From NCBI GenBank assembly GCA_010093745.1, contig MU005977.1, positions 124,116 through 188,115 of the forward strand: DNA of 64,000 nt, in the 5' to 3' direction. This stretch comes from Piedraia hortae CBS 480.64 (Eukaryota). Below, in pieces: positions 1 through 64,000 of this stretch. The notes under the pieces are model-generated. The model was not told where the DNA came from, ran no database searches, and saw nothing but the letters and a program-made list of their open reading frames with translations. Made by a program: the position numbers and the translations under genes. Numbering within the stretch: the first letter of the stretch is position 1; each line of letters begins with the position of its first letter.

Positions 1-1067
1 ATCCCAATCGCAATCTGCGCTTCCTCGGTGCTGCCGCCAATGTGAGGGGTTAGGATCACGTTTGGGAGGTTGCGGATCAAATCGACCCACGGGCCGAGGG
101 TGGTGGTGAATGTCTCGCCGTTGCGGGGGGGCTCGTCGGGGTAGACGTCCAACGCTGCGCCGGCGAGGTGGCCGGATTTCAGGGCAGTGGAGACTGCAGC
201 CAGGTCGACGACGCTTCCGCGCGAGGCGTTGAGGAGGTATGCTCCGCGTTTCATTTGGCAGATTTGCTGCGTGGTGATCATGAGTTTGGTGTCTGCTGTT
301 TCGGGGACGTGGAGGGTGATGAAGTCTGCTTGGTGGAGGAGTTCAGGAAGGGAGGAGACTTGGGTTGCGGTGCCGAGGGCCATGAGGTTTACGACGTCGT
401 AGTAGACGACTCTCATGCCCATGGCTTCGGCGAGGACGGAAAGTTGGCTTCCCACGTGGCCGTAGCCTATGATGCCGAGCGTCTTGCCGCGGACCTCCCA
501 GCATCCGGCAGAGACTTTGTTCCAGCGACCAGAGTGCATCTCGGCGCTGCGGTCGCATATTTGGCGGGCAAGGGCGATGATCTCGCCAATCATCTGCTCT
601 GCTACCGAGCGGCTGTTGCTGAAGGGAGAGTTGAAGACGCAGATGCCGTGACGGGCGGCATACTGGAGATCGACTTGGTTGGTGCCGATGCAGAAACAGC
701 CAATGGCCACCAGGTTGCGCGCGTGTTTTAGGATGCTGGCGGTCAGTTGAGTCTTGGAGCGGATGCCGATGACGTGGACGTCGGCGATGCGCTCTATCAG
801 TTCGTCGTCGGAGAGAGAGCCCTTGGTCACTTCCACCTGGTACCCCTGCGCCCGTAGTTTTTCCACCCCGGCTTGGTTGACGTTCTCCAGCAGCAAGACC
901 TTGATGTCCTGCGTGTTGAACGGCTTCAGCTGCTTCGCCGTCGTCCGCATGTGGCTGTGGCTGAAACTCGACGGCGGACTGTGGAACGTCGCCGTCGGGC
1001 TCGACGAAACTACTTTATGTAACGACGCATGCGACGGCACCGGAATCTCCTGTGCACGGGAATTCAT
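1..1067 (-). CDS. SER3: D-3-phosphoglycerate dehydrogenase (3' end beyond left window edge)
   Basis: Manual minus-strand translation from ATG at 1067: MNSRAQEIPVP...KQLKPFNTQDIKVLLLENVN...IGIRSKT...LVAIGCFCIGTNQVDL...PFSNSRSVAE...GYGHMG...VILTPHIGGSTEEAQIAIG. Absent from the ORF track because it has no stop inside the window. SER3 vs SER33 cannot be distinguished. Confidence 0.93.
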   Translation of the reverse strand, partial: MNSRAQEIPVPSHASLHKVVSSSPTATFHSPPSSFSHSHMRTTAKQLKPFNTQDIKVLLLENVNQAGVEKLRAQGYQVEVTKGSLSDDELIERIADVHVIGIRSKTQLTASILKHARNLVAIGCFCIGTNQVDLQYAARHGICVFNSPFSNSRSVAEQMIGEIIALARQICDRSAEMHSGRWNKVSAGCWEVRGKTLGIIGYGHVGSQLSVLAEAMGMRVVYYDVVNLMALGTATQVSSLPELLHQADFITLHVPETADTKLMITTQQICQMKRGAYLLNASRGSVVDLAAVSTALKSGHLAGAALDVYPDEPPRNGETFTTTLGPWVDLIRNLPNVILTPHIGGSTEEAQIAIG

Positions 1068-1077
1068 TGTGTTGGCG

Positions 1078-1079
<2 letters not shown>

Positions 1080-1111
<32 letters not shown>
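1080..1111. repeat. (GT)n microsatellite immediately upstream of SER3 ATG
   Basis: About 15 uninterrupted TG units. Confidence 0.97.
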
Positions 1112-1159
1112 ATGACGCGCCACTAGCGCTGAAAATTTACATCCCAAAGCTACTGTATT

Positions 1160-3541
1160 CTACATTACACGGCAGTCTTTTACATTTGGTGCTCCCTGGA
1201 TGTTTGGTTGCGTAGGTCTTGCCGAGCTGCCCGGTGCTGGAGAGCTCGGAGATTGTGCATTCTGATGCTGCTGTCGTCTCAGAGCCTCGTAGGCACTAAG
1301 GGGATTTCCCTGCGGTAGACCAGACGGTGTGCTACCTGCAGGTCTGTATGGTCTGTCGTATGAAGACTGCTCATACGACGGCGGTGCATCGGGGTTGTTG
1401 CTGCCATCAGTGGGTCGATGCACTCCTGGACGGCCTCCTCTGCCAACACCACCACGTCCACCACCACCACCACCACCTCCTCCTCCTCCTCCTCCTCCTC
1501 CTCCCCGTCCTCCCCGTCGCGGTGGAATGGGGGGACGTCCATTTTCGGAAGAAAGATATTGCTGTGAAAGCTCCTCATTACGACGCCGTTGCTCCGCTTC
1601 TCTTCTCTGCGCTGCCTCTTCTTCTTCTTGTAGTTGCAATGCGAGGGCGAGATCGTGGTCTTCTTGCTCTGTCTGCGGTATGTCACCATGATTATCAGAC
1701 GCTTGGTGACCGTCGTCGTGACTGACTGCTCTGAAATCTCCGCTAAACAGTTCACTAGCAGAGCCGTTGACATCGACCAAGCTCTCCCAAACGATTTCAT
1801 CGTGCGAGCTGTACCCAGCATCAGTAACCAGAGTCATGAGGGCACCACGTTTGGGCTCTTTATACAGTGTGCTAAAATGATCGTTGCGGAACAGATTCGC
1901 AAACTGACCAGGTTTTAGCGTCTTCCCAAGCCAGGTGAGGCCGTATTCCGTCAACTGAGTCGGCCATGTGGTTAAAAAGTACTTGATAGTCTGGATGTCT
2001 GATAATGTCTGTTGTTCGTCTGGAGTCAACCCACCGGCAAGGCGTTTCTCTTCAAGAAGCGGCTCCTGGAATTGTATATTCTGTGCATCTTCAAACGTTG
2101 GAGCCGTGCGTTGAAAGGCGAAAAAGGCTGGTGAAGTGGCTGACGGCACCCAGGCGTGGATCAGAGGAATGTTGAACGTCTTGTGAAGCCGCATCTCTTT
2201 TGTTTCGTCAAACTGTCCAGGAGTGATGAAACTGGGATTGACATTCATGCCCGTGTGTAGCCGTTTGAGAAATGCATACAGCTCATCCACCTCTGGCAAG
2301 TTCTGGGTCCTATTTCCGGACACGAGCTGGTCAAACACCGCTTCCAGTAGCAGACTGAGGCTGATGGTTTCTCTTGTCCGGAGCATCTCAACCAGGGCGG
2401 TGGGGGAGCTGCTATGAGGGGTGCTGAGAACGAGGGCGTTAACCAGGGCGAGCAGCGGACACGGTCCGTTTGCATTTTGTACCAGAATCGGCGAGTTCCG
2501 CATTTTATCGCAGGAGGCGTCGTACCAGTTGATGTGTTTGATGCTGAAGCTTTCTTCTGGGGTTGGTGTCACGGTACGATGGGTTTCAGGGGGGCGATCT
2601 GATTGATGCTGCACGGCAGAGTGCAAACTCTCGGTTGCAGGATATGGTAGAGGCTGCTCATCCAGCCCTCCCGCAGCAGGAGCAGAAACTGGCTGAGACT
2701 GCTTGTTGTAGCCTTCATTCCACCCCTCAGCAGGCAGTGCAGCTGCCACATTTGACAGTGCAGGACCCGATGGAGGCTGCTTGCTACCGCCCCACAGTTC
2801 CGTAGCAGAGAGAAGGTCTCCCGGCACAGAAACTGGTTGATGTTGCTTATTACTGTTGTCACCCCATCTCTCCGCGGCGGCGACAGCATCTCCCGACACA
2901 GCAGCAGGTTGGGGCTGCTTGCCTGGGAGAGAAACCGGCTGCGTCTGCTGTCCATCATTATCACCCCACCTCTCCTCCGGCAACGCAGCAGCAGCAGCCA
3001 TCACACCTGACAGCACTGGACTCGCTGGAATCTTCTCCGCCACCCCTCCATCCCGATCCGGATACGGCGTCTTCTTTGCATTCTCTAACCTCCACGGATT
3101 CCCTCCCACGGCCTCTGCCTCTGCCGCTACATTCCCCGCCTCAACCGTCTCCTTCCCACCCAGCGCCAACCTTCCCATCCCCTCCACGGGATTATACGCC
3201 TTGAACTCCCCCTTTGTCGTCGCCGCCCACGCAGTAGAACTATCATCCTGCAGCGCCGGACCCTGTAACTCCGCCCCCTGTGCCATCCCCGTCTCCAAAG
3301 CGCCATGCATCCTAAACGGATTGTTCCCCTTGTCCCTATCCACCCATGGGTTCTTCCTCCCCCCTCCCGGCCTCAAAACCTCCGGCACCTCCTGTTGCTC
3401 TTTCTTCAGCACGTTCAACGGCTTCGGCGCTTCAGGTTCGGGGTCACTATCGTCCCACGTCCCGTGGCTGCTTATATCTGAGTCGCGTCGAGTAATGATT
3501 CCTTTCGGGGAGGTAGGGTAGGGGGGAATTGTCTGGACCAT
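1160..3541 (-). CDS. MINDY-family (DUF544) K48 deubiquitinase, Miy1/Miy2-like
   Basis: QNANGPCPLLAL (catalytic Gln/Cys), FRNDHF (catalytic His), LVTDAGY..VWESL, MIU-like DHDLALALQLQEEEE, C-terminal CaaX CRVM. Confidence 0.9.
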   Translation of the reverse strand: MVQTIPPYPTSPKGIITRRDSDISSHGTWDDSDPEPEAPKPLNVLKKEQQEVPEVLRPGGGRKNPWVDRDKGNNPFRMHGALETGMAQGAELQGPALQDDSSTAWAATTKGEFKAYNPVEGMGRLALGGKETVEAGNVAAEAEAVGGNPWRLENAKKTPYPDRDGGVAEKIPASPVLSGVMAAAAALPEERWGDNDGQQTQPVSLPGKQPQPAAVSGDAVAAAERWGDNSNKQHQPVSVPGDLLSATELWGGSKQPPSGPALSNVAAALPAEGWNEGYNKQSQPVSAPAAGGLDEQPLPYPATESLHSAVQHQSDRPPETHRTVTPTPEESFSIKHINWYDASCDKMRNSPILVQNANGPCPLLALVNALVLSTPHSSSPTALVEMLRTRETISLSLLLEAVFDQLVSGNRTQNLPEVDELYAFLKRLHTGMNVNPSFITPGQFDETKEMRLHKTFNIPLIHAWVPSATSPAFFAFQRTAPTFEDAQNIQFQEPLLEEKRLAGGLTPDEQQTLSDIQTIKYFLTTWPTQLTEYGLTWLGKTLKPGQFANLFRNDHFSTLYKEPKRGALMTLVTDAGYSSHDEIVWESLVDVNGSASELFSGDFRAVSHDDGHQASDNHGDIPQTEQEDHDLALALQLQEEEEAAQRREAEQRRRNEELSQQYLSSENGRPPIPPRRGGRGGGGGGGGGGGGGGGGRGGVGRGGRPGVHRPTDGSNNPDAPPSYEQSSYDRPYRPAGSTPSGLPQGNPLSAYEALRRQQHQNAQSPSSPAPGSSARPTQPNIQGAPNVKDCRVM
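1457..1503. repeat. (CCA)n(CCT)n trinucleotide tract encoding poly-Gly in MINDY gene
   Basis: ccaccacca...cctcctcct; reads as a Gly run on the minus strand. Confidence 0.9.
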
Positions 3542-3868
3542 TTTGTTACCGTTGGAGCAGTTTGGGGGAGGGGGGTTTTTGTATGGTGGTGGTTTTGGGG
3601 GTTTACAGGCTGCTGTGAGGGTGCGCGTGGAGGGTGCGCGTCGATGACGTAGTGAATCCTACGACTGACGTGACTACACACGTATCATATGTACGAAAAC
3701 ACTTTCGTGATTTAGGTAGTGGGTGGTTTACATAGGGCTCGTCTGGGTAGATGGGTATGTACATGAGTTTCGCAATGGTTCGTGCATGCACGACTTTTGA
3801 CGAGGTGCACGTTGAACCATGCAGCGAATATGCCAAGCCTGTCAAACATCCACCCACAAAACTGTCGG

Positions 3869-3929
3869 AAAAAAAGAAATAGAAATAAGAAAGAAAAAAA
3901 AAAAATTAAAAATTAAAAAAAATAAAAAA
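3869..3929. repeat. Imperfect poly(dA) tract in MINDY/GARS divergent promoter
   Basis: About 60 nt almost entirely A. Confidence 0.85.
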
Positions 3930-3995
3930 GAGTCGAGGGACGACATATCTACCTCAACAGCCAATCCGCCAGCTACCAATCCTCCACCATCAGAT

Positions 3996-5309
3996 ATGCC
4001 AACGACTATCCCATCCGATCCCCCCGCCCCCGGTTCTTTACGAATCCTCCTCCTCGGCTCCGGCGCCCGCGAAGCATCCCTCGCTACCTCCCTCTCTGCC
4101 TCCCCCCTCGTTTCCGAGATCCACCTCGCCCCCGGCAACGGGTCCTCTATTCCCAAATGCACCAACCACCCCTCCCTCACCGAAAGCAATTTCCCCGCCC
4201 TCGTCGCCCACGCGAAGCATGCCTCCCTCAACCTCCTCCTCCCGGGCAGCGAAGCGGCCCTCGTCGCCGGAATAACCGACTACTTCACCCTTCACGCCCC
4301 ATCGATCCTAACCTTCGGCCCCACCGCCTCCGCCGCAAGGCTAGAAGGGAGTAAAACCTTCTCCAAACACTTCATGCATAAACACAACATCCCTACGGCT
4401 AAATGGGCGAGTTTCGACGATCTCGCTGAGGCGGAGGCGTACCTCGATAGCGTCGATTACGACGTCGTTATTAAAGCTGACGGGTTAGCCGCCGGAAAAG
4501 GCGTGATCATCCCCCGCGGGAAGGACGAGGCCAAGGTCGCGGTCAAGCAGATGCTGCAAGCCAAGGCTTTTGGGGCAGCGGGAGAGAGGGTCGTTGTTGA
4601 GGAGTTACTTACAGGGGAGGAGGTCAGTGTATTGTCGCTCTGCGACGGGGAGGGGATCGTGTCCTTTCCAGCAGCGCAGGATCATAAGAGGATCTGGGAG
4701 GGGGATAGGGGCCCGAATACGGGGGGGATGGGGACGTATGCTCCTACGCCGTTTGCGACGGGGGACGTGATGGGGGTTGTGGAGAGGGAGGTTTTGCAGC
4801 CGACGTTGCAAGGGATGAAGAGGGATGGGAGCCCGTTCAGGGGGTGTTTGTTCACGGGTTTGATGCTTACGGACCAAGGGCCGAGGGTGTTGGAGTATAA
4901 TGTTCGTTTTGGGGATCCGGAGACGCAGAGCGTTCTTGCTTTGCTGGAGGGGGATTTTGCGAAACTCGTGTGGGAGTGTTGCGTTGGTGGGCTGGGGAAG
5001 GGGTTAAGGGTTCTTGATCAGGCGGCGTGTACTGTTGTGATTGCTGCGGGGGGGTATCCTGGAGTTTATGCCAAGGGGAAGAGGATTTCGATTGAGGAGC
5101 CAAAAGAGGAGGGAGTGTATGTGTTTCATGCGGGGACGAAGATAGACCAGGATGGACGGCTGGTTACGAATGGAGGGAGGGTCATTTCGGTTACTGCACG
5201 GGGAGAGACGCTGGAACGAGCGGTGGCTAAGGCGTATAGGGCAGTCAAGGGAATTCGGTTCGAGGGGATGCAGTATAGAAAAGATATTGCTGCCAGGGCG
5301 TTGAAGTAG
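3996..5309 (+). CDS. ADE5: Stand-alone phosphoribosylamine-glycine ligase (GAR synthetase, PurD / Ade5 half only)
   Basis: LLLGSGAREA, APGN, LEGSKTFSKHFM, VIKADGLAAGKGV, QDHKRIWEGDRGPNTGGMG, EYNVRFGDPETQ, HAGT..TNGGRV; ends YRKDIAARALK-stop with no AIRS domain. Likely ATG at 3996 (MPTTIP). Confidence 0.95.
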   Translation: MPTTIPSDPPAPGSLRILLLGSGAREASLATSLSASPLVSEIHLAPGNGSSIPKCTNHPSLTESNFPALVAHAKHASLNLLLPGSEAALVAGITDYFTLHAPSILTFGPTASAARLEGSKTFSKHFMHKHNIPTAKWASFDDLAEAEAYLDSVDYDVVIKADGLAAGKGVIIPRGKDEAKVAVKQMLQAKAFGAAGERVVVEELLTGEEVSVLSLCDGEGIVSFPAAQDHKRIWEGDRGPNTGGMGTYAPTPFATGDVMGVVEREVLQPTLQGMKRDGSPFRGCLFTGLMLTDQGPRVLEYNVRFGDPETQSVLALLEGDFAKLVWECCVGGLGKGLRVLDQAACTVVIAAGGYPGVYAKGKRISIEEPKEEGVYVFHAGTKIDQDGRLVTNGGRVISVTARGETLERAVAKAYRAVKGIRFEGMQYRKDIAARALK

Positions 5310-5315
5310 GAATGT

Positions 5316-5931
5316 CTATAGCTGCTTGCCCATGAATTTGCGCTTCTGGAAGCTGAGCCACCACTGGCAAGTTAGTTCAAGGGAGTGTACGATAGAGGGA
5401 TGTTCCCACCTTACTGGGCTGCCCCGTCCCGTCGAGGTAGACTCTATTCAGCAGCCTTGCAGCCAACTCTTGTCTCATCTGAACGATATACTGCCTCAGA
5501 AGCTCGGCCTGGTCTCTACTCGCAGGAGCCTCAAACGCCTGATTCAGCGGAAACCCGGCATCGCCAGGGATCGCAAAATTCGTATCCAGCGCTGTATTCA
5601 TGACGGCCTTTTCCGCCTCCCGTCTTGACATCCCAGGTTTGATCTTAGACAACGCCTCCGAAACAAACAAGATCCCATAAATCAAATCCCGATCAGCAGG
5701 CCCTTTGATTTCGAAATTGCGAAAAAAGGTATTCGCCCGGAAAAGAGAAATGACCTCATCTAGGATATCGTAGTCTGCATGGTTGGGCTCGATATCCAGC
5801 TCGGAGACATCAACAAGCTGGTTCAACTGCTGCGCCGGACCGCGCGTTTTGGTGCGCAGTGGCAACAGAGCAAAGTTGCCGATTAGCTGCTGGTTCGGCT
5901 CGTCCAGGAAGACGCTGTGATACGCCGGCAT
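5316..5931 (-). CDS. ARC18: Arp2/3 complex 21-kDa subunit (ARPC3); intron 5364-5409
   Basis: MPAYHSVFL...FRANTFFRNFEIKGPADR...FAIPGDAGFPLN; a 46-nt GT..AG intron, then terminal exon WWLSFQKRKFMGKQL-stop. Confidence 0.95.
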
Positions 5932-5957
5932 CGTTGTCTCGTTGGAGTGACGTTGGT

Positions 5958-5989
5958 GGGGGGGGGGGGGGGGGGGGAAAAAGGGGGGG
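5958..5989. repeat. Poly(dG) tracts in ARC18/RFC bidirectional promoter
   Basis: G20-A5-G7. Confidence 0.9.
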
Positions 5990-6068
5990 TTATCGTAACT
6001 GACGGTAAGTGACGTGTATCAGATAGCCGTCCGAACAGGGGCGCGTCAAAAGTCCTCCAGCGATTGCA

Positions 6069-7181
6069 ATGTCAGACTCGGACATCGAAATGGCCGACGC
6101 AGGCATCCAGTTCAGCGCAGCAGCCAAAGGAAAGCGCAGCGCAGCAAACCTCCCAATCGAAGCTGAAGACAGCCTGCCGTGGGTAGAAAAATACCGTCCA
6201 TCGTCGCTCAGCCACGTCAGCGGCCACGAAGACATCCTAGCCACAATCAAAAAGTTCCTCGACAGCAACCGTCTGCCCCATCTCCTCCTCTACGGACCCC
6301 CTGGAACAGGAAAAACAAGCACAGCCCTAGCGTTGGCGCGCCAAGTCTACGGCGCAAGCAACATGCGGCAGATGGTGCTGGAGCTAAACGCGTCCGACGA
6401 CCGTGGCATCGACGTCGTGCGTGAGCAGATCCGCACTTTTTGCTCTACGAAACAGATCTTCGCTGGAAAAGCAGCGACAACAGCGGCATCGTTCAAACTC
6501 ATCGTCCTGGACGAAGCGGATGCAATGACCAGCACAGCGCAGATGGCGTTGAGACGCATCATGGAGAAATATACCGCCAATGCACGGTTCATCATAATCG
6601 CAAATTATACGCATAAGCTCAGTCCCGCTTTGTTGTCGCGATGTACGCGGTTCCGCTTCTCGCCGCTTCATGAGGGGGATATACGACGGTTGGTCGATAG
6701 GGTCGTTGTTGAGGAGGGGGTGGATATCTCAACCGAGGCGACGGAGAGTTTGGTTAAGCTTAGTAAAGGCGATATGCGGAGGGCATTGAACGTCCTGCAG
6801 GCGTGTCATGCTTCGTCTACGCCGTTGGATAATCCTACCAAGAAGGATACAATTACGCAGGAGACGGTGTATGATTGCATTGCCGCGCCGCATCCAAAGG
6901 ATATGGCTACGATTGCGTCGACGCTTCTTGCAACTTCGGATCTGGCAAAGTGTCTCTCTACGATAACTACACTCAAAACCTCCCATGGGTTGGCATTAGC
7001 AGACATTCTGACCTCTCTATCCGAGCATCTGATGGAACTTGACGTTCCGCCACAGACGCGCGTAGCGTGGCTTTCTGGTCTGTCAGAAATTGAATACCGC
7101 CTCAGCGGGGGCGGGAGTGAGACTCTGCAGACGGGGGGGATGGTAGGCGTTGTTCGGAATGGAGTTTCTCTCTCAAAGTAG
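6069..7181 (+). CDS. RFC3: Replication factor C small subunit (yeast Rfc3 / human RFC5 type)
   Basis: LPWVEKYRP, LPHLLLYGPPGTGKTST (Walker A), ELNASDDRGIDVVR, LDEADAMT (Walker B), SRCTRFRF, GDMRRALN. Confidence 0.93.
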   Translation: MSDSDIEMADAGIQFSAAAKGKRSAANLPIEAEDSLPWVEKYRPSSLSHVSGHEDILATIKKFLDSNRLPHLLLYGPPGTGKTSTALALARQVYGASNMRQMVLELNASDDRGIDVVREQIRTFCSTKQIFAGKAATTAASFKLIVLDEADAMTSTAQMALRRIMEKYTANARFIIIANYTHKLSPALLSRCTRFRFSPLHEGDIRRLVDRVVVEEGVDISTEATESLVKLSKGDMRRALNVLQACHASSTPLDNPTKKDTITQETVYDCIAAPHPKDMATIASTLLATSDLAKCLSTITTLKTSHGLALADILTSLSEHLMELDVPPQTRVAWLSGLSEIEYRLSGGGSETLQTGGMVGVVRNGVSLSK

Positions 7182-7191
7182 GCATCCATCC

Positions 7192-7202
7192 CTCTTTCTA
7201 TC

Positions 7203-7240
<38 letters not shown>
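7192..7240. repeat. (CT)n microsatellite abutting assembly gap
   Basis: tctctctatctctctc... runs into the Ns. Confidence 0.92.
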
Positions 7241-7725
7241 NNNNNNNNNNNNNNNNNNNNNNNNNNNNNNNNNNNNNNNNNNNNNNNNNNNNNNNNNNNN
7301 NNNNNNNNNNNNNNNNNNNNNNNNNNNNNNNNNNNNNNNNNNNNNNNNNNNNNNNNNNNNNNNNNNNNNNNNNNNNNNNNNNNNNNNNNNNNNNNNNNNN
7401 NNNNNNNNNNNNNNNNNNNNNNNNNNNNNNNNNNNNNNNNNNNNNNNNNNNNNNNNNNNNNNNNNNNNNNNNNNNNNNNNNNNNNNNNNNNNNNNNNNNN
7501 NNNNNNNNNNNNNNNNNNNNNNNNNNNNNNNNNNNNNNNNNNNNNNNNNNNNNNNNNNNNNNNNNNNNNNNNNNNNNNNNNNNNNNNNNNNNNNNNNNNN
7601 NNNNNNNNNNNNNNNNNNNNNNNNNNNNNNNNNNNNNNNNNNNNNNNNNNNNNNNNNNNNNNNNNNNNNNNNNNNNNNNNNNNNNNNNNNNNNNNNNNNN
7701 NNNNNNNNNNNNNNNNNNNNNNNNN
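7241..7725. other. Assembly gap (485 N)
   Basis: Run of n characters. Confidence 1.
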
Positions 7726-8839
7726 CCCCGCCTTTCACAAGCGGCAGCAAATGTCCCAACGCCCCCACGGGTTCCAAACAACTCACAACAACCAACCCAT
7801 CGAACCCCCCCCTCCTCGTCTCGTCCACAATGCTCCTACATCGCTCCCACCTCCTCCTCTTTCGAAAATACGATGCCCGTTTCGCCGGCTTATAACCCCC
7901 CAACTCCTCAGCACCAACCCCCGGGGGTTCGGTATACATCCCATCCTCCCCCGGGTGCAGCAGTTGCAGCCAAGAGAGGGGTTTGAGATGCGTATGCAGC
8001 GCGTGCGTTGAATCGGGGGAGTTGCTATCGTATCCGAAGTGTTTAAGGAGGCTGATGTTGGGTTGGATCGAGGTGTGGAGGAGGGTTATACTGTTTCCCC
8101 GTGCGGGGAGGGGGAAGTCCCTATATCGGGAGGGAGGGGAGTCCCTACCGTGACTGGTTGGAAGATCCCTATAGTGGGTGGAAAGAAGGCCCATCCGTTC
8201 CGCCATTGCGGCGACGACTAAACCCCCCGTTTCGTCGATTACGAGGTATCGCTTCGCGGAGGAGTAGTGGATGTTTGCGTGGGATAAGAGGAGGGAGAGG
8301 GTTTCGGGTCGGATGTGCATTATCCTAGACGGATCTTTGTCGAGTAAATGGGTTGTTAGGTTGGGAATGCTCATAGGCAGGAGGGTGATCCGCTTTAGGT
8401 ACTTTGTGCGTTTGCGGAGGAGGTATTTTGCTTTCGAGTAGCTTGTTTTTTCTGCCAACGCGGTGTGGTTTTCGACGAGTTTTGTGATGAGTGCGGTGCC
8501 GGTTATGGGGCCGCGTTTGAGGGATTCGATTTCGCTTTGGGTGAGGTTCTGCCGCGTGCTGGAGTCGATGGTGTTTTGGTTTGTTTTTGGGAGGTCATCC
8601 GGTGAGGATTCCACGGTTTCGGCGTTTAGGAGAGATGGACTGATGGGTTGGAGGTAGGGGGACGCGTCTAGGACTTCGTAGGTGCGGTGGTAGCAGCGTC
8701 CGACCAAGGCGTTTGACGGCACGGTGCCCGGTTTGCCCAGGTCGATGACAGTGTCGGGGACGAGGTCGATTAGTTTGAGGAGTTTATTGGGGAGGCGGAG
8801 GAAGAGGCTTGTATTCGCTTCGACGGATGCTTTTGTCAT
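7726..8839 (-). CDS. TRM6: tRNA m1A58 methyltransferase non-catalytic subunit (3' end lost in gap)
   Basis: Gcd10/Trm6-like: NQNTIDSSTRQNLTQSEIESLK, HTALAEKTSYSKAKYLLRK, YLVIDETGGLVVAAMAERMG, GGFDGLVV. Confidence 0.88.
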
Positions 8840-8975
8840 GGTGGGAAGGGGGGAATACTTTGTGGGAGGGATATTTCATGTGGGGGACGGGACGGGCTAT
8901 GGGAGAATATTCTTTCTGGTGGACGTCTAAAAAAGAGTCTTGGCAGTGACGCTACTATTACATCTAGGCTAATCC

Positions 8976-11278
8976 TCATGCGAGAATAATCGACAGCGTG
9001 TCCCCCGACCCAAACGCCTTGGCGCAGCTCGGACACTTGCGCGATCTGTTCGTGATCAAATCCTTGACGCAGTCGCCGCAAAAGACGTGGCCGCACACTT
9101 TGAGCAGCGTGTTCCTCATGTTCGCATTGCACACCGGACATATTGCAATCCTCTGCAGAGACATTAGCATGACCCATCGAGTAGACGGAACAACATACCC
9201 GCCAGTCGTCGGAACTCGCCGAATTATCAGCCGCCCGCGTGCGACGCAGCTGTTCACACTGCTTCTTCGCTTCATCCAGCCGCACCCGACACTTTTCCAG
9301 CTCCACTTCGACCTCCCTCTTGGCTTTGTTCGCCGAAACAGCCGCCTTGTCTTTCCCGCCAACCAGCTCCTTGTACTCGTCTAGCTGCTTCTTAAACCCT
9401 TCAATGGCAAGATCAGACTGTTTGCTTCGCTGTTCAAGCGTTCGGTACTGGTTCTCCAGCTTGACCAGGTTCTCATGAGACTCTGCCAGCTGACGCTCGT
9501 AATTCGTCAACTTCTCTCTTGCTTTGTGGTCAGCATCCTTGAGCTGGGTGACAATCTCCGAAGACCTCGCGCTCTGCTGCTTCAGTACTCTCAGCTCTCC
9601 CTCCCTCATGTCTTTGGCTTTCATGGCAGCAAAGTACTTTTGATCCGCCTTGCTCTTCTCCGCACTGAGCCGGATGACGGTCTCCTCGTGCTGCACAAGA
9701 TCCTCGACTTTCTTCGTCGCAATGGCTGTCGTCTTCTGCCACGCCGCCTCCATTGACGAAAGCTCGTCGCTCAGAAGCGAACACTGCTGCTCCAGCGTCC
9801 TCACCTTGGCCTTGAGAGCATCGTTGTCCATACCGTCCAGATCCGACTCGGGCGGCAAGGTCTCGCCCATTTGCAGCTTCAATCGTGAAATCTTCAACTC
9901 CAACGACTTGATCCGCTCTTGGCTCGTCTCTGCCAGTTCCTGCGCCAGGGCAGCCGCCTTCTTGCGTTCAGTCTCCCCAGCCTTGGCCAGTTGAAGCTGT
10001 GCTGCGAGTTCATCGCGGGCATTTCGAATGCGCACGAGGTCGGAATCGAGTTTGGAAATCTCGCCACGAGCCTTTTCGGCTTTCTCACGGCCCAACTCGT
10101 CCATTTCGTTCCTGTAAGCTTGACGCTCCGACTGCAGCTTCTGCGCCTCTTCCCGCAGCTTCGTGTTGGTAGCCTCCAAGTCATTTACGCGCTTGACGAC
10201 ATGCTCGAACTGCGACTTTATGCTCTTGAAGAGGCCCGTCTCTGCGTAATCATCGTCTGACAGGCTGATCAACTTGGCCCGCGCCTGGCCGAGTTCGGCA
10301 GACAAGCGTTCATTCTCCGCTTCGACCTCTTTTAATTGCGCCTTTTGCTTCTCTGCAGCTGCCATGGCCTCGTTTCGCGCAGTTTCTGCCTCGGCAATGG
10401 TCGCCTCGTCTTCGGCCTTTCCGTTTACGTCCTCTTTTACCACCACCTTCTTCGCCGCCGGAGCCTCTGTGCTTCCGCCAATGGCCTGTCGTTCCAGTTT
10501 CAAGATCTGCGTGCTCTTGGCACGATCGACGGCCTTTTCGGCCTTCAAATAGCGATAGCTGGCCTCTTCCAGTCGATGCGTCAACGCCTCTTGCTGGTCA
10601 AGGGCCTCGCGCAACTGAACGGCATGTTCCTTCTCCCTCGCCAAAGCCTCGTTGAGTTGCTTCCGAAGCGCGCCAACCTCGGGCGACTCCGACGACAGGC
10701 TGCCAAAGAGGGCCGTAATCACCTCCCTGATCTTATCCGACCGACCTTTTAAATGGGCCGAGAAGGCGTCATTGTGTTCAAACAGCAGGGCCGAGCCGTA
10801 CAATTCCCCACCTATCGATATCTCAGCATTTGTTCTCCTCGGACAGGGGCAGAATCGTACCAGGATCGGTCGTCGTCGGCCGGCCGGCCATGACGCGCAC
10901 CTCGTCCAGCATCTGGGCGAACCAGGCGTCAATGGTGCGCAGATGGTCGTTGTGGAATTTGCAGTCCTCTGCGAGCTGCTTGTACTGTTCCTCCAGCGAC
11001 GCTTTCTGGCGCTTGTAGTCCTTCATCTGCCGAAGGATGGCGTCCTTTTGGAAGTTCTGCGGCGCGTCAGTTGAATTCCGCCGTTCGGTCGCTCAACTCA
11101 CCTCGACATCTTTCTCCTTTTCGGCGTCCATCCGCATGGCCTGGCCGTGCTCGTCTTTGATCATGCGCTTGCGAGAATGGGAGACATTGTCGTCGGCAGC
11201 CAGCGACCTCTTGCGATGTTCCATTTTGACCTTTGCAATAGACGGGGCTGCATTCGCGCTGGTCGGGGCGATTTGCAT
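8976..11278 (-). CDS. BRE1: E3 ubiquitin ligase Bre1 (H2B ubiquitination); 3 introns (about 11057-11101, 10812-10860, 9152-9197)
   Basis: N-terminal KMEHRKR..NFQKDAILRQMKDYKR, long coiled coil with KADQKYFAAMK, C-terminal RING CPVC..CGHVFCGDC..RSRKCPSC. Start is 11278 or 11224. Confidence 0.92.
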
Positions 11279-11473
11279 GGGTATCGAAGAATGTCCAGTC
11301 TGCTTTGCTTCCTCGCGGCTTTGTGTCTTGGAGAGGAAAGGCAAAGTGCACGTCCCTCTGATAGGGTTAGCACGTACTAGGGTTCGGCTTGCTGCCCCAT
11401 CCGTAGACATCACAGGTCACAGCCATCACAGATCACAGCGGCCCACCGGGTCCACTGCTTAGGGTTTACAGCC

Positions 11474-13012
11474 ATGTCAAACATCATCAGTTCAGCCGTG
11501 GCCGGCAGGGCCACGGCTCCAAGGGTTCCAGTTCGTCGTCGAGCGCCGCAAAAGAAAGCAGAGGCCAGCAACCCCGCCCCCGCCGCTCCTGAAGCTGCTC
11601 AGCACGAGGCCGCCAGTCCACCGCTCCAGACACCGCCGGCCACCCAAGTCACAGCCACCCAGTCGGCAAACTTCAGCCCAGAGCCTAGTACGCCTGAGCA
11701 AGTCCCATGTACCGAATTTCTCCCTCAGAACAGAAGGAAGCCCACCCCAGGTGCCCCACCCATTCAGGATGCACAACTGCCGGCACCCACTCAAGATGCA
11801 CCGCTGCCCACCCCCGTTGCGACTCAAGTCCAGCAGGTGGACCCAGACGCGACTCCTGCACCGGAGCCAGTCGAAGCACCACCCCCAAAGCGCAAACGCA
11901 CGAGAAAATCAACTCCAAAGGCCAAACACAACCCAGGCGAAGACGGCCAAGATGACGACCATCGGCGAAGAGAACAGCGAGAAAGACGCGAACGAGAACG
12001 GGAAGCTCACCAACATGATCCAGCGGCCACATCCATGTGGGAACTTGCGCGGGACTCGCGCAACGGCCAAGTGTCTGAACGGGAGAGACAGATGAGACAG
12101 ATTGACTGGGATGAAGTGAAGCAGAAGCGACGGGAAGCCGAAGATCAGCTTGTAGCGGATGCCCAGGAACGACAAGAGCGGAATAGGGAGCAGCGATACA
12201 TCCAGCTGGGTCTCGCCCTGCCAGATGCCGGCAACGACGAGACTGAAGATGCTCAGGCAGAGGACGGGACTGCAGAAGGAGAGTCTGCAGGAGAGACTGC
12301 AGGAGAGACTGCAGAAGGAGAGACCGCCGAGACAGAACAGCCCACCAGAGCGGGACCTGCACTGCGAATCGTCAATGGAGAAATCATGCTTGACGAAGAG
12401 GCCCCGGAAGAGGCGCCCCCGGAAGATGATTATGCCGACATCCTCGCACAGGAAGACGCAGATCTTACAGTACGCAGGAATCGAATGGTGGGCATCAACA
12501 ACCGCCGTCGGGAGCCTGCAGACCGTCTACCGCCAGCGCGTAAACGGGGCGGAAAGACGCGCAACGGGGCATGGACAACAGAAGAAACCGACATGCTGTA
12601 CCAACACATGCGTATGTGGGGGACAGACTTTGAAATGATTGCGCAGATGATGCCGAACCGCACCCGCGCTCAGGTGAAGCGCAAGTTTCTCGCCGAGGAG
12701 AAGCTGGATCCCGTTCGCATGAGGGAGACGTTTATGGCTAAACCGATTCCCATGTCGATTGATTACTACGCTGAGCATACTGGTCGTGATAAGAGCGTCT
12801 ACACCCAGTACGAGGGTCTTGACGATTGCATGAACCAGATCAAGGAGACTGTAGCTGATGTGAGGAGACAAAAGGAACAGCGAGAGGAAGAAGCGAGACA
12901 GCAGGTGCAGAAAGATCAAGATGAGGCAGAAGCCAGAAAGGCAAGTGCGAAGCGGAAGAGGGAGGGAAAGAAGAGGAAAAGAGAGGCCGAGGTGCAGTTA
13001 GAAGATGAGTAG
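11474..13012 (+). CDS. BDP1: TFIIIB B'' subunit (SANT/Myb domain)
   Basis: GPALRIVNGEIMLDE, WTTEETDMLYQHMRMWGTDFEMIAQMMPNRTRAQVKRKFLAEEK. Confidence 0.88.
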   Translation: MSNIISSAVAGRATAPRVPVRRRAPQKKAEASNPAPAAPEAAQHEAASPPLQTPPATQVTATQSANFSPEPSTPEQVPCTEFLPQNRRKPTPGAPPIQDAQLPAPTQDAPLPTPVATQVQQVDPDATPAPEPVEAPPPKRKRTRKSTPKAKHNPGEDGQDDDHRRREQRERREREREAHQHDPAATSMWELARDSRNGQVSERERQMRQIDWDEVKQKRREAEDQLVADAQERQERNREQRYIQLGLALPDAGNDETEDAQAEDGTAEGESAGETAGETAEGETAETEQPTRAGPALRIVNGEIMLDEEAPEEAPPEDDYADILAQEDADLTVRRNRMVGINNRRREPADRLPPARKRGGKTRNGAWTTEETDMLYQHMRMWGTDFEMIAQMMPNRTRAQVKRKFLAEEKLDPVRMRETFMAKPIPMSIDYYAEHTGRDKSVYTQYEGLDDCMNQIKETVADVRRQKEQREEEARQQVQKDQDEAEARKASAKRKREGKKRKREAEVQLEDE

Positions 13013-13022
13013 AATCGGAGGC

Positions 13023-14390
13023 TTACCCGGCCCATTGGGGATTTTTGAAGGTGACGAGATTGCGCCATCGGAACCAATCGTCATCGGGACCAAAGCCGAG
13101 TGCCGTCAGAGGACTTATGGGCACCGGTTCCAGCAGCCACACGCCTCCGCGAGCGAGATCGTTTAGCAGAAGCGGCGTTGTAATGTAGAACCAGAGGTAT
13201 GTGTACGTCAAATTACACAGGCGACGCGGCCATCGCGGTGCGGATGCAATTCCAACGTACTCACACAGAGCAATGAGTACCTGCTGAAGGATAATGCCGA
13301 GGGTTTGCAGGTTGAAGAAGAGAAACGGGGCAAGGGGCCGTGTGTGTCCCGTCTGCGTGTGGCTCCCAGCTGCATGGATCAGTCCTGAGAGGAAAAACGC
13401 AACTGCAGCAGACATCAAACGTCCTGTAATCGAACGAGACGATGTCCTCGTGCCCGATATCATCGCCTTTGCCGGAGCCTTGAACGAAGCTCGAAACGTC
13501 TGATGCCACCAGCCTCCCCACCATCCCGCCAGCCCGTGGTCGAGGATCAAGGACGCGTCCCCAAACATATCCAGCGGGTTCATCACCGCCTCGCCTTTGA
13601 GTCCCAATATCCCTGGCCCCAATAAGCCCACAAACACAATCGGCGCCAACTTGAAAATCGTATACAACGCAGTATACAATCCCGCCAAACTGAGCAAAAG
13701 CCGATATCCCTTTGCAAGCCCCTGGGGAATCAAGCCCTCCACATACTCCGGCAGTGACGCATTCAAATCCCCCGTCCAGAAATACTCGTCCGAATGCATC
13801 ACACACGCAAGGGCATCCAGCGCAAGATACCCACACAGCAATCCGGCCAACGCCTTCCTCACCAACTCCCTCCTATTCCCAAACCTCCTCACCCCCGACT
13901 TTCCCGTCGTCATGCCCCCAGGGCCCGGAACGGGCGGAATCCCATCCACCTCCCAATTCCAGCCCACGCCACGCACGCTACAAACCAAATCAAGCACCCA
14001 ATAAACCCTCCTAATCCCAAACCGATCTGGAAATATTTCCCTTTTCCCATCCCTCTTCACCCTCCAAAATTCAGTCTGGCAGTTATTGAATAACCCCAAG
14101 AACGCGAGCCAGAGACATCCCCACGAGGAGATGATTCCGATTCCATACGCTGCTGCGGGATTTCGCGCGCGGGTGAACAGGACACACCACAGCTGGAATC
14201 CCACCACGAAAAGAAAAGCCATCCATCGAAGAGCTCTAGAGTGAGGGTCAAGGAGGAGGTAAGTGAGCGCCGCCCCCGCGCCTAGAAAACAGAACGGAAA
14301 GGAGAAAGGCCTCCTCCCCCCATACGTAACCGCCTGCTCATCAAATAACCTATCATGATGCCTCCTCGCTTCGTAGAATGACATGTCCAT
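13023..14390 (-). CDS. Membrane-bound O-acyltransferase / wax-synthase (MBOAT_2, Tri7-like) protein
   Basis: Multi-TM; RGVGWNW, GLAGWWGGWWHQTFR, AFFLSGLIH, FFNLQTLGI. Start placed at MDMSFYEAR because sequence further upstream is occupied by RBG2 exons. Confidence 0.8.
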   Translation of the reverse strand: MDMSFYEARRHHDRLFDEQAVTYGGRRPFSFPFCFLGAGAALTYLLLDPHSRALRWMAFLFVVGFQLWCVLFTRARNPAAAYGIGIISSWGCLWLAFLGLFNNCQTEFWRVKRDGKREIFPDRFGIRRVYWVLDLVCSVRGVGWNWEVDGIPPVPGPGGMTTGKSGVRRFGNRRELVRKALAGLLCGYLALDALACVMHSDEYFWTGDLNASLPEYVEGLIPQGLAKGYRLLLSLAGLYTALYTIFKLAPIVFVGLLGPGILGLKGEAVMNPLDMFGDASLILDHGLAGWWGGWWHQTFRASFKAPAKAMISGTRTSSRSITGRLMSAAVAFFLSGLIHAAGSHTQTGHTRPLAPFLFFNLQTLGIILQQVLIALCEYVGIASAPRWPRRLCNLTYTYLWFYITTPLLLNDLARGGVWLLEPVPISPLTALGFGPDDDWFRWRNLVTFKNPQWAG

Positions 14391-14413
14391 GCAGCGGAGA
14401 CGTGAGTGTGGTG

Positions 14414-14421
14414 TGACGTCA
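14414..14421. promoter_or_regulatory. CRE/ATF-type palindrome TGACGTCA in 82-nt bidirectional promoter
   Basis: GTGACGTCAC perfect 10-bp palindrome between two divergent ATGs. Confidence 0.45.
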
Positions 14422-14472
14422 CGGCGTCTACCTCCGCCTTTGCGATCGCACAGAACTCTTGTAGTCGCAAAA

Positions 14473-15345
14473 ATGGTCAATATAACCGACAAAATCAAAG
14501 AGTATCCCATCCCCCTTTCCCTTGTGTAGTTCTCTAAGTGTGTAGGATCGAAGATGAAATGCGTCGAACGCAGAGTACGTTTCTCCTTACCCTCCCCCTC
14601 AATCCTAACATCACAAAGAAAATAAAGCAACCGGTACGTTCCTTCCCTTAACCCATCCCCTCCGCTAACAGCGGTAGAGTACCACCTCGGTCTCCTCAAA
14701 GGGTGCGCCCAATCCCTCTCCCACCCAACAACTAACATAGAAATTAAAAAAAAAAAAAAAACAGTAAACTCGCCCGTCTCCGCGCCCAACTCCTCGAACC
14801 TGGTCCCGGCGCTGGCAGCGGCGGGGGGTCGGGGTTCGATGTCTCCAAATCAGGCGATGCGCGGATCGCATTGGTCGGCTTCCCCTCCGTCGGAAAGTCC
14901 ACCTTCCTCTCTCGCGTGACAAAAACAAAATCCGAAATCGCAGCCTACTCGTTCACGACCCTAACCGCCATCCCCGGTGTTCTGGAATACGGTGGTGCGG
15001 AGATTCAGGTTCTGGACCTACCGGGGATTATTGAAGGAGCGTCAGAGGGTAAAGGACGGGGACGACAGGTGATTTCTGCTGCGAAGACGAGTGATTTGAT
15101 TTTGATGGTGCTTGACGCGACGAAGAGGGCAGAGCAGAGAGCCCTGCTTGAGGCTGAGCTTGAGGCGGTTGGGATAAGGCTGAATTCGGCTCCGCCGGAT
15201 ATTGTTTTGAGGGTCAAGAAAGCGGGGGGGATGAAGATTACGTTTCAGAATCCGCCGAAATACTTGGATGAGAGGTTGGTGGGGGGTGTGCTTAGGGATT
15301 ATAGGATACTGAATTGTGAGGTGCTTGTGAGGGATGAGAATGGTG

Positions 15346-15419
<74 letters not shown>

Positions 15420-15924
15420 ATTTTTTTTTTTTTTGATTCGATTTGACGGATGGATGAGGCTAACTAGGACAGCTACGGTAGACCAGTTCATCGACGTGAT
15501 TATGCGCGAACACAGGACTTATATCAAGTGTTTGTACGTGTACAACAAGGTCGATGGGATCAGTCTGTCTTTTCTGGACAGTCTAGCCCGCGAGCCGAAT
15601 ACGGCTGTTATGTCGTGCGAGCTGGATATTGGGATACAAGATGTGGTTGATCGGTGCTGGGAGGAGCTAGGATTGATCAGGGTGTATACGAAACGAAAAG
15701 GTGTCGAGCCGGATTTCAACGAGGCGCTGATTGTGAGGAACAATAGTTCGATCGAGGATGTGTGCGATCATATCCATCGGGGATTGAAGGAAAGCTTCAA
15801 GTATGCGCTCGTCTGGGGAGCGAGTGCGAGACATGTCCCGCAGAGGGTTGGGTTGAGCCATGTCGTGGCCGATGAGGATGTGGTTTCGATTGTTGGGTCG
15901 AAGAGTGGGCTTGCTACTAGGTAG
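14473..15924 (+). CDS. RBG2: DRG-family ribosome-binding GTPase (Rbg2/DRG2); 5 introns
   Basis: Spliced [37 protein letters not shown]; introns 14502-14545, 14575-14618, 14634-14677, 14703-14764, 15343-15472; [25 protein letters not shown]-domain end [15 protein letters not shown]. Confidence 0.93.
15348..15434. repeat. Long poly(dT) inside last RBG2 intron
   Basis: About 70 T, then GA, then 14 T. Confidence 0.95.
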
Positions 15925-16040
15925 ACTCTGAAATTTACTGTGTTCAATGACAGCCTAGGCAGCTATCCCTAGACAGCTATCCAAACTCCCCACGTGACGC
16001 ACACTGAACATCAATTCACAAAAAGCAGCGAACAACCAGA

Positions 16041-18210
16041 ATGATAACAATCAGTATGTCCTCCCCCTTGGGTAGTACTCCAGCTAACCCTTCCAGAGGT
16101 CCCCTGCTCCTCCGCCAACATCGGTACCAAATTCCCCCGCAAAGCATCCCTCCTCTACTAACCAAACCCAGGACCCGGATTCGATGTAATCGGCCTCGCG
16201 CTAAGCAGCTATCTTACCCTGACCGTCACCCGGGATGAATCCGCATCCACCCTCCCTGATAAATGTCTCATAACAACCCAGTCAGGGGAGTCCGACATCC
16301 CCACCCTCCCAAGCGAAAACCTCATAACGCGCGTCGCCCTCTACGTCCTCCGCTGCCACGGGATCCACACCTTCCCCTACCCCCTCCACCTTCTCATCCG
16401 CAACGAAATCCGCCTGGGCCGGGGGCTGGGCTCCTCCGGCGCAGCCGTCGTAGCGGGCGTCGCACTGGCCAACAGCGTCGCAACCCTCGCTCTCTCTCGG
16501 GAGCGAATGCTCGACTACTGCCTCATGGTCGAGCGGCACCCCGATAACGTCGCCGCTGCCCTCTACGGCGGATTCGTCGGCTCTTACCTCCGGGAACTCG
16601 ACCCCGAGGGTCTCCGTCGTAAAGAAATCCCCTTAGCAGAAGTCCTACCCTCACCCCAAGGCGGGGAGGATACGGGTCTCCAACCCCCCGTCCCCCCAAA
16701 AGACATCGCGAAACACATCCGCTTCCCCTGGGCAAGGGAGATTAAATGCATAGCCGTAATCCCAGAGTTTGAGGTCAGCACTGCTACCGCGCGGAGCGTC
16801 CTTCCTCAAACCTACGCGAAGCGCGATGTGGTGTATAATCTCCAGCGCGTAGCGTTGCTCACCACTGCGTTAGGGCAAAGTCCCCCCAACGCGGAGCTTA
16901 TCTACGCTGGCATGCAGGATCGGCTTCACCAGCCGTATCGGAAGGGTCTCATCCCCGGACTCGAGGGGGTTTTGAAATCGGTAACGCCTGCTTCGCACCC
17001 GGGTTTGCTGGGGATCTGTCTCTCGGGCGCGGGTCCGACGATCCTCGCTCTCGCGACGAGGAATTTCAATATCATTGCCAAACACCTCATCGGGGAGTTT
17101 GCGAAGGAGGGGGTTAGGTGTTCCTGGCGGTTGCTCGAGCCCGCGTACGAGGGTCTGACTGTGAGTGGGGAAGCGAAAACTGTCCGCTACGCGGACGCGG
17201 GGGTTTCGATTGATAAGGGCAATGAGTTTGTGCAGAGGATTAAACCCCTCGTTGGGAGCACGAAACGTGAGGGTGCGGATGCGGAGATTGGGGGGTTCGG
17301 AGGCGCGTTTGACCTCGCGTCCGCGGGGTACAATGCTCCGCCGACGATCGTGCAGGCTATTGATGGCGTGGGGACGAAGTTGAAAATCGCGGTTGCGGTG
17401 GGGGAGCTGGGGACGATTGGCGTCGATCTCGTCGCGATGAATGTTAATGATTTGGTTGTACAGGGGGCCGAGCCGTTGACGTTTATGGATTATTATTCTA
17501 CGTCAAGACTGGATGTTGAGACGGGGATAAAGTTTCTGGAGGGTGTAGCGAAGGGGTGTAAGGAGGCTGGCTGCGCGCTTGTGGGAGGCGAAACGGCGGA
17601 AATGCCGGGAATTTATGCCACGGGTGACTTTGATGCTGCGGGTGCTGCTACAGGCGCGGTGGAGAGGGGGAAACCGCTTCTTCCGTTGAAGGGGAGGATG
17701 AAAGAGGGGAATGTGTTGGTTGGATTGCCCAGTTCGGGACCGCATTCGAATGGATATTCCCTCATAAGGAAGCTGGTGGAGGGGTTGGATTACTTTCAGC
17801 CTGCTCCGTGGGACACAAGGGTTAAGTTGGGTGAGGCACTGCTCACTCCGACGAGGATTTATGTCAGAACTCTCCTCCCGCTGGTTAAGAGGAATTTGGT
17901 CTTGGGCATGGCGCATATCACGGGTGGTGGGCTAGAAGATAATGTGCCGAGGATGTTGCCGGATCATCTCGGGGCTGAACTAGATGCGACCAAGTGGAGT
18001 GTGCCGGAGTCGTTGAAGTGGTTGAAGAAGGAGGGCGCGCTGGACCATAAAGAGTTTGCGAGGACGTGGAATACGGGTCTGGGTATGGTGTTGGTTGTTG
18101 AGGAGGGGGAGGTGGATGAGGTGTTGAAGCTATGCGAAGATGCGAGGGTGGTGGGGAAGGTTGTGGATGGTAAAGGGGTCAAAATTACGGGAACGGAAGT
18201 GTGGGATTGA
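16041..18210 (+). CDS. THR1: Fusion protein: homoserine kinase (THR1) + AIR synthetase (PurM / Ade7 half); introns 16054-16096, 16124-16171
   Basis: Spliced [68 protein letters not shown] (HSK end about 17163). Continues in frame via SGEAKT into YADAGVSIDKGN..GGFGG..DGVGTK..VAMNVNDL..GAEPL..GGETAEMP..SSGPHSNGYSL..AHITGGGL..TWNTGLG (AIRS). No stop between the domains. Confidence 0.93.
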
Positions 18211-19699
18211 TCGAGAGCAAAAGGACAAGGGTGGTATCTGTGTGCACATCTGTGGTTGTGAAAAGTTAAAAGGGGAGGAAAAGCTACCTCCAGCTTCGGT
18301 AAAAGCAAATGTTTAGACTACAACATGGGTGTGCAGATCAACAGTGAGTTTTTTGACCTCTCGACTTTACGTTCGGATCCTTTTCCCCCCATGCTGCTAA
18401 GCTCATGCGGGATTGAATTCAGCTCCACGGTGTCGTGACTACAAATATAGGCAAATCATCGGTAAACCTTTGACTTGAGTTTGGGTTTTTGGGCTTGACA
18501 GTCGCACATTTTCTCAGGTACATGCAGTGAGATGAGAGGGAGAACAGTCAGCTGCATGAACATCACGAAATTGTTCAAACCACTGCTTAGTTATCGAGTT
18601 CCACAGTCTCCTCTACTTCCCTCATCCTTACTGCGAACTTCAGAGGATGCAACGATAAACCTTCATCTTCCCACAACCACGAAGAACGAAAGTTCCCAAA
18701 CCATCATCAAATTCTTTACGATTTGGCTGTCAACTTCACACTCATTTCTTTATGATGCAACGTACAGGGGCGACTCAACTTTGCCCCTCCATGAACGATG
18801 GGCATGCAAATATTCACGAATTGTTTCCCCGGCTATTGTTTTATCGTTGGATTTCACGGTCGTATTCTCTCCAGGATCATAGCTATGCTGGGTGTTAGAC
18901 GGGATAGTCGCCCTCAGAACGAGAACAAACACCAGGTAACTACCTTTTTCACAATCATTTGCCTCTCGACTTGACACTTTCGTTTTTCTCTTGGCCATGC
19001 TGGGAAGATGCGTAGAGCGAGGAGATTCAGCTTCGCCGAACTTTTCAGCTTTCACCATCCGACGTCCCACTATAACCTTCGACAGCTAAGAGACAAGATC
19101 TGTGATTCACACCAATTTTTTTTCCACCGGTCCTTTCTGCCGTGCTGCTAATTCAACTCCCCGGGCCTTCACAACTCCCATGAATTTCTGTGACTCCCAT
19201 TTGATTGCTAGATTGCACATTCGAGTTTATTTAGCTATCCTAGCTGCATATACCGCGTTGGTGTACCTCACAAAAAAACTCCTTGACTTTGGTTGTAGTC
19301 CAAGTTTTAATTTCTATGCTGCGGAAGAAATTTGGTCGTTATACCTCTTGCTGAACAAGAGGTATTCTAGTTCATCGGATGCTCTGGGAGTGACCCTAGC
19401 TACCATAATGTAGTCCTAGAGACTGGTGTCGGCGACGAGTAGTGCAACACAATCTCAGACCAATCAGGCTATTAAACCAAAGCGAGACAGAAAGCGCTGG
19501 AGAATACATCAACGATAACGGTCTAGCACATTGAATCTCTCCGTTAAAGTCATGAGCTTGTCCACATTGCTTCCATACCGTCAGTGCATCACCCCACGCC
19601 ATCCTACATACCTCCTCTCTCTAGGCCGTTGCACGGCACGTTGTTGTACTGCTCAGGCGCTGCTGCGCCGACACGATTGCAGACACGATTGCAGACAGG

Positions 19700-20300
19700 C
19701 TGACCTTATGGTTCACACGTGCTTTGATTTGGCATGTAGAGTCCCTCATGGATACTTGATCAGGAGGGTCAAATAGACAGCAAGTGTGACCAGAAGTAAA
19801 ATCGCAGTCGGAGTTGTACTTTGCACTGGCTTGGACTTCTGGAGTAGGCGGAGGTAAACGGCCAATAATGAGCCCGCGACCCCCAAGAAGAAAAAGATGG
19901 CCTCCTTGCTGTACTGGAACCACATGGTGCCGGGGGACATAAATAGCCGGTTGCCTACCTGCAGCATTTTTCTGCCGAGTCTAACATAGAAGATCTGCAC
20001 GACCGGCCCCAGGAGCTGGGACTCCGCAAGTTGCCGATGGTGATGGCGAACAGACGGGGGGAAATGTCAAGGCAGGCTGTCACAATGGATGTGGTCTTCT
20101 TTCCGGCCATGTGCATTTACATGGGATCGACGAGGATCGAGAGGCAGGCCACGGCGATGAGGGAGTACTGTTCCCAATTTCTCAGGTCTCAGCTGCCAAA
20201 CACGACTCCCAGTAGCTTGCTCCATGAGCGTCTGGCAAGATATGACTGGGATGCCGGCGAAGATTTTTCATGCTTGGTACGCTTGCAGTCAGAGTGCCAT
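19700..20300 (-). pseudogene. Possible decayed membrane-protein gene
   Basis: Coding-like, hydrophobic frames (WEQYSLIAVACLSILVDP; PGTMWFQYSKEAIFFFLGVAGSLLAVY; AILLLVTLAVYLTLLIKYP) broken by stops and a frameshift; family not recognised. Confidence 0.3.
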
Positions 20301-20716
20301 CGATTGGCGCTGGGAGACTCTGTAGCCAGAGAGGATGTTGCGAGCGAATGAAGGGTCATCTTGATAGCTTGCTTGAAATTGGTGGTAAAGCAGCGGCGGA
20401 ACTGATGGTTTGAGTGAAAGTGAGTGACAAGAAGTTTGGAAGAATGGTGGAAAATTATGGTGGTTTCTTGGCACCATTGACTAGTGTGGCGCTAGCGCTA
20501 ATCGTGTCACCATATTTGCGCTCAGGACCCAGCTAAATCTCATGATGGAGCCTTGGCACCTCCAAAAGGTCAGATCGATCTTTCGAGGTAAATCATCCTC
20601 GTGGACGGCGGGTAACGTCTCGAAAATTTCACTACACCAACACAGAGACAAACTCAGCAGGAACGTTTTCAACATTATGGTATCACAATTAACAAACAAA
20701 CAGCAGAGCACCTAGA

Positions 20717-22471
20717 CTAGAATATGGAGCCCTTTCGCTCGACTCCATCCGCGAGCTCCGTATCGAGCTTGTCGCCCGAAATGCCCATTTCCTGTGCAAA
20801 CGTCGTGTGCGGCCTCCACTTGGCCGATGTGCGCGGTGTCGTCTCTTCCATCATCTTGTCGACTTGTTCGAGAGAAAGACCCTGGAATTTCGTTAGTCAT
20901 CACATAATCATCATGAATTTTGTAAGCTTACCTTCGTCTCCGGCACGAGGAAATAGGCATAGACACAGGCAATGGTGCAGAGGACACCCCAGACGAAGAA
21001 GACGCTGGATTGCAGGTTTCCCTCATCGGTGTTGACCATGTATGGAGTGATGACGGTGATGATGGTATTCCAGAGCCAGTTGGAGGCTGTTGACAGGGCA
21101 ACACCGCGAGAGCGAATGGGCAGAGGGAAAATTTCGCCAATGACGATCCATGCACCAGGACCCCAGGTCGACGCGAAGAAGAAGATGAAGAAGCAGATAA
21201 ATGCAATCTGCGCGTTGACGGCCGGGATGTTGTTGGCGAAGAGGGTTGCCGTTCCATCCACCATCTGCGTGTGGTGTTTGTTGAAGCCGACAGTGACACC
21301 AACAATGGCTACGATGAACTGGCAAATCAACATGCCGAGTGCACCCCAGATCAGCAGTGGTCGACGACCGAGTTTCTCAACCGTGTAGAACGAAATTGGC
21401 GTCGAGCAAACGTTGATAATGGTAAAGATGATGGAGATGAGGAACGTGTTGCTGATGGCGTGCGTAGACTGCAGGAACGGCGTGGAAAAGTAGAATATCT
21501 GTTGACTTTGTTAGTCTCGCCTCAGCTGCAAATGCATGGAATAAACCTACAAAGTTGACGCCCGTCCATTGCTGCATCATCTGCAGAGAAGTTCCGAGAA
21601 TAGTCTTGCGGAGATTGGAGTTCGACTTGAATAGAGATCCCTTGAAGCAGTTCATCCAGCCGCCGATCCAGCTAGTTGCGGGAATAAGAGAGCGCTCGTA
21701 TTCCTCGTTGGCAATGATCTCAGCAAGCTCAGCCTCGACATACTCGCTGTCACCTGGCTGGCCGCGAAGACGGGCGAGAGAACGACGGGCTTGCTCAACG
21801 CGGCCACGCTTGATGAAGAAGCGGGGTGAGTCGGGCAAGAACAAAAGTCCCGTGCCGAGGACAAGACCAAAGATGAACTGGATGGCAATTGGAACGCGAT
21901 AAGATGCCGTGTCCTTGTATGTGCGCGTTCCGTAGTCGATGCACGATGCCAACATGAGACCAATGGTAATGCAGAATTGATATCCGGCGACCAACGCACC
22001 ACGAACTTTGCGAGGGCAAATCTCAGACATGTACAGAATGACAATGGCTGATTCGAAGCCGACTCCGAAACCAGCGATCAAACGACCAGCGACGATAAGA
22101 CCGAGACCTTGAGACTGGGCCGTTTGGATGGCAACGCCAATAATATAGATGATGCAGCCAGTTATAATGGTCCATTTGCGGCCAATGAAGTCTGAAAGGT
22201 CACCGGCAATGAGAGCTCCAAAGAATGTACCGCAAGACAGAATCGACACAATCAACGACAGATGGGGACCAGTGAGCTCCGTTGCACTTGGATTGTTCTC
22301 GACCCTGGTGTAAAATGATTCCATGCCATTGACGCCGTTAATGTATCCAGAATCATATCCGAAGAAGATTCCACCAAACGAAGCGAACGCACACAGCAGA
22401 TAGGCCTTCCATGTTACGGGAGCTTCGACCCGATCGACGTTTGCCGTTGCAGTAATGGTGCCCCCAGGCAT
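20717..22471 (-). CDS. MFS sugar porter, high-affinity glucose/monosaccharide transporter-like; 2 introns
   Basis: MPGG..VEAPVTWKAYLLCAFASFGGIFFGYDSG, DFIGRK, ILYMSEICPRKVRG, PDSPR, QQWTGVNF, GEIFPLPIRSRG, PETKGLSLEQVD. Confidence 0.92.
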
Positions 22472-23529
22472 TTTGACGGTAGATAAGTCTGAGAGGAAGG
22501 GGAGACAAAAGGACAGAGATTCGTAGGCGGGGTGAGAAGAAATACAAATACCAACCTGGGGGAGACCACGCGGGGGAGCACTGACCACGGTAGGGTTTCC
22601 CCACAACCCGATTTCCTAATGCGGCAAGGCTTTCGCGTCTGTCAACCCGCTTCCCCAGGGCAACCAGGGTCGGAAAAGTCGCTAGAGCAACTCTTTGAAA
22701 AATGTTAGATGCATTCTCTTCATCTTCCAGGCACGACTGTCGAGCATGCACGGTACGTTGCATCCCGCGTGCACGCTCGCAGCACACTGCGCTGTGTCAG
22801 CCTTTGTGTCGCCCCCCGCAATCGGAATCCACGCCGCTCTCCCGCAGAGAGGATCCGGAATGGCCGAGGCCAAGGATCGTTTTCCCCCGTCACCTGCTAA
22901 CGTGGCCACGTGATGTTCATCCAATCAGCTTTCAGGATTTGCCTCCGCTGACTCCCCAACTGGGCGGGGCCACCTCGTGTCACCCTCATTTACGCCTTCA
23001 TCTGCCTTTCGCTTCGAGCAGGTGGCACAACGCCTGCGCTGTCGAACGGGTTTGTCCCCCCTTATTCCAGCTGGCCACATCTGAACGCTTACTGACTCGA
23101 GCGCGCCGTTTCGGACAAGCCGAGGAATGCTCTTTTCGCGGTTGCAATCGGTTGTAATTCGCGTCGCCGTTTTTGAGCAGTAGGCCACACGAGACATATC
23201 AAAGGCATTCGGTAAAACGTATAGCCCTGGCGCTGTAAGCCGCCAACGTGTTATAGGTTGGAACTGTCAGCAGCCAATGTCATATCCTGGCTTCTCAGCC
23301 CATTTTAGGATTGCTTGTAAGCGAGATGTTGTAGCAGGAAAAAGACTGTTTAGGAACCAGGCAAGGTAAGGTGGTCTAAACATGGCATTTCCTGGCCGCC
23401 ACAAGCCACTGGGAATATAATACATAGGAAAGAGAACATGGCAAATCTCGTAACTCCGTTCCTCATCACCGAATCCATGTTAAACACAGGCCAGAAGTGA
23501 AGAGCTAGCCGCAACTAGCTCAGGGGGAG

Positions 23530-25166
23530 TCAATCGCCCAGCTTCTGATCAATAGAGTTCATCCTCGTGATTTCCTCGAGGGACTTGCCCCGAGTCTCTG
23601 TCAACGCGAACCACGAAAATGCAGCGATGGCGAGATCGAATATGCCCCAAAGCAAAAAGGTTCCCCACTTCATGTCGCGAATCATATAAGGTGTAGTGAG
23701 GGTAAAGACGAAGCTGAAAAGCCACTGACTGGCCACACCCATGGCGATGCCAGGCTCACGGGTCCGCGTCGGGAAGATCTCGGCAACGTATGGCCAGGGC
23801 AACGGTCCCCATGAGAAGTTGTAGCCAATAACGAAGAGATAAATCAGTGCAATGGTCGCAATACCCGAAGAAGTGATGGTGCCGTCGCCCTCGGCTGGAT
23901 GCGTGCGTACAACGGCAGCGGTGCTGATTTGACAAATGGCCATGAAGATGGCTCCCAACGTCAAGATTAATCTCCGGCCAACGCGATCGGCGACGAGTAG
24001 AATGAATGCAGCGCAAGCGACCACCTTGATGGCGCCAAAGATTGCCGTGAGTAGAAGATTCGAATTGCCCTTGTTGCCAACGAGCAACTTAAAGTACTGT
24101 GGACCGTAATAGGCAAAGGCTGTGGCACCGGTAGCCTGTTGGCAAGTAAAGACCGCGATGGCGGTGAGCGTGCGACGCACGTTTGGGCCACGCACCATCT
24201 CAGTCATGTGGAAACCCTCTCGGGCTAACGCCTCGTGCTCGACGCCACGCTGGATTTCCTCCATCTCACGCTGAACGGCGGAACCATCGTCGGCCCGGAT
24301 CCACTTCAAGCTTTCCCAAGCCTGGTCGTGGTGACCACGTGCAGTGAGCCAACGAGCGGACTCTTTGAGGGTGAACATGCCAAGGCCAAGAAGAGCAGCC
24401 CAGAGGATCTGAAGGCCGACGGGAATCATCCACATGGAGGATGAAGTTTTGGGATAGTTGCGAGCCACACCCCAGTCAACCCAGTAGGACACGAAGATAC
24501 CTGTCGTCCGTCAGTTGCGCCACAGAAACAATAATCATGAAACGACGAACCCAAAGTGAACATGAGCTGGAAAAGAGATCCAACCTGGCCACGAATCTCC
24601 TTGGGTGTCATCTCGCTGCTGTACATGGGAACGACGACACTGGCACCGCCGAGACCCAGGCCGGCAATCACGCGTCCGACGTAAAAGACGGAGCGAGAGT
24701 GCGACTTGACCGTTTGCATGATTGCGCCAATGCAGAAGATAAAACTGCAGATGGCAATGGCACGCCGACGACCAAGGCGTTGCGTAAACGGCCATATGCA
24801 AAAGCAAGCGACAAATGCACCCAACTGCTGCAAGGACACGACCATGGCAGACACAAATGTCTTGTCATGCTTGGAAAAACCAAAGTCGCGCTGAAACGAA
24901 GACATGGTCAGCACACCTCCGGCAATCCCAGAGTCATAGCCAACTATCGAGAGTCAGTTTGTGAGGGTGGCGAGGTAGGTGGAAGGCCTACATAGAAAGC
25001 CGCCCATGCAGACGACTGCACCGAGCCAGTACGCGCGAAGTCGACCGAGCGGCATCATGCCCTGATGATCTGCCTCACGACAGACCGACTTGTTGGAAGT
25101 GTTATCGTCAAAGGGGGATGAAGGGTAGAAGTGGGCAGCGGCGCCATCTTTCATAGGTTCAGCCAT
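23530..25166 (-). CDS. MFS sugar porter (quinate-permease-like); 2 introns
   Basis: AYWLGAVVCMGGFL|FGYDSGIAGG, LGRR, PMYSSEMTPKEIRG, QQATGATAFAYY, WPYVAEIFPTRTR, ETRGKSLEE. Confidence 0.88.
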
Positions 25167-26807
25167 GGCGGCGGACTTGAAGATGCAGGGACAAGCACTT
25201 TCACGCCACAAGCTGCAGGTGGGTTAAGTAGTACATATGCATGCGCGGGACGAGAAAGCTCAGGGGCGGGTCGTGATGGACTCGAGGGCTGGGGAATGCC
25301 AGGGATATGTCTCGACCCTGGCGATCCAGAGGACGCCACAGGCCATTGCGTGATAAGCAGTGAGAGAGATTGCCTACTGGCATTGGGAGGGACGACTTGA
25401 GATTACGGTAAAACGCCCCACGTACAAGGAACCCAGTCATTACAACGGGGGCCAACTGTATGGCCACGTCCCTCCCCCCGTCCTGCGGCCAGTGCTAGTG
25501 CATACACGTGATCTTATTCGCTCACGCCCCCGTGCCACGTGTTTTTATTTCCTTCGTGCGTGATTTTGGCTTTGCTCACTCTGGCGATCGGGCGCACCAT
25601 TGCACCCACAGTGTGGGATCTGGGACGCTGACCTGGCCTGTAGCAAGCGAGTTATATGCTTAGTTACATGTTCGACTTCCGAAAGGGGGCGGGTTTTTTT
25701 CCTCGTGGAGTTCCACGTCCTTCCCCGGATGTCTTGGAGATCAGCAGATCAGCGGGTCGGGGGATTTGCTATCACGACAGGACAACCTTCCCCAACAGGT
25801 GCCTTCCGTGAACGACGCAAGGTCGGTGAATGTAGCAGGGCTGCCGGAAGACGCCCTACAACGTCTACTAGCGTCCGATAGCTGATGTTCTGCAGCCGTT
25901 GTGCTGGCTCAGATTGGGTCGTTTTTGCTCTTTTGTATGATAAAATCGTCACTCGGGTCTAGCCAATAATAGAGTTGCCAAGTTTTCTTCGCGACACCTG
26001 TGAAGCACCTTTTTGCAAAGTCTCCAATCAAGCGGGTTTTACAAACTTCCCAGCCGTCTTTGCCACTCCGACGGTCTAGACAGCCGTTGTAACAGCTCCT
26101 CTGTAGCCAGTGCGCGCGCTGTTAAGTGTCTATGAGACTTTGATTGCGATAAAACACCTGCACCAATCAGATGCACGTGCCTGACGTGCAGATGCTAATG
26201 GCGGTGTAAAGGGCAACAATAAGCGGTTGACTCTCTCTACTGCAAGTCGGAGGCACGCAACTACAGCCAACCGCATAAAGGGGATCGCTCCAACAATTTG
26301 TGGGGGATTATCATGTCAATATGCACGTTCACCTGTCGGATTATTTCTGGCACCCTCGCAATTGCCGAACTGGTGAATTGCGCTCGGCATGTGATTCGGG
26401 CACTACATTGCTATGTACACCCGGATCCAAGCCATGAAAATGTATCAGAGGGGAATGACGAGCGCCACTGTTCACTCTCCCTAGACCACAGTTCACTCGC
26501 AACGATTATCAGTTTAAACGGTGGGTTACGTGCTCTAGTTCCACCGTAACTACTTGCTCGGACACCACGCACTGCAGTTTGTTCTGCAGGTAATCAGTAC
26601 GTGCTGAATCCAATCAGAGAAGGTTCCCGACAAGGCGGTCAGTTTTGGGTTGATCTCAAAGGGAGTGCAGATTGCATGAAAGAATGGAGACGGTGTCTTG
26701 CCTCAGCCTTGAGTCTACGGGCACTTTAGCTCCGATGGCATCATCCAGCCATCATGTGATAACTCCTCACTCTGTCCAGGAGTGATGGATAGGTGGAATG
26801 GTAGAAT

Positions 26808-28631
26808 ATGCCTCCAAATTTCCTGATTATTGTAGCAGATGACCTTGGGTTCTCGGATTTGTCCTGCTTCGGCGGTGAAATCCAAACTCCCAATCTTGAC
26901 CGTCTGGCGTCCAAAGGGCTTCGGTTTACCGATTTCCATGCGGCGGCAGCATGTTCCCCTTCGCGGGCCATGTTGATGACGGGCACGGATCATCATATTG
27001 CAGGCCTGGGCAATTTGATTGAATGGACAAACCGAAGTGACCAAAATGCTCCGTCTGAGGGCGAGATCCAGCATTGGAGCACTGCGCCGCAACGGGGTAT
27101 GCCAGGGTACGAGGGCTATCTCAACGACAAGGTCGTAACGTTACCCGAACTTCTCCGTGATGCAGGTTACCTTACCCTGATATCCGGAAAGTGGCATCTT
27201 GGTCTCACGCCGGAACGGTTCCCTGACAAGAGGGGATTCGAGCGCAGCTTCGCCCACCTTCCCGCTTGTAGCAACCACTATGGCTACGAACCGCAGATGC
27301 CTGGCGGTGATAGCGAAATTCCGGCCTTTATGACCATGAGTTATATAGCTCTCCATAGCGAGGACGGGCAATATGTCAAAGATCTTCCCAAAGACTGGTA
27401 CAGCAGCAATGGCTACGGTGACAAGATGTTCACATATCTCAAAGAACGGCGAGAACAGGGCGACAAGCGTCCATTCTTTGCCTACCTCCCCTTTACCGCT
27501 CCACACTGGCCTCTACAGGCCCCAGAGGAGTACGTAGCCCATTATCGTGGTGTCTACGATTCCGGACCCGAAGCCCTCCGCCAACGTCGCTTGGCACGAA
27601 TGAAGGAAATGGGCCTCTGTCCTCCTGATGTTGTTCCCCATCCCGTCGTCGCCGATGAAGTGAAGCCATGGTCCGAACTCTCCGAGTTAGAAAAGACCAA
27701 GAGCTGCCGGGCCATGGAGGTATTTGCCGGGATGGTCGAATGCATCGACGCAAACGTGGGCAAAGTCCTCGCCGAGATCGAAAAAAGCGGCGAGCTTGAC
27801 AACACCATGGTTTGTTTCATGTCTGACAACGGGGCTGAGGGCGCAGCGTATGAGGCATATCCCATTGTGCAGAGCACGATGCTGGAGCATTTGCAAAAAT
27901 ACTATGACAACTCTCTCGACAACCTCGGTCGCGGCAACAGTTTTATTTGGTACGGCCCCCGGTGGGCTCAGGCCGCGACGGCACCCAGCAGGCTATACAA
28001 GGCCTTTACGACCGAGGGGGGCGTTCGCGTCCCGTTCCTGACACAGATGCCAGACAAGTTCCGCTGTGACGAAGGAGGCATCTCGAACACCTTCACCACG
28101 ATCATGGATCTCGCCCCCACCATCCTCGAAATGGCCGGCGTGAAACATCCCTCGCCGGACGGCAAGGGGACTTATCACGGCCATCCCGTCGTCTCAATGC
28201 GCGGCGTCAGCATGCTGCCGTATCTCTCCGGCCAGTCCCCCTCGGTCCATCCTACGGATTTTATCCAGGGATGGGAAACGTGCGGTCGCGCTGCGGTGCG
28301 CAAGGGCGATTATAAGATCGTCTTCATCCCCCGTCCCAAGGGCCCCGAGCGGTGGCAGCTGTATGATCTGTCAAAAGATCCCGGTGAGGTTAATGATCTA
28401 GCTGACAAGCAGCCTGAGAAACTCAAAGAGTTGATCAAGCTGTGGGATCAATATGTGCTCGAAACGGGCGTTGTGCCGCTCGCGCCGGCCCTAGGGAAGT
28501 GGCTGCAGGCTACAGAGGAGCAAATGCGTGAAGACGTTTGGATGGAATATGAGTATTGGAAGGACGGCGCGAGGGAAAATCCCGAGGCTTTTCGTAAAAG
28601 TCCTTGGAAGGCGACTCACACAATCGGTTAG
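26808..28631 (+). CDS. Cys-type (formylglycine) arylsulfatase, AtsA-like, intronless, no signal peptide
   Basis: PNFLIIVADDLGFSD, CSPSRAMLMTG (CxPxR), GKWHLG, APHWPLQAP, SDNG, EGGVRVP, WQLYDLSKDPGE. Confidence 0.93.
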   Translation: MPPNFLIIVADDLGFSDLSCFGGEIQTPNLDRLASKGLRFTDFHAAAACSPSRAMLMTGTDHHIAGLGNLIEWTNRSDQNAPSEGEIQHWSTAPQRGMPGYEGYLNDKVVTLPELLRDAGYLTLISGKWHLGLTPERFPDKRGFERSFAHLPACSNHYGYEPQMPGGDSEIPAFMTMSYIALHSEDGQYVKDLPKDWYSSNGYGDKMFTYLKERREQGDKRPFFAYLPFTAPHWPLQAPEEYVAHYRGVYDSGPEALRQRRLARMKEMGLCPPDVVPHPVVADEVKPWSELSELEKTKSCRAMEVFAGMVECIDANVGKVLAEIEKSGELDNTMVCFMSDNGAEGAAYEAYPIVQSTMLEHLQKYYDNSLDNLGRGNSFIWYGPRWAQAATAPSRLYKAFTTEGGVRVPFLTQMPDKFRCDEGGISNTFTTIMDLAPTILEMAGVKHPSPDGKGTYHGHPVVSMRGVSMLPYLSGQSPSVHPTDFIQGWETCGRAAVRKGDYKIVFIPRPKGPERWQLYDLSKDPGEVNDLADKQPEKLKELIKLWDQYVLETGVVPLAPALGKWLQATEEQMREDVWMEYEYWKDGARENPEAFRKSPWKATHTIG

Positions 28632-28716
28632 TAGATGGTATCTCATAGACATGCTGCTCTGCGGCACATAACTTCGTACTCTCCTACTTCGTATATGTAT
28701 AGGTCTTGGATATGGA

Positions 28717-30696
28717 CTATGTCTTCTTCATCTGCTTCATGAGCGCCGCGAGTCCACCGCCTCGAGTATTTGAGGCCGAGACGACAATGTTACCATGCTT
28801 TCTGAGATCAGCACTATGTTCAACGCGTCGGGTGAGGAACATGGACGCGTTTTGGCCTCGTTGCTGCATTATGCGGGACACTTCGTCCTTGTAAGCCTGT
28901 TCGTAGATCTCCATACCCGCGCCAGGCGGGCTTTCGCTTATGATGGGCGGATCAGGATATTGGTCGTCATCATGATCATAATTGTCTTTGCCAGGTCCAA
29001 TGTTCAGAATCAAGGTATCCAAGAGGGGGTTACGGGCATGGCCCTTTGCGCTCTCGTTCACACTAAACGTCCGCGCGCGCTCCAAAGCGCGGGGAAAAGT
29101 CTTTGCGCGCTGTATTTTCGGGTCGATCCCGGGTCCTGGCTGCGGCGGCGCACTGTCTTTTCGGCGAAGGACTGGCCTGAAGTTGCCGACTTCGATCTCC
29201 GGAGGACTTCGAATCGCCATCTGGTCCCCTCCGGCTGGTAGTCTTTGCAGGTTATCATCTACTTTGACATTTCTGTGCACGCCTTCGGTTACCAGAATCT
29301 TGTCGTACGGTCGACGGTCATGCGTGTCAGCACTCCGGCTGGTGTGGCTGCTGCGCGGCGGCGTGCTCTCGCGCGAGCTACGGCTTCGCTGAAGCAGGTT
29401 CTTGAAGCGGTTCACGGCCTTCATAACGACAAACAGCTGGGCCATGTTCCCAGTAATGGCGTGGTCCATCTCAGCCTCTGTAGGCGGCTCAACGAGATCG
29501 GCACAGTTTTCCTCCTCCGACACCATTGGTTCCTTGCCAGAGTTGGTCACCCATGGATGGTTCTGACCGTCAGCTACACGAATGGTTCGTCAAGACGCAG
29601 ATGCACTTACCCGAAGCTCGTCCATTGTGATTCGTTTGTCAGGATTCTTCTCCAGCAGTCGACACATGAGATCGGCAAACGACTTGTCCTCCTCGCTGTC
29701 CAGCGGCGGCTTATCGTTGCGGATGCTCTCGTACAGGTCAATGATGCTCGTCTTTCGGAAGGGGATATGGCCGTAGCGGAGACAGTACAGGGTGACGCCC
29801 ATGCTCCATATATCGGCAGCCCGACCGCTGATTTGGCCATGGCGGGCGACACAGAGCTCGGGCGGCATGAAAGCGGGGCTGCCGACCGACTTGGCCGTGG
29901 CCATGTCCGAGTCCTTTTCGAACATCTCTGACACGCCAAAGTCAACAACCTTGAGCACATCCTCGTGGTTAACGAGACAGTTGTCGGGCTTGATATCGCG
30001 GTGAACGATGCCCTGGGCGTGCAGATACTCGATGCCGAGAATCAAGTCCTGGAACCAGCAGCGGCACACCTCCTCCGAGTACGGTTCGGCTTGCTCGTCT
30101 AGCCCGACGCGCATCACGACTCCTTTTTGACAGTACTCCAGCACCATATACAGGCTGTCCTCGTGTGGATCGTCCAGCACCTCGTACAGGGCAACGAGGT
30201 TCGGGTGGTTCAGCTTCTTCATAATTGCAATCTCCTGGCGGATGAGCGCAAGGTTGTCGGATGGCAGCGGATCGCCCGAAGCTTTGCGGTGTAGCGGCGA
30301 GTTGAAGCCGACGCCCGTGCCCAGACGACGCGTTGGAGTGCGCATGAGACTCGTCTGGGCTCGCTTTCGCAGGCGCGACTTGGAAAACTCCTTCACGGCA
30401 TACTCGTTGCCAAACTGGTCGCAGGCCCAGTGTACGGCGCCGAAGCTGCCACGACCAATCTCCTGCTTGATGACATACTGGTTGATGCGGTGGACCGAGG
30501 CGCCATCGTCGTCGTTGATGCAGTAATGGGTGCGGGCATCGAGCGTTTCCTTGACCGTCTGCGACCGCGGCAGCGTCGGAATCCGGTGTTTGATTGGCGC
30601 TGCGTTGCCGGGGACAGACATATGCTTGACGGGGTGCGGACGCCGCTGGGGGTTGCCCGTCTCGGGCAGGTTAACCGTAATCCCACGTGCGGCCAT
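28717..30696 (-). CDS. Ca2+/calmodulin-dependent protein kinase kinase (CaMKK/Ssp1-like); intron 29563-29610
   Basis: HRINQYVIKQEIGRGSFGAV, AVKEFSKSRL, HRDIKPDN, DFGVS, GSPAFMPPE, then HPWVT..EENC..VEPPTE and VMKAVNRFK CaM-binding-like helix. Confidence 0.9.
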
Positions 30697-30770
30697 TGCT
30701 GGCGCGGTCACTTTTGTCGTCCGCTAACACCTATTGGGGAGTCACGTGGCGTGCTGCACTCTCCACCATC

Positions 30771-31432
30771 ATGTCTGTCTACGCTCTGTATATCTTCGAC
30801 CGGCACAGTACGTGTGGACACTGTTACGCTCCGCCCTGATTCCCCTCTTCGCGACCCCGCCCCCGCCCCTGCTCCCGCTTTTGTCACGTCGTCTCCGCCC
30901 CCCGCTGACCCCGCCAGCGGACTGCATCTACTCCAAGCGCTGGACCCAGCCGCAGCGGCCCTCCAGCGCCAATGATACGAAGCAAGTCAACGATGCGAAG
31001 CTCATCTTCGGCACCGTTTTCTCTCTGCGGCGCATAGTCGCGCAGCTGGGTGGGCCCGAGGACTCATTCCTCTCCTACCGGACCGCCGAATACAAGCTGC
31101 ACTACTTTGAGACGCCGACGCAGTTAAAGTGCGGTGCCTGTCCCACAACCTAGTAATTACCTACTGACGGCCTGCCAGGTTCGTGATGCTGACAGACCTC
31201 CGAGTGAGCAACATGCGGACCGTGCTGCATGAAATTTGGGCGCGGCTCTTTGTCGAGTACGTGGTCAAAAGCCCCTTGGTCCCTACGGGGATGCCCGGAG
31301 GCAAAGGCGTCACCAACGAAATGTTTGACGAGGGCATTACGAGATTCATTGTACGTGTGAGGAGAATTCCGGCTAGCGGCGGAAGACGGAACTGACACAT
31401 GACATCAGGACGGAATCATGTCATCGACGTAG
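30771..31432 (+). CDS. BET5: TRAPP complex subunit (sybindin/longin; TRAPPC1); 3 introns
   Basis: MSVYALYIFDRH|DCIYSKRW..DAKLIFGTVFSLR..YRTAEYKLHYFETPT..|FVMLTD..LFVEYVVKSP. Confidence 0.88.
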
Positions 31433-31736
31433 GGCTGCATCAGCCCCTCGATTCCTTCCACGTGCCCGACATCGTGTGGTGTAAGGCAAACGAACGGTAT
31501 CATTCGTCCGAAAATTCCACCAGACCAGATTCCATTATCACACTGACCTTTTACCCCCTATTTATATCTCCCCGTCCCAGCTCTAGACCATGCAAGCCCG
31601 CGTGTCAGTGCATGTATGTGAGCCCGAATCTCAGCCCGACGGTCAGCCCGACGGGATCAACTGTTCCGAACAGGGCAAGGAACAGTTTGCCATGTAAATA
31701 AACCTGTTCCCCAACCTGCCAGTCTCTATCTCAATT

Positions 31737-32066
31737 ATGAAACCAAAAACAAGCCCACCACTAAGTCCCTCAACTCCAACTCTGACCCCTCCAGCCCTTA
31801 TCCGCCAGCATTCATACACCGTTGCCACAAACAGCAGGGTCACCGCAACAGCAACCCTAGCCAGTCTCGGCTCGCGTTCTTACTCGTCGGAATATTTTTC
31901 TGACCAGCGGAGCGGGTCGTCATCTTCATCCTCATCTGAAAACCAATCCTCCTCGGCCCCATCAGATGGAAAAGAAGCCAAAGGAAACGAAATGACTCAA
32001 TGGGGTGCTTGCCATTTCAATTTTCCGGGTTACATATCCTTTCCAGACTTTGATTCCCAGTCATGA
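31737..32066 (+). CDS. Small Ser-rich hypothetical protein
   Basis: 109-aa ORF with upstream TATA-like tttatat (31561) and a GTATGT..CCAG intron-like segment before the ATG; aromatic C-terminus GYISFPDFD. Confidence 0.4.
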   Translation: MKPKTSPPLSPSTPTLTPPALIRQHSYTVATNSRVTATATLASLGSRSYSSEYFSDQRSGSSSSSSSENQSSSAPSDGKEAKGNEMTQWGACHFNFPGYISFPDFDSQS

Positions 32067-32643
32067 GAGGACAATCTGTCTGTTGAAAGGTCTGAAGGGG
32101 GAAGCTAATGATTTGGTGGATTTCATCCATGGTTCGATGATACTTTTTTTGAGGTTTCGATCAGGATTGGTGAGGTTTTTGGAGGCCCTCTTGGTTCTCT
32201 CTCTGTGCTGGATCACACCTTCCCTACGTTGCTATAGGGAAAGAGGTTGGTATTGATAGGCTTATCATTTGCGGAGGATGGGTGAGGATTGAGAGGGCTC
32301 GGGGGAAAGAAATGAATATTTACGGCAATGGGAGTTGGGCAAAAGAGCGTTTGGGTAACGAGTTTGATGTATACACGATCAAGGCGACGGTATGACTCTC
32401 AATGAAATAGAAATGACTCCACCATAAAGGTACATTTCAAATGATTCCACGCATGAAATCCAAATGATGGCTGTACACTTTCCCTACCGTTGCCAAGTGT
32501 CTGAGAAACAAATGTCAGACATGTGAACAGGGGCCCCTTGATGATACTACAATTGAAGACGAATAGCTTACAGCACCAGCCAAAATGAAATGCCGGAGCG
32601 GAGATTCAGAACGCTCAAAATGTATCATACAATGGCAGCTTCT

Positions 32644-34435
32644 TTAAAACATGCCGCCCATTCCACCCATGCCGCCCATGCCGCCTGCGCCCATACCGCC
32701 CATTGGGGGTCCTTTCTCCTCAGGCGCCTCCACAATGGCAACCTCTGTCGTGCCGAGAAGGGAGGCCACGCCAGATGCATCCATCAGACCGGTGCGGACA
32801 ACCTTGAACGGGTCAAGAATACCAGCCGAGATCATGTCGACGTATTCACCCTTTTGGCTGTCGAAGCCCTTGTTGAAATCTGAAGCGTATTCGTCCATCA
32901 GCTTTCCGACCACAACCGAGCCCTCGGTACCGGCGTTCTCCACAATCGCACGAGCCGGGCGCGTGATGGCCGACTTGACGATCGAGACACCGAGCTGCTG
33001 ATCAAAGTTCTGCGGCTTCAGGTTGTTCAGGGCGTTGGCAGCCGCCTTGAGCAGAGCGGTACCGCCGCCAGGAAGGATTCCCTCCTCAACAGCGGCACGC
33101 GTGGCGTTGAGAGCGTCAACCATGCGGTCCTTCTTCTCGCCAACCTCAACCTCAGAGGCACCGCCAACCCGGATGACGGCAACGCCGCCAGACAACTTAG
33201 CCAAACGCTCCTGCAGCTTCTCCTTTTCGTAGTCGCTGGTGGTGGGATCCGACATGACGCCACGGATCTGCTCGCAACGCTGGTTGACAGCGTCCTTGCT
33301 GCCCTCGCCATTCAGGATAACAGTGTCTTCTTTGGTAATGGTGATGCTACCCGTGGAACCGAGCATGTCAGGCGTCGCCTTTTCCAGCTTCATATCTAAT
33401 TCATCCGTGAAGACCTGGCCGTTGGTGAGGACGGCAAGATCGCCGAGGATGCTCTTGCGGTTGTCACCGAAGCCAGGCGCCTTAACGGCAGCAACCTGCA
33501 GCTGACCACGCAGCTTGTTGAGGATACAGACGGCAAGCGCCTCGCCGTCAATGTCTTCGGCAATGATCACCAAGGGCCGGCGCTGCTGCTGTGAGATCTC
33601 AAGAGCAGGCACAATGTCCTGCACGGCCGAGATCTTCTTCTCCGACAAGAGCAACAGAGGCTTCTCAAACTCGACCTTTTGCGCCTTGGTGTCGGTGATG
33701 AAGTAGGGCGAGATAAAGCCGCGGTCAAACTTCATGCCCTCCGTTACCTCCAACTCGTCCTCAATTGTCTTTCCCTCCTTGACGGTGATGACACCCTCCT
33801 TTCCGACCTTCTCCATGGCGTTGGCCAAGAGCTTGCCGATGTGAGTATCGCCGTTCGCCGAGATGGTGGCCACCTGGCTGATCTCTTCAGACGTCGTGAT
33901 GTCGCGCTTATGCTTCTGAAGGTACTCTACCACCGCTTCCACTGCTGCCTGTGTTCCCCTCCGGAGGTCCATAGGATTACAACCAGCAGCAACGTTCTTG
34001 ACCGTCTCGGAGAAGATTGAGCGGGCGAGAACGGTTGCCGTGGTGGTTCCGTCGCCGGCGACTTCGTTCGTTTTACTGGCCACATCCTGCAGAAGACGCG
34101 CGCCAAGGTTCTCAAATTTGTCCTTCAGAGTCACCGCTTTTGCTACCGTTACACCGTCTATAGAGGATCAACCAATGTCCGTCAGTTGAGACAGGCTACG
34201 CACCTTTAGTAATCTTTGGGGAGCCATAGCTGGACTCAATCAAGACATTACGGCCTTTGGGCCCCAGGGTAGTTGCTACAGCTTTGGCGAGAGTGTCAAC
34301 GCCCTGCAACAGCGCCGCGCGGCCCTCGACTCCAAACTTGAGCTCCTTGTGCGCAAACCGCTGCTGGCCCCTCAGTCCTATCCGCGACGAGGCACGAGCT
34401 GTGATGCGAGAAGAATTAGAAAGAGCGCGTTGCAT
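32644..34435 (-). CDS. HSP60: Mitochondrial chaperonin 60; intron 34158-34203
   Basis: Presequence [47 protein letters not shown] tail. Confidence 0.98.
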
Positions 34436-34624
34436 GATGAAATATTGTACAACAGAGGGTGGTAAAAGGTGTCTGGAAAATTATTTGCATCGAAGGATCT
34501 CGAGCTGCGCTTGGACCACCTGATTGCCTCATATGGCCTAGCTCCTGGACATCATCTTTTCAGGTGAACTCGACACACACAAAGTAGGGCAATTCCTCCA
34601 TCACTTAGGTGTCGTTGCTCATCG

Positions 34625-35514
34625 TCAGAGGGTGTAGAATCGATCTCCAAAATCTCCAAGGCCAGGGACAATGTAACTGTGGAGATTAGAACAGAACTCA
34701 ACGACCATGAAACCACGTACTTGCGCTCATCCAGGCCCTCGTCTACAAAAGCCGTGACGATTCTAACCTTAGGGTATTGTCGGGCAAAGTTCTCAGTACC
34801 CTCGGGCGAAGCAATTAGATTGAGGAACAAGATGTGGTCCTCAGGCACTCCTCTGGAACGCAAAACATCAACAGCCATAAGTGCAGAGCCACCTATCTGA
34901 TGTCAGATGCAAATATACTAGTACACACAACCTACCCGTGGCAAGCATGGGATCCAGGAGCAGCACCCAGCGCTGACTGATATCCTCAGGCAGCTTGTCA
35001 TAGAACAGCTGAGGCTTGCTGGTTTCTTCATCACGTTGAATTAAAATCTTGCCTATACGAACGCTGCGGCAGCATTCACGCAGAGCCTGCTCCATGGCCT
35101 CGCCGGCACGCATAATGCTGACTCCGCAGATCTTGCCCTCGAAACGGACACCGGCATATGTGCGGCCCACGGGAGTGGTTATCGTCTGTGGCAGGACCGG
35201 AAGGTGATTTAATGCTTCCTCGACCAAAAGGCGATTGACTCGATTGCTATAGAAGATAAAATCGGCGCGGGTAGTGCGCTTATCACGAATCATTCTGATC
35301 CGTTGTCAGCTTTATAAATCCAAATACTGCAGCAGACGCACGTGAGTAGAGCAATCAGTTGCGGTGTCTGCTGCATAATATGGACATTTTCATGTAGAAC
35401 AGTGGACGAAACCGTCGCCGCGGGCTTCTCATCGTGCGGTCGGTAGCCAGGGCCCACACGGCAGCTTGGCGCCCGCTGTATGACTTGTCCGGGCTGCTGC
35501 AAATTGCTCGCCAT
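34625..35514 (-). CDS. FUR1: Uracil phosphoribosyltransferase; 3 introns
   Basis: QTPQLIALLT|MIRDK..RADFIFYSNR, CGVSIMRAGEAME, IGKILIQRDEET, LLLDPMLATG|G, PGLGDFGDRFYTL. Confidence 0.94.
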
Positions 35515-35652
35515 GTTGGTCCCAAGTTGCAGCCGTCACCGATCCCTTACCTGCGCTAGTGAGAAGGTTCGGCCCGCAAAGGCTTGCATCGGCCCGAACC
35601 GACCAGTGACACGTCGTGGTGCTGGTTGTGACAACCACGTTACCCGTCAAAC

Positions 35653-38600
35653 ATGTCACTAAGGAAGCCGAAGGTGGTGGGATACGGAAAATCACGATCA
35701 AAGTACCTTAATAACTGGCTGGACGATGATTCGCTGGCCACACGAAGCAATGCGATTAGTAAGAAACCCGAACCTGCTTCGACTGCGCCCAAAGCTCCGG
35801 AAGCTGCGCACGACCTAATTGGCGGGCAAGAGCTACCGTCCCTATCGACAGAAGGTTCGGAGAAGTTGAAGCGCAAACTCGGCAAAGATGTTGCAAAGAC
35901 AACGCCCGAATCTGAAAACAGTTCTTCGGAGCTTTCAGAACTGGACGAGTTACCTATCACTAACCCCAAGAACATAGGCAAGGGTGTGGCTAAAAAGGGA
36001 TCCCAACTCGAGAGCGCAAAAAATATTATTAATTCGGCAACAGTCGCTACAGAGCCTAAAGACTTAGCTACACGCGCGTTCAGGACTACGCGCAATTCAA
36101 AAGCCAAAGGGCTTAACGCTGCAAAAACCTCAGATATAGCCACAGCCAATGTGCAGACGACCGTAAAACCAGTAAACCCGCCAGTCAAGGCAAAAAGAGG
36201 GCGTCCCAGAAAGAATGTGGCTGCAAAGTCTCCTGGAAAACCTGCGGCGAGTGAAAGTGCGACGGAACCCTGCCAAGCAGTAGCAACTAATACGGCATTG
36301 GAGAAGGCAAAGAAGGCCGTAACTCCACCCAGGCCAAGTAAATTACCAGATGTACCTTCACATGAGACAGCAAATGCCAAGTCAGTCGGTGAAAGTTCTC
36401 AACTACCAGATCAAGTCACGCTTAGGCCTACGTCAAATGACTTGTCACAAAACCTAGACATTCACGCTGGTCAAGAGTCTGCGCTCACGACAAGTGACTC
36501 TCTTAAAACCGTTCCTGAACCTCTGCACAAAACTCCAGAGCCACAACCCACAGAAAGACGCGCAACAAGAGCAAATGTATCTGCTACTGAAGTTGCAGCC
36601 AATATGAAGACGCGTTCAGGGAAACTCTTTGACGAGCCGAAAGTGGCACCAGTGAGCAAAGCCAAAGGAGGCAGGCCTAGGAAGAAGGCTGCCGCAGCAG
36701 TTGAGACCACCGTACAAGATGGTATTGCGGCGGACACTGCTGTGGCTGACACGCCGAACAAGGCTGTGGCCACCGCTTCCAAGGGATCTGGCGAGGCCAA
36801 AAGAGTCCAAAGTAGCAAGCGCGGTTCGGCCACCACCGATACTGCGGACATTATCATGACAGGTGCGCCTAGCAGATTGAAGGGTGTTAAAGTGGATAAA
36901 GCTACAGCCCCGAAAGATGCAGAGAATGAGGAACTTTTGTCGGAGCTTACAGACTTGACCTCTGAGGAAGAACCTGAGCGTGTTGAAAAGACAACGAAAG
37001 CTCATGGAAAACTCAAAAAGCAGACGGCAGTTATCGACCAGACCGAGACCAAGGCGAAAGCCGAGGGTAGAGTTACCAAGGCCGAGGTAGCAGTCAAAGT
37101 CTCGAACAAGGCAGAGATGCCGGGCAAGCTACAAGGTGCATTGCGCAGTAAAGCGAAAGTCAGGGATGCCATGCTTGAGTCTGATACATTTGACCTGGAG
37201 AAATCTTTCGGGACAGAGGAAAAATCAAAAATGCCGGCGAAGCGCAAACCGGCGTCTAAAGCCAAGGCCGAAACCGTACCCAAATCTCCGAGCAAAATTA
37301 CCAAGTCGGGCAGAGCTTCCAAGCAGACTCGCACAGCGAAGAGTCCACCGAAACCAAAGCCCACACCGGTAGCCAAGGGGAGGAAGGAGGCGGCTGTGTC
37401 TAAACCTGAGATGGTCAGTGAGATGGAGCCAGATGTCCATGCATCCCCCAGGAGCAGCTCGCCTTTACCTGCAGCTGAAATACCGGAAGAAAGTTTTATG
37501 GATATCGATCAGCCCGTTCCAGAGTCGAGTCCGGTGCAGACCAAGCAGCCAGGAGGTGTCGATTCCAACGAGACTAACAGCTCGAGGGGAGTCAAACGCA
37601 CCCGCATGAGGCCGTTGACTACACAGGATGACATTTTCGACGTGGCACGGCCAGTTGATACTTCTTCTGAGAAGCTCAACCCGCACAAGCGGCTGAAGAT
37701 GACTCCTACAACGGGTAAGGGCTTGGCAAGCAATGCCCTCGAAAATCCACCGAGTCCGCCCGAACCACAGACAGAAGAAAAGCTTCCGGCACGGCGGGTT
37801 CGTATGGTCGACCGACTCAAAGCCTGCGCAGTCCCCAGCAGTGACCCCATCTTATCCGAGTCCGAGTCTGAAGAAGCCCAACCGACTCAGCAGAGCGTTT
37901 CCCAGTCCAACCTAACCTTTACGCAGAGCCAAACAGGCTTGGCCAAGATTACATATGCACGCACAAGGTCCTATCTAGCCGACGACGAGGAGGATCTCCT
38001 ACAACCGCAAACGGTCTTAGACTTCCCATCTGCCGTCTCCGACACCGACACCGGACCTGGAGTCCGCTCGATCCACGAGCTCCGCGCAGCGGGACGCACC
38101 GACCGCTTCTTGCGCGACGCAGAGGGTCTAATCGAAGAGATCACAACCGCAACCTCGGAGTCAGACTCCCAACGCAAAGCCCTCGTTCAACTCGCCAAGA
38201 AACTCCTTGATAAAGACTTTGCCGAGCGTTTCAGCACATACGGCTTCGCGGACACACTTTCCCCCCTCTGCATCACTTCCGTTCCCTCCAACCCAACGAG
38301 CGATTTCCTCCTCGCGGCCATCTTCGCATTAAGCAACGCCTCCCCACCCCAAGACTGGCTTATCCGGATCCTTAAAACCCCATCCCATCCACCAAAAGTG
38401 GACATATCTTCACGCCTATGTCGCGTAGCGGGTCTATTCCCCATCACCCCCTCCCCAGAGGACATAACAACCAAACTCCTCGGCATGAAGATCATCGAGC
38501 GCAAGCTCGTGGTTACACGTCTCCCCGTTTCCGAAACAGTAATCGAAACCCTCTCCTCAACGGGGGATTCGCTACCCGAGAAAATCATCCAGACCGAGGT

Positions 38601-39411
38601 CCTCACCGCGTGGAACACGACCAGCTCCTGGCCCGAGGGTGCGCTAGTCACGCTAGCGAGACTTGTAAAAATCTTCACTAAAGAGGAGAACTCCATTGGG
38701 GGAAAGAAGGGGGAATATCTCTTCAAACTGTTCACGACAGTTTTGAATCTCTCGTCGTCGAACGGGAGGAATTGTGCTGTTTTTGCAAAGGAGGGGATTG
38801 TGCATCACCTTGTCGGGTTTATTACGCGCATGTTTGAAGATGAAGAGGGGGGAAATGATGCGCTTAATAACCTTGTGCTGGCGCTGGGGATTGGGATTAA
38901 TCTCTTTGAAGGGGATGATGCCACGGCGAGGGAGATGGGGGTTGATGAGGCTGAGGGGTTGGTGTTGCTGTTCGAGAGGGCGAGGGGATTTGAGACTATG
39001 GGGAAGGAGTCGCAGGGGAAAGGATCGGGAAAGGCGAATGGATCGGGGGGAAAGTTGAAGGGGAAGGCTAGGAAGACGGCTGCTCTTCCTCTTCCTCTTG
39101 CGGAGGTTACGGATGGATCCGGCGAGGGTGATTTAACTCCCCATAAGGTTCGTTTGGGATACCTTGCTGTTCTCCTGGCAAGTCTGTGTCGGGAGAAGAA
39201 GGCAAGGGAGAAGACATGTCTCCCTCATTTGGAAAAGGTGCTCGATGAGTTTGTTGAAACGTATCGCCGTATGGATCGGCTGAATGCCCAGTCTGATCTG
39301 GCTGCTTTGCAGCAGGAGCTGGAGGGCATCGAAGAGCCGGAGCTCAAACCCGGCCGGAACCTCACCGAAAAGTTGCAGCATGTTCTTGATCGGCTGAGGG
39401 GGTTTATGTGA
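35653..39411 (+). CDS. Wings-apart-like cohesin release factor (Wpl1/Rad61-like) with long basic disordered N-terminus
   Basis: RVRMVDRL, KITYARTRSYL, VRSIHELRAAG preceding a helical domain, as recalled for filamentous-fungal WAPL proteins. Confidence 0.7.
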   Translation: MSLRKPKVVGYGKSRSKYLNNWLDDDSLATRSNAISKKPEPASTAPKAPEAAHDLIGGQELPSLSTEGSEKLKRKLGKDVAKTTPESENSSSELSELDELPITNPKNIGKGVAKKGSQLESAKNIINSATVATEPKDLATRAFRTTRNSKAKGLNAAKTSDIATANVQTTVKPVNPPVKAKRGRPRKNVAAKSPGKPAASESATEPCQAVATNTALEKAKKAVTPPRPSKLPDVPSHETANAKSVGESSQLPDQVTLRPTSNDLSQNLDIHAGQESALTTSDSLKTVPEPLHKTPEPQPTERRATRANVSATEVAANMKTRSGKLFDEPKVAPVSKAKGGRPRKKAAAAVETTVQDGIAADTAVADTPNKAVATASKGSGEAKRVQSSKRGSATTDTADIIMTGAPSRLKGVKVDKATAPKDAENEELLSELTDLTSEEEPERVEKTTKAHGKLKKQTAVIDQTETKAKAEGRVTKAEVAVKVSNKAEMPGKLQGALRSKAKVRDAMLESDTFDLEKSFGTEEKSKMPAKRKPASKAKAETVPKSPSKITKSGRASKQTRTAKSPPKPKPTPVAKGRKEAAVSKPEMVSEMEPDVHASPRSSSPLPAAEIPEESFMDIDQPVPESSPVQTKQPGGVDSNETNSSRGVKRTRMRPLTTQDDIFDVARPVDTSSEKLNPHKRLKMTPTTGKGLASNALENPPSPPEPQTEEKLPARRVRMVDRLKACAVPSSDPILSESESEEAQPTQQSVSQSNLTFTQSQTGLAKITYARTRSYLADDEEDLLQPQTVLDFPSAVSDTDTGPGVRSIHELRAAGRTDRFLRDAEGLIEEITTATSESDSQRKALVQLAKKLLDKDFAERFSTYGFADTLSPLCITSVPSNPTSDFLLAAIFALSNASPPQDWLIRILKTPSHPPKVDISSRLCRVAGLFPITPSPEDITTKLLGMKIIERKLVVTRLPVSETVIETLSSTGDSLPEKIIQTEVLTAWNTTSSWPEGALVTLARLVKIFTKEENSIGGKKGEYLFKLFTTVLNLSSSNGRNCAVFAKEGIVHHLVGFITRMFEDEEGGNDALNNLVLALGIGINLFEGDDATAREMGVDEAEGLVLLFERARGFETMGKESQGKGSGKANGSGGKLKGKARKTAALPLPLAEVTDGSGEGDLTPHKVRLGYLAVLLASLCREKKAREKTCLPHLEKVLDEFVETYRRMDRLNAQSDLAALQQELEGIEEPELKPGRNLTEKLQHVLDRLRGFM

Positions 39412-39595
39412 CAGAAGAGGTAGACAAGTATGATGATACCCATGCGAGGAGAAAAAGGCAGACAGGTAGCGTATGAGGCCAATAGTCAATGCAGTTGAGA
39501 TGGGTTAGTTTTCCACACGTCAGAATCAGTACTGATACACTCTAATTCTACTCGTAAACCAATGTACAATTACAAATACATGAGTCGTCATGGCA

Positions 39596-41382
39596 TCAGC
39601 CCATCAGTGATGGCCGTTCAAAAGATACCATGTTTATCGGCAGCTCCATGGGGACCTCGTCAGCCGGCTGTCTGAAATCAAATTCCATCGCCTCCCGCTC
39701 CTCTTCCATTTCCTCTTCAGACGGAGCACTGCCGTCTGCGCTCGTCTCGTGCGTGCGCTTATGCTGCGCCAGGTTGTCTGACCGCGAAAATGCCTTGCTG
39801 CAGAGGTTACACGTATACGGCCGCTCCTGCGTGTGCGTGCGAACGTGCCGCTTCAGATGCTCTAACCTCTTAAAAAGCCGTCCGCATGTGGGGATCGGAC
39901 ACGAGTGGCTCTTGTGCGGGTAAGGCCCAACCTCTGTCGCCGTCGCGCTGTGAGCTCTCCGGAACACTCCGTTGGCTGCCCGCTGCACGCGGCTATTGTA
40001 TGGCGATGAGCGGGGCTTGCTGTCGGACGAGTCACCGCCGGCTGGCAGTGACTGGCGCAGGTCGCTGGGCCGGTACATGCCGTGGAAGCCGTTGTTGAGG
40101 AGCGAGGTCCGGCGTCGTTGCGGTTTGTAGGCTGGCGAACCATCGAATGCGCCGTAAATGGTAGACGGAAAGGCGCGGCCGGCGAGACTGGCCATGTATG
40201 AGTTGTAGGCATGCATGTTAGAATCAGACGTTGCCGAATACAGGCTGGTTTCGTCGTTGGCAATGTAGGCCGTCTCGGGGGCGCCACCGACGGCGGGCTG
40301 CGGCGGTGTCAACGGCTCGAAGCTGATGGCGCGTTGGCTGTAGTCTTCCATCGATGACGAGACGAACGAAGGGGCGGGTGAATACTCCATATAGGCCGGC
40401 ATGGAGCTGTGGCGGTTGGTGACGTGGGCGAGCGGCACGCTGGAACGGTCTAGGACGGGGTTGACCGACTGCTCACGCGTTTTGAAAACTTGGGACGCCA
40501 TGGGAGCCATAGCCATCTGCGAATACGCGGGCATGGGTGTCAGTGACGACTCATCATGCATTGCTGGTGGCATACTGGGAGGGGGCATGGCGGACACGGA
40601 CGGGAACATCTGCGGCGGTGGCATGCTCTCCGCCGGCGCCGGAGACGCCGGCTGCGATGGCGGCACCGTGAGCGCCGTCTGGTTGTCACTCTGCGCCTTG
40701 GTGAGTTGCTCAAAGAGCGACTGCGACGAGTCAAACTCAAACGACAATGCCGGTTCGCTGACCGCAACCGTCGTCGGTTCTTGCGACATCTTCTCGCGCT
40801 TCAGATCGCGCTCGAGCGCATCCAGGAACAGCCGGTCGTGCGGTACGCTGTACCAATAAAACACCTTTTGCTTCTTTTGCGTGCGAATGCAGTTGTTCTT
40901 GTACAAAAAGTCCAGGAACAGGCTCTTGGGCTCTTCCAACGACGCATCGGTGCCCGATTTGAGGTTGCGCAGGTCCGAAAAGATGCCCTCTTCGAACTTT
41001 TTAGAGTTTTTGACAGGTCTCCCAAACGCCTGGAAGCGAAAGGTCAAGCACCTGACAATGTCTGTCCCGGATATGTGGAACAGATTGTTCCTAAGCTGTC
41101 AGCAACACCTACTGCATGCGCGAGTCAGACACACCAGAGCACGCAGGACACATATTCGCCTGTGGGCAGTAGGAAGCGACGGATATACTGGTCAGGGCTC
41201 CAGTCGACCGGCGCCGAAATTAAAAAGTACTTGAGATTCTCCACTTGCTGGAGCGCGACGACTGCATCGCTCGGCAGACTCTGCTGTGCGTCGCGATCTA
41301 GCAAAAAGGTTTCTGGCGCAACCGACCGTGAGGGCGGCGGAGCCATGGACGCGTGTTGTTGTTGTTGCTGGGCGGTAAACAT
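39596..41382 (-). CDS. STE12: Ste12/SteA transcription factor (STE homeodomain + two C2H2 fingers); one intron about 41092-41135
   Basis: [99 protein letters not shown]. Confidence 0.96.
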
Positions 41383-41956
41383 GACTTCAAACACGGCGAG
41401 ACCAGCTCGCTACGGTGATGGGAAAAAAAGGTAAAATGAGGTGAATGCAAACGTTTGGGGTTTGCGAATGATCTGAAGTTCAAGAGCGTGATGGTCAAGT
41501 AGGTGCTGGGGGGGGGGCGAGGTGGCTTTGAAACAGAGCGTCTGTTTCGGCGCCAGAGCGGCTCCTATCTCTTTTGGGCTTAGCGGAGGGGCTTCGCAAC
41601 AGGGCTTGGCATGTGTCCAAATTGGCGCATTAACGCTAGCTAGGCGATGGCAGCCCGTAACACACCGACATCAGCCAACATTAGTTTAGCTGCGGCCCCC
41701 ACTTGATGCGCCAGACCAGGAAATGCGAGTGGTGTGGCGGGAACAGCCGGCCATCTGGTCATGTGCTACCAAGGCTGGACCGTTCGATGCGGGACACGTT
41801 TGGTCTGAGCGCCAACCTCGCGGGATCGGTTTCCAAGGGTTTCGCGTTCTTAGGGTTAGCTTTGTAACTCGGCTCTTGGTCCCCGACGCATCTCAGCGGA
41901 GCATTTACAGTTCTGAAACCCCAGCGACACGTTTCATCGACGCATAATGCATGCCT

Positions 41957-42661
41957 CTAATGCCTGTGGATGGACCGGATGTCGTTCGATGATAGCTTCA
42001 ACGTGCCCCCGCGGAACTTGCCCACGGACGGCACTCCAATTCCTCGTTCTCTCTTTCGTTGCTTCGTCTTTGTCTTCTGTAGCCGTTCCAATATCACACC
42101 GTTTTCTTTGGCCTCTTTCCGCCGCTTAATCTCACGCTGGTCCTTTTTGGCTATTATGCCCTTGCGATGCTGCATCGGCATCTTCTCCTGTTCGCTGCGC
42201 GCCCCCAACTCCTGCAGCCGCAGGTCCACTGCCTTCAAACGGATTTTTCCCGGGCGATCTCCAACAGCACCATTGCCGAAAGTCAATGGGTCCAGAAGGT
42301 GAGCTTCTTTCAGAAGTCTCTGGAGCTCCAGATCGTTTCGGAGGTTGGCTCGTTCCTCGTCGTCCGTCTCCACTGACGCCATGGTAGAGCTTGGTTTTGC
42401 CTCTTTGGTATCTCTCCGGTCTACAGCCTCGTATTGTCTCGGAGCGTCATGCAGCACGACTTCCACCTGGTCGTCTTCTGAAAACCCTTCCCATTCTTCC
42501 CCATCATCAACGTCATCTTCTACAGGTTGTTCGACAATTTCTGGCCGTGTCTCTCTAACTTCCTTGGGCAGAGGTCGAAACTTGGCCTCGTAAGCTCTTT
42601 TGAAGCTCGCCCGAATCGCATCATCCACGTCCTCACTACTATCCCGCTTACCTCTGTCCAT
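41957..42661 (-). CDS. FAF1: 40S/SSU processome assembly factor Faf1-like
   Basis: NLRNDLELQRLLKEAHLL, KMPMQHRKGI, RRKEAKENGVIL, PSVGKFRGGTLKLS. Confidence 0.75.
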   Translation of the reverse strand: MDRGKRDSSEDVDDAIRASFKRAYEAKFRPLPKEVRETRPEIVEQPVEDDVDDGEEWEGFSEDDQVEVVLHDAPRQYEAVDRRDTKEAKPSSTMASVETDDEERANLRNDLELQRLLKEAHLLDPLTFGNGAVGDRPGKIRLKAVDLRLQELGARSEQEKMPMQHRKGIIAKKDQREIKRRKEAKENGVILERLQKTKTKQRKRERGIGVPSVGKFRGGTLKLSSNDIRSIHRH

Positions 42662-42778
42662 GTTTACAAGGTGGGGTGCATTAGGAAGGTTGGAGGTTGC
42701 ACGCGGAATTTCCCCGGCTTGGCACACATTAGTCAAAAGACTCGGCCTGCGTGATAACGGGACTGTGTAAGCTTAAAC

Positions 42779-43603
42779 ATGACCCGCTTTCGACCATGCA
42801 TCGACCTGCACTCTGGCGCAGTCAAACAGATTGTCGGAGGCACCCTGAGCAGTAACACTGCTGGTCTAAAAACAAACTTCACATCTGACCAGCCTGCTGC
42901 TCATTTCGCCCAGCTTTATCGCAAATATGGGCTACGAGGAGGGCATGTAATTATGCTGGGCCCAGGCAATGAGGCTGCGGCCCGCGATGCCCTCGACGCC
43001 TGGCCTGGTGAATTGCAGGTTGGTGGTGGTATAAACAATAACAATGCCACACAATGGATTGCAGCTGGGGCAGGGCGAGTCATTGTGACATCGTTTCTAT
43101 TTCCCGCGGGTGTTTTCTCGCTTCAGAGGCTTTTGGCAGTGTTTCAGGCTTTAGGTGGCGATCCAAGTAAGCTCGTTATCGATCTCAGTTGTCGACGTGT
43201 CGGCAGTGGGTGGAGAGTGGCCATTGATAGATGGCAAACCATTACCGAGTTTGAGGTCACAGCTGGTGAGTCAACTCGTTGAAATGAGAGCTGAAGCACG
43301 CTGAGTCCAATAGATTCTGTAAAACTACTTGAACCATACTGCAGTGAATTTCTCATTCATGCGGCCGATGCAGAAGGCCTGCAGGCCGGTATCGATCAAG
43401 ATCTGGTTTCGCATCTGGCACGCATCTGTTCCATTCCCGTCACATATGCAGGAGGAGGACGGGGCATTCAGGACCTGGAATTAGTTGAGCGATTAAGTGG
43501 TGGCCGTGTTGATCTCACTATCGGCAGTGCCCTGGATATATTCGGCGGCAGCGGTGTCACTCTGCGGCAATGCTGTGATTGGAATACATCTAGAAATAGC
43601 TAA
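42779..43603 (+). CDS. HIS6: ProFAR isomerase (histidine biosynthesis); intron about 43266-43312
   Basis: [79 protein letters not shown]. Confidence 0.95.
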
Positions 43604-46091
43604 GCCGAATGTCATTGGTACTGGATGTCCAGCGAATGTCATCTGTTCTGCATATCCAGAAATAGCAATGCAGCCGACAAAAGCAAGGTGGCCCACAGAT
43701 ACCCTCACTGCGCCACATCTCTGATTGACTTAGGGCACAAAACTGCGCATCGCGTGTGAAGCATATAGCAGTGCGTTCCTACGCGATCGCTTATTTCTAC
43801 CACCATCACCGTAACTCATGTTGAGCCTTGGCCGTCCCTCCAGCAACCTGCAGACCGATTTCCACCGTTGAAATGGCTCTTTGAAATGCCATGATCGCGA
43901 TTGACGAATCAGTATCCCCGGTCACCGGAGCCAGCTTTTGAACTGCCTTGCGCCATGATTGGCTACATATTAACCTCCCCGCTAGCCGCCTTGTTTTATG
44001 ATTGGCTATTCGATAATATACGCAGCAAAGAGCCGCTGGCTCGATATACCACGCTGATCGTTGAATCAGAGCAGCTCTAGGAGATACAATCCCATGGGCT
44101 AGCAATTAGGTAGTGTAAAAATCTCAGTCGAACAAAAACCATTGTTCATTGCTTTATTCCTTACCCACCATAACCACCTGACTCATGGACACACGTCGCT
44201 CATCCACACTCAATCTCACCGTGCACCGCAATGTCTTCCCCCATTGCTTTCGAGAGCAATACCATGCCTATACCCACCCCAGAAGTTTCACAAAAGACTA
44301 TATCGACGGAACTTTCATGCTTATTGCAAGACCAACTAAGTGTCAAGTTTTCGCAAATATTTTGTTCAATCCAACAGTAGGAACACTGAGTCCAGTCAGG
44401 TGGAATCCACTGTGCCGCAAATCGTTGCTGGGAAATACAACGCGGTCGTTAAACAGAAAGAGCTGGGACAAGCAGTGGATAATCTCATCATCTAAAGACC
44501 AATGACCATTCAGTACGATTTACGGTCAAGGCTTTCGCGCAATGGTGCGCCAGATCAATCCATTGCGACTTCATGAACAAATGGACCATTTTTTTCGGCG
44601 CATCAAACAACATATGTGGAGCTTCGCCATCCGATCTTTGCAAAGGTTTTGGTTATGGCGAGCAAGGTCTCGTTCACCTCAGATACATGGGCGTCGAATG
44701 GCAATGTCCCTGAAATGGGGTTGACATGTCACTTTACTTGCAAAGACTGGAAGCGGTAATTTATAGTCATCAGGTTTCGACGCTTCCACGATACCCATGG
44801 TGACAGTACCAATGCCATCACTAAGGACATTCCGGCGCAATTCTCTTGCATGGACCCTTCTGAGGTTACAGTCACATAGATTGGCCAGCAGATTGAGGCC
44901 ATTACCATGGGCAATGCGAGTAATATCAAACTAATTGTCCCGTTGGAACAGGCCCCTGCCATGCATGAGCTGGCCTTGCAACAACGGCCAACCTTCACGT
45001 GATTTCAGGATGAGTGCACCAATTGAGGATGTTTCCCGACGAGGCTGAGACCACTCGCCAAGCATGGGAGAAGCTGGTGTTCTGCATGCTATTCTTCGAA
45101 ACGTTACATGATGTCTCGGGGTAGCAGATACGCAACTTTCGGTGAGGGTCACTCCACGGTACAAGTTTCTCCTTGAACACTGTGAGGACACCGGAAACTC
45201 CCATGGAGCCCATTACAGCACCTGTGAAGCAGCAAAAACCGCATTGGAAAAGCTCAAAAAATATTAATGCAAAACTTGCTGTTCTTCTGGACCCTGACCA
45301 CAAACTCGAAAAGTTCGAAGACGAGTCCAAGCCAGTGTACGGGGCCCAAAAAGAGAAGAACGAGGCAGTGATAGGTTTCCGGCGGGGCTATGACTGCTTT
45401 CGCCAAGAATGTGGCGGGCGAGGAGCGTCAAGATCTGTGCCGCCTCTTTCTATGTTTGGTTCGCTGCATCCGTTAATGAGGATCAAGTGTGCTCCACTCA
45501 ACGATAGTTATTTAAGCACATCTCTGGGAAGTTAGATTAGTGGATGACGAGGTTGAAGGTTTATACTGGTAGAAAGATCACTAATCTTGACTACCCGCCT
45601 TGTCCTCGCTGGCAAGTGAGGATTGGCCGTCCAGGCATCTCCAGCGCCATGTGAGAGGGCATTTTCAGAGGCAAGCAATTTCATACCTATCAAGCGCAAT
45701 GAGATGTCAGGGGGCCCAGTAAGAGCTCCCATGTGTGTGCGAAGCTGAAAAAGGGCGGGAATTTGACACAGAGGACCCAGAGATACAATGATTTGCCTTT
45801 AGCAGTGTCACGCCTGATATGATAAGAATCGATCGAAACACCAGCCCAGCTTTGCGACTTGCATATTTTGGTGATGATGAAGAGATGGGCAGTTCAGCTG
45901 ATTCTCCTAGTGCGGCGTGCAAGCCCGTGCCACGCGGTGCGCAGCTCTGTAACTTCAGCCAATCAGGTGCGTGGCGCAGGTGAAGGCAAGCGTCTGTCCA
46001 ACTCAAACAAGGAGCTAACGACTCGGCCCGCTGCACGGCGGCACAAGCCGCTAGACCTCACCCCGTTGGAGGACAAGCACAGGTAGTGACC

Positions 46092-47282
46092 ATGGCGGCC
46101 AAACGCTCTCTAAACGGCTCTGATCAGTCAGCATCAAGCAAAAGAATCCGCTTTGACTCGACAAATCCCACCGAGCTCGCTGCCGAAGGCTCGGAAGGGG
46201 AGGGCGATCCTTTCACATTCCCTGGGCCTTCAGTAAAACACCCCAGAAACAAATCCGTCAACGCAGACGACTACGCAGACGACTCAGACCCAGAAGATCC
46301 CGACGACGTTGCCGCAAGACGAAAGGACATAAACACCGTCGAGAGCAATGATGAAGACAATGAGGACATGTTCGCACCTGATGACACGTTACAGCTACCT
46401 TCGAAACGCCAAACCAAGGAAAAATCCGTCCGCTTCCTAGACACAACCGAAATTTATGGCCAGGACATGAGCAGCAAAGATGCAGACCACATTTCCGGCA
46501 ACGCGGCCAACTACTCTAACGCCGAAGTATCTTCCGATGACGACAGTGATACCGCCTCGGACGGCGAACGGGCAGAAATACCCGCCGACATGGACCCCGA
46601 ACTCGGCGCAGGAAGCAAAAAGAAACACGCGCCGCGTGTGGAAGCTTTCAACCTCAAACAGGAAGAAGAAGAAGGCCGCTTCGATCAAGACGGCAATTTC
46701 ATTCGCAGAGCAGATCCCGATGCAGAGCAGGACCAGTGGCTGGAGGGCGTCAACAAGAAGGAAATCAAACGGGCGAGGGAGGCGCACCAGAAACGGGAAA
46801 ATGTATCAAAACAAAAAGCCGCAGAATCCGATGCGGAAACCACTGGCAATCTCCTCGCCGACCTCATACGAGAACTCAACCTCGGTGAGACGGGTATGGA
46901 GGCCCTGCAAAGGCTTGGAAAGCTGGAGCAGAGCGCGAAACGGAAGAAAGGGTTTAAACAAACCGGTGGTGAGACAGACGAAGGTGCGGCTGCGCGCAAA
47001 GACACGGTTGCGCGTATCACACACGCTGCTGAGACGCTGCTGGGGAGGGGATATGATGATGTTTGGGACCTTGAGAGAGAGGATCTTGCAAGGCTTTTCT
47101 CCAGAACCACGGGCGAGGAGTGGACGGAGCCGCTGTGGGAGTTTAGATGGAAGGATCACAGGGATGGGGATAAGGTTCATGGACCGTTTGAGAGAAGTGT
47201 CATCGATGCGTGGAAGGACGCGGGTTATTTTGATAACGCTGCGGAAGTGAGGGTGGGTGGTGGTCCGTGGGGGAAGGTATGA
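46092..47282 (+). CDS. LIN1: U5 snRNP-associated GYF-domain protein (Lin1/Snu40/CD2BP2)
   Basis: EAFNLKQEEEEGRFDQDGNFIR, DQWL, GETGMEALQRL, C-terminal WEFRW..HGPF..WKDAGYF. Confidence 0.88.
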   Translation: MAAKRSLNGSDQSASSKRIRFDSTNPTELAAEGSEGEGDPFTFPGPSVKHPRNKSVNADDYADDSDPEDPDDVAARRKDINTVESNDEDNEDMFAPDDTLQLPSKRQTKEKSVRFLDTTEIYGQDMSSKDADHISGNAANYSNAEVSSDDDSDTASDGERAEIPADMDPELGAGSKKKHAPRVEAFNLKQEEEEGRFDQDGNFIRRADPDAEQDQWLEGVNKKEIKRAREAHQKRENVSKQKAAESDAETTGNLLADLIRELNLGETGMEALQRLGKLEQSAKRKKGFKQTGGETDEGAAARKDTVARITHAAETLLGRGYDDVWDLEREDLARLFSRTTGEEWTEPLWEFRWKDHRDGDKVHGPFERSVIDAWKDAGYFDNAAEVRVGGGPWGKV

Positions 47283-47599
47283 CCGGCCAAGATATTCCGT
47301 CGTAAATATTTTGTTTACCAATTTGTCGACGAAATTAAGTTCCAGAGGACTAGTTCAACCACCTACAAGGCCTTACTTTGCACTTACTCGTGGTGGTTCC
47401 CGATACCGCACCTCAACGTGAGAAGATACTGGACAAGGAACTCCTCTGGTAGTCTCATTTTCTTCGTTTCTGCATCGTCTGGGATAGAATGAGACTGTTT
47501 GCGTATGACGGGGTGTGTTCACACATTTGTTGAAACCTAAAGAGAAAGGTGGAAATTTCTTTCCACGGATATTCGCTGAGAATGGGGACGATCTCCCTG

Positions 47600-47815
47600 A
47601 CAATGGAGATATGCATATCAGCATCCATACCTACTGATGGACGGTCTGTCAAACGTCCAGCCATCAATGCTATTGCTGCAGTAATGATGTTTCATACTAC
47701 GCAACAAACGCCTGAAGCCGGTTCTGAAGGCTTCTCAAGGAACTGGATCTGATGGTAGTTCCCAGGAATATAGATGAAACGTCCTTGTTCACAACACCAG
47801 CAACAGTGCTGGACA
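47600..47815 (+). mobile_element. Possible degenerate pogo/Fot1-type transposase fragment
   Basis: Fragments ..AINAIA..GFSRNWI and, in another frame, NIDETSLF resemble the CENP-B HTH end and the first-Asp NxDETG motif; interrupted by stops. Confidence 0.25.
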
Positions 47816-49301
47816 AGAACCATTGATATCAATTGAGCCGCGCTGGTACTTCTAGGCAGGAATCGACTAGTCTCGCATCATCTGGTTGTGTACATGAGGT
47901 TGATAGTGGATCCGATCGACTGATCAACCTACATGCGTAAGTAAACAAGACCATTGCCAGAGACGGTAATGCAGGGTACGAATGTCAATAGCCGAGGAGT
48001 TTAGAATGATACGTGGCACAAATCGAGAATCACAATGCCAACGCCAATGCGAAATGCGGGTCTTTTAAGCTACGTACAAACGGACATTTGCCCACCTGCT
48101 TTTGGTTCGGCGGACCAGATAGATACATTGCCTGTTTGCTTCAACCTGTTACCCGAGACGGCTGGTTGCATCGCAAACGAACTTGTACCCAAGTCCAGCG
48201 ATCTGTTTCCATCACTATTCACTATTCACATCACACGAGCAAAAGCGTTAAACAGATCACTCGAATGCGCTTGTATCATAGGATATGAAAAAGGGGGGCC
48301 GCATCAAAGGAGGATCTGAGCATCATGACAACAGTGTAAAGTGGGTTGAGCAATGCAGCAACGTGGCAAGAAGCAACTGGAAGAAATCGCGAACCATTCG
48401 GAGAATTGATTGCATCCCAGGAATAAAAACGAAGATTGATTGGCGGTTGATCAAAAATGAATCGAGCAGCGAACCTCATTTGTTGGGGCTAAATGACGGA
48501 CGATCAGGAGGATTGCCGGTGCCGTGGTAGCGAGGCATGTGAAATCACGTGATATTGGTTTCAGGTACAACCGTTTCCCGGGAACCGCCGATGCACTCAA
48601 GAATGGCCAATAGCGGAGCAAAATTGAGCCCTAAACGGAAAGTGTTCCGCGACTAACGGGCGTAGTCCGCAAAACGGTTTGGCGGTCACTTGTTTCAGGA
48701 GAGAGCGGGTGGCGGGGCGACAGAACGGGGCGGGACGGACCGGGCAACGCAGTTGTGGAGGGACGAGCAGCCGGGAACGCTGCAACCGCGCGTGGACGTG
48801 CATGCAGGTGCGCAGCCAAATCACATAACGCACATGGTGGTCACAATTGGTGGCTGCATGTTGGTATCTTTGCTTTTCCGGCCCAACCCAGCGAGACGGC
48901 TGTCATAGATGCCTTCCAGCAGCTTCTCGTACCTTGGCCTTAGTCGCTCTAAACCCTTCTTGTCAGTGCAACGGGCGGGACTAGCTCCGGCCCCACTCGA
49001 GCCCCAAGACCAATTTGCCCCTTACGAGCGACTTGTGGCCGGGGTGAACCAGGACTTTTGGCCAGCCGGCAACGGTCTTTGTCGCCCCCTCCCCGTGTCT
49101 TGGCTTTTGCTTCTACTTCACCTCGACGCTTCCTCGAAAACGTCTTTCTCAGCACCAGCTCCTGCTGCGTCCCTGCCCTTGTATATGACCCTCTAATTAC
49201 TTCACTGACACACTCTCACTCACTCACCATAACCACAGCGGCGGCCGGACCGCGTAATTCCTCGCTCCGAAAAAAATCCTCCGACTCGAAGCTGCTCCGC
49301 C

Positions 49302-51059
49302 ATGAATCACACCAACAGCTTTGACGTGTACTACGACAACACTGCCAACCGGTCGCCGCCATCTCGCAACCAGACATCCCGTCAGCAGTCGGTTCCGACC
49401 CTGGACACGGTGTATGCTGACTTTGAGCCGCTGCGGCACAACGGCTACGCGACGATACGGGGGCCGATGAACGGTTACCATTCGCCCGCCGCGGACATAA
49501 ATAATCCCTGGAACACGTCAACCTTTGGCCATGGCGGACTCGCTGGACTCGGCATGAGTGGCCCGCCAATGCGCAAGGTTACAGCGCCTGCTCGCCCATC
49601 ATTGCCGCAGGCGTGGATGGAGATGAATGCTGGCCATGGGAACGCGTTTATGACCGCCATGGGCAACACCAGCATGAGCAACCCAAACATACGATCCGAC
49701 GTCGGGCCACCATCGGACATGGAGGATGAGCTGATCCTCACGGCTATTGTCATCAAAAACATTCCCTTTGCGGTCAAGAAAGAGCAGCTAGTGGCCATCA
49801 TGACGGACTTAGGGCTGCCGCTGCCTTATGCGTTTAATTACCACTTCGACCATGGTGTCTTCCGTGGCCTCGCGTTTGCCAATTTCACCAATCCCGATGA
49901 GACATCGGCTGTTATCGATGCGCTCAACCATTTTGAACTCAATGGGCGGAAGCTGCGAGTGGAATACAAGAAAATGCTGCCGGCAGCAGAACGCGAACGC
50001 ATAGAGCGGGAAAAGCGCGAACGGCGCGGGCAGCTCGAAGAGCAGCACCGGCCCATAATGGCTACGACGATTCACCAACAGCCATCGTTGTCCACGATGA
50101 ATTCGCGCCTCTCGGGACCCTCGCCATCGCCAGTCTCTGCCCGCAACTTGCATACGCGCGCCGGCTGGTCTTCGGCTATGGGTGGTGATCAGAACCACGA
50201 TGTTGACCTGAACGATCCAACTTGCCTGGCTTTTTATTCCAAGCTTTTGCTCTTCAAAGAGGATCCAGCACGCGAATTCCTTACCTTCCCTTGCACGCTG
50301 CAGCCGCCCGAGCGTCGCATCGTCCACGTCCTTGCGCACCACATGGGGCTCGGCCACACCTCCAAGGGAGATGCCGACCGAAGAAGTGTGCACGTGTTCA
50401 AGGAGACGACGCGCTCCCGCATTAGTCCGCCTCTCCAACATCTTGCCAACATGCAGCACGAGCAGAAGCGCACCATAAACCGTGCCGCAACGACCGACTT
50501 CAGCGACATGCGCGGCGGTGCCGATCAAGGCTACGCGTCCGGAGCACGCCAACTGTCGACGTCGTATCTCGGCGGCCATGGAACGCCTGACATGCTTAAC
50601 GCATCTGCCAGTGGCCTCCGCACAGCCAAATCCTATGCTGATCTGCGCTCTTTCACACCGTCTCCCGCGCAGTCTTCAGCCAGCTTTCCCGCGGCCTTTA
50701 GCAACCCAATGGGTCGATTGCCCGAAGGCAGCGAAACGGGCCTTATTAGCGGTCTCGGCAACTTGGCTTTGGGCGGTACTAGCCCTGGTGGATTGCGCGG
50801 TCTTGGTTCACTAGAACGCGAAAACCCAGGTCCGATTGGCAGCAACCGTTCGCTCAGCAACAATCACGACGATCGCAACCACACACGCAGTGGCGCTTCT
50901 ATCCCCCCCTCCAGCAACCTCGAACGCTTGGCTCGCGGTCCATTGCCCGAACGCTCCGCTGGCTATTCTCGGCCGCGCGTCAACGGCCACGTACCGCGCA
51001 GCAGCGACGAGCTGTCTCAGCAGAGCAGCAACGCGCCTGAAATCACGATTGGGCAGTAA
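49302..51059 (+). CDS. PIN4: RRM + R3H RNA-binding protein (Pin4/Cip2-like)
   Basis: TAIVIKNIPF..PLPYAFNYHFDHGVFRGLAFANF..GRKLRVEYKKMLP; R3H-like ERRIVHVLAHHMGLGHTS. Confidence 0.85.
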   Translation: MNHTNSFDVYYDNTANRSPPSRNQTSRQQSVPTLDTVYADFEPLRHNGYATIRGPMNGYHSPAADINNPWNTSTFGHGGLAGLGMSGPPMRKVTAPARPSLPQAWMEMNAGHGNAFMTAMGNTSMSNPNIRSDVGPPSDMEDELILTAIVIKNIPFAVKKEQLVAIMTDLGLPLPYAFNYHFDHGVFRGLAFANFTNPDETSAVIDALNHFELNGRKLRVEYKKMLPAAERERIEREKRERRGQLEEQHRPIMATTIHQQPSLSTMNSRLSGPSPSPVSARNLHTRAGWSSAMGGDQNHDVDLNDPTCLAFYSKLLLFKEDPAREFLTFPCTLQPPERRIVHVLAHHMGLGHTSKGDADRRSVHVFKETTRSRISPPLQHLANMQHEQKRTINRAATTDFSDMRGGADQGYASGARQLSTSYLGGHGTPDMLNASASGLRTAKSYADLRSFTPSPAQSSASFPAAFSNPMGRLPEGSETGLISGLGNLALGGTSPGGLRGLGSLERENPGPIGSNRSLSNNHDDRNHTRSGASIPPSSNLERLARGPLPERSAGYSRPRVNGHVPRSSDELSQQSSNAPEITIGQ

Positions 51060-51599
51060 TGTCAAACGACGAACGACGACACGACCGAAGATGAAAATAT
51101 ATCTACAGGAGCTCGCAGCCCCACGGAGATGCGGATCTGGGTTGAATGATAGGAAAGTGTGCACTGTTTTTCTTTACTGGGTTGCTGCATGGCTCCCTAC
51201 AAAAGCCGCTGATGGTTGATTACGACGGTCATGAGTGACGACCGCATGAGATGGGCGTGGGCTTTGTAATCATTAACTACGGCATGTACTAACTGTGTGC
51301 ATTTTTGTATGTTGCTAGTGTAATTGAATTTCCGTCTTGACGGGGGCTGGTAATCAACCCTAGCGGGCAAAATGGTACAAATGAGGGCCGGCCCGTCTTG
51401 GCCCACCAGACCTCGCGCGCCCGCCGTCTATTGGACTGCGGTAAAACGATAGCCTCCCTCATTGGACAGTCGGAAATAAGTCGAGCCGTTTGGCTTCAGT
51501 CAAGGTAGGCGGACTCCCCGCAAACAGCGCCTGCCTCGACCATCATAGCCATGCCCGCCCGACGTTGCGCTGACCGCCACAGCCCATCTGTAGTCCGCC

Positions 51600-52455
51600 A
51601 TGCAGAATCCCTACCCCAACCAGCCGGCTGCGGCCACGGTGAAGCAGGATGAGGCCGATGAGGTGCCTGAGTACAAGACGACCAACGTCGGCCACTTTAG
51701 TGCCTGTACCGCTCTCGTCAACGCCAACGCCCATCCTCCCGCAGAGCGTTTCACCGGCATCTGGAGTAACGTGCGTGGCTTCGGGCTGGCGAAACATCTT
51801 AACTGACGCGCTCCAGGTTTCCCAGGGACTTAGCAACCATCCACGAGACATACTTAACACGTACTGGAGCGAGCAGATGCGTAGGATTGAAAAGGATGAC
51901 CACGACTACAAAGTTCATCAATTGCCGCTGGCGCGCATCAAGAAAGTGATGAAGGCTGATCCGGACGTCAAGATGATCAGCGCTGAGGCGCCCATCTTAT
52001 TCGCCAAGGGCTGCGACCTGTTCATTACGGAGCTGACGATGCGTGCATGGATCCATGCCGAAGAGAACAAGCGGCGCACGCTGCAGCGTAGCGACATTGC
52101 CAGCGCGCTTGCCAAGAGCGACATGTTCGATTTTCTCATTGACATCGTGCCTCGTGAGGAGGCGACACCTCAGCACAAGCGGCGGCCAGACTTCACCAGC
52201 TCGCAGTATGTATCGGCAGAGAGCTCGACGCAGGCTGCAACGCAACCGTCGGCCAATGTCCAGCCGGCGCCAGAGCAGACCAATATGGGCGACTTTGGCA
52301 ACCAGCCCGCACACAACTACGTGCAGCAGGCCGGTATGTATTCAGCGCCTGGTCCGCAAAGCATGTATGGCGGGCAGCAAATGTACGAGAATAACATTTA
52401 CGGTCAGCAATACGCCATGGGCCAAATGGGCCCGCAGCCGTCGCCGCCGCAATAA
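51600..52455 (+). CDS. HAP5: CCAAT-binding complex subunit C (HapE/NF-YC); one intron about 51771-51816
   Basis: HDYKVHQLPLARIKKVMKADPDVKMISAEAPILFAKGC..RRTLQRSDIA..DFLIDIVPR. Confidence 0.95.
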
Positions 52456-52674
52456 TGTTGATCGCGGATAGTCTGGACGAACACCTGAATAGTTACCGGC
52501 GGGGTTCTCTGTTGGGCGTTAGCGGCGTTGGATATCTGACTAGTCACGTGGACGCGTGTGGACGCGGGTGTGCACGCGTCTTTTGATTGCGGGCGTGTTT
52601 CCAGTTGCTTCCTGTAGTGTTTTGCTTCACTTTGATGCGTTTCGTGCTGTGAAACCCCCCCGGCCACAACTGGC

Positions 52675-54747
52675 ATGCAAAAGCTGTTGACGCGCTCCTT
52701 CTCCCATAGTGTCTCCCATTTGCGTTTTCAACCGCCCCGCAGAAGTACCCCAACAGTCATGGCTAATCCAGACTACAAGACGAGAGCTGGTCAGCCCTTT
52801 AGCCGCGACGCCTTCGATTCGCTTCTCGCACGCAAGTGCTTCCTGTGGCAGTCGTTTGAGCCATATGGCGCAGTCAAGGGCTTCTACGACTATGGCCCGC
52901 CGCTCGAGGAACTCGAGAGCCAGGTAGTGTCCCTATGGCGTGACCACTTTGTGCGCACTGAAAAGATGATGCCACTGAAATGCTCCATGATCACGCCGTA
53001 TTCCGTCTTTAAAGCGTCTGGGCACGTAGACAAGTTTGCCGATTACATGTGCAAAGACCCAAAGACGGGCGAGATTCTGCGGGCTGATCATTTGATCAAG
53101 GAAGTTCTCGAGGCCCGGTTACTATCTGACCGCGAAGCTCGCGGCGAGGTTGTCGGTCAAGTCGAAGATGACGCAAAGAAGAAGAAGAACAAGAACAAGG
53201 TCAAGAATGCGCCCATCAAGCTAGACGAGAGTGTCAAGAAGGAATACGAACACCTTCTTGCTACGCTGGACGACTGCACGGGTGACGACATGGGCGCTCT
53301 GATTAAGAAACACAACATTGTCAACCCATCATCCGGCAACCCAGTCGCCGACCCTGTGCCATATAACCTCATGTTCCAGACGCAAATCGGTGCCACGGGC
53401 AAGGAGCCGGCCTTTCTGCGCCCAGAAACGGCTCAGGGCCAATTTCTGTCTTTCCAGAAGCTGTTGGAATACAGTCGTGGACAACTCCCCATGGCCTCTG
53501 CCTCCGTCGGCTCCTCTTTTCGCAACGAACTCTCTCCCCGCAGTGGACTCCTGCGTGTCCGTGAATTCTTGATGGCTGAAATCGAACATTTCGTCGATCC
53601 CGCATCTGGCAAGAAACACCGCAAGTTCTCTCGTGTGAGGGACATTAAGCTCCCTCTTTTAGATCGCAAAACCCAATCAGAGGGAGGCAGCACGCCAAAG
53701 ACGATGAGTATTGGAGCAGCTGTCGACTCCAAGCTGGTCGACAATGAGACGCTCGGATACTTCCTCGTCCGCATCATGCAGTTCATGGCACGCATCGGGA
53801 TCGACGCCAAAAAGCTTCGTTTCCGCCAACACATGGCCAATGAGATGGCTCACTACGCCACCGACTGCTGGGACTGCGAACTGCTCTGCTCGTACGGCTG
53901 GGTCGAGTGCGTGGGCTGTGCGGATCGCAGTGCCTTTGATTTGACCATGCACGAGAAAGCCACCGGCGTTTCGCTCAAAGTGAGAGAAGTGCTGGAGAAA
54001 CCCGCCACCGTGCAGGAATGGACGGTGAATCTGGACAAGAAGAAGTCGGGGCCAAAGTTGAGAAAGGACCAGAGCAAGGTTGAGACAGCCCTTGATGCCC
54101 TTTCCCAAGAAGAGCGCCAACGGTTGGCGGGTGAAATGGACAAAAATGGTAACATCACGATTCCCGTGCAGGGCATGGATGGGCCAGTCACCCTGGACAA
54201 GGATATCCTGACCATTGCCCACGAGACTATTACAAAGACGACAAGGGAATATACTCCCAATGTCATTGAGCCGTCCTTTGGCATCGGACGCATTCTCTAC
54301 TGTTTGCTCGAGCACATTTACTGGATACGTCCGGGTGAAGATACCGCAAGGAGCGTGCTTTCCTTTCTCCCTACCATTGCTCCCGTTAAGACACTTGTTG
54401 TTCCCCTGCAAGGCGACTCCAAGTTCGACCCCTTTATCGGCCAGCTAGAGGATTTGCTTGATGAGCGATCCATCTCGTACACGGTCGACAAGTCCGGCGT
54501 CAGCATCGGGAAGCGGTACTCCCGGGCTGATGAGCTTGGCGTGCCATTTGGAATCACCGTTGACTACGAAACAGTGGAAGGCAAGGGCGTTACGCTGCGA
54601 GAGCGAGATTCCATGACCCAGGTCAGAGCGTCAATTGAGGAGATTGCCAAGGCGATAAAGGAAATGTCTGAGGGAATCACGACATGGGATGATGTTGTGA
54701 AGGAATTTGGGCTGTATGCTGGTGGTGAGGCGGGAAAAGATGAATAG
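52675..54747 (+). CDS. GRS1: Glycyl-tRNA synthetase; mitochondrial-type presequence, second ATG at 52759
   Basis: GFYDYGP, SGHVDKF, LRPETAQG, FRNELSPRSGLLRVREF, ECVGCADR, PNVIEPSFGIGR, SIGKRYSRADELG. Confidence 0.97.
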   Translation: MQKLLTRSFSHSVSHLRFQPPRRSTPTVMANPDYKTRAGQPFSRDAFDSLLARKCFLWQSFEPYGAVKGFYDYGPPLEELESQVVSLWRDHFVRTEKMMPLKCSMITPYSVFKASGHVDKFADYMCKDPKTGEILRADHLIKEVLEARLLSDREARGEVVGQVEDDAKKKKNKNKVKNAPIKLDESVKKEYEHLLATLDDCTGDDMGALIKKHNIVNPSSGNPVADPVPYNLMFQTQIGATGKEPAFLRPETAQGQFLSFQKLLEYSRGQLPMASASVGSSFRNELSPRSGLLRVREFLMAEIEHFVDPASGKKHRKFSRVRDIKLPLLDRKTQSEGGSTPKTMSIGAAVDSKLVDNETLGYFLVRIMQFMARIGIDAKKLRFRQHMANEMAHYATDCWDCELLCSYGWVECVGCADRSAFDLTMHEKATGVSLKVREVLEKPATVQEWTVNLDKKKSGPKLRKDQSKVETALDALSQEERQRLAGEMDKNGNITIPVQGMDGPVTLDKDILTIAHETITKTTREYTPNVIEPSFGIGRILYCLLEHIYWIRPGEDTARSVLSFLPTIAPVKTLVVPLQGDSKFDPFIGQLEDLLDERSISYTVDKSGVSIGKRYSRADELGVPFGITVDYETVEGKGVTLRERDSMTQVRASIEEIAKAIKEMSEGITTWDDVVKEFGLYAGGEAGKDE

Positions 54748-56399
54748 AATTAAACCAGTTTCTGCGCTTAACAGCCTCTGTTCATTATGACTTTATCCTA
54801 GCTTCTAAGATGGCTCCCCTCTGCTTCCAAGTTCACGAAAAGCAGCAGCCGCCAGCTGACATCTTCACAAGGAAATACATAGCTCTTTGGTCTGACTTTC
54901 AATCACTCAACCAAACGAGTTTCAGAACATGCCAACTTCCAGACGCTCTGAAAAAACTCAACATCAAACCACCCCCACACCATCAAACTACCTGCAATCC
55001 ACTAACCCGCTCATCCTAAGCCCCAAACACATGGAACACCAAGAATTCCAATCCCACCGCCGCCTTATCCTGCGACAAATCCTCTCATCTCTCCACAAAG
55101 ATGTAGACGCCAACCAGCACCTACCCACCACGCTTCCGCTAGCAATAAGTAATTTTTACCACGCCCAGACATTATAGACTCAAACAATGAGACTAAAGAG
55201 ATTTACTGAGGCGCTTGTTCGGATCCAATCTACCCATGACCTGGTTTCGAGGGTTGGATGCAGGTCTTCTGGAGTATCCATTTGCAATCACTTGGGATCA
55301 ACTCTGATGCTCTACGAGCCATGCTTCCAAACTGATGCCCGAAACCAACCTTTGCCCATATGTGACGTACGCACGATCTCAAGCTGCCTACTGTCGTTGC
55401 CATGGTCTCTTATGGACTATGGCAACGGTTTATGGAGGGCGCGGTGTGGAATCTTGTCGGTAGTTCTGGAACCTTTGGCTGTTTGGTTTTCGAGCAATTG
55501 GGTACTGGACATTGCAGCACTCGAACACCATTTGCTTTGGCTGGATAGTGCGGCCATTTCCGCCTTAGACTTCGGTCGCCTATCGCGCTGCATACCTTTC
55601 AAGGGTGATTGTATCGAAGTGATCCAGATCCATAAAACATGTTTGATTTCCTGACTTTGCCAAATTTGAATCAGTCACATTCACAGCAGTGGACATTGGC
55701 ACTGAACTGGATATACATTTCTCTCTGCGCCACAGGCTCCTCAACTTTCGCAACATTTGCAATATATTTCCAGAATATTCTCGACCTATTCTAATGAGGT
55801 TGGCAGGATTCGGCATTGTTGCAGCGTGAAATTAAGTTTAACAGAATGTGCATCATCACCGAGACCTCCACAGTGCGTGTACGGGAAGGTGGATGTCCGG
55901 TTTCAAGGGCGGATGAGGGAATCTAGGCGCAGATGGCAACAGTGGGATCATTCTTAGTAGGTTTTTTTCGTTATAGTGAAATTGAGAATACGTAGATAGA
56001 CTCGTATGCAAATCGCACACGAGGGGCGGCTGTTCTCTCCAGCTGGGTACATCACTTCTTATCATTTGGCGTCGCGTGCAAGTGGAGAACGCTACGCTAA
56101 TCACTGGTGCCAAGAAAAACCTACTTGCAATTTCCACCCAGATCCGAGCTCTCTCTCAATCACCTTCCCTCGTCCCCCCTTAGTCTCGGCGCTCTCCTCT
56201 ACCCTCAATTCGAAGCAAACTTTGGGGGCCATCCTCATTCCGCACTCTTACACTGAGGTTTCAAGCATCAGAAACGAGCGCGGGCTGCTTCTTATCCGCC
56301 GCTGGTATCATACGAGCGCTGCGTTATATCCGACCTACGTCACGCTTTTCTCGAGATGGATGGCGCAGCACCTGTCGACACTACAGTCAAAACTAGATA

Positions 56400-56572
56400 C
56401 AGTCAAACCTGGATATAGCAGACACTAGATACAGCGGATTCATCTTTATAGCGGATTTTCAGCACACCCAAACTTGTCTCCACTCACCTGTAGGTACCTG
56501 AATACAGCGGATCCTTGAAATAGCGAACAGAATTCCTATGCCTGACCAATCCGCTATAACCAGGTTTGACTG
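56400..56572. mobile_element. 173-bp MITE (Tc1/mariner-pogo type) with TIRs and TA target duplication
   Basis: TA|CAGTCAAACCTGGATATAGC ... GCTATAACCAGGTTTGACTG|TA; 13-bp perfect TIR core, extending with mismatches; internal TA(C/T)AGCGGAT repeats. Confidence 0.88.
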
Positions 56573-56679
56573 TATGCAAAAAAACTTGCGGTCTTTACCA
56601 AGTCCGCAATGGGCACGTAGAGAGTATGCGATCAGTGTTGATGGCAGGGTCTGTATCGGGTTACGGAAGCCACCTCCCG

Positions 56680-58030
56680 TAAACGACTAGTTCCAGTTTT
56701 TCGCTTGTCTCGGGGAAAGGTAGCTGGAGAAACCACCCTTATTGCCCGCGTCAAGGCACAGGGCGAACTCCCAAAGGTGATCGCCAACCACAGCGAGGTA
56801 CAGCGTGTCCTGTCAGAGATACTTTACCACCCTCAGAAGGAGTGAATGAAGCATCTCACACGAGAAGTTTTGATGGACGTCAAAGCCTTCAACACAGTAG
56901 AGCTCCGTTAGAGGGTGCCTAATACTTACAAGGCTGGCTTCCTGCGCCGTAAGTCCCTTTGTGTGCCGCAGCACTTGGGGACGCGAAACGTCAGCCATAT
57001 TCTCCCATTTTGTGGCTGTCAAGAGGCACCAAAAACGTTGCCGGCAGAGATGTGTACCGGTCCAGATGTGTGAGCAAAGGTCAGAAGCGGCCGGGTTGCC
57101 CCCGGCCTCGCGGTGAGTCTGATACAACCATTGATATAATGAACACTTCTGATGTTCCTTACCCAGCGGCCTGATCCTTCAGGACATTTCCAGATACAGC
57201 TGGAAGCTCAAAAGCGATCAGGGAGCCGGACTCCTTGATTGCAATACGACTTCTTCTGGGGCAGCCAGATTGGCTAGCCTTGAATTGTCTAGCCTAGCCA
57301 TAGTATATAGAGTATACAATGGTCAGCAAGTTATTTCCTGGTCTGCAAGACCCTACAAAGATTCCTGAAACTAGTTTGTAGCAGGTAGTGTTTTCAGCGT
57401 GTTCAGGCCTGTGGACGGACCGAGTTCTGGCCTGTACAGCCATGTGGCCTGTGAGTTCGTGGGGTATCAGCCTGTACAGACCGAAAGTCGAGGTTATGCA
57501 GCTTCAGGAAACTTACGATATTGGCTGACGCAGGGTTGGCTGTATACTCCCAAGTTGACGGGTCGCACTTAAAGCCATCTCTGCCTTACCTCAAGAAAGA
57601 GGCAAAACTGAATCTCCGTAAGGTCTCGCAGGCAGGATGGTACAAGGCAGCCCCGAAGCGTACAAAGCTCTGGGGATCAACCTGCATACTCCTCGCAGCC
57701 GGAAGACCGAACATGGACTCAGACGCCAGGCTCTCAGCCATCTGGTCGCGGCAAGATCCTGCCACGGCGATTTAAAGCTTATCATGAGCGCTTCAAGCAC
57801 CATTTTGCCATCGACACCTGCAACTGCGGGCGTGACAAAACGCCCATCCACTTCTTCTTCTGCGACTTGGCTCGATGGAGATGGGAAGGACTGTTGGAAA
57901 AGGAGAGGGGGGACTAGCCTGCGGGACACCGTAGACTGGGACCTCACCCCGCCACCCGGCGCCCGCACTTTCGGCGAATTTGTGTAGAACACATCCTTCT
58001 TCAAGGTCATCTGCCCGTCTTACCGGCGGG
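56680..58030 (+). mobile_element. Decayed non-LTR retrotransposon (Tad1-like LINE ORF2 remnant)
   Basis: Frameshifted C-terminal LSHLVAARSCHGD-YHERFKH..CNCGRDKTPIHFFFC (CCHC finger) and FFKVICP end at about 57720-58020; weaker RT-like fragments ACLG (about 56703) and LMDVKAFNTV (about 56870). Confidence 0.7.
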
Positions 58031-58483
58031 CTGCAACGAGGTAGGCGGTGCGGAGGTCTCTTCCCGGCCCCGCTGCTGACATGCCGGGGGAGGGGTTCAG
58101 CGAGCCCTTCCCCTCAAAGCTACACCCAATGCGATCAAGACAGTCAGGCCAACCGGGGTAGTGTTGGTCCGACGTTGAGCTGCTGGCGCATTGCGCTTTT
58201 GAATATAATTCTGTTCCCCACTGGGGGAACGTGTCTAGTTGCCCCTCGGGAGGGGTTCCGCTGGGTCGTTAAAATAGTAAACCAACCGAACCATATGATA
58301 CTATGATAGAACGCCCCAAGGTTACTGACGCTGATCACCCGGATTTTCCCTTTGGACGAGTGCGGCTGCCTCCGCCTCACGTGGTTGCAAATTCGAAAGG
58401 ACCAATCAGAATACGTTAATTATCTACCCGGAGATGTATGATACACCAGACGCCAGGCTATGCATTAGTAAAACCACATCAAC

Positions 58484-59473
58484 TCATTTTCGCCCTAGCC
58501 TTTGACCTTCGCCTTTAAATTCCGTTTGCGTTTGCTCTTCAGCTTTCATGCTCTTCTTCAGCGGCTTGACTTCATAGCCAAAGAAAAGCTTCCCCGGTGG
58601 GAGACGAAGCGGTTGAGGGCCGGTAAGACGATTTCCTGACGTTGGGATACTGCTTGCTGGCAGAGGAACAGACCTTTCTGGCGCCTTTCCTTTACTGGAC
58701 AGAGTTCCACCAGACCCTATGAAAGCCGAAGCTGCCTGGCCTTGCGCCGCCGTGGTTCCTAAAGGAGCAATGGAAGAGAAGTTGATAGCCTTAGCCATGC
58801 TTCCTTCGGTGTGAACAGTCCCGCTTTTGGCAGCCATGGTCGACTTTATGCCGTTGGAAGCTCCAGCCTTGGGTTCCTCGTACCCGATTGGCGGAGCAAA
58901 GTCAACTTCGAGATCTGTTTCTTGGACCGAAATGGCATGCGAAGAGGACAGATCAGGCTTTACCTCCAACACTGCAATCTCATATGTTGTCTCATTATAG
59001 AAAAAGGTAAAAACGTCGCCGACAGTCAAACAAGAGAAGTTGCCAAATGCCGTCTCCAGCACAGCTTTCGGATCTGAAATGTCGAGAAAGTTTTTGTCTT
59101 GTGGTTGCAGCTTGATGAATGATCCGAGCGGCAAGTCTGTTGATTTTATCTGCACGAGATCGCCGGGCTCCAGGCGACACGTTTGCATCAACCAGAAAGG
59201 TAGGTAACATCGGCCTTCTTCGGCAGTAAATTCTAGCACACCGGCATGCGTCTTTGTGCCGTGGGCCCCGTTTATTACCTCAAACAGCATAGGATAAGTG
59301 ATATGTAGCTGCGTAAGCCTGTTAAGCGCTGACGCTGGCATGAACAATTTGCCTCCATGGTTGGCATCTACACGTTCTGGTCCGGGCATCATGGCGATGG
59401 GATAACATCGATAGTATTCATCAAAGCGGCGAGGACGGCCTCGCTGCATCATCGCGCTTGAGTACATGTCCAT
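58484..59473 (-). CDS. UFD1: Ubiquitin fusion degradation protein Ufd1 (Cdc48 cofactor)
   Basis: RFDEYYRCYP, GGKLFMPASAL, YPMLFE, THAGVLEFTAEEG, FLDISDPKAVLE, ETDLEVDFAPPIGY, SHP box FKGEGQRL. Confidence 0.96.
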   Translation of the reverse strand: MDMYSSAMMQRGRPRRFDEYYRCYPIAMMPGPERVDANHGGKLFMPASALNRLTQLHITYPMLFEVINGAHGTKTHAGVLEFTAEEGRCYLPFWLMQTCRLEPGDLVQIKSTDLPLGSFIKLQPQDKNFLDISDPKAVLETAFGNFSCLTVGDVFTFFYNETTYEIAVLEVKPDLSSSHAISVQETDLEVDFAPPIGYEEPKAGASNGIKSTMAAKSGTVHTEGSMAKAINFSSIAPLGTTAAQGQAASAFIGSGGTLSSKGKAPERSVPLPASSIPTSGNRLTGPQPLRLPPGKLFFGYEVKPLKKSMKAEEQTQTEFKGEGQRLGRK

Positions 59474-59758
59474 GCTGAAGCGTTTGGGAAGAAAAGGCAG
59501 CAACTATGTGGCCTTGGCTCGACGTCTCATGTGCGAGGCCAAATTCGGAATAGCGCAGCTCACACAACTACATCTCATTGGACGGCTCGCAGCCGCTGAG
59601 TCATCAATCGCCCTTCATGAACACCTAAAACAGTTACAAAGTCACAAACGAGAACAAATTCGCAGCACAGTTAAATGCTCAATACCCTAACGCCAGTCCA
59701 AGGCCCGACGTTCGAGGTAGCTCCTTTTACCATGCAAAGACCATCTACATGAACCATT

Positions 59759-61269
59759 CTAGCTCTGCTTGCACTCGGTCGCCTCTTGCTTCGGCTTTGA
59801 GCCATCCTCCTCATCCAGTTAGCATCGTAACCAAAACTGCCTTCGTCAAAACTTACCTCATCCTCTTCGTCTTCGTCGTCGTCTTCATCACGATCGTCAT
59901 CATCCTCATCCTCGTCGTCATCTTCAAACTCGTCATCATCATCCAGGTCGAAACCATGCTCGTACTGCAAGGCTTCTCCAGTGAACCAGTCAATTGCACG
60001 CGGGATCAGTTTCTCCTTAATGTCCTCACCAAGCTGGTAGTCGAGTTCAAGCTTAGCCTCGACCTCGTCCTCAACCACGTCCTCATCGGGACCGGGCGGA
60101 GTAGCCGGGTTGAAGAAGTCGAAGAACGAAGGCGTCGGGATGGTTTTCTTGACGATACGGGTCTGCTTGGTGTCTGCACATGTTAGCCGCGTCAACCATT
60201 CTCATCGGTATACCTACTCTTATTCCTTTGCTTTTTACTCTCAACCTTAACTGTCAAGTCTTTATTGGGCATCCATTCTATCTTGTCTCCCTCGGCGTGA
60301 TCGTAGATAAAGTCCCCGCCGTATCCGCTTTCCTCCTGGTAGTAATACGTTTTGTGGAGAATCTTATTCGAGAAGAAGTCGTTTTCTTCGAATTCAAAGA
60401 TAAGACGGAAGCCAGGGCGGTCCAGGTACTCCATGCGGACGTCGATCAGGTGCTTGAGCGCCTCTTCATCACGGTCGGTGATGGTCTCGGCCAAAGACGA
60501 GTTCTTCATCGCACTAAGCCAGAACTCGGGAATACCTTTCACGGCGGCGCCCTCATCCTTGGTCGACTCTTCTTTGGTAGTCTTGACCTCCTCATCCTCG
60601 TCAGCCTCACCAGCCTTGACCTCCTGTTCGGTCGGTTCTGCTTTGCCGTTGACTATCTTGGCTCGTTTCTCGTACAAGGGCGTGAACTTGACAAAGTACT
60701 TCTTTTCAAGTTGAAGCACCTCTTCCTGGAACTCGGCTTCCAGCTTCGAGTGTTCCTTCTGCACTCCCTTCAATCCTGCAACGCGCTTCCGGACAGGTGC
60801 AGGGAGGGACTCAATGTATCCCGACGAGCGGCCGACAAGGGTCTGGAGCTTGTTCTGCATCATTGACACAAGCTTCGGGTTCTGGGCAAACTGTATGGGT
60901 CAGCTGATACCTCGCAAAAGGGTCCCATGTTCTATACAATCGATGCCGCAGCCGCGCGATCAAGTTCTTCTGTGTACGGTAAGTTTTCCTTGGTCACGGA
61001 ACTTGGAACATACGCACCTTCATTGATGCTCGCAATGGCAGGGGCCTGGGCATGCGACGAAATGGGAGCATTGCTAGCGGGGGCTTGAGGAGGTCAGCTT
61101 GTGCAGCAGTTATGCCGCCAAACACTTACTGTTCTGCGGTGTCTGCATGGCGTCAGTAACGGTAGCCCCTTGCGCAAACGCGGGAAAAGCAAAAAAGGCG
61201 CAATAGGGAGAGAGCACTTACTGGGGCAGGGTCGATGGACCGCTTGCCGCTGTTGGGGATGGCCGACAT
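59759..61269 (-). CDS. NAP1: Nucleosome assembly protein 1; multiple introns and micro-exons
   Basis: MSAIPN..PAP|TPQN|..; [61 protein letters not shown], acidic tail, ends CKQS. Confidence 0.95.
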
Positions 61270-61576
61270 GATGAGCCTTTGGAACAGCTGACGGCTGTGG
61301 GTGTTGGTGTTGGTGTTGATGTGGAAGCGGGTATTGAGGAAGATAAATGGGAATAAGCGTGGCTTTGGGGCTGCAGGAGCGTGGGTGTGGAAGCGTGTGT
61401 TGAGAAGTTGGCGCTGCAGTCGCCTTGGTGGGGTTCGCGTTGACGAAATTCTCTTGTGGAGGAGACTTGGTCCGTGCGCCGCAATTCGGGTGAATCCGTC
61501 ACTGGCCGCTCACAACGCCAGAATGGAACTGGGTGACACCTTGGCCGCCGAAGATGTTGCGGGCCAAATTTCAAAC

Positions 61577-61916
61577 ATGTCACAGTAAGTTGTATCACCT
61601 CACAGAATCCTCCCTGTTGACTTCCTGTAGAAAGGAAAAGGAAGAGCTCGAAAAATTTGTGCGCGGCGCGACTCAAAAAGCCAAACTCCAGGAAAACATC
61701 CATCGTGTGACCGACATGTAGGTCTATTTGATAAAATGGATATGAATCTTTTCCTGACGATCTGGCAGTTGTTTTAGAAAATGCATTATCACTAATATCT
61801 CAGCACCCAAGTTGGATCGCAACGAGGAGCCTTGTCTACAAAACTGCGTTGACCGTTTCCTTGATACCAGCGGCCTCATAATCTCGCAGCTGGAGCATAT
61901 TAGGACGACGAAATAG
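61577..61916 (+). CDS. TIM8: Mitochondrial IMS chaperone small Tim (twin CX3C); 2 introns
   Basis: Spliced MSQKEKEELEKFV..QKAKLQENIHRVTDICFRKC..LDRNEEPCLQNCVDRFLD. Confidence 0.88.
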
Positions 61917-62030
61917 AGGGGCTTGTATAACTATGCAGTGTGCAATAGACGAGCGTGTAGTACTGTGGTAGTAGCAGTAGAAAGACACTTAAATTGCGCG
62001 CTACGTGCCTGAATTCTCTGCCTAGCCACT

Positions 62031-62682
62031 TCAAACGATTGCCAGCTTGGTTGCTGCAATGTCAAGCGCATCCACGTCGGGCGTCAGACGCGCAAAAGCC
62101 TTCTTGGAGCCATCAGGCCTGTCATCGGGTCAGTATAGATTTGAACCCTTTCACTGCTCTGCATACCGAATGAGGGTGTTGATGCGAAGAGCATCAACGT
62201 CGTACAGCTTCTTCAGAGCCTCTTTGATCTGACGCTTGTTGGCCTTGACGTCTACAATGAAAACAAGAGTGTTGTTCTCTTCGATTTTCTTCATGGCGCT
62301 CTCCGTGTTGAGCGGATGAATGATGACCTTGCCCGCATCAAGTCGGGGCTGCGAAGGGATCGACTTGCGCGGGTACTTGGGCGAACGCGACAAGCGAAGC
62401 GTCTTCGGTCGGTGGAACGTGGTGTTGGTGCGGACTTTGTGCACTTTGTGCGAGTTGACCTGTAGTAAAACAGGCCGTCAGAATGATGGGTTGCTCTGAC
62501 ACGCCTCAATTGTGCTCATGGCGGGATGCTTACTCCGCGTAGAGTGGCCTTTGCGGCCGCCGACGCCTTTGCGGAAGGCTTCTTGGAACCTGCGAATGTC
62601 AGAAAAGCAGCCAGCATAGACATCAGTGGTGCACACCCGCTCCGCCTTTAGTATTCTTCTTGCCGGTATCTTTGGGTGCCAT
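62031..62682 (-). CDS. RPL25: 60S ribosomal protein L25 (uL23); 3 introns
   Basis: MAPKDTGKK.., [59 protein letters not shown]. Confidence 0.96.
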
Positions 62683-64000
62683 GTTGCTTGTCAGGAGTGT
62701 GGTAGTGGTCAACGCAGATCAGAAGTCGCAAAATTTCGGCGTGGGCTCGGCGGCTGCCGCCGGCCCGATGCCAAGCCGCTATGCGCTAACCCAGAAACGT
62801 GACAAGGTGTCGCCTGATTATGATTATCATAATCAGGCAACAAATAGGTATCATAATATGATATCTATTCGACAAGTAGCTTCTAGATAGTCTACTCAGT
62901 ACTCTTATCGTTCCTATCCGTGGAAAGTAATTTCCACCCTCCGCTAGGGGGTGGGCGACAGTGATATGATACTGTGTCCATCCCCAGCCAACACACCCGA
63001 TTCGTCAGCATACCATGTGCAGGGCTTGTCCGCGCTAATCAGACGTCCCTCTTCGTGTTCATTTTATGCTGGCCGGTGGAAGCGTTGGCTGGAAATGGGC
63101 GTCGTATCATATCGCTGTCACCCATATCCTAGTGGGGAATGTATATCTCTTCCCATGGATATCCTATCAAGCTAGACAACTCTGTTGCTTGTCAGACATC
63201 TTGAGAAGTGGGCCATCGATCTCTACAGTATAGGTATACTACCCGCTTTCGAGCTCCGAATACCCGTAAACAGTCGATATCATATAACGTGGGATTCTCC
63301 TTCCGCAGCTAAGGGCATCACGACATGGTAAAGTTCCAAGTAGTTGTCCAAGGGTTCTGCAATTTCTGATAGATCGTTGGCTCAAGGAGCTTTGTGACGT
63401 AGGCCATTCTGTACTTAAAACCAGTCCAGGCCAACAAAGACATTTTCTCGTAAGTGTCCGCGGTGTTGTAGGACGCTGAGATGGCAACAAAGTGGGTACT
63501 TTACTCCGACCATACGCCAAAGATAAACCCGAAGCTTAGCGGGAGTTCACAGCACCTGCGGATGGTTGCGGCCGCTCAATCTCAGATCGTAGGAAAGATC
63601 ACGGCGAGATGTCGCCAACGCACAGCGTTGGCGACATCTAAACCTGGCTGATATACCTTTGGACATAGTATTGTCACTCCGCTGTGGCACATCTACGACA
63701 TAAAGTCTGGGGGTAGGCACGAACCTAGCCTTACACATCGATGAGGTTCATCATCCGACAATGTTCAAATGCAAGTGTGAAGTGCTGTGGCGCTCGTTTA
63801 ACGTCGAATCGATTGCAATCGTGTAGGGCCCTTATAGTCGGATATACATTGGCTCTTGAACAGAGTTACTGGAGTTAAAGTGCAAAGTCAATGTCGATAG
63901 GCTTTGAAATATAGTCCGAAGCATTGATGGTGACCCAAAATGGACCTGATTTTGAATTCCCCTCGATGAGTTTGAGTCTGTAATACTAGGCTATTACCTG

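Follow-up and report, generated by a model that had tools for sequence, protein, structure and literature searches.

Why does one contig of Piedraia hortae CBS 480.64 encode GAR synthetase (GARS) and AIR synthetase (AIRS), which the fungal ADE5,7 gene combines in one bifunctional protein, as two separate genes, with AIRS fused to homoserine kinase (THR1)? The question is raised by a stretch of 64,000 nucleotides of contig MU005977.1 (assembly GCA_010093745.1, positions 124,116 to 188,115 of the forward strand), referred to here as the window. An earlier note, made from the letters of this DNA, read the arrangement as a partner swap by local rearrangement, in which ADE5,7 was broken at the inter-domain linker and its AIRS half was moved behind THR1. 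That reading is right in kind and wrong in scale. The P. hortae pair is very probably the local copy of an ancient split in the Dothideomycetes, consisting of the fission of ADE5,7 and the re-fusion of its AIRS half to THR1.

The stand-alone GARS protein was analyzed with Pfam and NCBIfam models. The three GARS domains are present over their full length (GARS_N, positions 2-100 of 100; GARS_A, 1-194 of 194; GARS_C, 1-92 of 92), and the Pfam scan found no AIRS domain in the 437-aa protein. The NCBIfam purD model (TIGR00877) scored 472 bits (cut-off 288), covering profile positions 2-424 of 425. Its three full-length domains and a score that exceeds the curated cut-off place the protein in the GAR synthetase (PurD) family; AIRS and AIRS_C do not follow GARS on the same polypeptide, as they do in bifunctional Ade5,7. 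The exact 437-aa sequence was found in the protein collection, and among solved structures, human GART (GARS domain, 2qk4, 381 bits) and the GARS of Cryptococcus (7lvo) come closest. By analogy with the purine auxotrophy caused by loss of the orthologue in Zymoseptoria tritici, the enzyme is predicted to convert phosphoribosylamine, glycine and ATP to GAR.

The separation of the two halves could be an artefact of annotation or assembly, in which a long intron or trans-splicing in fact connects GARS with AIRS, or THR1 and AIRS are in truth two genes. We consider this highly improbable on the basis of RNA, for which the spliced contigs of one public run (X1) covering the window were used. The first contig record (4124-5363) runs over GARS with no joint. 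The same contig continues beyond the GARS stop into ARC18, where its sole joint is the ARC18 intron (CT..AC, 5363>5410), so the only splice found past the GARS stop belongs to the neighbouring gene, and no splicing of GARS to any downstream exon was seen in the contigs of this run. The GARS stop is moreover conserved in all relatives examined. As had been claimed from the letters, GARS ends at ...RKDIAARALK, where the linker begins; the translation of ORF 3996-5309(+), which closes with ...MQYRKDIAARALK*, and the alignment with relatives both agree with this. Translation of the last ARC18 exon on the minus strand as WWLSFQKRKFMGKQL*, with its stop codon at 5316-5318, likewise verified that this convergent gene stops 6 nt past the GARS stop (5310-5315). 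The convergent messengers of GARS and ARC18 overlap in the RNA contigs. A scan of the short gap between the two genes for bacterial promoters and terminators was empty; these are bacterial models and do not apply to a fungus. The coordinates of the features are collected in Table 1.

Table 1. Features of the window around the separated GARS and AIRS genes of P. hortae
Feature	Position	Strand	Details
MINDY deubiquitinase	1160-3658	-	Pfam; divergent neighbour upstream of GARS
GARS (PurD/ADE5-type) CDS	3996-5309	+	437 aa; no intron seen; stop TAG 5307-5309
ARC18/ARPC3	5316-5931	-	Pfam P21-Arc, E 2.9e-62; convergent with GARS; last exon 5316-5363, intron 5364-5409
Seven intervening genes	5316-15924	mixed	ARC18(-), RFC small subunit(+), TRM6/Gcd10(-), BRE1(-), BDP1-like Myb(+), MBOAT_2(-), RBG2/DRG(+); Pfam of open frames
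THR1-AIRS fusion	16041-18210	+	692 aa; exons 16041-16053, 16097-16123, 16172-18210; GT..AG joints in RNA
Homoserine kinase (ThrB/Thr1) half	16041-17163	+	residues 1-344; ends ...LLEPAYEGLTV
Linker, THR1 to AIRS	17164-17181	+	from alignment; no splice joint in RNA contig 16171-17581
AIR synthetase (PurM) half, former partner of GARS	17182-18210	+	starts at ...YADAGVSIDKGNE

The AIRS half was found on the same strand as GARS and fused to THR1, in keeping with what had been noticed from the letters; a continuous frame, the Pfam domains and unspliced RNA over the junction all point the same way. One open frame, 16162-18210(+), holds GHMP_kinases_N, AIRS and AIRS_C. Because the RNA contigs skip two introns, 16054-16096 and 16124-16171 (both GT..AG), the gene starts at ATG 16041 and encodes a protein of 692 aa in total that begins with MITIKVPCSSANIGPGFDV...; the database protein P0003, recorded for the same strain, is identical to it in length and sequence (100%, 692 aa). 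Near-full-length matches above the cut-off place the two halves in the homoserine kinase family (NCBIfam thrB, TIGR00191: 334 bits, cut-off 168, positions 2-301 of 304, residues 3-344) and in the AIR synthetase family (purM, TIGR00878: 372 bits, cut-off 236, positions 1-331 of 332, residues 351-679). Solved homoserine kinases match the N-terminal half, and the best solved relative of the AIRS half is 7lvp, the AIR synthase of Cryptococcus. The ESM Atlas gave no usable match for the THR1-AIRS protein.

The junction itself contains a GTGAGT hexamer at about 17160, which is the feature that would suit a reading of THR1 and AIRS as two genes or as separately spliced parts. Since the RNA contig 16171-17581 passes the junction without a joint, this hexamer is unused as a splice donor in the assembled RNA, and we rejected it; the frame stays open and conserved AIRS residues follow directly after it. 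These contigs do not show transcript ends or levels, and a further transcript with AIRS alone, begun at an internal start, may exist; the contig over the junction places the GHMP kinase and AIRS domains in one frame and on one transcript. Both genes are intact and transcribed in P. hortae, and the GARS and AIRS activities are both predicted to be retained.

If ADE5,7 had been lost, a bacterial PurD or PurM gained by horizontal transfer could have replaced either half. The P. hortae GARS, at about 430 aa, does have the length of bacterial PurD, and bacterial-type representatives are 43-51% identical to it; its identity to fused fungal proteins is higher, at 53-58%. We therefore examined the descent of the two halves by phylogeny. 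A first GARS tree contained 76 rows (quick search, LG+G4, SH-aLRT supports). The 17 stand-alone Dothideomycete proteins in it form one group (93-96), whose sister is the GARS of 10 fused proteins from Pezizomycotina (97). An 802-aa fused representative branches next (99), followed by more long proteins, and most representatives of 420-440 aa, the length of bacterial PurD, are placed elsewhere. The P. hortae GARS is thus grouped with the fused fungal proteins at 97-99.

A second, larger GARS tree (FastTree, 231 rows) was built from 113 of the 120 near-length matches, 110 of the 120 longer matches and 8 representatives; seven near-length rows with no more than 380 query residues covered and ten longer rows with more than one GARS stretch were dropped. 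The 113 stand-alone rows, the P. hortae GARS (P0001) among them, all fall into a single clade (support 94) with none of the 110 fused rows inside, and this clade sits within the span of the fused rows.

The AIRS half was treated in the same way, in a tree of 50 rows (LG+G4, quick search) and in a second one of 46 rows from which four long rows were omitted (mixture model, quick search). In the first, 15 THR1-linked AIRS form one clade (98) within a clade of Pezizomycotina GARS-AIRS (97), apart from 18 metagenome PurM reading frames, mostly bacterial-sized (98). The second agrees with the first (98, 96, 95, 98), so the LG+G4 and mixture models are concordant, and the AIRS half groups with fungal GARS-AIRS at 96-98. 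The check by trees that had been proposed for the two halves thus came out in favour of the fission: both nest within fungal GARS-AIRS, with nesting supports of 96-99, and stand apart from bacterial-type PurD and PurM. As both halves nest in fungal fused proteins, we conclude that they descend from a fused gene and reject horizontal replacement, which we regard as vanishingly improbable. In all trees the end branches of P. hortae are long, 0.46-0.64 compared with about 0.1-0.3 in its kin.

The implied reading that the rearrangement was specific to the P. hortae genome did not survive the comparison with relatives. P. hortae belongs to the Capnodiales, Dothideomycetes, according to the taxonomy look-up. 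Among the listed relatives of THR1-AIRS, the best 120 of 6226 matches, all 120 carry PF00288, PF00586 and PF02769; they are 652-836 aa long, and the 119 besides P0003 are 62-70% identical to the P. hortae protein. The genera named among them include Friedmanniomyces, Zymoseptoria, Hortaea, Pseudocercospora, Aureobasidium, Elsinoe, Myriangium and Coniosporium. These best 120 of 6226 matches all come from Dothideomycetidae and incertae sedis, and the Pleosporomycetidae are represented only by stand-alone GARS.

On the GARS side, none of the 120 listed relatives of near length (350-480 aa) has an AIRS domain, and the other 119 among the 120 matches listed are 54-64% identical to the P. hortae protein. 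The listed stand-alone proteins come from Pleosporales (Massarina, Bipolaris), Botryosphaeriales (Diplodia), Dothideales, Myriangiales, Eremomycetales and many Capnodiales, with Mycosphaerellaceae (Cercospora, Dothistroma, Zasmidium) among the closest listed, at 59-61% identity. Membership in the Dothideomycetes was confirmed by taxonomy look-up for seven of the named species, and the remaining named species with stand-alone GARS we take to belong to the class as well. Among the longer matches listed, fused GARS-AIRS proteins are 779-815 aa long and 53-58% identical to the P. hortae GARS; those named belong to Sordariomycetes, Leotiomycetes and one Lichinomycete (Watsoniomyces), and no named Dothideomycete with a fused GARS-AIRS occurs among them. 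Environmental DNA was also searched. Eight of the 80 metagenome loci returned, which are mostly short, are of fungal type; seven are of the stand-alone type (53-62% identity), and the remaining one, L004, is fused and reads into the linker and AIRS.

The split into GARS and THR1-AIRS is the state common to all listed relatives, which span several orders of Dothideomycetes. A recent rearrangement confined to P. hortae, for which the close spacing of the halves in the window is the sole support, is accordingly very unlikely: each architecture and the break point recur in 119 other listed relatives, and the halves are monophyletic. From this distribution and the trees we infer instead that the event happened once, probably on the stem of the Dothideomycetes. 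Because the rearrangement is old, common across the class and already partly published, the P. hortae pair counts as an ordinary member of the group, though a fast-evolving one.

The position of the break was compared by alignment. In 12 of 12 aligned proteins, stand-alone GARS ends 0-7 residues past the RAL/RAF position, and in all seven environmental stand-alone loci the stop follows RAL[K/R] directly or after one more residue. The P. hortae protein shares both features of the Dothideomycete stand-alone form, the end ...RKDIAxRAL[K/R] and a place in the clade. In nine aligned fused proteins, a linker of 5-20 aa follows the RAL/RAF position and leads to LTYAxAGVSID. In 14 THR1-AIRS proteins, the kinase ends with ...LLEPAYDGLTV, and a variable linker is followed by [LM]TYADAGVSID; the linkers differ in length and sequence, and P. 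hortae has the shortest one in this alignment. The simplest reading of these alignments is one linker break inherited by all relatives.

The alignments and the nesting trees together uphold the proposed fission of ADE5,7 at the start of the inter-domain linker and the re-fusion of AIRS to THR1. In the mechanism that we propose, a fungal bifunctional ADE5,7 (GARS-AIRS) would have been broken at the beginning of its inter-domain linker. The GARS half would have retained its own gene and acquired a stop immediately after ...RAL[K/R]; its product, a monofunctional enzyme of the ATP-grasp type, would carry out step 2 of de novo purine synthesis. The AIRS half, responsible for step 5, would have ended up as the C-terminal domain of a fusion protein that begins with homoserine kinase (THR1).

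How the AIRS half came to lie behind THR1 was considered from the layout of the locus. From the GARS stop to the THR1 start there are 10.7 kb, and the AIRS domain begins at about 17182. Pfam analysis of the open frames corroborated the count of seven unrelated genes over these 10.7 kb. One intrachromosomal rearrangement, by insertion or inversions, may have split ADE5,7 and put AIRS behind THR1, with the P. hortae gene order as its footprint; we hold this to be a fair way short of probable, though a serious possibility. The order and strand of the genes fit the insertion of a THR1-ending block into the linker, and the break falls exactly at the linker in all relatives examined.

The linkage of the two genes in other species bears on the same reading. 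Two proteins were assigned to the same contig when the records of both give a longest contig of identical size, in which case they most likely lie on one contig. By this measure, GARS and THR1-AIRS share a contig in 9 of the 15 species that occur by name in both lists (Piedraia, Cryoendolithus, Baudoinia, Zasmidium (PRZ48), Acrodontium, Delphinella, Myriangium, Coniosporium and Dothideomycetes sp. NU459), and one of these contigs, that of NU459, is 168 kb long with locus tags 12 apart. Against a footprint, the locus tags are 200 apart in Cryoendolithus and 214 in Zasmidium, and in 6 of the 15 species (Oleoguttula, Meristemomyces (LTR62), Neophaeotheca, Polychaeton, Recurvomyces and Vermiconidia) the two genes are found on separate contigs. 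In addition, slow intrachromosomal shuffling of any linked pair would also keep linkage. Overall, the gene distance from GARS to THR1-AIRS ranges from about 8 to about 214, and the linkage looks conserved well beyond chance, yet tight spacing is not general.

The environmental loci also bear on a footprint in the P. hortae gene order. ARC18 was found downstream of GARS in none of the five stand-alone loci with at least 0.9 kb of downstream sequence, and THR1 or AIRS in none of the seven stand-alone loci within their available DNA. Among the eight fungal-type loci, there was none with both GARS and THR1-AIRS. The adjacency of MINDY and GARS recurs in one environmental relative, L003 (tblastn).

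Alternatively, ADE5,7 or its AIRS half may have been duplicated, with one copy landing behind THR1, and the original may then have lost AIRS, the proximity in P. hortae being secondary and aided by compaction. We consider this course only slightly less likely than the single rearrangement. The differing spacing of the two genes among species fits it, as do GARS neighbours that, except for MINDY in L003, are not conserved in the environmental relatives. The genome of P. hortae is described as the smallest of its class, at 16.95 Mb and 7,572 genes (PMC7082219), and such a genome would pull genes together; compactness shortens gene distances by itself. However, an intermediate with a fused ADE5,7 and a THR1-AIRS together was not seen, fused rows within the stand-alone clade numbering 0 of 110, and the identical stop position equally fits a clean break.

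In its most specific form, the footprint reading takes the order of GARS and THR1-AIRS in P. hortae as a relic of a block ending in THR1 that was placed in the ADE5,7 linker, splitting the gene and fusing its second half in one step. We put this forward tentatively and with some doubt. If it were true, the THR1-AIRS chimera would be an undescribed and clean rare-genomic-change marker for the Dothideomycetes, and a dimer-forming purine enzyme would have swapped its purine partner for one from an amino-acid pathway.

Part of this arrangement has been described before. The stand-alone GARS half is already in print for Zymoseptoria: according to the main text of Yemelin et al. (2017, PLoS One, PMC5568738), MYCO4 of Z. 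tritici, the homologue of ADE5,7, and its counterparts in related Mycosphaerellaceae contain GARS domains only, AIRS is encoded by a separate gene, and inactivation of MYCO4 leads to purine auxotrophy. The same text raises the differing packaging of purine genes as a possible target difference. It contains no mention of homoserine kinase, and the class-wide spread, the common break point and the phylogeny of the halves are likewise absent from that main text. For the THR1-AIRS fusion, no relevant paper was found in the literature, although the survey of fungal gene fusions by Leonard and Richards (2012, PNAS) may list it.

The P. hortae GARS and MYCO4 are alike in consisting of GARS_N, GARS_A and GARS_C without AIRS domains, as far as the published description of MYCO4 goes. 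They differ in family, P. hortae being a member of the Piedraiaceae, and in the long branch on which the P. hortae GARS lies. Fungal Ade5,7, as in the Ade1 of Cryptococcus neoformans (7LVO, 7LVP; PMC8449271), represents the ancestral type of both halves and has the same full-length domains. In P. hortae, by contrast, the halves are on separate polypeptides, GARS ends at the start of the Ade5,7 linker, and AIRS has a new N-terminal partner. The trifunctional GART of animals (GARS-AIRS-GART) stands in the same line of purine gene fusions in eukaryotes; while three domains were fused there, P. hortae shows the opposite, a fission and a new partner outside purine synthesis. The stand-alone PurD and PurM of bacteria and plants (E. 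coli 1GSO, 1CLI) likewise stand alone, are equally long and are recognised by the same NCBIfam equivalog models, but the monofunctional state of P. hortae is secondary and nested in fused fungal proteins.

Because the fission and the re-fusion have their break point and their origin in common, they amount to a clean rare genomic change that could help in placing lineages whose position near the Dothideomycetes is disputed. They also offer a worked case, within a core pathway, of domains that change partners. The listed fungi, many of them crop pathogens, package two purine steps unlike other fungi and animals. This wider pattern is of modest value only, and the P. hortae copy is an ordinary member of it. 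The window itself adds little, since it holds the normal Dothideomycete state and the pair is already annotated in public records, where proteins of the THR1-AIRS type are named "homoserine kinase" or "phosphoribosylformylglycinamidine cyclo-ligase-like".

The 3' part of the stand-alone GARS gene (P0001) and the whole of ARC18, its convergent neighbor, lie within a single RNA contig from which the ARC18 intron has been removed. Because this one RNA contig runs from GARS into ARC18, the GARS and ARC18 messengers must overlap across the 6-nt gap between the stop codons, and the 3' UTR of each gene extends into the coding sequence of the opposite gene. The RFC small-subunit gene (+) and TRM6/Gcd10 (-) have open frames whose 3' ends overlap by approximately 375 nt. 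Unless one of the two frames is cut short by an intron, this overlap is a further indication that convergent genes are packed very tightly here. Two long tracts were also observed, an A-rich one immediately upstream of GARS and, between the two coding blocks of the RBG2/DRG gene, a very long T run that reads in one frame as approximately 25 consecutive F; the RNA contig comparison passed over both tracts as repeats.

On its other side, GARS forms a divergent pair with a MINDY deubiquitinase gene. The same divergent pair is kept in one environmental relative (metagenome contig locus L003), where the GARS is also of the stand-alone type; MINDY was not found beside GARS in the environmental contigs L009, L041, or L080.

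Coordinates of the features in the window and on environmental contigs
Sequence	Feature	Position	Strand
Window	MINDY deubiquitinase gene	1160-3658	-
Window	A-rich tract	3867-3931	
Window	Stand-alone GARS (P0001)	3996-5309	+
Window	RNA contig, GARS 3' part and ARC18	4124-5944	
Window	Shared 3' ends, RFC small subunit and TRM6/Gcd10	6806-7181	+/-
Window	T run in RBG2/DRG	about 15370-15450	
L003	MINDY deubiquitinase gene	81-968	-
L003	Stand-alone GARS	2468-3796	+
L051	GARS-AIRS open frame	7897-10146	

In the GARS and AIRS trees, the end branches of P0001 and of the THR1-AIRS fusion protein (P0003) measure 0.46-0.64, two to four times the length of those of their relatives. These long branches suggest that protein evolution is generally fast in the small P. 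hortae genome.

Unusual arrangements of GARS were seen among its relatives. Six Fusarium oxysporum proteins among the matches listed (P0262, P0271, P0303, P0308, P0318, and P0346; 1051-1121 aa) are extra GARS-like proteins, each with two GARS-like stretches and joined in one protein to a PALP domain (PF00291). The GARS tree places P0262 among short representatives of bacterial length and not with fungal Ade5,7; P0262 may have arisen separately, as a paralogue. The environmental protein P0242 (1464 aa) carries two tandem full GARS regions together with GART and AIRS domains; it represents an unusual fusion or else a gene model that merges separate genes. On the environmental contig L051, one open frame of 766 aa encodes GARS (49% identity) followed directly by AIRS (43%). 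The AIRS of L051 clusters with the much shorter metagenome PurM frames of L075 and L079 and not with the fungal fused proteins; L051 may represent an independent GARS-AIRS fusion.
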